31,261 nucleotides of DNA from assembly GCA_943349385.1 (NCBI GenBank), contig CALQZM010000001.1:1-31261 (forward strand), in the 5' to 3' direction. The notes under the pieces were generated by a model. It had not been told where the DNA came from, searched no databases, and was given only the letters and a program-made list of their open reading frames with translations. This DNA is from Candidatus Peribacteria bacterium. Lineage in GTDB: Bacteria; Patescibacteriota; Gracilibacteria; UBA1369; GCA-2718715. The translations under genes and the position numbers were made by a program. Of this stretch, positions 1 through 31,261 are shown piece by piece; the first letter of the stretch is position 1, and each line of letters starts with the position of its first letter.

Positions 1-915
1 GGACGATATCGTGAATTCTACCAATGTGACGTCGATATTATCGGTACCGAAAGTATTTTAGCTGAACTTGAACTTGTTAAAATAATGGTCGAAAGTTTTG
101 AGGCATTAGGATTTAAAAACTTTGTAATTAAAGTAAACGACCGAAAATTAATTAATAGCATTTTAGAAAAACTAGAAATTACAGAGGAACAGTTTGTTCC
201 GGTTGTAAGAATTATAGATAAACTAGATAAAATTGGGCTGTCTAAAGTAGTAGAAGAATTTACTAATTTAGGACTCAGTGGTTTTCAGGTAAAAAAACTA
301 GAAGAAGTTTTGTCTAGCTCTGGGGATTTAAATGGATTCAAAGAATACAACACCGAAACTCTTGACGAATTATTTAAATTTGTTAACGGCACTCCGTTAG
401 AAAAACTTGTTAAATTCGATATGTCGCTTGCACGTGGGCTTGATTATTATACAGGTATAATTTTTGAAGCTATAATCCCCGACTCTGGTCTTGGATCAGT
501 TGCCGGTGGTGGTCGTTATGCCAATTTATGCGGATCCTTTAGTAAAAAGTCTTTTTCAGGAGTTGGAATTGCCCTTGGTTTTGATCGATTAGTTGACGCC
601 ATGGAAATTATGGAATTATTTAAAGAAGTTAAAACAAATTCTCAAGTTTTGGTTACAATTTTTAATCAGGAGCTGGCAACAAAATCGGTAGAAGTTTACG
701 ATCAATTAAGATCGTTTGGAATTAATACCGAAATCTATTTTGAAACCAATGAAAAACTAGGAAAACAAGTTAAGTTTGCAGATCGCAAAGGCATTCCTTT
801 CGTAGTGGTAATAGGCCCCGAAGAAGCTGCAAAAGGCCTAGTTCAACTCAAAGATATGCAAAGCGGCGAAAGCTTTGATTTAAATATGAAAAAATTAGTA
901 GAAAAATTTAAATAA
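1..915 (+). CDS. hisS: Histidyl-tRNA synthetase (5' end truncated by window)
   Basis: Frame is open from base 1 (GRYREFYQCDVDIIG, class II motif 2). Also LARGLDYYTG, AGGGRY and a C-terminal anticodon-binding domain (KQVKFADRKGIPFVVVIG). Confidence 0.97.
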   Translation, partial: GRYREFYQCDVDIIGTESILAELELVKIMVESFEALGFKNFVIKVNDRKLINSILEKLEITEEQFVPVVRIIDKLDKIGLSKVVEEFTNLGLSGFQVKKLEEVLSSSGDLNGFKEYNTETLDELFKFVNGTPLEKLVKFDMSLARGLDYYTGIIFEAIIPDSGLGSVAGGGRYANLCGSFSKKSFSGVGIALGFDRLVDAMEIMELFKEVKTNSQVLVTIFNQELATKSVEVYDQLRSFGINTEIYFETNEKLGKQVKFADRKGIPFVVVIGPEEAAKGLVQLKDMQSGESFDLNMKKLVEKFK

Positions 916-959
916 AACTAAATTTGCTTTGAAATATAAAACTCTAAGCTCACTCAACT

Positions 960-2828
960 TTATGAGCTTAGTGCTTGTTCCACATTTTCAGCCGTTGTAT
1001 CTTGACATAATTCGACTAAATCTTGATCAAAGTCATCTATGCCTCTATCAATTGATTTTGCGTTATCTATTAATCCAAGATTCCCTAGAGCAGCAGTAGC
1101 TGGTTTAAGACGTATAATAAAATTTGGACTATTGATTGGTGCCAATTCCAAATTCCCATTTTCATCTACACCTTTAAAGATATAAGTATTTTCTGTGCCC
1201 CTTTTACTTTTATAAGAAACATTGAGACCAATCAATTCATTAGGGAACTCCATTAAAGCATCGACTGTTTCATTTCCGGTATCAGTAGATTTGTTAGTAT
1301 TCCTAATATCACGTAAAATTGCACGTACATTAGGCATCTCATATTCTCTAAGGCTAGCATCAATGCCTAAGGATTCACCACTATAAGACTCATAGGTTGA
1401 AGCTAAATCTAAAATTTCATTCCATGCTCGTCTAATATCTGTTTCACAATACCCCATTTGTTGTCTTATTGCCCTACCTAAGCCTTGTTTATTGCCCCTT
1501 TGAACTATATATGGAGCTGATCCAATATTAATTACCGACCCAACAGGTAGGTTGCCTTCAAATAGATCATTTAATAAATTTGCGTAGTACACTGATTGCC
1601 CGTAAGCATTTGCACCACGATCTGCATTCTCAACAATATCACTCAATAAGTCGCTATAGTCTGAATTATTTATTGTACTAGCCCTGGTTTTAGCTTGTTC
1701 GAATGCTAAAAATACTGGACTTCCTGCATCTATTACTTCACGTACCAAGTCAGGTTTATTTTTTTCTTCAATTTGTGGTACTGATTCGTTTTCACTTCCT
1801 TCTTCAATTTGTGGTACTGATTCGTTTTCGCTTCCTTCTTCAACTTGTGGTACTGATTCGTTTTCGCTTTCTTCTTCAACTCCATTAAGACTTGGTGACG
1901 CTTGATTTGTATTAAAATTTAAATGTCCAGCAATTACATATACTGAACGACCTTCATGGGTAACCTCTACTAAAGTTGCGGGTACAAAATTTGCACCCTC
2001 TTTAAATTCTACATATTGAGTTCTTCCTGTAAGGGTCACTACAGTATTTTGTTCAAAAACATCCCCTCTAGTAGCTGCTGCATTGGGGCCAAGCCTTCTT
2101 AAAAGGCCATCTCTTTCAGTTACTACCACTGCATTTTGCCCATTTGAGATAGGTCTTAATGAAGTAAGGTCATTAGAGTCACTCAGTAATGAGTCCTCAG
2201 TACCTGCAAAAGATCTAACAGTAGATAGATCAGCACCTCGTATAATAACAGCGGTCTGCTGTTCTATTGAATCATCTAGCTGTTTAGTAAATATTGATAC
2301 TTCGGGTGCTGCCGTCTGTTCATCGATAGAGTAATTTAAAGGATCGCCTAGCAGACACATAACGCTATTACTAGAATTTTGTGATACTTGTTCAATACTT
2401 TCAAGACCTGAATTATCGTCAGCTCTTTCTTGTTCAATACATGCAAGAACTGAATTATCGTCAGCTCTTTCTTGTTCAATACTTGCAAGAACAGAATTAT
2501 CGTCAGCTCTTTCTTGTTCAATACTTGCAAGAACAGAATTATCGTTAGCTCTTACTTGTTCAGTACTTGCAAGAACAGAACTATTGGTATCTCTTTCTTG
2601 TTTAACTTCTAAAGAACTACGATAACTAATTGCTCCCGATGCAGCTAAGAAAACTGCTGCGGCTCTAAAAAATTTGTTCTTATATATTTTATTTAAAATA
2701 CTTGGTTGTTTTTCCGCATTGCTTGGAGTAGTTACTCTGGAAAAATCGCCTTGATTAAAATTGTCTTGATCAAAATTGCCTTTTTCACCTTGTTCAAACC
2801 ACTTATCTTCATTTATATGATTATTCAT
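960..2828 (-). CDS. Hypothetical membrane-anchored protein (622 aa) with two tandem-repeat blocks and a possible SH3b-like domain
   Basis: Hydrophobic segment FFRAAAVFLAASGAISY near the N-terminus; 14-aa and 12-aa repeats; SH3b-like pattern LRRLGP...VVTLTG...LVEVTHEGRSVYVIAGHL. Confidence 0.7.
   Translation of the reverse strand: MNNHINEDKWFEQGEKGNFDQDNFNQGDFSRVTTPSNAEKQPSILNKIYKNKFFRAAAVFLAASGAISYRSSLEVKQERDTNSSVLASTEQVRANDNSVLASIEQERADDNSVLASIEQERADDNSVLACIEQERADDNSGLESIEQVSQNSSNSVMCLLGDPLNYSIDEQTAAPEVSIFTKQLDDSIEQQTAVIIRGADLSTVRSFAGTEDSLLSDSNDLTSLRPISNGQNAVVVTERDGLLRRLGPNAAATRGDVFEQNTVVTLTGRTQYVEFKEGANFVPATLVEVTHEGRSVYVIAGHLNFNTNQASPSLNGVEEESENESVPQVEEGSENESVPQIEEGSENESVPQIEEKNKPDLVREVIDAGSPVFLAFEQAKTRASTINNSDYSDLLSDIVENADRGANAYGQSVYYANLLNDLFEGNLPVGSVINIGSAPYIVQRGNKQGLGRAIRQQMGYCETDIRRAWNEILDLASTYESYSGESLGIDASLREYEMPNVRAILRDIRNTNKSTDTGNETVDALMEFPNELIGLNVSYKSKRGTENTYIFKGVDENGNLELAPINSPNFIIRLKPATAALGNLGLIDNAKSIDRGIDDFDQDLVELCQDTTAENVEQALSS
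1764..1880. repeat. Intragenic 36-bp tandem repeat, ~3.25 copies (EEGSENESVPQI/V)
   Basis: Units ttcttcaatttgtggtactgattcgttttcacttcc start at 1764, 1800 and 1836, with a partial unit at 1872. Confidence 0.95.
2387..2602. repeat. Intragenic 42-bp tandem repeat, ~5 copies (ADDNSVLASIEQER)
   Basis: Units cttgttcaatacttgcaagaacagaattatcgtcagctcttt start at 2387, 2429, 2471, 2513 and 2555, with degenerate end copies. Confidence 0.95.
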
Positions 2829-2854
2829 TTATTATCTGTGTTAATATCGCGAGC

Positions 2855-2882
2855 ATTATAACGCATAACCTCTACTTGTCAA
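2855..2882 (-). promoter_or_regulatory. Consensus sigma70 promoter for the 622-aa gene
   Basis: Minus strand reads TTGACA-16 nt-TATAAT, ending 26 nt upstream of the ATG at 2828. Confidence 0.75.
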
Positions 2883-2907
2883 TAGACTTTAAAACTAACA
2901 GCTATGG

Positions 2908-4155
2908 CTATTCATTAGATAACCTTTCTTCGATTCTAATAAGTTGGTTGTATTTGGCTACACGATCTGTTCTTGATAAAGATCCGGTTTTGATTTGGCC
3001 AGTTTCCATTCCTACTGCTAAGTCGGCAATAAAGGCGTCTTCGGTTTCGCCGCTTCGGTGGGAAACTACGTTGTGCCATCCAGCTTTTTTAGCCATTTTA
3101 ATTGCGTTGATCGTTTCTGAAACTGTTCCAATTTGATTAAGTTTTACAAGGACTGCATTGCAACCTTTACAATCGATAGCTTGTTGAATTCTTTTGGTAT
3201 TAGTAACCAAAAAGTCGTCACCAACTAATTGAACAGTATCTCCAAGAGCAGCTGTTAAAGCAATCCAGCCTTCCCAATCGTCTTCTGATAATCCGTCTTC
3301 AATTGAAACAATAGGATATTTGGTAATTAAATCTTTATAATAGTTAATCATTTCACTACTAGTGGCTGCAACTTGCTGGCCATTCATTTTCATATGGTAT
3401 TTTCCATCTTTATAGAACTCAGTAGAAGCAACATCTAAGGCTATTTGAATTTGACTACCCAAAACGTATCCTGCTTTTTCTGTAGCTAAAACTAAGAAGT
3501 CTAAGGCTTGTTCATTTGAATCTAATTTCGGAGCAAATCCACCTTCGTCACCTACTGAAGTAGTTAAACCTTTTTCAGTTAGTAAATCTTTAAGTGCGTA
3601 AAAAATTTCGACACCAGCACGAAGTCGATCAGAAAAAGTTTCGATTCCGTTTGGCATTATCATAAATTCTTGAATGTCTAAGCCAGAATCTGCGTGTTTA
3701 CCACCGTTAATTACGTTCATCATTGGAACTGGCATAATTTTAGCATTTGGATTCAAATATTCGTATAACCAGACCCCTTTTGATTTAGCAGAAAGCCTAG
3801 CGTAAGCCATTGAACAACCTAAGATTGCGTTCGCTCCGAGTCGAGATTTATTTTCAGTACCATCTAAATCTAATAATATTTTATCGAAGGCTTCTTGACG
3901 ATCTGTTTCGTAACCCATTATTTTTTCTGCAATTTCACCATTTACATTGGCGCAAGCGTTTAAAACACCTTTGCCTCTAAATCGTTTCATATCACCATCT
4001 CGCAATTCAATCGCTTCATGCTCGCCTGTCGAGGCACCACTCGGAACAATTGCAAAAACACGCAGACCAGTTTCTGAATGCATCTCAACTTCTACAGTTG
4101 GATTTCCTCTTGAATCAATAACTTCTCTTGCTTTTAGGAATTGAATTCTTGCCAT
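2908..4155 (-). CDS. eno: Enolase
   Basis: [48 protein letters not shown] motifs. Start placed at ATG 4155 (MARIQ). Confidence 0.98.
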
Positions 4156-4219
4156 AATAGATGTGGTTAGATGGGAATGTGTGTGCAATATTTTTAACGG
4201 AATCAGAATAAGAATGCAA

Positions 4220-4248
4220 TTGATTTAATAAAAATGGATTGGTAACAT
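4220..4248 (+). promoter_or_regulatory. Putative sigma70 promoter with extended -10 for the MBL-fold gene
   Basis: TTGATT-17 nt-TAACAT with TGn before the -10. Confidence 0.45.
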
Positions 4249-4279
4249 TGGCACAAGCAAAAAATTTAATTATTGAAAT

Positions 4280-4852
4280 ATGGAAATTAGATGGAACGGA
4301 CAAAACAGCTTCACAATCAAAGAAGGCAAAGTAAAAGTAGTACTTGACCCGAATGAAAATACTCAAAAAGATTTAGTCACTGATGACGTAGTAATTACAA
4401 CTGGCTCCGAAAAAATCAAAGGATTCAAAGGAAAAGTATATGACTGGCCAGGTGAATACGAAACTAAAGGTGTGCTAGTATATTCAATTCCAACTGAATA
4501 TGGAGCAAATGAAAAACGAGTACTATCTTTTGAGTTAGAGGGAATTCGGATTTGTAACTTGGGCCAACTTAAAAAACCTATTACAAACGATCAAATTGGT
4601 GAACTTGGAAATGTAGATATTTTGATTGTACCGCTAACTTTAAAAACTAAAGATATAGTTGAGATGGTAGAAGAAATCGACCCGAAAATGGTTATTCTTT
4701 CTATGATTGGCGAACCTGAAACGACATTAGTTGCTGATGTATTAAAAGAAGTAGGACAAGAAGGATTGGCTGAAGAAGATAGAATAGTAGTTAAAACTAA
4801 ATCTGATTTAGATTCAGATAACATTGTTTATAAATTACTTTCACTAAGCTAA
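4280..4852 (+). CDS. Metallo-beta-lactamase-fold family protein, metal ligands apparently lost
   Basis: MEIRWNGQNSF...DP...PGEYE.KGV...EGIRICNLG...LGNVDILIVP pattern typical of small MBL-fold proteins, but the protein has no His residue. Confidence 0.75.
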   Translation: MEIRWNGQNSFTIKEGKVKVVLDPNENTQKDLVTDDVVITTGSEKIKGFKGKVYDWPGEYETKGVLVYSIPTEYGANEKRVLSFELEGIRICNLGQLKKPITNDQIGELGNVDILIVPLTLKTKDIVEMVEEIDPKMVILSMIGEPETTLVADVLKEVGQEGLAEEDRIVVKTKSDLDSDNIVYKLLSLS

Positions 4853-4866
4853 AGAAAAAACCATAA

Positions 4867-4942
4867 GTCCTCATAGTTCAAATGGATAGAACAAGAGACT
4901 CCTAAGCTTTAGATACAGGTTCAATTCCTGTTGAGGACACCA
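4867..4942 (+). tRNA. tRNA-Arg(CCT) with encoded CCA
   Basis: Acceptor stem GTCCTCA/TGAGGAC, D-arm GTTC/GAAC, anticodon loop CTCCTAA, T-arm ACAGG-TTCAATT-CCTGT, 3' ACCA. The 31:39 pair is an A:G mismatch. Confidence 0.95.
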
Positions 4943-4950
4943 TACTGTCA

Positions 4951-4995
4951 TAAATTTATGCGTCTAGAGCTGCGCACGCGACTAGCATAAATTTA
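4951..4995. terminator. Inverted repeat between the convergent tRNA and membrane gene, probable terminator
   Basis: TAAATTTATGC (4951-4961) and GCATAAATTTA (4985-4995) flank a GC-rich 23-nt core. Confidence 0.5.
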
Positions 4996-5049
4996 CTTTC
5001 GTATTAAAAACTGTGCATTCACTAAGGTGAGCCAATTTATAGGTCTTGG

Positions 5050-5982
5050 TTAACCTTCGTCACGTGCAGAGCCAGGGCCGTTTTCAGTAAGTTCTAAGAA
5101 AGTAAAGGTCCATACTGCGTGTGAAAAAATACTTAAAGTTCCACCTAAGTATCCTGCAATATATAACGAGATAATGGCAACCACTCCTGTTAAGGCGAAA
5201 CCAATCCCCTCGACTGCGGCGCTAGCAAAAAATCCTACTGCGGCAAAAACTAAGACTGGAATTACGAATACTAAAATCATATTTAAAATTACTCGAAGTA
5301 CAATTACTAATAACAGAATTAAAATTAAAAAAGTGTGTTGCCAACTGTGAAAAACTAATTTAGCACTTTTCTGGAGTGCAGAAAACACACCTTCGTCATC
5401 GATGACAATGTACCATTCTGCGTAAGTAAAAAATAAAGTTAAAAACAATCCTGCGATACCTATTAAAATAAAAATTGGTAATAAAAAGTTAATGAAACTT
5501 CCGTCCAAATTTCTAATAATAAAAGTGGATTCAGTTAGTACTGCGGTAATTGAAAAACTTTTGAGTAACAAATGATACTCAAACAATGGTAAAAAACTTG
5601 CTAGTCCGTGGGTAACTCCATTAATAAGTTTTACTTCTTGTCCCTTCTTTTTGCGGGCGGTTAATTGAATAATTGCCCCAACTGAAAAAGTTGGATAAAA
5701 AAAATAAATAATTATCAATACACTTGCCAACACAATATATACCCACCAAATATCCGGATTTAATTTAAGGTAATTCCAGACATCTAATAAGAAAGTGTAG
5801 GTCATGCTATGCTCTTCGCCGTTGACATCTACCACTTTTTGAAAGGAAAAATATTGATATAATACAAATATAATTCCAGATAATGTGGTGATTATGGATG
5901 GTATCAAAGCATACCAAGTAACCATCTTTTTATTTGCTTGAGCAAACTGCCAAGCCTCTTTAATTGTATCTTTATAGTTCAT
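5050..5982 (-). CDS. Hypothetical multi-pass membrane protein (310 aa)
   Basis: Several long hydrophobic segments. N-terminal IKEAWQF and internal ALQKSAKLV..W pattern resemble DUF4013/GDPD membrane-domain-type proteins. Confidence 0.75.
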   Translation of the reverse strand: MNYKDTIKEAWQFAQANKKMVTWYALIPSIITTLSGIIFVLYQYFSFQKVVDVNGEEHSMTYTFLLDVWNYLKLNPDIWWVYIVLASVLIIIYFFYPTFSVGAIIQLTARKKKGQEVKLINGVTHGLASFLPLFEYHLLLKSFSITAVLTESTFIIRNLDGSFINFLLPIFILIGIAGLFLTLFFTYAEWYIVIDDEGVFSALQKSAKLVFHSWQHTFLILILLLVIVLRVILNMILVFVIPVLVFAAVGFFASAAVEGIGFALTGVVAIISLYIAGYLGGTLSIFSHAVWTFTFLELTENGPGSARDEG

Positions 5983-6121
5983 TAATCTTTCGTGAATATT
6001 TAAAACAAAAATAGAGTTCTAGAACAAAATAGAAAAAAATCACCAAATAAACAAGCTAAGACGCTTGTGGAAATTTAAAGTGTAGTGTTAATATCATTTC
6101 AATAATTAGTTAATTGAATCA

Positions 6122-7063
6122 ATGGTAGCAAACACCACTTTTAAATCAAAACGAGAAGAAATCAAAATAGATGGTTTAAAGTGGATTAACATTTCTGATG
6201 CCGGCCAAGAAGACATAAAATATCTCGAAAATAATTTCAACTTTCATCATCTAGATCTTGAAGACTGTCTAACTGAAAACCAAAGATCTAAAATTGATGA
6301 ATACTCAGATTATTTGTTTATAATTTTACATTTACCTTTCTTACACAGACGATCTAAAAGAATTACCCCGATCGAATTAGACATCTTTGTTAAAGACGGT
6401 CTTTTAATTACGGTGCACGAAAATCATCCTATCATTAATAAGATTTTTGATAACTGCAAAAAGAGTCCAGCAGTTAAGAAAGAATACTTTAATAATAGCA
6501 GCGGCTATTTAATGTATCGGATTCTAAATGAAGTATTCGAAAATGTTTTCCCTATGGTAGACGACATTAGTAAAAACCTGAATTCAATAGAGCTGGATGT
6601 TTTTGAAGATTATACAGGTAAAGATAGACTAAAAGACATATTACTAATGAAAAAAGATTTAATTAACTTTAGAAGGATCATCATGCCACAAAGATCAGTA
6701 ATTGCTCAACTTGAACACTTACAAATGAGGTTTTCTCAAAATGAATTAGATGTGTACTTTGATAATATAGTAGATAAAATCGAGAAAATCTTTGGAGTGC
6801 TTGAGAACCTAAAAGACTTAGTAGACTCACTACACCAAACTTATGAATCACTTATTTCACATAACACCAATAATATAATCCGAGTCCTAACCTTGTTTTC
6901 GGTTATAATGTTGCCTTTAACTGTGATAACTGGATTCTATGGAATGAACTTAAAAAAGCTACCTTTTGACGGACATGAGTTTGCAGTTATTATAGTTGGT
7001 GCCATAATGTTAAGTGTACTAGTTGGTATGTTAAGTTATTTCAAGTACAAAAAATGGCTCTAA
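6122..7063 (+). CDS. corA: CorA-family Mg2+/Co2+ transporter
   Basis: HHLDLEDCL, C-terminal LTLFSVIMLPLTVITGFYGMN signature and a second TM helix ending FKYKKWL. Confidence 0.95.
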   Translation: MVANTTFKSKREEIKIDGLKWINISDAGQEDIKYLENNFNFHHLDLEDCLTENQRSKIDEYSDYLFIILHLPFLHRRSKRITPIELDIFVKDGLLITVHENHPIINKIFDNCKKSPAVKKEYFNNSSGYLMYRILNEVFENVFPMVDDISKNLNSIELDVFEDYTGKDRLKDILLMKKDLINFRRIIMPQRSVIAQLEHLQMRFSQNELDVYFDNIVDKIEKIFGVLENLKDLVDSLHQTYESLISHNTNNIIRVLTLFSVIMLPLTVITGFYGMNLKKLPFDGHEFAVIIVGAIMLSVLVGMLSYFKYKKWL

Positions 7064-7128
7064 ATCCTAGTTTTAGCTTTAATACAAAGGATTCACTGCT
7101 TTATAGAACTCGAAATATAGATTTGCTC

Positions 7129-7157
7129 TTGTCAAAAAGGAGTTTGTCTGATAAATT
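7129..7157 (+). promoter_or_regulatory. Putative rpsO-pnp promoter
   Basis: TTGTCA-17 nt-TAAATT with TGn extension, ~35 nt before the rpsO ATG. Confidence 0.55.
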
Positions 7158-7191
7158 TTCATAGCTTATAAATTTTAGTTATATACTTTAT

Positions 7192-7452
7192 ATGAAGAGA
7201 AATACAAAGAAAAAAATCATTAAAAAATTTGAATCTCACAAAACTGATACTGGTTCTGCAAGAGTTCAAATAGCGATTCTGACTGAAAGAATTTCAAGTC
7301 TAAGTTCGCATCTTGAATCTCATAAACACGATGTAGAGTCAAGACGAGGTCTATTAGGTTTAGTAGCAAAGAGAAGAAAACTACTTGGATACCTTAAGCT
7401 AAATAAGCCTACTGAGTATCAAGAACTTACCCAACAACTTACACTAAAATAA
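7192..7452 (+). CDS. rpsO: 30S ribosomal protein S15
   Basis: DTGSARVQIAILTERI...HKHDVESRRGLLGLVAKRRKLLGYL. Confidence 0.98.
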   Translation: MKRNTKKKIIKKFESHKTDTGSARVQIAILTERISSLSSHLESHKHDVESRRGLLGLVAKRRKLLGYLKLNKPTEYQELTQQLTLK

Positions 7453-7464
7453 GCCCATCACTTT

Positions 7465-7491
7465 AAAAACCCCTGAAATTCAGGGGTTTTT
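7465..7491 (+). terminator. Intrinsic terminator-like hairpin between rpsO and pnp
   Basis: AAAAACCCCTGA-AAT-TCAGGGGTTTTT. Confidence 0.75.
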
Positions 7492-7522
7492 GCTTTAACA
7501 ATTAAATTAAACTATAAAAATA

Positions 7523-9676
7523 ATGTTTGGATTAAATATATTTAAAAAAGATAATCAATTAGATATGAACTACTTTAAAGAAGTAAAAGAGGTAAAACAC
7601 GTTCTTAACGGACAAGAAATTTCGATTAAGACAGGACAATATGCAAATCAAGCCGACGGATCGGTAACAATTACAATAGGAGAAACTGTAGTTTTAGCTG
7701 CAGCTACTATGGGATCAGCTCGTGAAGGTGTAGATTTTTTTCCTATGATGGTAGATTACGAAGAAAAGTTCTACGCAAGCGGAAAGATTAATTCTAACAG
7801 ATTTATGAAAAGAGAAGGTAGACCTTCAGACAACGCTGTACTAACTGCACGTTTGATTGATCGCCCTTTAAGACCACTATTCCCAGAAGGAATGAACAAC
7901 GATGTTCAAATTATATGTACTGTAATTTCTGCAGATTTAATTAGTGATCCAAGTGTAATTGCTTTGAATGCAGCTTCGGCGGCCTTGATGGTTTCTGGTA
8001 TGCCTTTTAAAGGTCCAGTTGGAGCAGTAAGAGTTGGAATGATTGATGGTGAGTTTGTATTAAATCCAAACTACGAAGAAAAACTTTCAGGTCAATTAGA
8101 CCTATTAGTAGCAGGTACACTTGATGCAATTACAATGGTTGAAGCTGGTGCATCAGAAATTTCTCCTGAAAAAATGATAGAAGCACTAGAATTTGGTCAT
8201 AAATATATTGTTGAACTTTGTGCATTACAAAACAAACTTTATGAATTAGTTAAGCCTGAGCCAAAAGCATACGGAACATTTGAACGAGATGAAGAGTTAG
8301 TTGCTAAAATAACGGCAGCACTTGCTGAGACTGATCTTGAATCTGTAAAAGGAGTAACTAAAAAAGAATTCAAAGTTAATTTATCTGCCCTAGAAGAAAA
8401 AGCTATCGCTCATTTTGCTACAGAAATTGAAGCTGGAACTATTTCAAAAGGATTCTTAAAAGGAATCGTACTTGAAGCCGTAGAAAACACTATGAGAAAG
8501 AATGTAATTGCTAAAGGCGCAAGATACGATGGTCGAACTCCAGAACAAATTAGACCTATTAAAACTGAAGTAGGAATATTCCCAAGACCACACGGTACTG
8601 GTATGTTCCAAAGAGGCGAAACTCAAGTAGTTTCATTTGCAACTTTAGGATCTCCTAATTCAGCTCAAATTATTGATAGTATGGACGAAGAAACTAAAAA
8701 ATCTTATATACATCACTACAACTTTCCTCCTTACTCAGTAGGTGAAGTAAAACCACTTAGAGGTGTAGGACGACGAGAAATTGGACACGGATTCCTTGCT
8801 GAAAGAGCCTTAGAACCAGTTTTACCTTCGAAAGAAGTATTCCCGTATACAATCCGAGTAGTATCAGAAACTTTTGCTTGTAATGGTTCAAGTTCAATGG
8901 CTTCAGTTTGTGGATCAACCCTAGCCTTAATGGACGCAGGTGTACCTATTTCTGCTCCAGTTGCAGGTATTGCAATGGGTCTAATAACTGATGATTCTGG
9001 CGCTTATAAAATACTTACAGACATCCAAGGACTAGAAGACTTTGCTGGTGACATGGACTTTAAAGTAGCTGGTACAAAAAATGGTATTACTGCTCTTCAA
9101 ATGGATATTAAATTAACTGGATTGTCTCTAAATATTATGAAAGAAGCAATTGCCCAAGCGGGTACTGCTTTAACTTTCATCTTAGCTGAAATGGCTAAAA
9201 CTATTGCCGAACCAAGAGCTCAACTTTCTAAATATGCTCCGTTAATTAAAACAATTCACATTGATCCAGATTATATTAGAGATGTAATTGGTAAAGGCGG
9301 TGAAACTATCCAAAAAATCACAGGTGAAACTGGTTGTGAAATTTCAATTGAACAAGATGGTTCAGTAGTAATTACTGCTCCGAATCAAGAAGCTTACGAT
9401 GCTGCAGAATCAACAATTAAAGCTATCGCCTTTAGCCCAGAGATCGGTCAAGAGTTTGACGGTAAAGTAGCTCGAGTTGAAGCCTATGGAGCATTCGTAG
9501 AAATTGCTCCAGGAAAATCTGGCCTTGTACATGTTTCGAAGATTGCTCCATTCAGAGTTGAAAAAGTAGCTGACTTCGTAAAAGAAGGTCAAATCCTAAG
9601 AGTAAAAGTTGTAAACATAGATGATCAAGGTAGAATCGACTTATCTCACAAAGAATTCTACAAAGAAGAAAAATAA
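7523..9676 (+). CDS. pnp: Polyribonucleotide nucleotidyltransferase (PNPase)
   Basis: DFFPMMVDYEEK, RLIDRPLRPLFP, RREIGHG, NGSSSMASVCG, GDMDFKVAG, followed by KH and S1 domains. Start could alternatively be the downstream MNYF ATG. Confidence 0.98.
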   Translation: MFGLNIFKKDNQLDMNYFKEVKEVKHVLNGQEISIKTGQYANQADGSVTITIGETVVLAAATMGSAREGVDFFPMMVDYEEKFYASGKINSNRFMKREGRPSDNAVLTARLIDRPLRPLFPEGMNNDVQIICTVISADLISDPSVIALNAASAALMVSGMPFKGPVGAVRVGMIDGEFVLNPNYEEKLSGQLDLLVAGTLDAITMVEAGASEISPEKMIEALEFGHKYIVELCALQNKLYELVKPEPKAYGTFERDEELVAKITAALAETDLESVKGVTKKEFKVNLSALEEKAIAHFATEIEAGTISKGFLKGIVLEAVENTMRKNVIAKGARYDGRTPEQIRPIKTEVGIFPRPHGTGMFQRGETQVVSFATLGSPNSAQIIDSMDEETKKSYIHHYNFPPYSVGEVKPLRGVGRREIGHGFLAERALEPVLPSKEVFPYTIRVVSETFACNGSSSMASVCGSTLALMDAGVPISAPVAGIAMGLITDDSGAYKILTDIQGLEDFAGDMDFKVAGTKNGITALQMDIKLTGLSLNIMKEAIAQAGTALTFILAEMAKTIAEPRAQLSKYAPLIKTIHIDPDYIRDVIGKGGETIQKITGETGCEISIEQDGSVVITAPNQEAYDAAESTIKAIAFSPEIGQEFDGKVARVEAYGAFVEIAPGKSGLVHVSKIAPFRVEKVADFVKEGQILRVKVVNIDDQGRIDLSHKEFYKEEK

Positions 9677-9685
9677 ACTAAATTC

Positions 9686-9730
9686 AAAAGACCCTTTGCC
9701 TCCGTTTTGGAATAGCAAAGGGTCTTTTTT
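9686..9730 (+). terminator. Intrinsic terminator after pnp, likely bidirectional
   Basis: AAAAGACCCTTTGC (9686-9699) and GCAAAGGGTCTTTT (9715-9728), followed by a T run. Confidence 0.85.
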
Positions 9731-9849
9731 AGTTGTAAGAGCATATATAATTTACACCTTCAAATTAGCTAGTAAATTACAATCGCACTAAACAGTATTT
9801 AGTACACAACTTTACAAAACTATTTTTAGAATTTCAAAACATTTAAAAG

Positions 9850-10344
9850 CTACTCAGTTAATTTGAACCGGTAGGCTTCTGTGATTAAAGGTTGTGGATA
9901 ACTTTCAGGTAAGGTTCCCGATACAATGAATTCGTAATCAGTCATTGTTACACAAGCATTGGAGTTATCTTGATTGTATCTGTAGGTAATTCCGTCAAAA
10001 GAATATTTTCCACATAGATCAGCTGCAAAGCTAACTTCGTAGCGTGAATCTTTTGGCATTTCATTTAAATATTCTGCATAAACAACTTCGGTGGTGTCAG
10101 ATTTTTTAACAAGTAGCTCAATATCTTTTAAACTTTCAGTATTAGTAATTACTAGTCCGGGATTAGTACAGACATCATTTGGACAGTTGCTTAATTCGAT
10201 TGTAACTAGATCGGTTTGATTTAAGATTAGTTGACCTTTAAATAGATCTGTATTTTGGCTTACATAGCCTAGAACAGTTACTAGAGAGAAAGCAAAAACG
10301 ATAAACATTCCGGTTGCCTTTTTTGAATACATTTTTTTAGCCAT
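9850..10344 (-). CDS. Hypothetical exported or membrane-anchored protein (164 aa)
   Basis: Basic N-terminus plus hydrophobic segment; beta-rich-looking remainder with four Cys. Confidence 0.65.
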   Translation of the reverse strand: MAKKMYSKKATGMFIVFAFSLVTVLGYVSQNTDLFKGQLILNQTDLVTIELSNCPNDVCTNPGLVITNTESLKDIELLVKKSDTTEVVYAEYLNEMPKDSRYEVSFAADLCGKYSFDGITYRYNQDNSNACVTMTDYEFIVSGTLPESYPQPLITEAYRFKLTE

Positions 10345-10389
10345 TAGTAAAACATTTATATAATAACAAATTAATTTTTTATATCTAGA

Positions 10390-11493
10390 TTATGTCAACA
10401 GAAGATTTAATTTTTCTTGCTCGATAGCTAGTTTTATTTCTTGAGCGATTCGTTCTCCGTAAGATAAATTTTCACCGTATAAGTATCTTGTATAAGGAGT
10501 ATATGCAGTTCCAGGTGAACCCGGTATTCTCATTGAAACGTCGAATACAACGATTTCTTCGTTGCCCTTATCGGCAGCGATTGCACCTTGCAAGGCAAAT
10601 GGTCCAATAATATTTGAAACTTTCAAGAATTTTTCACCAGCTTCAAAAGCTTTTTCTAATAATGATTCTTTAACTGTTACGGCAACGTGACCGGTTTCGA
10701 CCATAGACGGTTTGTATCCAGTCTGTAAAACTTTTAATTGAGTCTCAGCGTCTAATCTTAAGAATCCATCTAAACTCGTTTGCCGACGCATATCCGTACC
10801 CATTAATTCAAGTCGATCGGTAAGTGGAGAATAGAAATAATTAAAGTTAACTTGTGCCCCAGTTATAAACTCTTCGATTGTGGCTTTGTTTAAGTCTTCT
10901 TGAGTAATTAATCCGGATTCAATTCTGAGTTTTGATTCTTGTTCGAACTGCTCTGTAGAAGTAACAACAAAAAAAGCTCGTTCGTATTTTCGGTAAGCTT
11001 CATTTACTTTAACAATTGCCAGTCGGTCGATCTCTTTATAGTTTGAAAATATTTTTGGGATTCTGATGCCACCTTTTTCGAGCATTAAATATTGATTTTC
11101 GGGATGGTCTCTTTCTTCAAGTTTTAGTAGTTCCCTACTTCCATAAATTGGAACCTGAAAAGATTGTTCGATTTCTTTAAAATTACAATATACCCAGAAA
11201 TATCTATTCTGAATAAAAATTGTGTTTCGTTTACGTAATTCTGCTTGAACTTCTGGCTTAGAAATATCGGCAAAGCTGTCTAGAACCATTACTTCGTCAA
11301 CGCATCCTGTTCCATCTTGATTTGAGGCGTAGTATTTTGAGTAGGTTTTTTCACGACCTTTTTGGACTACAGCTAATGTTTTAAATCCGTATTTTTTAGC
11401 GCCAGCACAGACTTCTAAGCCTGAGTGCCCGCCTAAAACTCCGATAGTTAAATTTGATAAATCGTAGTCTTTTAAAATGTGATCAATATTCAT
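10390..11493 (-). CDS. PurP-family ATP-grasp protein, divergent paralogue (DUF1246/DUF1297-type)
   Basis: IGVLGGHSGL, GTDMRRQTSLDG, KESLLEKAF, GPFALQG, FDVSMRIPGSPG. Confidence 0.85.
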   Translation of the reverse strand: MNIDHILKDYDLSNLTIGVLGGHSGLEVCAGAKKYGFKTLAVVQKGREKTYSKYYASNQDGTGCVDEVMVLDSFADISKPEVQAELRKRNTIFIQNRYFWVYCNFKEIEQSFQVPIYGSRELLKLEERDHPENQYLMLEKGGIRIPKIFSNYKEIDRLAIVKVNEAYRKYERAFFVVTSTEQFEQESKLRIESGLITQEDLNKATIEEFITGAQVNFNYFYSPLTDRLELMGTDMRRQTSLDGFLRLDAETQLKVLQTGYKPSMVETGHVAVTVKESLLEKAFEAGEKFLKVSNIIGPFALQGAIAADKGNEEIVVFDVSMRIPGSPGTAYTPYTRYLYGENLSYGERIAQEIKLAIEQEKLNLLLT

Positions 11494-11494
11494 A

Positions 11495-12511
11495 TTATCC
11501 TAAAATTGTTTCTAGTTTATCTGCAAGTATAGCTTCTTTAATTTCTCTGGCGATTCTACGGCCAGTAGACATTGGTTCGTCGTATCTTAAAGCTGTATAT
11601 GGGGATCCTTGAATGTATGGATTTGTTCCTGCCACAATTCTAGCAGAAATTTCGAATACATACAGATTTAAATTAGTATCAATAATTCCTTCTAAACAGA
11701 AAGGTCCAAACAATCCTTTATCTGTAAGTTTGCGAGATGCTTTTACAACATTTTCACCTAATTCAAAGAACATTGGTAATAATGATTCTCGTACTACTAC
11801 TGGAATATTTCCTGTAATAGTATAACTAGTATGGATATTAGCTTCTAATTGATCCTTGGCAGCAATACGCCCGATTGAGTCGGCGTTAGATTCGTACCTC
11901 TTATCGAATCCCATAATTTCTAATTCATCGTTTTGAATAGAGTGAAAATAATGGGCATAAATAGGAACTCCGACAATATACTCTTGGATTACAAAATCAT
12001 CTTCGCCCGGATATTCTTTAATTCTTTCGTAAAATTCAGAAGGTGAATTAGCAATAAAGTATCCTCGTCCCCCTTTAGCACCATGGAATTTAATGATAAC
12101 TGGACAATTAATTTCTTCAGGACTTGAAAAAATCTTAGGTAATTGCAGACCAGCATCTTTTAACCAAACACGTTCTTTACTTCGATTAGACTCCCATTCT
12201 AGAATTCCTTTAGATCCATAATAATTTGCTTGGATTTTTGGAGCAGTTGCAGCACCGATAGCGTTTATAATTGATCCATGTGGAATTAGAATTGCATTTC
12301 GTTTAATTAATTCTGGCTCAATCTCCGTGAAATAATTGGTGAATGACTCGACTTCAATAATTTCGTCGGCAACACGATAGCTGAGATACGGCTTTGACCT
12401 ACCTTTTTCACAGAATACTAAAGTTTTAAAGCCTTCGTCTTTAGCTCCTTTAAGTATTTGTAAAGCTGAATGACTGCCAAGAGTGGCAATTGTAAAAGTA
12501 GAGATGTCCAT
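11495..12511 (-). CDS. purP: Formate-phosphoribosylaminoimidazolecarboxamide ligase (FAICAR synthetase, archaeal-type PurP)
   Basis: IATLGSHSALQILKGAKDEGF, PHGS, GAKGGRGYF, DKRYESN, GNIPVVVRESLLP, GPFCLE, FEISARIVAGTN all match the canonical PurP pattern. Confidence 0.9.
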   Translation of the reverse strand: MDISTFTIATLGSHSALQILKGAKDEGFKTLVFCEKGRSKPYLSYRVADEIIEVESFTNYFTEIEPELIKRNAILIPHGSIINAIGAATAPKIQANYYGSKGILEWESNRSKERVWLKDAGLQLPKIFSSPEEINCPVIIKFHGAKGGRGYFIANSPSEFYERIKEYPGEDDFVIQEYIVGVPIYAHYFHSIQNDELEIMGFDKRYESNADSIGRIAAKDQLEANIHTSYTITGNIPVVVRESLLPMFFELGENVVKASRKLTDKGLFGPFCLEGIIDTNLNLYVFEISARIVAGTNPYIQGSPYTALRYDEPMSTGRRIAREIKEAILADKLETILG

Positions 12512-12533
12512 TGAATTTAAGTTACTTTTGCTG

Positions 12534-12563
12534 ATTCTAAAACAATAATAACCCTATTGGCAA
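12534..12563 (-). promoter_or_regulatory. Putative promoter for the purP pair
   Basis: Minus strand TTGCCA-18 nt-TAGAAT, ~22 nt upstream of the start. Confidence 0.5.
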
Positions 12564-12723
12564 GTGGAAATTTTAGTAAATTACAATCTTTGCCATTTGC
12601 AAACTAGCCTACCAATTACTATATATTCCCTTAAACAAATAAAAGTGCTAAATTGTAGTACTGTAATTTATACCAAAAAGTAAGCTAGAAAAATATATAA
12701 ATATAAAGAGGATTAGCCTATTT

Positions 12724-13518
12724 TTAAAACAAAGTACTATATCCAAATACAACTAGTGGCATTCCAATGAGATAAATTGCGAATATATTTAAGCTGTATT
12801 TCTTATAAAGTTGCATTAAAAGGGAGATTGCAAAATATCCACTTATTAATGAAGCTACAAATCCAATACCATACACGCCCCAATCAATTGTTACGCCACT
12901 TTCTAAGCCATCTAAACTGGCGAATACAGCCGCTCCGAAGATAGCGGGCAAAGCCATTAAAAACGAGAATTCGGCTGATTTTTCGCGAGATAATCCGGTT
13001 AAAAGTCCTGCTGATAAGGTAGATCCTGATCTGGAAACTCCAGGAATAATTGCAATTGCTTGAACACATCCAATAATAAGTGCCGTCCATAAAGTTGGAG
13101 CCGCCTTTTTAGTTGTGATTTTTTTGGCTAAGAATTCTGATACTAAAAAAAAGGTTCCTGTAAACATCATAGCTATCATAACTGGGGTTGTTGAACTAAA
13201 AGTATCGTCAATAAAGTCACTAATCGTAAGGGCAACTACAATTGCGGGTAAAGTCGCTATACAAAGTGCTCCGAACAATATCCAAGAGTGCTTATCTTTG
13301 CCAACTAAACCTAAAATTAAGTCTTTGACTGTATTTCTAAAATATAATAAAACTGCAAAAAATGTTGCAAGATGCACAAAAACTGAAAAGTAAAAAAAAT
13401 CTTCGTATCCATTAGTTAAAATATTTTCGAAAATAACCAAATGACCCGATGAAGAAATAGGAAAAAACTCAGTAATCCCCTGAACGATCCCAAGAATTAA
13501 AGCATCTAAAAACGACAT
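12724..13518 (-). CDS. uppP: Undecaprenyl-diphosphate phosphatase (BacA family)
   Basis: LGIVQGITEFFPISSSGHL and AIIPGVSRSGST motifs; multi-pass hydrophobic protein. Confidence 0.97.
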   Translation of the reverse strand: MSFLDALILGIVQGITEFFPISSSGHLVIFENILTNGYEDFFYFSVFVHLATFFAVLLYFRNTVKDLILGLVGKDKHSWILFGALCIATLPAIVVALTISDFIDDTFSSTTPVMIAMMFTGTFFLVSEFLAKKITTKKAAPTLWTALIIGCVQAIAIIPGVSRSGSTLSAGLLTGLSREKSAEFSFLMALPAIFGAAVFASLDGLESGVTIDWGVYGIGFVASLISGYFAISLLMQLYKKYSLNIFAIYLIGMPLVVFGYSTLF

Positions 13519-13561
13519 AGATATTATTTAAATAGTGGAAAGATAATATCAGTCGGGTATC

Positions 13562-15136
13562 TTAAGTTGCAATAGATTCGACTGAATTTACAGGTTCCAC
13601 TGGTGTGGGAATTGTTGCGTAAAGTTTGTCTAAAAGTTCCGACAATTTTTGTTTATTTGCGGCGGGATTACTATTGTTGCCAAAAACCCTTGAATATAAA
13701 GCGTAAAGGCTCAATCCATAGAAATTAAAAGTTTGTTTTTCTGTCCAATGCAGATTTTCAATAATTGTTCTATCTGGATTTAGTTGTTGGAATTTAGCTG
13801 CTAATTCTTGATTTGTCCAAAAATATGATTCGATTTCGGGAACTTCAGTGCCGAAAACTTCTCGAGCTAAATAAGCTAAATGCTTGTCGATTTTCATTGG
13901 TACAAACTTAGGGTATTTTTCTAACATCGATCTTCTTCTATCCCCTAATACTACAACTGCTATTTGATTTAGATCCCAACCATTAATTTTAAGCTCGGTT
14001 CTTTTAGTAGTTGCAATCATTTTAGCTCCAGTTTTAAAATGTGACTTCAACTTATTAATCCATTGATGAGCCGTCATTTTATCAGGTGGCACTGCAGTAC
14101 TATAGTTAAGGCCATAAATGTGATCAGCTAAAATACTTAAATCTGAATTTTTACCTATTGGTTTTAACTTTTGATCAAAATCCACAAACAGTTGAGCAAT
14201 TTCGTCTAAATTCAGACTTGCATAAAGTTCAGACCTTTCACTATAAGGCATATTTATGAATTTGTCTCGGGTTGGGTATTTAGCCATTAAGGCAGGAATT
14301 ACTTGGTCTAAATAAAGTTTTGGGGTTAATTTTAAACTAATTTTTTTTAGATAATTTTTTGGATTTATAGAATCAAATTTAAATTTTTTAATTTGTTTAG
14401 GATATTTAGCTTTTAATTCTGTTTTATCTGTAGAAATAATTTCACTAAAATCCTTAATTCCTAAAAGTAAATAGGTTGCCTCGTCTACAGAAATAAAAAT
14501 CGCCATATCTATGGCAGGAATAGTAAGGATTGCGTATGGGTGAATCCTTAATGAATTTACTGGTCTTTTTGAAATTGAAATATCTGCGCCATTCAAATCA
14601 ACGTTGGCATCAATTAAATGTTTTAAAACTAATTCAAATTTAGTTTTAACTGAATTTATAAAATTACTTTGATTCAGTCTAGTTTTAGTGGGAGTCTCAC
14701 TACGGACAATTGTTCTTTTGTTTTCTTCACTTACAGGAAAAACCTCAGCGTCTATACCACGAACAGGAATGCCATAGGCAGTAGCTATTGTTTGAACATC
14801 AGCGTAAAACTTATCTCTCGGAATAATTGAGTTTTTAGTACTTGGCGCATCACTAGACTCAATCGGTAAGTTATTTTCAACTAACGGGTTTTCTTGAACT
14901 GCTTCAAAGTCAGCGATACCTTTTCGTAAACCTTCTATAATTCCTGCAACTTCATTAGAGTCAATCGGTAAAGTATTTTCAACTAAGTCTCTTAATACTT
15001 CAGTTACATTTACATGTGTCCCATTACTTAATTTTTGCACTAATTGATCAACAAAACCTGGAATTTTAGACAAATCACCTACTGAAAACAGATTATAAAA
15101 TTGTCGAAAATCTTGCTCGCTTAATTCTGGACGCAT
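13562..15136 (-). CDS. Hypothetical protein (524 aa) with degenerate C-terminal repeats
   Basis: Long ORF with no signal peptide; three loosely similar ~70-80 aa units in the C-terminal half. Confidence 0.7.
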   Translation of the reverse strand: MRPELSEQDFRQFYNLFSVGDLSKIPGFVDQLVQKLSNGTHVNVTEVLRDLVENTLPIDSNEVAGIIEGLRKGIADFEAVQENPLVENNLPIESSDAPSTKNSIIPRDKFYADVQTIATAYGIPVRGIDAEVFPVSEENKRTIVRSETPTKTRLNQSNFINSVKTKFELVLKHLIDANVDLNGADISISKRPVNSLRIHPYAILTIPAIDMAIFISVDEATYLLLGIKDFSEIISTDKTELKAKYPKQIKKFKFDSINPKNYLKKISLKLTPKLYLDQVIPALMAKYPTRDKFINMPYSERSELYASLNLDEIAQLFVDFDQKLKPIGKNSDLSILADHIYGLNYSTAVPPDKMTAHQWINKLKSHFKTGAKMIATTKRTELKINGWDLNQIAVVVLGDRRRSMLEKYPKFVPMKIDKHLAYLAREVFGTEVPEIESYFWTNQELAAKFQQLNPDRTIIENLHWTEKQTFNFYGLSLYALYSRVFGNNSNPAANKQKLSELLDKLYATIPTPVEPVNSVESIAT

Positions 15137-15235
15137 AGTAATTATTACGAATAGCCTTCATTTAACCATAAGTAATTACCATATGTCAAGTAGGCATTAG
15201 TAAATTATAGCTCGGTTTTATTGTGATAGTTAAAC

Positions 15236-16786
15236 TTAATGTCTAAAACTTCGAACTCCAGTAAACACCATGCTTATTCCAAGTTCGTCGGCTTTAGCTA
15301 TTACTTCAGAATCTTTAATTGAGCCACCTGGTTGTAAAATTGCAGTTGCTCCTGCTTTATGAGCTTCTTCAATACCATCCGGAAAAGGGAAAAACGCGTC
15401 AGAAGCCATCACTGATCCTTGAACTTTTTCACCACCTTTATGCCTTGCAATATAGACTGAATCGATACGGGACATTTGTCCTGCACCTATTCCAGTAACA
15501 ATATCGTTACCATTTTTATCGGTTTTTGCAAAAATAATTGCGTTGGATTTAACATGTTTAACAATCTTACGAGCAAACAACATAGCGTTAATTTCGGCCT
15601 CGTTGGGGCTCAATTTGGTTACTACTTTTAAGTCCTCTTTATTTAAAATTGAAGTATCGGCAGTTTGAATCAAGATTCCACCTGCTACTTTTTTAATATC
15701 TCTTCTTTCTGTATCTAATAGCATTTCTCCAACTTCGAGTAGTCGAATATTTGGTTTCTTTTTAATCAATTCTAGGGCCTCTGGCTCAAAATGAGTACAG
15801 GCAATAATTTCTAAAAATAATTTTTGTTCCTCGATATATTTAGCAACTTCAACTGTAAAAGCTCGATTCATTGCCACAACTCCTCCAAAAGAAGATAGCG
15901 TATCTACTTGATGTGATAATTTAAAGGCTTCGTCTATAGTTTCACTAGAAGCTACACCGCAAGGGTTATTATGTTTTACAATAACTACTGTTGGGCGTTC
16001 AAACTCTTTTACAAGTTCAATAGCACTGTCGGCATCTACAATATTATTAAACGATAACTCTTTACCACCAAGGACTTTGGCGTTGGTAATATTTGCATCT
16101 CTATTCTCAGGATTCCTAAAAAAAGCAGCTTTTTGATGCGGATTTTCACCATATCGCAAGGTAGTAACTTTTTCGTAATTCAATAATAATTGTTCTGGAA
16201 GTTGGTTAATTTTCCTAAAATACTGAGTAATAGCTGTATCGTATTTTTCGATCGTATCAAAGCATTTTGCAGCTAATAATTTCCGGGTTTCCAAAGTAGT
16301 TTGATTGTTTATGGCAAGCTCCTCGGTGACTTTTGAATAGTCAGAAGGATCCACCACAACTGTAACAAATTTAAAATTTTTGGCAGCAGCTCTAAGCATT
16401 GTTGGTCCGCCTATGTCTATGTTTTCAATAGCAACTTGTTCAGTAACATTTGGCTTAGCAATTGTTTCTACAAAAGGATACAAGTTGACAACTACAAAGT
16501 CGATCCACTCAACATTGTTAACCGTGGCATCTTTTTGATGGTTATCGTTGTCTCGTAAGCCTAGTATTCCGCCGTGGATTTTTGGATTTAAGGTTTTTAC
16601 TCGACCGTCCATAATTTCTGGGTATCCAGTAAAATCACTAACTTTAGTAATTTTTAATCCTGAATCGGCAAGTAATTGGTAAGTTCCTCCGGTTGAAATA
16701 ATTGATACTCCGAGCCGTTCTAACTCTTTGGCAAATTCAACAATCCCAGTTTTGTCTGAGACGCTTATTAGTGCTATTTTTTTCAT
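15236..16786 (-). CDS. purH: Bifunctional AICAR transformylase / IMP cyclohydrolase
   Basis: ALISVSDK, STGGT, GRVKTL, DIGGPTMLRAAAKN, LRYGENPHQ, VKHNNPCG, ASDAFFPF. Start placed at ATG 16786 (MKKIAL). Confidence 0.97.
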   Translation of the reverse strand: MKKIALISVSDKTGIVEFAKELERLGVSIISTGGTYQLLADSGLKITKVSDFTGYPEIMDGRVKTLNPKIHGGILGLRDNDNHQKDATVNNVEWIDFVVVNLYPFVETIAKPNVTEQVAIENIDIGGPTMLRAAAKNFKFVTVVVDPSDYSKVTEELAINNQTTLETRKLLAAKCFDTIEKYDTAITQYFRKINQLPEQLLLNYEKVTTLRYGENPHQKAAFFRNPENRDANITNAKVLGGKELSFNNIVDADSAIELVKEFERPTVVIVKHNNPCGVASSETIDEAFKLSHQVDTLSSFGGVVAMNRAFTVEVAKYIEEQKLFLEIIACTHFEPEALELIKKKPNIRLLEVGEMLLDTERRDIKKVAGGILIQTADTSILNKEDLKVVTKLSPNEAEINAMLFARKIVKHVKSNAIIFAKTDKNGNDIVTGIGAGQMSRIDSVYIARHKGGEKVQGSVMASDAFFPFPDGIEEAHKAGATAILQPGGSIKDSEVIAKADELGISMVFTGVRSFRH

Positions 16787-16825
16787 AGTTCTGATATTAA
16801 TGTACCCCATTTCTAAGCATTGCCA

Positions 16826-16854
16826 ATATTAACAGTTGAATATTATGATGGCAA
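16826..16854 (-). promoter_or_regulatory. Putative purH promoter overlapping the yidD 3' end
   Basis: Minus strand TTGCCA-17 nt-TAATAT with TGn extension. Confidence 0.5.
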
Positions 16855-17076
16855 GTCGATTCCTCCTTTAGACCATGGATTACATTTTAGAACCCTTTTT
16901 ATTCCTTTTAAAAGTCCGATTACAAATCCTCTTTTTTGAATTATTTGCTTAGTGTATTCAGAGCAGCTGGGGTGGTACTTGCAAAATCCATTCGGGAAAA
17001 ACGCCCTCATTAAACCATGATCTGGTGATAATGTTTTTTGGTACAGATTTATTACTGAAATTAATATTTTTTTCAT
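16843..17076 (-). CDS. yidD: Membrane protein insertion efficiency factor YidD
   Basis: LYQKTLSP, CKYHPSCSEY, RVLKCNPWSKGGID; three conserved Cys. Confidence 0.93.
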   Translation of the reverse strand: MKKILISVINLYQKTLSPDHGLMRAFFPNGFCKYHPSCSEYTKQIIQKRGFVIGLLKGIKRVLKCNPWSKGGIDLPS

Positions 17077-18396
17077 TTATTCCATACAAGTATATGGATT
17101 TATCCTTTCCCCATCTTTATGACATTCGTAATGTAAATGGATTCCAGTTGCACCATAAACTCGTCCAGTATTACCCATTTTAGAAATAATTTGACCTTTT
17201 GATACTTTATCTCCTTCGGTAACGTAAAGTTCATCGTTATGGGCATACAAAGTTTTGTATCCATTACCATGATCAACTATCACATAATTACCGTATGCAC
17301 CACCCCAGCCTGCAACTTCAACCGTACCGCCAGCAGTTGCCCAAATGGCTGGTCTTGATCTATTAGCAATATCAAGTGCATAGTGGCCTCTCTTGTACCC
17401 TTGAGTTATGTTACCGTCAGTAGGTTTACCCCAAATTCCTGATGAAACAGGTGCAACTTGATTAGGCCTAGCAGAACCACTTTTTATAGTTGCCGGTTTT
17501 ACAGATGGGTCAGCATCTTGCACGATTGATTTAGAAGATGTTACTCCTTTGATTGGAGCAACCTTTGGTGCAGGTGGCTTTTCGAATCCTGGGTAATTTG
17601 GAGCTATATTAGCGTTTATGTCTGTTTGAATGTTGGCAATTTTTGTCGGCTTATTAGCTGGCTTAGTTGTGTCAATTTTAGGCTGTTCAGCAATTAATTG
17701 AGTTGTAATTCGTTTTCCACCTGGAATAAAAACTTTGGCTCCAACATTTAATCCACTAGACAATAGATTGTATTTTTTAATTAATTCACTATCTGTTTCG
17801 TATTTCACTGCTAACCCAAGTAGAGTGTCGCCTCGTTTAACAATATGACTTATTCCATTAGCAGGAGGTATGCTTAAGGTATCACCCGGTTTTACAGTAT
17901 CAATATTTACTATTCCGTTTTCCCATACAATCGTTTCTGGCGATAATGTGTACATACTAGCAATCAACTCTAAAGTTTCACCTCGTTGAACTTGGTGACT
18001 TACGTAATCAAGCCTATCAACTTTTACTGACTCGCCTTCTTCGGGCATATTTTTTACTAGGAAACCTTCTTCGGTTGCTACTAATTGAGCCAAATTGTTA
18101 TACTCGATATCTTCTGGAGTTAAGTAACTTGAGGCCTGTGTGGCAAAATTAGATTCACCAAAAATATAACCAGTTGGATTAATTGAGCTCAGAACTAATA
18201 GTACTAATGCAATGGAAGCAGTCTTTTTTAAAATCTCTTTTTCTGGCATTAAGGCAGACTGAGCGACTTTATGTTCATGTAAAAAATGAGCATATCGGCT
18301 ACGCTTAACAAGTTTAGGGAACTTGTTAACAACTAGTCGCTTTAAAGATCTAAGAAATTTTTCCGATATTGGTCCTAAGGATCTAAAGAAAGACAT
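17077..18396 (-). CDS. LysM-domain M23 family peptidoglycan endopeptidase
   Basis: Two LysM repeats (HQVQRGETLELIA, HIVKRGDTLLGLA); M23 motifs HYALD, YAH and HLH; N-terminal hydrophobic anchor. Confidence 0.93.
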   Translation of the reverse strand: MSFFRSLGPISEKFLRSLKRLVVNKFPKLVKRSRYAHFLHEHKVAQSALMPEKEILKKTASIALVLLVLSSINPTGYIFGESNFATQASSYLTPEDIEYNNLAQLVATEEGFLVKNMPEEGESVKVDRLDYVSHQVQRGETLELIASMYTLSPETIVWENGIVNIDTVKPGDTLSIPPANGISHIVKRGDTLLGLAVKYETDSELIKKYNLLSSGLNVGAKVFIPGGKRITTQLIAEQPKIDTTKPANKPTKIANIQTDINANIAPNYPGFEKPPAPKVAPIKGVTSSKSIVQDADPSVKPATIKSGSARPNQVAPVSSGIWGKPTDGNITQGYKRGHYALDIANRSRPAIWATAGGTVEVAGWGGAYGNYVIVDHGNGYKTLYAHNDELYVTEGDKVSKGQIISKMGNTGRVYGATGIHLHYECHKDGERINPYTCME

Positions 18397-18605
18397 TAAA
18401 ACTCTCGCATTTAAGAATTTTTTAACGTTTCTTGGAGTCCTGTTTTTTTTATTATAGATAAGTTTTTACCTTAGTTACCAATAGATGCTTGCGTTACTGC
18501 AGCTTTCTGAAGCAAACTTTTGGGGCAGACAGCGCCATATAATATTTAGAATCGTGTCTTGCAGAGTATTATATAGATTTATTTTAAAATGTAAACCCTA
18601 CAAGC

Positions 18606-19100
18606 CTATGAATGTAATAAAGAATAGTCGTTTTGGTCTATTCTAAGCACTAATTTATTAAATATTTTAAATAGTGGATTTTTTATTTTAGCCTGAAAAG
18701 TTAGTATCATTTCGTTGTATCTATGAACTAACTCAGGGATTTTTAGTTTTGCATTTTCAAAATCACCTTTGACTAATCTTGATTTTTTTAAATCTAATTT
18801 TGTTTTGCAAAAATTTTCTAACACTAAAAATTTTGCCTGAATTAATTGTTCGTTTTCTGTATTCAAACTTGTTCGTAAATCCTGGATTAAGGGTAATAAA
18901 CTGCTTGTATACAAAGTACGGTCTACTTCAAAAGTTAAATTCTGTAAGACATCAGAATAATATTGCTGGGCATCTTTTAAATTATGTAGATTAAGTTTTA
19001 AGTTCCTAGAAACTGTTAAAAAACTAAAGCATAGATTTAAAGTCCATAAAAATGTTATTATTAGTATACCTAAAAGTCCTAAAAATAAGTCGAATCCCAT
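18606..19100 (-). CDS. Hypothetical protein with N-terminal TM helix, weakly LemA-like
   Basis: N-terminal hydrophobic helix, helical body, and C-terminal RYNEMILTFQAKIKNP resembling the LemA YN...YN..I..FP tail. Confidence 0.5.
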   Translation of the reverse strand: MGFDLFLGLLGILIITFLWTLNLCFSFLTVSRNLKLNLHNLKDAQQYYSDVLQNLTFEVDRTLYTSSLLPLIQDLRTSLNTENEQLIQAKFLVLENFCKTKLDLKKSRLVKGDFENAKLKIPELVHRYNEMILTFQAKIKNPLFKIFNKLVLRIDQNDYSLLHS

Positions 19101-20348
19101 ATGTCGTATTTAAATAAATTCTTTACTAAACATTACCATAAAGTTGCCCTTACTATAATATTTTTATTACTAGTTTTATTGCCATTTAATGCAATTTTAC
19201 AGGTAATACTAAATTACAAACTAAATATTACTGGTCTAGGATTAGCAAAAGAGGCTTTATTAATTTTCTTATTTTTCGGAAACTTTATATACAACCTTAT
19301 TAAAAAAAACTGGAGTTCGTTTAAAATTATAGCACCTACATTGGCCTTTTTAACTTGGACTATTGCAAGTTTAGCCTTTGCTGATGGGCAAATTCTAGAA
19401 AGATTAGTTTATGGATTAAAGTATGATGGATTTTATTTAGTAATTTTTATTATTGGAGTAACTTTTCCAAAAGAAATCTACGAAGCTAGAGCTAAAATAC
19501 TTAAATTTGCTTTTATGTCTGGATTTTTTGCGGTACTTATAAGTTTGATTATTCACTTTGTAATTACACCAGAAAACTTAACCAAAATTGGATACCGCGA
19601 TGACTGGAGCACTTTTTACACCAACCAATCTTTAGCTTTTTGCCAAAAAATTGAGAATACCGAAACTTGCCGTCTTCAAGGAGTTTTCTCTGGACCAAAT
19701 CAAGCTGGATCGAACATTCTACTTTATTTTGTGCTTTTACTTACTATTAATTTTAAAAACAATAAACTCAAACTAATTTTTGGCGGGATCCTACTTTTTG
19801 CTTTAATACTTACATTTTCAAGAAGTGCCTGGCTGGCATTAATTGCAATTTTAATTCTTAGCTTATTTAAAAACTCCCAAATAAATAAAAAAATAATTTT
19901 AAGTTCAGTTGCTGCAGCTGTTGCAGGCATAGGATTTTTAATCTGGATGTTCCCAGAAACAGTGGTTCGAATGGGTTCAAATTCAGACCGAGTAACACTT
20001 TGGATAGACAGTTTTAAATATTGGCTTAATCAACCTTTAACTGGTTTTGGATTAGCCGAAAGCGGACCTGCTTCTAGACAGCTAAACCAAGAATTAATAA
20101 CTGAGAACTGGTTCTTACAAATTCTAATTAACTTTGGGTTAATTGGCTTAATACTATATCTCTACAATTACTTTAAAATTGTTCAAAGACTTTTTAAAAA
20201 GCGCCAAACCTTATTTTGGGCAATACTTTTTGTGGCTCTAATAATCCCTCTAAATTTACTGCACTATTTTGAGGATAGTGGATTTAGTTACACCTTATTT
20301 TTACTATCTGGAATCATACTAAACAGCAATTCCGATACAACCGACTGA
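19101..20348 (+). CDS. O-antigen ligase / Wzy_C family membrane protein
   Basis: About 12 hydrophobic segments, RLQGVFSGPNQAG, LTFSRSAWLA, R...W...P..G.G, ENWFLQ. Confidence 0.88.
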   Translation: MSYLNKFFTKHYHKVALTIIFLLLVLLPFNAILQVILNYKLNITGLGLAKEALLIFLFFGNFIYNLIKKNWSSFKIIAPTLAFLTWTIASLAFADGQILERLVYGLKYDGFYLVIFIIGVTFPKEIYEARAKILKFAFMSGFFAVLISLIIHFVITPENLTKIGYRDDWSTFYTNQSLAFCQKIENTETCRLQGVFSGPNQAGSNILLYFVLLLTINFKNNKLKLIFGGILLFALILTFSRSAWLALIAILILSLFKNSQINKKIILSSVAAAVAGIGFLIWMFPETVVRMGSNSDRVTLWIDSFKYWLNQPLTGFGLAESGPASRQLNQELITENWFLQILINFGLIGLILYLYNYFKIVQRLFKKRQTLFWAILFVALIIPLNLLHYFEDSGFSYTLFLLSGIILNSNSDTTD

Positions 20349-21349
20349 CGTACTTGGTTAGTATCTTTCAAATCTAATTTAGAATTATTTTCAAGATTCA
20401 ATAAAGCAGATTCAAAGGATTCATAACTTAAGTCTTTTTCTAAAATCACTTCTGCCGCCGAAGTTTCGGCGTATTTTGTAGCATTCAAGATTTGTTCACC
20501 CCGACTTTGATTGTAATCTAAAGGAACTAAAATTGCTTTTTTCTTTAAACTCGAAAACTCACTTAATGCACTAGCACCTGACCGACTTAGGATTAAATCT
20601 GCTGCAGCGTAGGCATCTTTTAGCTCTTGATCTAAATACTCAAATTGAATATAGCCATCTTTTACCATTGGGACAGCTTTGCCGCGCCCGGCTATGTGCA
20701 CGACATTAAAACGACTTAGCAGGGCTGGCAGATTTTGCCGAACGAAGTCGTTAATGACCCCAGCGCCCAGGCTGCCGCCCATTACTAATAAAGTTGGTTT
20801 TGATGACGATAAACTGTATTTAGTTAAAAATACTTGCTTGTCGCCCGTAAAAAGTTGTTGGCGAATTGGCAGTTTTACTACTTTGAAATCCCTGAATTTT
20901 TTAGCAAAAATATCAGTGTCAGCCCAAACTTGTTTGGCGACTTTTGCTGTTATTCTTGTTGTTAATCCTGGTATTGAGTCTGATTCGTGAATTACTATTG
21001 GGACTCCTATACAGGCTGCTGCAAACACAACAGGCAAACTTACGAATCCCCCTTTAGAGAAAACTAAATCCGGTTTAATTCGCCAGATTAGAGTAAGACT
21101 CTGAAAAAATCCGACTGGCACTTTAAAAAGGTCAATAAAATTATCTAAAGAAAAATATCGGCGAAACTTACCTGTGTGCACTTTATAAAAATCCACATCG
21201 CTATTGGCCAACAGTTTAGTTTCGAGTCCATAATAAGACCCAATATAAGAAATTTTAGTCGTCGGTTGCGTCTTTTTGATAGATTCGATGATAGCTAGGT
21301 TTGGCATTATGTGCCCGGCTGTTCCGCCTCCTGTTAGTAGTAGGTGCAT
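20288..21349 (-). CDS. murG: UDP-GlcNAc:lipid I N-acetylglucosamine transferase
   Basis: TGGGTAGHIMP, SKGGFVSLP, HESD, GGSLGA, RSGAS, Q..NA; directly follows ftsW. Confidence 0.96.
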   Translation of the reverse strand: MHLLLTGGGTAGHIMPNLAIIESIKKTQPTTKISYIGSYYGLETKLLANSDVDFYKVHTGKFRRYFSLDNFIDLFKVPVGFFQSLTLIWRIKPDLVFSKGGFVSLPVVFAAACIGVPIVIHESDSIPGLTTRITAKVAKQVWADTDIFAKKFRDFKVVKLPIRQQLFTGDKQVFLTKYSLSSSKPTLLVMGGSLGAGVINDFVRQNLPALLSRFNVVHIAGRGKAVPMVKDGYIQFEYLDQELKDAYAAADLILSRSGASALSEFSSLKKKAILVPLDYNQSRGEQILNATKYAETSAAEVILEKDLSYESFESALLNLENNSKLDLKDTNQVRQSVVSELLFSMIPDSKNKV

Positions 21350-22520
21350 AGTTTAAATTGCAGTTTCGAGAAATATTTAAGAGGATTCCTATCCCAATCA
21401 TATTTGCCATTAGAGAGGATCCTCCATAAGAAATGAATGGCAAAGTTATACCTGTTACTGGTAAAACACCTGTATTTACTCCGATATTAACAAATGCTTG
21501 CATGGTAATCCATAGAGTAATTCCTGTGGCTAAAAACATACTGTACCGATCAGGGGCATTTTTTGCAATTTGTAGCCCTCGCCAGCCAATAAATCCAAAT
21601 CCAAATAAAACAAATATAATCCTAGTAAATCCTAGTTCTTCGGCACTGGCGGCAAAAATAAAGTCGTCTGAAGCCTGTGGCAACCAATAGGATTTTTGGA
21701 CTCCTTTAGTTAATCCTCTACCCCAAAATCCACCACTGGCAACGGCTATATTTGCCTGTTCGGTTTGCCAACAATAGTCACGAGCAGTTCCTTCATCGTT
21801 AACTTGGCAGAATTCTTCGGAGCCGGTGAAGTAAGATCCAAATCTATACTTCAAATAGTCCGTCGTGGTAATAGCTATTGTGCCAACAAAGATGGCAATA
21901 ACCAATCCAATTGCTAAATGTTTAACTCTAGCCCCGGCTAAAAAGAACATTCCTACCGTAATACAACTATAAATCAAAATTGATCCAAAATCAGGCTGTC
22001 CGGCTAAAAGTAAAATTGGTAGACCGGCAATTACGCAAAACGAAATAAATCCTTTCTCAAAACTTTGGACATCTTTACCTTTATTTTCTAACCATCTGGC
22101 TAAATAAAGTATAATTGCAATTTTTCCAAATTCGGCAGGTTGGATTGAATTCCCAAAGAAAGTAAACCAAGCTGTTGCAAAAGTTGAATTTGAACTTCCA
22201 AAAAGCAATAATAATGCCAAAGTGATTAAGGTACCAATGTAAATAAATCCTGAGACTGAACGCCAAAACTTTAATGGCATTCGTACCGTAATGAAAAATA
22301 AGATCGCTGCTAGCAATACCCGGAATAAATGTTTTTTAAATAAGTAGTAACAATCAACGCCGTTCACACCACATTCAGGCAGGCTAACGCCAGCAGTATT
22401 TGTTAGTTCAATCGACTTAGGAACACCGATACTGGCGATCATTATGATTCCAAATAGAATTAAAAATGAAACTACAATTAACAGAATATAATCTATTTGG
22501 CCTTTGGATTTAGAATTCAT
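21255..22520 (-). CDS. ftsW: SEDS-family peptidoglycan polymerase FtsW
   Basis: SIQPAEFGK, QPDFGS, LPQASDDFIFA...EELGF, LPVTGITLPFISYGGSSL; upstream of murG. Start placed at ATG 22520 (MNSK). Confidence 0.93.
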   Translation of the reverse strand: MNSKSKGQIDYILLIVVSFLILFGIIMIASIGVPKSIELTNTAGVSLPECGVNGVDCYYLFKKHLFRVLLAAILFFITVRMPLKFWRSVSGFIYIGTLITLALLLLFGSSNSTFATAWFTFFGNSIQPAEFGKIAIILYLARWLENKGKDVQSFEKGFISFCVIAGLPILLLAGQPDFGSILIYSCITVGMFFLAGARVKHLAIGLVIAIFVGTIAITTTDYLKYRFGSYFTGSEEFCQVNDEGTARDYCWQTEQANIAVASGGFWGRGLTKGVQKSYWLPQASDDFIFAASAEELGFTRIIFVLFGFGFIGWRGLQIAKNAPDRYSMFLATGITLWITMQAFVNIGVNTGVLPVTGITLPFISYGGSSLMANMIGIGILLNISRNCNLNYAPTTNRRRNSRAHNAKPSYHRIYQKDATDD

Positions 22521-22640
22521 GTGAAATGATTTGTACAGAATTTTTAGCTTAGTCATTTTACACACGAATTGAGATGCGTGGAATCTTTTTTATTGACTAA
22601 TAGACTTTCAGTTTTTTAAATCAGGTGATATATTTATTTT

Positions 22641-23045
22641 ATGAAAATTTTTAAGAACAATTTTAATTGGACTGCTCTAGTTTTTGGTCTAATCGTACTT
22701 GATCAATTGAGTAAATTTATTTTTGTAAAATATTTTGAAAATTTAGTTTTTTACAATCGCGGAATTGCTTTTAGTATTTCAGTCCCAATTTATTTAGTTA
22801 TTCTTTTAGCGGTAACAATCTGCTTAATAATTGGATATTTAAAATACAAAAACTTACTTGGGCACGACTACATTTGGGCTTTTTTCATTGCTGGATCAAT
22901 AGGAAACTTAATCGACCGAGTAAGGCTACAAGCTGTAATAGATTTTATAAACCTAGGCTGGTTTCCAGTATTTAATATTGCCGATATATTGTTAACGGTA
23001 AGTGCATTTTTAATTGCCTATTTTTATATTCTGAAGGCGGAATAG
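22641..23045 (+). CDS. lspA: Lipoprotein signal peptidase (signal peptidase II)
   Basis: DQLSK, NRGIAFS, GNLIDR, VIDFI, FPVFNIAD. Confidence 0.93.
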   Translation: MKIFKNNFNWTALVFGLIVLDQLSKFIFVKYFENLVFYNRGIAFSISVPIYLVILLAVTICLIIGYLKYKNLLGHDYIWAFFIAGSIGNLIDRVRLQAVIDFINLGWFPVFNIADILLTVSAFLIAYFYILKAE

Positions 23046-23169
23046 TTTGGAACAGTTTGCGGTTAACATTTCGCCGGCGAAAGTGGGCACGAGGGTTTTT
23101 TAAAATATTCAGGCAGTTTAGCAAGAAATATTAGGTAAAATAAAAATTAAGTTTTTTAGTTAATGAGCC

Positions 23170-23213
23170 AATATAAAAAGAGGCACCTCTGACGAGGTGC
23201 CTCTTTTTATATT
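23170..23213. terminator. Bidirectional intrinsic terminator between convergent lspA and the SPFH gene
   Basis: Perfect 20-bp arms AATATAAAAAGAGGCACCTC / GAGGTGCCTCTTTTTATATT with a 4-nt loop. Confidence 0.85.
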
Positions 23214-23230
23214 ATCGACTATTCTTGAAG

Positions 23231-23260
23231 TTTAAATCCGACGGCGCCGTCGGATTTAAA
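23231..23260. repeat. Perfect 30-bp palindrome
   Basis: TTTAAATCCGACGGC|GCCGTCGGATTTAAA. Confidence 0.9.
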
Positions 23261-23277
23261 GTCTCATTATAACGTTA

Positions 23278-24015
23278 TTACTTTTTACCCAATGCCTCTA
23301 AAGCCCTTAACGCTTCTATTGGGACCATCCAAATAGTTGTATTGGATTGATCTGAAGAAATATCGTTGATAGATTGTAAAGTTCTTAAATGCATTGCACC
23401 TGGGGAATTCGCAAGCATATCTGCGGCTTTCCCCATGTTTTCTGCTGATTCTAATTCAGCTTCGGCTCTAATTAAGATTGCTCTTTTTTCTCGTTCAGCT
23501 TCTGCCTCTTTAGCCATTGTTCGTTTTAAATCGTCTGGCAGTCTTACGTCTTTTAGTTCAACTGATTCAACTTTAACTCCCCATTCGTCGGCTGACTTAT
23601 CTACTATTTCTTTAATTTTTTCAGCAATCATATCTCGGCTTCTAAGCAAAGTGTCTAAATCAACTGTTCCTACAATATTACGCATTGTTGTTTGCGCTAA
23701 TTGGCTAATAGCATAATAGAAATTTTCTACTTCTATAATTGCTTTAGAGGCGTCGGCAATTTTGTAATAAATTACGGCGTTAATTCCAATAGAAATATTA
23801 TCTAGAGTGATTGCTTCTTGATCTGGCACATCAACTGCTTTTGTTCTAACGTCTACTTTTTCGTAACTTTGAAAGACTGGAATAACTAGTCTCCAACCTG
23901 GTTCCATGATTTCAGAAAATTTACCAAGTGTGAATTTTACACCTCTTTGATACTGGTTAATTTGCTTTATAGATACTAATAAAATTACGACAACTAAAGG
24001 TACTAAAAACTCCAT
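23278..24015 (-). CDS. SPFH/band-7 (stomatin-like) membrane protein
   Basis: QYQRGVKFTLGK, ITLDN, AQTTMRNIVG, WGVKVESVELKDV, AEAERE, LRTLQ. Start placed at ATG 24015 (MEFLV). Confidence 0.93.
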   Translation of the reverse strand: MEFLVPLVVVILLVSIKQINQYQRGVKFTLGKFSEIMEPGWRLVIPVFQSYEKVDVRTKAVDVPDQEAITLDNISIGINAVIYYKIADASKAIIEVENFYYAISQLAQTTMRNIVGTVDLDTLLRSRDMIAEKIKEIVDKSADEWGVKVESVELKDVRLPDDLKRTMAKEAEAEREKRAILIRAEAELESAENMGKAADMLANSPGAMHLRTLQSINDISSDQSNTTIWMVPIEALRALEALGKK

Positions 24016-24178
24016 ATTAATTAAGATTAAATAATTAAAAAAATTATATCTTAGCCAAGTTAAATTGTCCATTTTGTATAATTAAATATAATAGAATATA
24101 GTTAAAGTCTATTAAACTGCTTTAATTAAAACAAACAATAATTTAATTAATTCAACAAGTATTAAAATCTAATAGGCT

Positions 24179-24208
24179 TTGACATGATATAACATAATAT
24201 AATACAAT
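24179..24208 (+). promoter_or_regulatory. Putative promoter for the HTH / zinc-ribbon pair
   Basis: TTGACA-18 nt-TACAAT, 32 nt before the TTG at 24241. Confidence 0.6.
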
Positions 24209-24240
24209 CCTATTGTTGTCTTTTATAAACACATAAAAAG

Positions 24241-24399
24241 TTGGAAAAAGTTTACACCCCAGACCAAGTTGCAAAATACCTTCAGGTACATCACCTCACC
24301 GTATTGCGTTTAATAAAGGCAAAAAAAATTAAAGCACTTAAAATTGGAAGGATCTACCGAATTTCGGAATCCTCTTTAAATAAATTTCTAAATAAATAA
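24241..24399 (+). CDS. Small excisionase-like (HTH_17 / BldC-type) DNA-binding protein, 52 aa, TTG start, absent from the ORF track
   Basis: Translates to MEKVYTPDQVAKYLQVHHLTVLRLIKAKKIKALKIGRIYRISESSLNKFLNK, matching the YT..EVA.YL.V...TV.R.I..G.L.A.KIG..YRI pattern. Confidence 0.88.
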   Translation: MEKVYTPDQVAKYLQVHHLTVLRLIKAKKIKALKIGRIYRISESSLNKFLNK

Positions 24400-24415
24400 T
24401 ATAACTTCAATCTAT

Positions 24416-24601
24416 ATGATCTTTAACTGTGAAAGTTGCGGCAAATCGATATCTAATAAAAAAGATTTTTGCCCTTATTGCAAATGCGAAACAGCAGAAT
24501 TTAGTTTAGCCCTTGAAAAAAGAAAACTTTTTGGAGCTTCGGCATTATCGCCAAGTTGGAAAGAAAAAATCCGTGGAACTTTAGCAAGTATCCGTTATTA
24601 A
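24416..24601 (+). CDS. Small zinc-ribbon protein (61 aa)
   Basis: CESC-x10-CPYC near the N-terminus; starts 16 nt after the HTH gene stop. Confidence 0.65.
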   Translation: MIFNCESCGKSISNKKDFCPYCKCETAEFSLALEKRKLFGASALSPSWKEKIRGTLASIRY

Positions 24602-24620
24602 TAAGTAATTAGCACAAACT

Positions 24621-24665
24621 TTACCCCATTTAGTATTACCGCATTTAGCTTTACTGCATTTAGCT
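24621..24665. repeat. Three tandem 15-bp direct repeats
   Basis: ttaccccatttagta / ttaccgcatttagct / ttactgcatttagct. Confidence 0.85.
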
Positions 24666-25847
24666 TTGACACTGTAATTTAGGTACCTCTTCGGTTAAGG
24701 TATGAAGTCCAACTCCGTCTACCACAAAGGTTTGGTTTATGGCTTCTAAATTTGCATTAAGATCAATTAAATTATCTAAAATTAATACATTACTTGAATC
24801 GTTAAAAACACTTTCAAGCATTGTTTGTGTACTTGAAGAACTAGTTACTTGGTTCCTACTGGCAAGATTTATTGTGTTTAAAGTTGACTGCGATATATTA
24901 ATTAATCCACCGCTGGTACCGTTTACTCCGTTTAAATCTTCGAACCGGGCTTGATTAATTTCTTGATAAGCCTCTATGAATTCTTGCCTATCTGTTTCGA
25001 GTCTTTGAAACTCTGTATTAATTTTGCCGATTGCTGAATTAAAATTTGCTCTAGTTGCATTATAAGATTCTAAAAATGAAGATCCTATTGTATCAATTGA
25101 ATTATTCAAAAAAGCACCTGGCGTTGCCGCAATTGTTTCACCTAGGCCTTCAAAGGCAGCAGAAAAATTACTAGCACTTTGCGAAACCTGTTCTGCAGTC
25201 GCTATAATACTGTCAACTCGATCTACTACGACTTTCCACGAATTAGGACAGTCTAAATAAGTAGGAAATTTTTCTTGGTAATTTTGCAACCAGACTTCAA
25301 AGAATAGGGGTATACTAGGTTTAAATGACTTAGGTACTTTTTTTTCTACTATTTTCTTTAAATTTGCTACTGAGTCTGGTGAAGTGTCGTACTCAGTTTT
25401 ATCTTCGTTTAAAAGTTTTTTTAAGTTTCTTACAAAAATTAATTCTGCGTTTATCTCTGAATAAAGTTGTTTTTGTAGGTCTAATTCTTCATCTGTTAGC
25501 GTTCTAAAATTGTCTAAAATATAATCAGACACCTCATCCTTAGCCCTATGCAAAGCTAATAATTCAACTCTAACACATTGGTTCCCTGCGAACATATCGT
25601 CCTTTAAAAAATTAAATGAATTATCTACGTCAAACATTGTTACAAAAAAGGCACCTAAGTTTTTTAGTTTTCTGTTTATGTTTTCTGGTTGGGCCTCAAG
25701 GTTATCTGCTACAGAGTCAGCAATGCCCTGTGCTGAGTCTACAACACCTTCTACTGGGTTAGCTGCGAACACAACTATTGCGTCGTTTACAATGAGTGTA
25801 AATCCGAGTAGTAATGTTAACGATAACTTTATAATTTTAGAGTGCAC
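24660..25847 (-). CDS. Hypothetical secreted helical protein (395 aa), ends LQCQS
   Basis: GTG start, signal-peptide-like N-terminus (..IVVFA|AN), 11-bp overlap with the upstream gene. Confidence 0.8.
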   Translation of the reverse strand: MHSKIIKLSLTLLLGFTLIVNDAIVVFAANPVEGVVDSAQGIADSVADNLEAQPENINRKLKNLGAFFVTMFDVDNSFNFLKDDMFAGNQCVRVELLALHRAKDEVSDYILDNFRTLTDEELDLQKQLYSEINAELIFVRNLKKLLNEDKTEYDTSPDSVANLKKIVEKKVPKSFKPSIPLFFEVWLQNYQEKFPTYLDCPNSWKVVVDRVDSIIATAEQVSQSASNFSAAFEGLGETIAATPGAFLNNSIDTIGSSFLESYNATRANFNSAIGKINTEFQRLETDRQEFIEAYQEINQARFEDLNGVNGTSGGLINISQSTLNTINLASRNQVTSSSSTQTMLESVFNDSSNVLILDNLIDLNANLEAINQTFVVDGVGLHTLTEEVPKLQCQS

Positions 25848-27417
25848 TGCATTGGGGTTTAGACTTTAATTCTGTAAGGTTTGATTGAATTTCGGCTAAA
25901 TAAGTTTTGTAGTTACTAAAGTATTGGTTCATAGTAGTTAATCGATCTATAATTTCGGATACAAATTCTGAAGTAGAATTAATTGCGGCCGAAGAGGCTG
26001 ATTCTATATTTAGAATATCGATTTCGGATTGCAGGATTTCATTCGGACTGCCTTGAATTTGAGTTGTGCCAATTAGACCTTGTCCAGTTGAATCCGCCGC
26101 AGTAAATGAATCAGTTGAATCAAGCTGAAGCGTTCTAGCTTGAATTTGCCGCGCTATTTCTACTGTTGAAATATCTGTTATGGAATCAACAACTTCTAAG
26201 TCAGGACGAGCTGGTTTTGGAACAAAATTAATCTGCAAGCTAAATGAATTAAAAAGCGATTTTTTGCATAAATTTGGCTCACCGAAATTTCCACTAACTT
26301 TTTTGGGTATCAAACTACCGGCCACTAATTCTTTGGTAATATTTGCTAAATTTTGGATCCTACAAGCAACACAGTTTAAATCTCTAGCAAAATAACTCCT
26401 AGCAGTTGCATACACTTTTTCGACTTTTATACAGAATTTAACACCTGTAAAGTCTTCGGGGATGTCACATTTATTGACATTATTTACTAGAGGATTTGAG
26501 TTAGGGATTCCACCTTGAGTAATTTTATTAATTAATTTTTGTTCAGCATCTTTTTTTTGTTGCTCTTCAGGAGTTGTAGGTTCTGAAAGTCTAGCTTCTT
26601 GCTCTTCAGTAAAACTTTTTAAATCTTCAGTAAGACTAGAATCAATAGGGCAGCTTATTTGATTTGGTTTTGGCATTGTAGAGTCTGAGTCAGCAGTTGC
26701 ATCTGGTTCAGGGGGGGGAGCATCATCATCATCATCATCATCATCGTTACCAGTATTATTCGAATTATTGCTAAGAGAGAATGAAGACCCCGCTAAAACT
26801 TCGGCCCCAGAAGTCTCCAAATTTAAAGAGCCGCTAAATTGCGATTCTACATTTCGTCCTAATAAGATTATTTCGATTTCGTCTAAATCCTCTACTAAAT
26901 CAAAACCAGAATCTCTACTTTTACCATTTGCAAAAAGTTCAAAGGCAAGTGTTTGTCCTTCTAAAGCGGCTAAAGTAGCAAATAATCCTTTTTCTTGTTG
27001 GTAGGTTCGGATTATTTCGTTGGCTCTAATGGATACACTTTCTGGTGTTGAATCCTTTTTTTGAGATAAAAATTTAGTATCGTAATTATCTACTAAATCA
27101 CGGATATTAGAATCACTGTAACCTGTCATACCTGCAAGTAAGGCAATTCCATTAGTCCTAGATTTTTCGGCAAATTCATTAAAAAGAATTAAATATAGAT
27201 TAGTATCATTATCTTTCTTAAATTTTAGATCTTGAAAACCTAGGGTTCTAAAATTTAAGTCGGCAATTCGTGAGATTGTTTGACTTAGATTGTTTTGATA
27301 TTCATTACGCGTTAGGGCCGAAGCTGCAGGTATATTAGTAATTACAGTTGTAGCAACATAGGAACCGAATCCAAAAACCAAACATAATCCGATACATTTT
27401 AATATTTTTAAATACAT
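25837..27417 (-). CDS. Hypothetical secreted protein (526 aa) with poly-Asp linker and Cys-rich domain, ends PQCSAL
   Basis: Signal-peptide-like N-terminus (..PAASA|LT), D8 tract, seven Cys after the signal region, 10-bp overlap with the upstream gene. Confidence 0.8.
   Translation of the reverse strand: MYLKILKCIGLCLVFGFGSYVATTVITNIPAASALTRNEYQNNLSQTISRIADLNFRTLGFQDLKFKKDNDTNLYLILFNEFAEKSRTNGIALLAGMTGYSDSNIRDLVDNYDTKFLSQKKDSTPESVSIRANEIIRTYQQEKGLFATLAALEGQTLAFELFANGKSRDSGFDLVEDLDEIEIILLGRNVESQFSGSLNLETSGAEVLAGSSFSLSNNSNNTGNDDDDDDDDAPPPEPDATADSDSTMPKPNQISCPIDSSLTEDLKSFTEEQEARLSEPTTPEEQQKKDAEQKLINKITQGGIPNSNPLVNNVNKCDIPEDFTGVKFCIKVEKVYATARSYFARDLNCVACRIQNLANITKELVAGSLIPKKVSGNFGEPNLCKKSLFNSFSLQINFVPKPARPDLEVVDSITDISTVEIARQIQARTLQLDSTDSFTAADSTGQGLIGTTQIQGSPNEILQSEIDILNIESASSAAINSTSEFVSEIIDRLTTMNQYFSNYKTYLAEIQSNLTELKSKPQCSAL
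26711..26745. repeat. G8 homopolymer next to an (ATC)8 microsatellite
   Basis: G at 26711-26718 and ATC x8 at 26722-26745; coding strand reads (GAT)8 GCT CCC CCC CCT. Confidence 0.95.
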
Positions 27418-28052
27418 TGGGGAGTGCTTACATTATGAAATACACCTGGATATGGTTTGAAATTTTGCTCCATTTGTTTTAGATTATCTACAAACTCTTT
27501 TAAACTTTCTTTGGTTTGTTGATTTTGAATATGGACTGGATAAGCAAAAAGTAATTGTCGATAAAACTCTAAAGCCTGCAAGTTGATACTACGCATATAA
27601 TTTAATTGCTCATCAATAAATTCTCGTCTTACATCATTTAAAGAAGTAAAACTACTAAAGCTATTAGATTTTGTATTGTTCTCGGCATATGAATTTTGAA
27701 TCTGAATTAACCTAGGTTCCGTAGCTGCGTACAAATTTTCGAGTTCAATTTGCAAACAAACAGAAGAAATACTTTGTCTACAAGCTGAAAAATCACGACT
27801 TGCTAAGTTTTCTGGAGGCAACAATTGAGTTTTAATTTCTTGTAAATAGTTAGGATCATCTAAATCTAATTCATTAAAAAAATTAAGTACTTTATTAAAA
27901 TATCCGTTAGTAATATTATTGGCATTGGCGTAATAGTTTGCGACTAAATTAACTTCACCCCCAGATGAATTGGTATGATTACTACCTAAGGCAATACCTG
28001 CACCAAAAATCATGCTTGCAATAACCGATGCTGATAATATTAATTTATACAT
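27408..28052 (-). CDS. Hypothetical secreted helical protein (~214 aa), ends TPQCI
   Basis: Start placed at ATG 28052 (MYKLILSASVIASMIFGAGIALG, signal-like); the ORF track uses 28067. Confidence 0.78.
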   Translation of the reverse strand: MYKLILSASVIASMIFGAGIALGSNHTNSSGGEVNLVANYYANANNITNGYFNKVLNFFNELDLDDPNYLQEIKTQLLPPENLASRDFSACRQSISSVCLQIELENLYAATEPRLIQIQNSYAENNTKSNSFSSFTSLNDVRREFIDEQLNYMRSINLQALEFYRQLLFAYPVHIQNQQTKESLKEFVDNLKQMEQNFKPYPGVFHNVSTPQCI

Positions 28053-28612
28053 TGAGTAGCGAAACATGTTAATAAGTCATTAAATTTGGCAACATTGTCT
28101 TTAGTGGATCGTAAGTCTTCGTCAATTTTCTCTAGTTCGGCATTTACTGCATCGTATTTTTCATTTAGGATTACTCCCCTTTTTTGCGCTAAATAAGTTT
28201 TATAGGCTTCAACAAAAACTACTCTAAGTGATCCAAGTCTTTCTTGAACATATAGTCGGCACGCTGCGTTTTCCTCGGCGGTTTGAATCCTATTTCTAAC
28301 TGCTTGATTTAAGATCAAATCAATATCTTCAAAAGCTCTGCGATACTGCTTAAATAAGTAATTTAGGCTTTCGGAATTCAAGTTTGCCGATTGTAAAGTA
28401 GTGTCTATTGAAATGTAAAAATTTGTTTGTTTTTGGTTGACCGCAGTTACGACTTCATCGTAGCAAGTAGCTGTTTCTACTGACTGGGTTGGTGTAGTGA
28501 CTAGATCGCCTGATGCAGGAGTTTCGCCAACTAAACTCTGGGCGAAAACAGCCGTTGATATTCCGAAAATCAAAAGGGTAATAGCTGATATTTGAAAAAA
28601 GTTTTTAGGCAT
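28040..28612 (-). CDS. Hypothetical secreted helical protein (190 aa), ends ATQCIN
   Basis: Signal peptide MPKNFFQISAITLLIFGISTAVFA|Q; heptad-patterned C-terminal segment. Confidence 0.8.
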   Translation of the reverse strand: MPKNFFQISAITLLIFGISTAVFAQSLVGETPASGDLVTTPTQSVETATCYDEVVTAVNQKQTNFYISIDTTLQSANLNSESLNYLFKQYRRAFEDIDLILNQAVRNRIQTAEENAACRLYVQERLGSLRVVFVEAYKTYLAQKRGVILNEKYDAVNAELEKIDEDLRSTKDNVAKFNDLLTCFATQCIN

Positions 28613-28619
28613 ATTGAGT

Positions 28620-31261
28620 TTAAATATTTATAAGAATGCTTTTGGCGATAATTTTCTTGGTAATTGGATCTCGTAAAACAGCATAGATTATATCACCTTT
28701 TCGATAAGTTGCAGTAAACTCGAATCTAAAATTACATGGACAGGTTAAGCATGCAGACTGCTCAATATATAATCCCGCTAAATTAGGGACCTTTTTTCGA
28801 GCATCTGGATCAAATTGAGTCACCGTCCCATTTGCACTATTTCCGGTTGTGAGACCATTTAATATATCTCCATTAGGATCTTTACAATTTTTAATATTTA
28901 AAACTCTATAAGCTATGATTGCGAACTCCTCACGGTCTATTTGTTTAGTTGGATTACTTGCTTCAGCTTTAGTTAAAATATAGTTTTGTTTTGGAGCAAT
29001 TCCAGAATTAATATACGGAGTTAAATTTTGAGCGGTCTCAATATATGGAGCGTACCATACTTGATTTTTTTCGATCTTAATATCTTTGAGTGAAATAACT
29101 TTTGTTAACTGCAAGGCTTCTAAGATTACTTTTGTTGCTTCAGCTAAAGTGATTGACTTAGTAGGTTTAAAGGGTGGCAACTTAGATACTTTGTCTAACT
29201 CACCTTGGTATCCAGTAAATAATTTTTGTAGTTTAGTTTCTTTAGTAATTGCATAGTACCAGTCTAGATTTTGACTAAATAAAATATCGCTAAATACGTT
29301 CGGCCTTAAATAACTTTCAGGACGAGGTTCTATACATAAAATCTCAAGCATAATTTTGGCATATTCAGCTCGATTAATTAATCTGGATGGTTCAAAGTAA
29401 CGTTGTCCATCTCTTAATATTCCCTCGACTACACCCAATTTTTGTAGATAATTAATCTCATCAAAACTTGAGTCCGAAACACTAAGGTCTCTAAATCCAC
29501 TTGTTATTGTAGTTGCGGGAACGGTTCTAGTTGTAACAGTTGGGGCTTGCCACTGAACTTCATTAGCTCCAAATGGAATTATAAAACTGATTGCTTTTTT
29601 ACTATTAGAATAAAGCTCAAACCACTGATACTGACGTAAATCAGTTAAGGGTTGTAATTTTATTTGGAGACTTGGATCAGTAATTTTGATTCCACCATTG
29701 GTATCAATAATGGCTAGTTCATTTGAGTTTTGTAGGATTTTTAGTCCACCTGGATAAGCTAGATCGCCGCCTGGAATTTGAGTTAAAGTAATATTATCGG
29801 TTGGAATTTCATCGAATACTAGGACTTGGTTTAAATCTTTGATGGCAGCATTCGCTGGTTTTGCTGTAGCTATTTTAACATCTTGATTAGCGTCAGCTTG
29901 CTTGGTAATAACTGTAATTTGTTCATTACCTTTTAATAGTTTTAGTTGAGTAGGCTGGCCTGGTGCATTGGTAGTTAAAATTTCAATAGCAGCTTGGGTC
30001 GATAAAGTTTTAATACTTCCAGTTTCATAATTCATTTCAGCTAGCGGATTATTGTCTTTATCTTTAACTACTAAGTTTGGCGAATTATTATATTCTGAGT
30101 ACTCAAACTCTTGATTTTCCGTATCGAGTTCTGCAATGATTTCTGGTTGTCCATCTCGTTCTCGAATTATTTCTACCGATAAGTCATTTCGAGTTGTACC
30201 TATGTTTCCAAATAAACTGTCCCCATCAAATTCTAAATCTAAAGTTGGTGAAACTATTTTTATTTTCATTTCAAAGGTTGAGGCATTTAAGGCTTCATCA
30301 ATTGCATTTGCAGCGATACGATAATTACCTGGCGTTACGAATCCGAGTAACTGATATTTAAAGGCAACTCCGCCTGTACCTACTAAGTCTCTATCATTTT
30401 TTGAGTTTCCATCAGCGTCTTTATCAAGTGATAAATTTGTATCTAAATAAAAATCTTCGATATTAGTGCCAGAATCCTTAATTTCGGTAAAATCTAGATT
30501 AACTGGATTATATAAGACTTCGGTAATTTCTGAGCTAAAATCTGGTCCAAAATTTGGAGCTTGTTTATCTTTGCAAATATTTGGGGTAATCGGTAATGAA
30601 TTTTGTAATACGCTAATTACACCATCTGTAATAGTGCTGATTGTGGCTCGGTAATTTTGGTTTGGTAGTTCGATTGCCAGGTTTTGACTGAATGAATTTC
30701 TTACAAATAATTTACCGAATCCATCATTGTTCACTCTTTCTGATTGGTTGAATAGATTTACTTCTTCGAATCCTGCTGCAACAGAATCTGTTCCTAATCC
30801 GTTAACTATGTATCGATTAAATTTATTAGTTTGGTTTAAACTCGCATGATAAATATCGATTATTGTTACTTTATTTTTTAATTGTTTTGGTAAAATAAAT
30901 ACTGCTTTCTTGTTATCTGTACTTACAATTAGAGGTGAAGTAGCAACAGTATTTACATCTACAACATTCGCAAAATCCTCAAAATTATAAATTGAAATTC
31001 GGTTAGTTAAAGGATTAATTAAGTCAGCAGTTTCAGTTTGATTTTGCTTGAAATAAACCTCAGTTCCTCGTGAATATATTACGTCTTGATCATCATCATT
31101 ATCGAAATCTAATAGATTGACAGTCGTTGGCAAATAATTTTCGGCAGAGTAATTTACAATTTTTTCAGCTCGCTGGCTTTCAGCAGTAATATAATAAATT
31201 CCTGATTCTGGACTAAAGGTAGCCTGATTTGCAGTTTCTTGTAATTCGATATTTAAATCTA
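28620..31261 (-). CDS. Large S-layer-homology (SLH) domain surface protein, 5' end beyond the window
   Basis: Frame stays open from 31133 to the window edge. DxDxD-type loops (DFDNDDDQD, DKDADGN); SLH-like repeats (FRDL..EINYLQKLGVVEG..FEPSRLINRAEYAKIML; FSDI..WYY..FKPTKSITLAEATKVIL; WYAPYI..NPTKQIDREEFAIIAYRVL); C-terminal CLTCPC. Confidence 0.85.
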   Translation of the reverse strand, partial: DLNIELQETANQATFSPESGIYYITAESQRAEKIVNYSAENYLPTTVNLLDFDNDDDQDVIYSRGTEVYFKQNQTETADLINPLTNRISIYNFEDFANVVDVNTVATSPLIVSTDNKKAVFILPKQLKNKVTIIDIYHASLNQTNKFNRYIVNGLGTDSVAAGFEEVNLFNQSERVNNDGFGKLFVRNSFSQNLAIELPNQNYRATISTITDGVISVLQNSLPITPNICKDKQAPNFGPDFSSEITEVLYNPVNLDFTEIKDSGTNIEDFYLDTNLSLDKDADGNSKNDRDLVGTGGVAFKYQLLGFVTPGNYRIAANAIDEALNASTFEMKIKIVSPTLDLEFDGDSLFGNIGTTRNDLSVEIIRERDGQPEIIAELDTENQEFEYSEYNNSPNLVVKDKDNNPLAEMNYETGSIKTLSTQAAIEILTTNAPGQPTQLKLLKGNEQITVITKQADANQDVKIATAKPANAAIKDLNQVLVFDEIPTDNITLTQIPGGDLAYPGGLKILQNSNELAIIDTNGGIKITDPSLQIKLQPLTDLRQYQWFELYSNSKKAISFIIPFGANEVQWQAPTVTTRTVPATTITSGFRDLSVSDSSFDEINYLQKLGVVEGILRDGQRYFEPSRLINRAEYAKIMLEILCIEPRPESYLRPNVFSDILFSQNLDWYYAITKETKLQKLFTGYQGELDKVSKLPPFKPTKSITLAEATKVILEALQLTKVISLKDIKIEKNQVWYAPYIETAQNLTPYINSGIAPKQNYILTKAEASNPTKQIDREEFAIIAYRVLNIKNCKDPNGDILNGLTTGNSANGTVTQFDPDARKKVPNLAGLYIEQSACLTCPCNFRFEFTATYRKGDIIYAVLRDPITKKIIAKSILINI

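Follow-up and report, generated by a model that had tools for sequence, protein, structure and literature searches.

Four Co-Encoded Secreted Proteins of a Peribacteria Bacterium That Most Likely Form a Disulfide-Bridged, Previously Undescribed Surface Complex

The analysed stretch of 31,261 nt of Candidatus Peribacteria DNA (the window) comes from an uncultured freshwater bacterium and carries four consecutive genes, g1 to g4. Their products most likely form a single, as yet undescribed complex on the cell surface, held together by disulfide bridges. The pairing map of the cysteines between g1, g3 and g4 is new. These three proteins probably form a disulfide-bridged bundle, with g2 as the probable fourth subunit, and the complex would be an accessory of the giant SLH protein encoded upstream and/or of the type IV pilus.

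Organization of the Gene Block

All four genes are located on the minus strand. According to the ORF listing, g1 spans positions 28040-28612 (190 aa, ending in ..FATQCIN), g2 27408-28067, with an alternative start at 28052 (219 aa, ..STPQCI), g3 25837-27417 (526 aa, ..SKPQCSAL) and g4, which has a GTG start, 24660-25847 (395 aa, ..PKLQCQS). The overlaps amount to 28 nt between g1 and g2 (13 nt with the alternative g2 start), 10 nt between g2 and g3 and 11 nt between g3 and g4. The SLH gene ends 7 nt before the start of g1, and a simple scan revealed no terminator-like site 3' of g4. As read from the sequence, each N-terminus has a basic n-region, followed by 15-25 hydrophobic residues and a small-residue site (VFA/Q or ASA/L type). 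The ORF listing and this reading bear out the earlier description of four consecutive overlapping genes with signal-peptide-like N-termini, made in a sequence-only reading of the same DNA. Its cysteine counts after the signal region (4, 3, 7 and 3 in g1 to g4) also hold after a check of the codons.

The last cysteine lies 0-3 residues from the C-terminus in g1 to g4, and within a few residues of it in ~100 orthologues. An amphipathic or heptad-like stretch had been proposed to precede these tails. It is supported by modelled helices and by the spacing of conserved hydrophobic columns over the final ~70 residues, with a period of 3.4-3.5 in g1, g2 and g3 and of 3.7 in g4.

The terminal Gln-Cys might be a by-product of the gene overlaps, as the ATG of a following gene can lie within CAA TGT. 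Indeed, CAA TGT ATA AAT TAA at the end of g1 holds the ATG TAT AAA of the short g2 start, and CAA TGT ATT TAA at the end of g2 holds the ATG of g3. However, g4 has the same two residues with no gene behind it, and where g3 meets g4, the ATG is in the wrong frame and g4 starts from a GTG instead. Both the overlaps and the residues preceding the tail cysteine vary among relatives, which keep the cysteine nonetheless. This conservation pattern largely refutes the explanation, which is extremely improbable; overlap may account for the local Gln codon, not for the cysteine.

Conservation Across Genomes

The g3 gene was found in 193 of the 205 genomes of the order and in 148 of the 150 high-quality ones. 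The module is near-universal in this order, widespread in the class and always tied to one pilus operon, and its protein families are without any annotation. The block order of giant SLH gene and g1 to g4 is also found in other orders of the class. In ~100 fetched loci the order of g1 to g4 is unchanged, and chance is excluded because the whole arrangement is conserved in them. The last cysteine is kept in 94/101 g1, 99/101 g2, 53/101 g3 and 93/100 g4 sequences. Of the terminal Gln-Cys that the sequence-only reading had regarded as shared, and of the conservation among orthologues that it had predicted, the gene order and the cysteine thus stand (in g3 for about half of the sequences). The glutamine does not: it is mostly specific to the genome of the window and is kept only in g4, as KQC in at least 90%.

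Two apparent g3-g4 fusions were set aside as evidence because runs of N lie within or close to their junctions. The one in genome G204 is a read-through of such a run, and in G011 the junction is plausible and in frame but has a run of N nearby.

Covariation of the Tail Cysteines

Free cysteines are confined to the tails: each of the four proteins has an even number of internal cysteines, nearly all of them invariant. These comprise the pairs C50/C118 in g1, C96/C104 in g2 and C91/C200 in g4, and a module of six invariant residues in g3 (256, 317, 329, 349, 352 and 384). The tail cysteines, all on the minus strand, are Cys183 (site A, in LPC; 28064-28066) and Cys188 (site B; 28049-28051) of g1, Cys218 of g2 (27414-27416), Cys523 of g3 (site E; 25849-25851) and Cys393 of g4 (site G, in KLQC; 24669-24671). 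Two further sites, D and F, are the cysteines g3(-10) and g4(-10).

Across 100 loci, A and E are present or absent together, as are B and G, and also D and F, with zero exceptions after the correction of four alignment slips of one to two columns. On a tree built with IQ-TREE from 1,110 non-tail columns, A and E each change three times, B and G twice, and D and F five times, giving 10 independent events overall. Independent pairs change in the same direction (A-E 3/3, B-G 2/2, D-F 4/4), and joint changes are very rare in the mismatched pairs A-D, A-F, E-F and D-E. With 2-5 independent events each, no single pair is significant in a sign test; the strength of the covariation lies in the zero exceptions and the pair specificity. 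Some lineages carry B and G only. One genome (L063) has D and F only, B and G being lost, and one family lost A, B, E and G at once with the g2 cysteine kept. These partial patterns settle which cysteine is paired with which.

Mutual dependence of paired end-cysteines between chains, as in interchain-locked coiled coils, was thus found. Being drawn from sequences, the covariation shows a co-dependence of the cysteines, not the bond chemistry, and a shared metal site would look alike. It upholds the proposed heteromeric helical bundle locked by C-terminal disulfides as far as g1, g3 and g4 are concerned. Membership of g2, which the same proposal included, draws no support from it, because the nearly invariant cysteine of g2 gives no covariation signal.

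It is improbable that no complex exists and that each protein uses its terminal cysteines for itself, as free thiols, in intrachain bonds or as metal ligands, their joint loss being a lineage-wide redox adaptation. Such a view could draw on the lack of support from the complex prediction for g1(45-190), g2(35-219), g3(250-526) and g4(45-395), which with 49-row alignments reached 0.24 against a mark of 0.32, with a pLDDT of ~50; a score of this kind weighs on neither side. The C-x4-C of the g1 tail could also self-bond, and the family mentioned above lost four of five tail cysteines simultaneously. The losses are nevertheless pair-specific: A and E are gone where B and G remain, D and F were gained or lost five times independently of A and E, and L063 retains D and F. 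Moreover, the internal disulfide cysteines and the g2 cysteine are kept in the same lineages, and g2, g3 and g4 each have a single unpaired cysteine in many genomes.

The covariation turns a "conserved hypothetical operon" into a testable map of residue-to-residue bonds between named proteins. It provides a defined target for biochemists and cryo-ET: one disulfide-linked species of three or four small soluble proteins, which are expected to co-purify. Where structure predictors fail, quaternary structure can be mapped from the coupled presence and absence of cysteines in different genes.

Protein Families and Folds

The four proteins had been considered unassignable to known families, and all searches agree. 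Pfam and NCBIfam gave sub-threshold noise only for each of them, and profile searches against the PDB returned nothing below E 0.002, with compositional helical matches only (e.g., SNAP25 and ApoA-I). The g3 protein consists of a confidently modelled helical N-domain (~75-190), an acidic low-complexity linker, the six-cysteine module and a C-terminal helix (458-513), the latter seen in an AlphaFold2 model with a pLDDT of 60. A fold search with this model found generic coiled coils only (Z<7), plus one uncharacterised orthologue, and ESM Atlas, searched by features, gave no usable match for g3.

The g2 model (AlphaFold2; pLDDT 89, pTM 0.73) is a three-helix bundle; its last helix (137-203) protrudes, and residues 204-219 form a coil tail. 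Its fold search yielded generic three-helix bundles (E>0.1 in Foldseek; Z up to 12.3 in VIA, where the noise level for helical bundles is ~13). Against the AlphaFold DB clusters, Foldseek gave a single match with E<0.1, a DUF5667 protein of 209 aa (E 5.5e-5, TM 0.61/0.64). DUF5667 is a family of unknown function in Patescibacteria. Like g2, the matched protein begins with a signal or TM segment, after which comes an elongated helical bundle, but a sequence relationship to g2 is absent (hhalign probability 0.7%). In the genome of the window, the PF18915 model matches another gene (contig C9) but neither g1 nor g2, and it matches none of the 98 scanned g1 and g2 members. A DUF5667 identity for g2 was rejected as a single structural match without sequence backing.

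Profile comparison identifies g1 and g2 as paralogues (hhalign probability 96.7%, E 3.4e-10), the homology extending to the terminal cysteine. Homology among all four tails is suggestive only, with tail-to-tail probabilities of 58% for g1 and the g3 C-terminus and 31% for the g3 and g4 C-termini.

The C-terminal cysteine had also been regarded as a possible sorting or modification signal. Processing, sorting or covalent attachment (lipidation, a thioether or thioester to a wall polymer, or a CaaX- or MYXO-CTERM-like signal) would fit its constant position at 0-3 residues from the end of extracellular proteins that adjoin a wall-anchored one. This reading is disfavored because nothing follows the cysteine: no TM helix, charged tail or conserved residues, and the spacing varies. 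Sortase-, exosortase- and rhombosortase-type motifs are absent, and for LPXTG, PEP-CTERM, GlyGly-CTERM, MYXO-CTERM and PGF-CTERM signals the tails end too soon after the cysteine. Pairwise covariation between proteins, and loss in families that retain the proteins, are not expected of a signal either, making this explanation very improbable. A lipobox (L-x-x-C) is not present, as the signal regions of g1 to g4 have no conserved cysteine; the first conserved ones are C50 (g1), C96 (g2), C256 (g3) and C91 (g4).

The Giant SLH Protein and the Type IV Pilus Operon

The gene upstream of g1 runs off the contig, and the window holds the C-terminal ~880 aa (879 aa) of its product (28620-31261, minus strand), with a PF00395 SLH match at E 7e-6. 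The N-terminal ~2,860 aa are located on contig C30 of the same genome, 3' of two pilin genes. A tblastn search with the 3,781-aa orthologue from genome G003 matches C30:1462-9819 and C1:31220-28623. Orthologues of this giant measure 3,781-5,590 aa and also carry SLH (E 2e-5 in G003; 1.4e-13, over two stretches, in G017). Pfam detected SLH alone in both the full 3,781-aa orthologue and the 879-aa part, and the C-terminal beta-propeller PilY1/Neisseria_PilC domain in neither.

The last 420 aa of the giant contain five invariant cysteines, including a C-x2-3-CPC motif. A bond between this CPC and the g2 cysteine was considered and is unsupported, because genome G114 keeps the CPC despite a g2 without cysteine. 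The genome of the window encodes two DsbA-like proteins anchored in the membrane (CPFC and CKLC), and one of their genes adjoins a gene for an SLH protein, so oxidative folding is feasible; no VKOR was found in this genome.

In G003, G010, G017 and G025, pilB, pilC and a pilin gene lie directly upstream of the giant gene, and in all five further complete genomes pilC lies 16.6-19.7 kb upstream on the same strand. In 9/9 genomes checked, the block forms the 3' end of a type IV pilus operon. This position directly 3' of pilB-pilC-pilin recalls the minor pilins and PilY1/PilC of type IVa pili (fimU-pilVWXY1E of Pseudomonas; GspH-K of type II secretion). Those systems also combine four small proteins with a very large one among pilus genes, and a single heteromeric contact complex is presumed in both cases. 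The four proteins and the giant might replace this priming or tip complex and sit at the tip or base of the pilus instead of on the wall giant. Such a replacement concerns location and function, and is compatible with a disulfide-locked complex. It is rather unlikely, as g1 to g4 are of the Sec type and all-helical, with no pilin fold in any search, no prepilin leader or N-methylation motif at their N-termini and no PF07963 or T2SSG match at E<=1. By contrast, the adjoining pilins (G003, G010, G017 and contig C30) do have the prepilin motif as well as the N-methylation match (PF07963). The giant differs from PilY1 in its SLH wall-binding domains, its length of 3.8-5.6 kaa and the lack of a PilY1/PilC domain.

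SLH repeats of Bacillus anthracis Sap and EA1 and of Paenibacillus alvei SpaA bind pyruvylated wall polymer. The giant shares these repeats with the proteins of monoderm bacteria, but its SLH lies near the C-terminus and it is 4-6 times larger. It also has a cysteine-bearing end domain and four dedicated partner genes downstream, and no S-layer lattice domain was recognised.

Proposed Assembly

For the disulfide-bridged bundle of g1, g3 and g4, the following assembly is proposed. The three proteins would be exported by Sec and, outside the membrane, their C-terminal amphipathic helices would join as a parallel in-register bundle, the end of which would be closed by interchain disulfides. In the genome of the window, the predicted bonds are g1 Cys183-g3 Cys523 and g1 Cys188-g4 Cys393. 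Many relatives would have a further bond, g3(-10)-g4(-10), completing a ring of three chains. With the same predicted three-helix-bundle body as g1 and its near-invariant terminal cysteine, g2 is probably a fourth subunit, and the odd cysteine of the giant's C-x2-3-CPC module or a second g2 are candidate partners.

The fixed module reads pilB-pilC-pilin(s)-giant SLH protein-g1-g2-g3-g4. Its gene order suggests that the giant may tether the complex, as the sequence-only reading had proposed along with a possible filament or tip form. Its gene neighborhood points to a possible role in host contact or as a pilus accessory. Most likely, the complex would assist the giant, the type IV pilus or both as a structural accessory when the cell makes contact with others.

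Heterotrimeric coiled coils with comparable bonds are known in eukaryotes, namely the disulfide rings of fibrinogen and the C-terminal disulfide of laminin beta/gamma. As in these, the bundle deduced here from genes would consist of three chains in a parallel helical arrangement with a disulfide ring at its end. Two close cysteines per chain are found as in fibrinogen: C-x4-C in g1, C-x9-C in g3 and C-x8-9-C in g4. Unlike fibrinogen, the ring would often have two bonds (as in the genome of the window) or one. There is no sequence or fold homology, and the proteins are bacterial and extracytoplasmic.

Tentatively, and with considerable doubt, the giant and the disulfide-ringed g1 to g4 might constitute a wall-embedded, class-specific apparatus that couples the type IV pilus machine to a multi-kiloresidue fibre. 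It could be a new pilus accessory or host-contact organelle, replacing minor pilins/PilY1 or a wall conduit, and would contain the first bacterial fibrinogen-like ring. The class is that of the Peregrinibacteria/Gracilibacteria-type, episymbiotic bacteria.

The three listed RNA runs gave no sign of containing the stretch (share 0.00). The DNA runs linked to it are freshwater or lake metagenomes.

Organization of the Four Genes

The minus strand carries a row of four genes for secreted proteins, arranged head to tail: g1 (28040-28612, 190 aa), g2 (27408-28067, with another possible start at 28052; 219 aa), g3 (25837-27417, 526 aa) and g4 (24660-25847, GTG start; 395 aa). Successive overlaps measure 28 nt (or 13), 10 nt and 11 nt. 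The g1 start is separated by 7 nt from the upstream ORF of an SLH protein (PF00395, E 7e-6), which runs off the contig end and is called the giant here. The description given by the sequence-only reading was accurate when ORFs, N-termini, endings and counts were rechecked. All four proteins carry a Sec-type leader at the N-terminus, read directly from the sequence. Their tails are ..TQCIN, ..PQCI, ..PQCSAL and ..LQCQS, and the mature proteins contain 4, 3, 7 and 3 cysteines, respectively. None of the four matched a Pfam or NCBIfam model above threshold, and fold searches with the g2 and g3 models returned generic helical bundles only.

The cysteine codons of the g1 and g2 tails appear, from the nucleotide sequence, to build in tight translational coupling. 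Both codons in the g1 tail (28040-28070) hold a possible g2 ATG, within ACA TGT at 28067 and CAA TGT at 28052, and the CAA TGT of the g2 tail (27405-27420) includes the ATG of g3. The ATG-inside-CAA TGT arrangement was verified at two junctions; at the g3/g4 junction, the ATG is not in frame and the GTG start is used instead. The arrangement can explain the local Gln codon, of which it is a possible source, but not the conserved Cys. A 61-aa ORF with a zinc-ribbon-like C-x2-C ... C-x2-C pattern (24416-24601, plus strand) converges on the end of g4.

Conservation and Distribution of the Module

The giant and g1-g4 form a real, strongly conserved and unannotated module. With g3 as a probe, a match was found in 37 of 41 relatives. 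Its profile was detected in 193 of the 205 genomes of the order (148/150 good genomes, 113/118 genera), and at class level g3 is present in 193 of 301 genomes. The syntenic orthologues keep the gene order: giant-g1-g2-g3-g4 is invariable in twenty 14-kb loci and is seen again in other orders of the class. The same four genes were recovered from 80 further loci. Outside the class, the g2 profile gave one marginal match in about 280 genomes. Public relatives of g2 have no Pfam domain and are labelled [quoted passage not shown]. Papers on Peribacteria, Vampirococcus and Gracilibacteria describe just type IV pili and large, at times Cys-rich, extracellular proteins, and the five-gene cassette and its cysteine tails are not mentioned in them (PMC4736985, PMC8080830, PMC11452946). 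DNA near-identical to the stretch is present in freshwater and lake metagenomes; none of the RNA runs listed was shown to contain it.

The g3 homologues of several families of the class (loci L141 and L142 and other class-level matches) have between 2 and 22 TGA codons in frame, in agreement with code 25 (TGA=Gly) of Gracilibacteria/Absconditabacteria, so the module is either older than the code change or crosses it.

The Giant SLH Protein and the Pilus Neighbourhood

Orthologues of the giant measure 3,781 aa (G003), 5,590 aa (G010), 5,011 aa (G017) and 4,862 aa (G025) in four related genomes. The giant itself starts with a Sec-type anchor rather than a prepilin leader, and the SLH repeats are placed near the C-terminus. 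Just upstream of the gene are those of a pilin (N_methyl, T2SSG), PilC (T2SSF), PilB (T2SSE) and a small DivIC-like membrane protein, to which the G003 region adds a 431-aa protein without a Pfam match. Five additional closed genomes carry 2-3 pilC copies, one of which is found 16.6-19.7 kb upstream of g3 and on its strand; pilC-pilin-giant-g1-g2 would be expected to span this distance. The window's own genome (762 kb, 75 contigs, completeness 83%) has the giant gene split, with the first ~2,860 residues on contig C30, up to its end, and the remainder in the window. C30 also carries two canonical pilins, and another contig, C61, a pilM/N-like pair. Both the function and the cellular location of the module are what we infer, the function from gene context alone.

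The last 420 residues of the giant contain five invariant cysteines, an odd total. Two sit in the SLH region and three in a C-x2-3-CPC motif shortly before the end. The end domain (28620-28800, last ~60 aa; compared with orthologues at loci L009-L027) has the invariant E/x-C-x2-3-C-P-C, after which comes a short beta-like stretch. It is preceded in most relatives, not in the window's genome, by thrombospondin-type-3-like DTDGGG..DG.EV repeats. Since the invariant cysteines number five, with three in C-x2-3-CPC, one of them may be unpaired and is a candidate partner for the tail Cys of g2. In the sole genome whose g2 is missing its tail Cys, the giant still has the CPC.

Cysteine Census of the Orthologues

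Cysteines were counted in alignments of 100-101 orthologues per family. Each protein has an even number of near-invariant internal cysteines: C50 and C118 in g1; C96 and C104 in g2; C256, C317, C329, C349, C352 and C384 in g3; C91 and C200 in g4. The tails hold seven further sites, lettered A to G. In g1, A is the Cys of an “LPC” motif (C183, 52/101) and B the last Cys (C188, 94/101); C is the last Cys of g2 (C218, 99/101). Site D lies 10 residues before the end of g3 (59/101), whose last Cys is E (C523, 53/101), and F about ten residues before the end of g4 (62/100), whose last Cys is G (C393, 93/100). About 88% of g4 orthologues have two extra cysteines, at the columns of window residues 56 and 117, which give the impression of one more coupled pair, an intrachain one; the g4 of the window lacks both. 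The g3 C349-x2-C352 segment (26362-26373) reads N-C-I-x-C-H in roughly half of all orthologues and so has the form of a CXXCH haem-c motif. Its His is variable (Arg in the window), so a disulfide is likelier than haem attachment.

Covariation and Predicted Pairing of the Tail Cysteines

Among 100 loci with all four genes, the distributions of A and E, of B and G, and of D and F are identical. This holds after correction of four apparent exceptions, which inspection of the tails revealed as alignment slips of one to two columns. The patterns are ABCDEFG (37 loci),.BCD.FG (21), ABC.E.G (15, the window among them),.BC...G (15), ..C.... (6, a single family) and ..CD.F. (1). On a tree of 1,110 concatenated non-tail columns (IQ-TREE “quick”), the minimum numbers of changes are 3 for A and E, 2 for B and G, 5 for D and F, and 1 for C. 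On supported branches, the partner differs in the same way in 3/3 (A-E), 2/2 (B-G) and 4/4 (D-F) phylogenetically independent pairs; in the mismatched pairs A-D, A-F, E-F and D-E, a difference at the second site is almost never seen. Formal significance is not attained by any pair taken singly, as fewer than six events cannot give it; what carries the argument is the sum of ten events, zero exceptions and strict pair specificity.

These patterns suggest a pairing map. Lineages with just B and G imply a B-G pairing and a genome with just D and F a D-F pairing; with these two fixed, A-E follows. Each of g1, g3 and g4 would contribute up to two near-spaced cysteines (C-x4-C, C-x9-C and C-x8-9-C), and two tail cysteines per chain, bonded to different chains, would close a three-chain ring. 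The equal D/E and F/G spacing implies that the g3 and g4 ends are parallel and in register. In the ABC.E.G class, an intrachain A-B bond with an interchain E-G bond is also compatible with counting alone, although it requires partner switching between lineages and is less parsimonious. With A-E and B-G pairing, the bonds predicted in the window are g1 C183-g3 C523 and g1 C188-g4 C393. The disulfide-locked heteromer, proposed from the sequence for all four proteins, is supported for g1-g3-g4 by comparative evidence; the g2 cysteine is silent in covariation because it is almost invariant. The g1-g3-g4 model makes bench-testable predictions down to single residues.

Structure Predictions

In the last ~70 residues, conserved hydrophobic positions recur with a period of 3.4-3.5 in g1, g2 and g3 and of 3.7 in g4. 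Profile similarity over this part is weak among g1, g3 and g4 (58% and 31%) and may hint at a common tail module. Profile comparison shows g1 to be homologous to g2 across 148 columns, reaching as far as the terminal Cys (hhalign 96.7%, E 3.4e-10; trimmed parts 93.8%). AlphaFold2 gave a confident g2 model (pLDDT 89, pTM 0.73; 49-row alignment), an up-down-up bundle of helices 34-66, 102-130 and 137-203. A small disulfide loop joins the first two helices, ~20 residues of the last helix project beyond the bundle, and a 16-residue coil tail carries Cys218. Overall, g3 was modelled poorly (pLDDT 60); its model shows a confident helical N-domain (~75-190) and a 56-residue helix at the C-terminus. 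A single complex prediction scored below the mark and carries no weight either way.

Kinship with DUF5667 found no backing: one DUF5667 protein matches the g2 model structurally, but sequence profiles lend this match no support. The sole DUF5667 protein found in the window's genome, a 697-aa ORF with two such repeats (C9:16335-16973), shows no sequence relationship with g1 or g2. At locus L091 (G011:C31), g3 and g4 seemingly form one frame, a 1069-aa ORF in which the g3 tail leads into a remnant of the g4 signal peptide. This joining is possibly an assembly error; a run of N lies ~35 residues further on.

Possible Oxidative Folding Capacity

Two DsbA-like proteins with a thioredoxin fold and a membrane anchor are encoded in the window's genome, one of 241 aa with CPFC (contig C19) and one of 420 aa with CKLC (contig C45). 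VKOR was not found in this incomplete genome, so it may be missing from the assembly only. The CKLC gene (locus L127, C45:778-2040) overlaps the start of a gene for a 455-aa SLH protein (2027-3394), and the two may constitute a wall-associated oxidoreductase pair, possibly serving surface proteins such as g1-g4.
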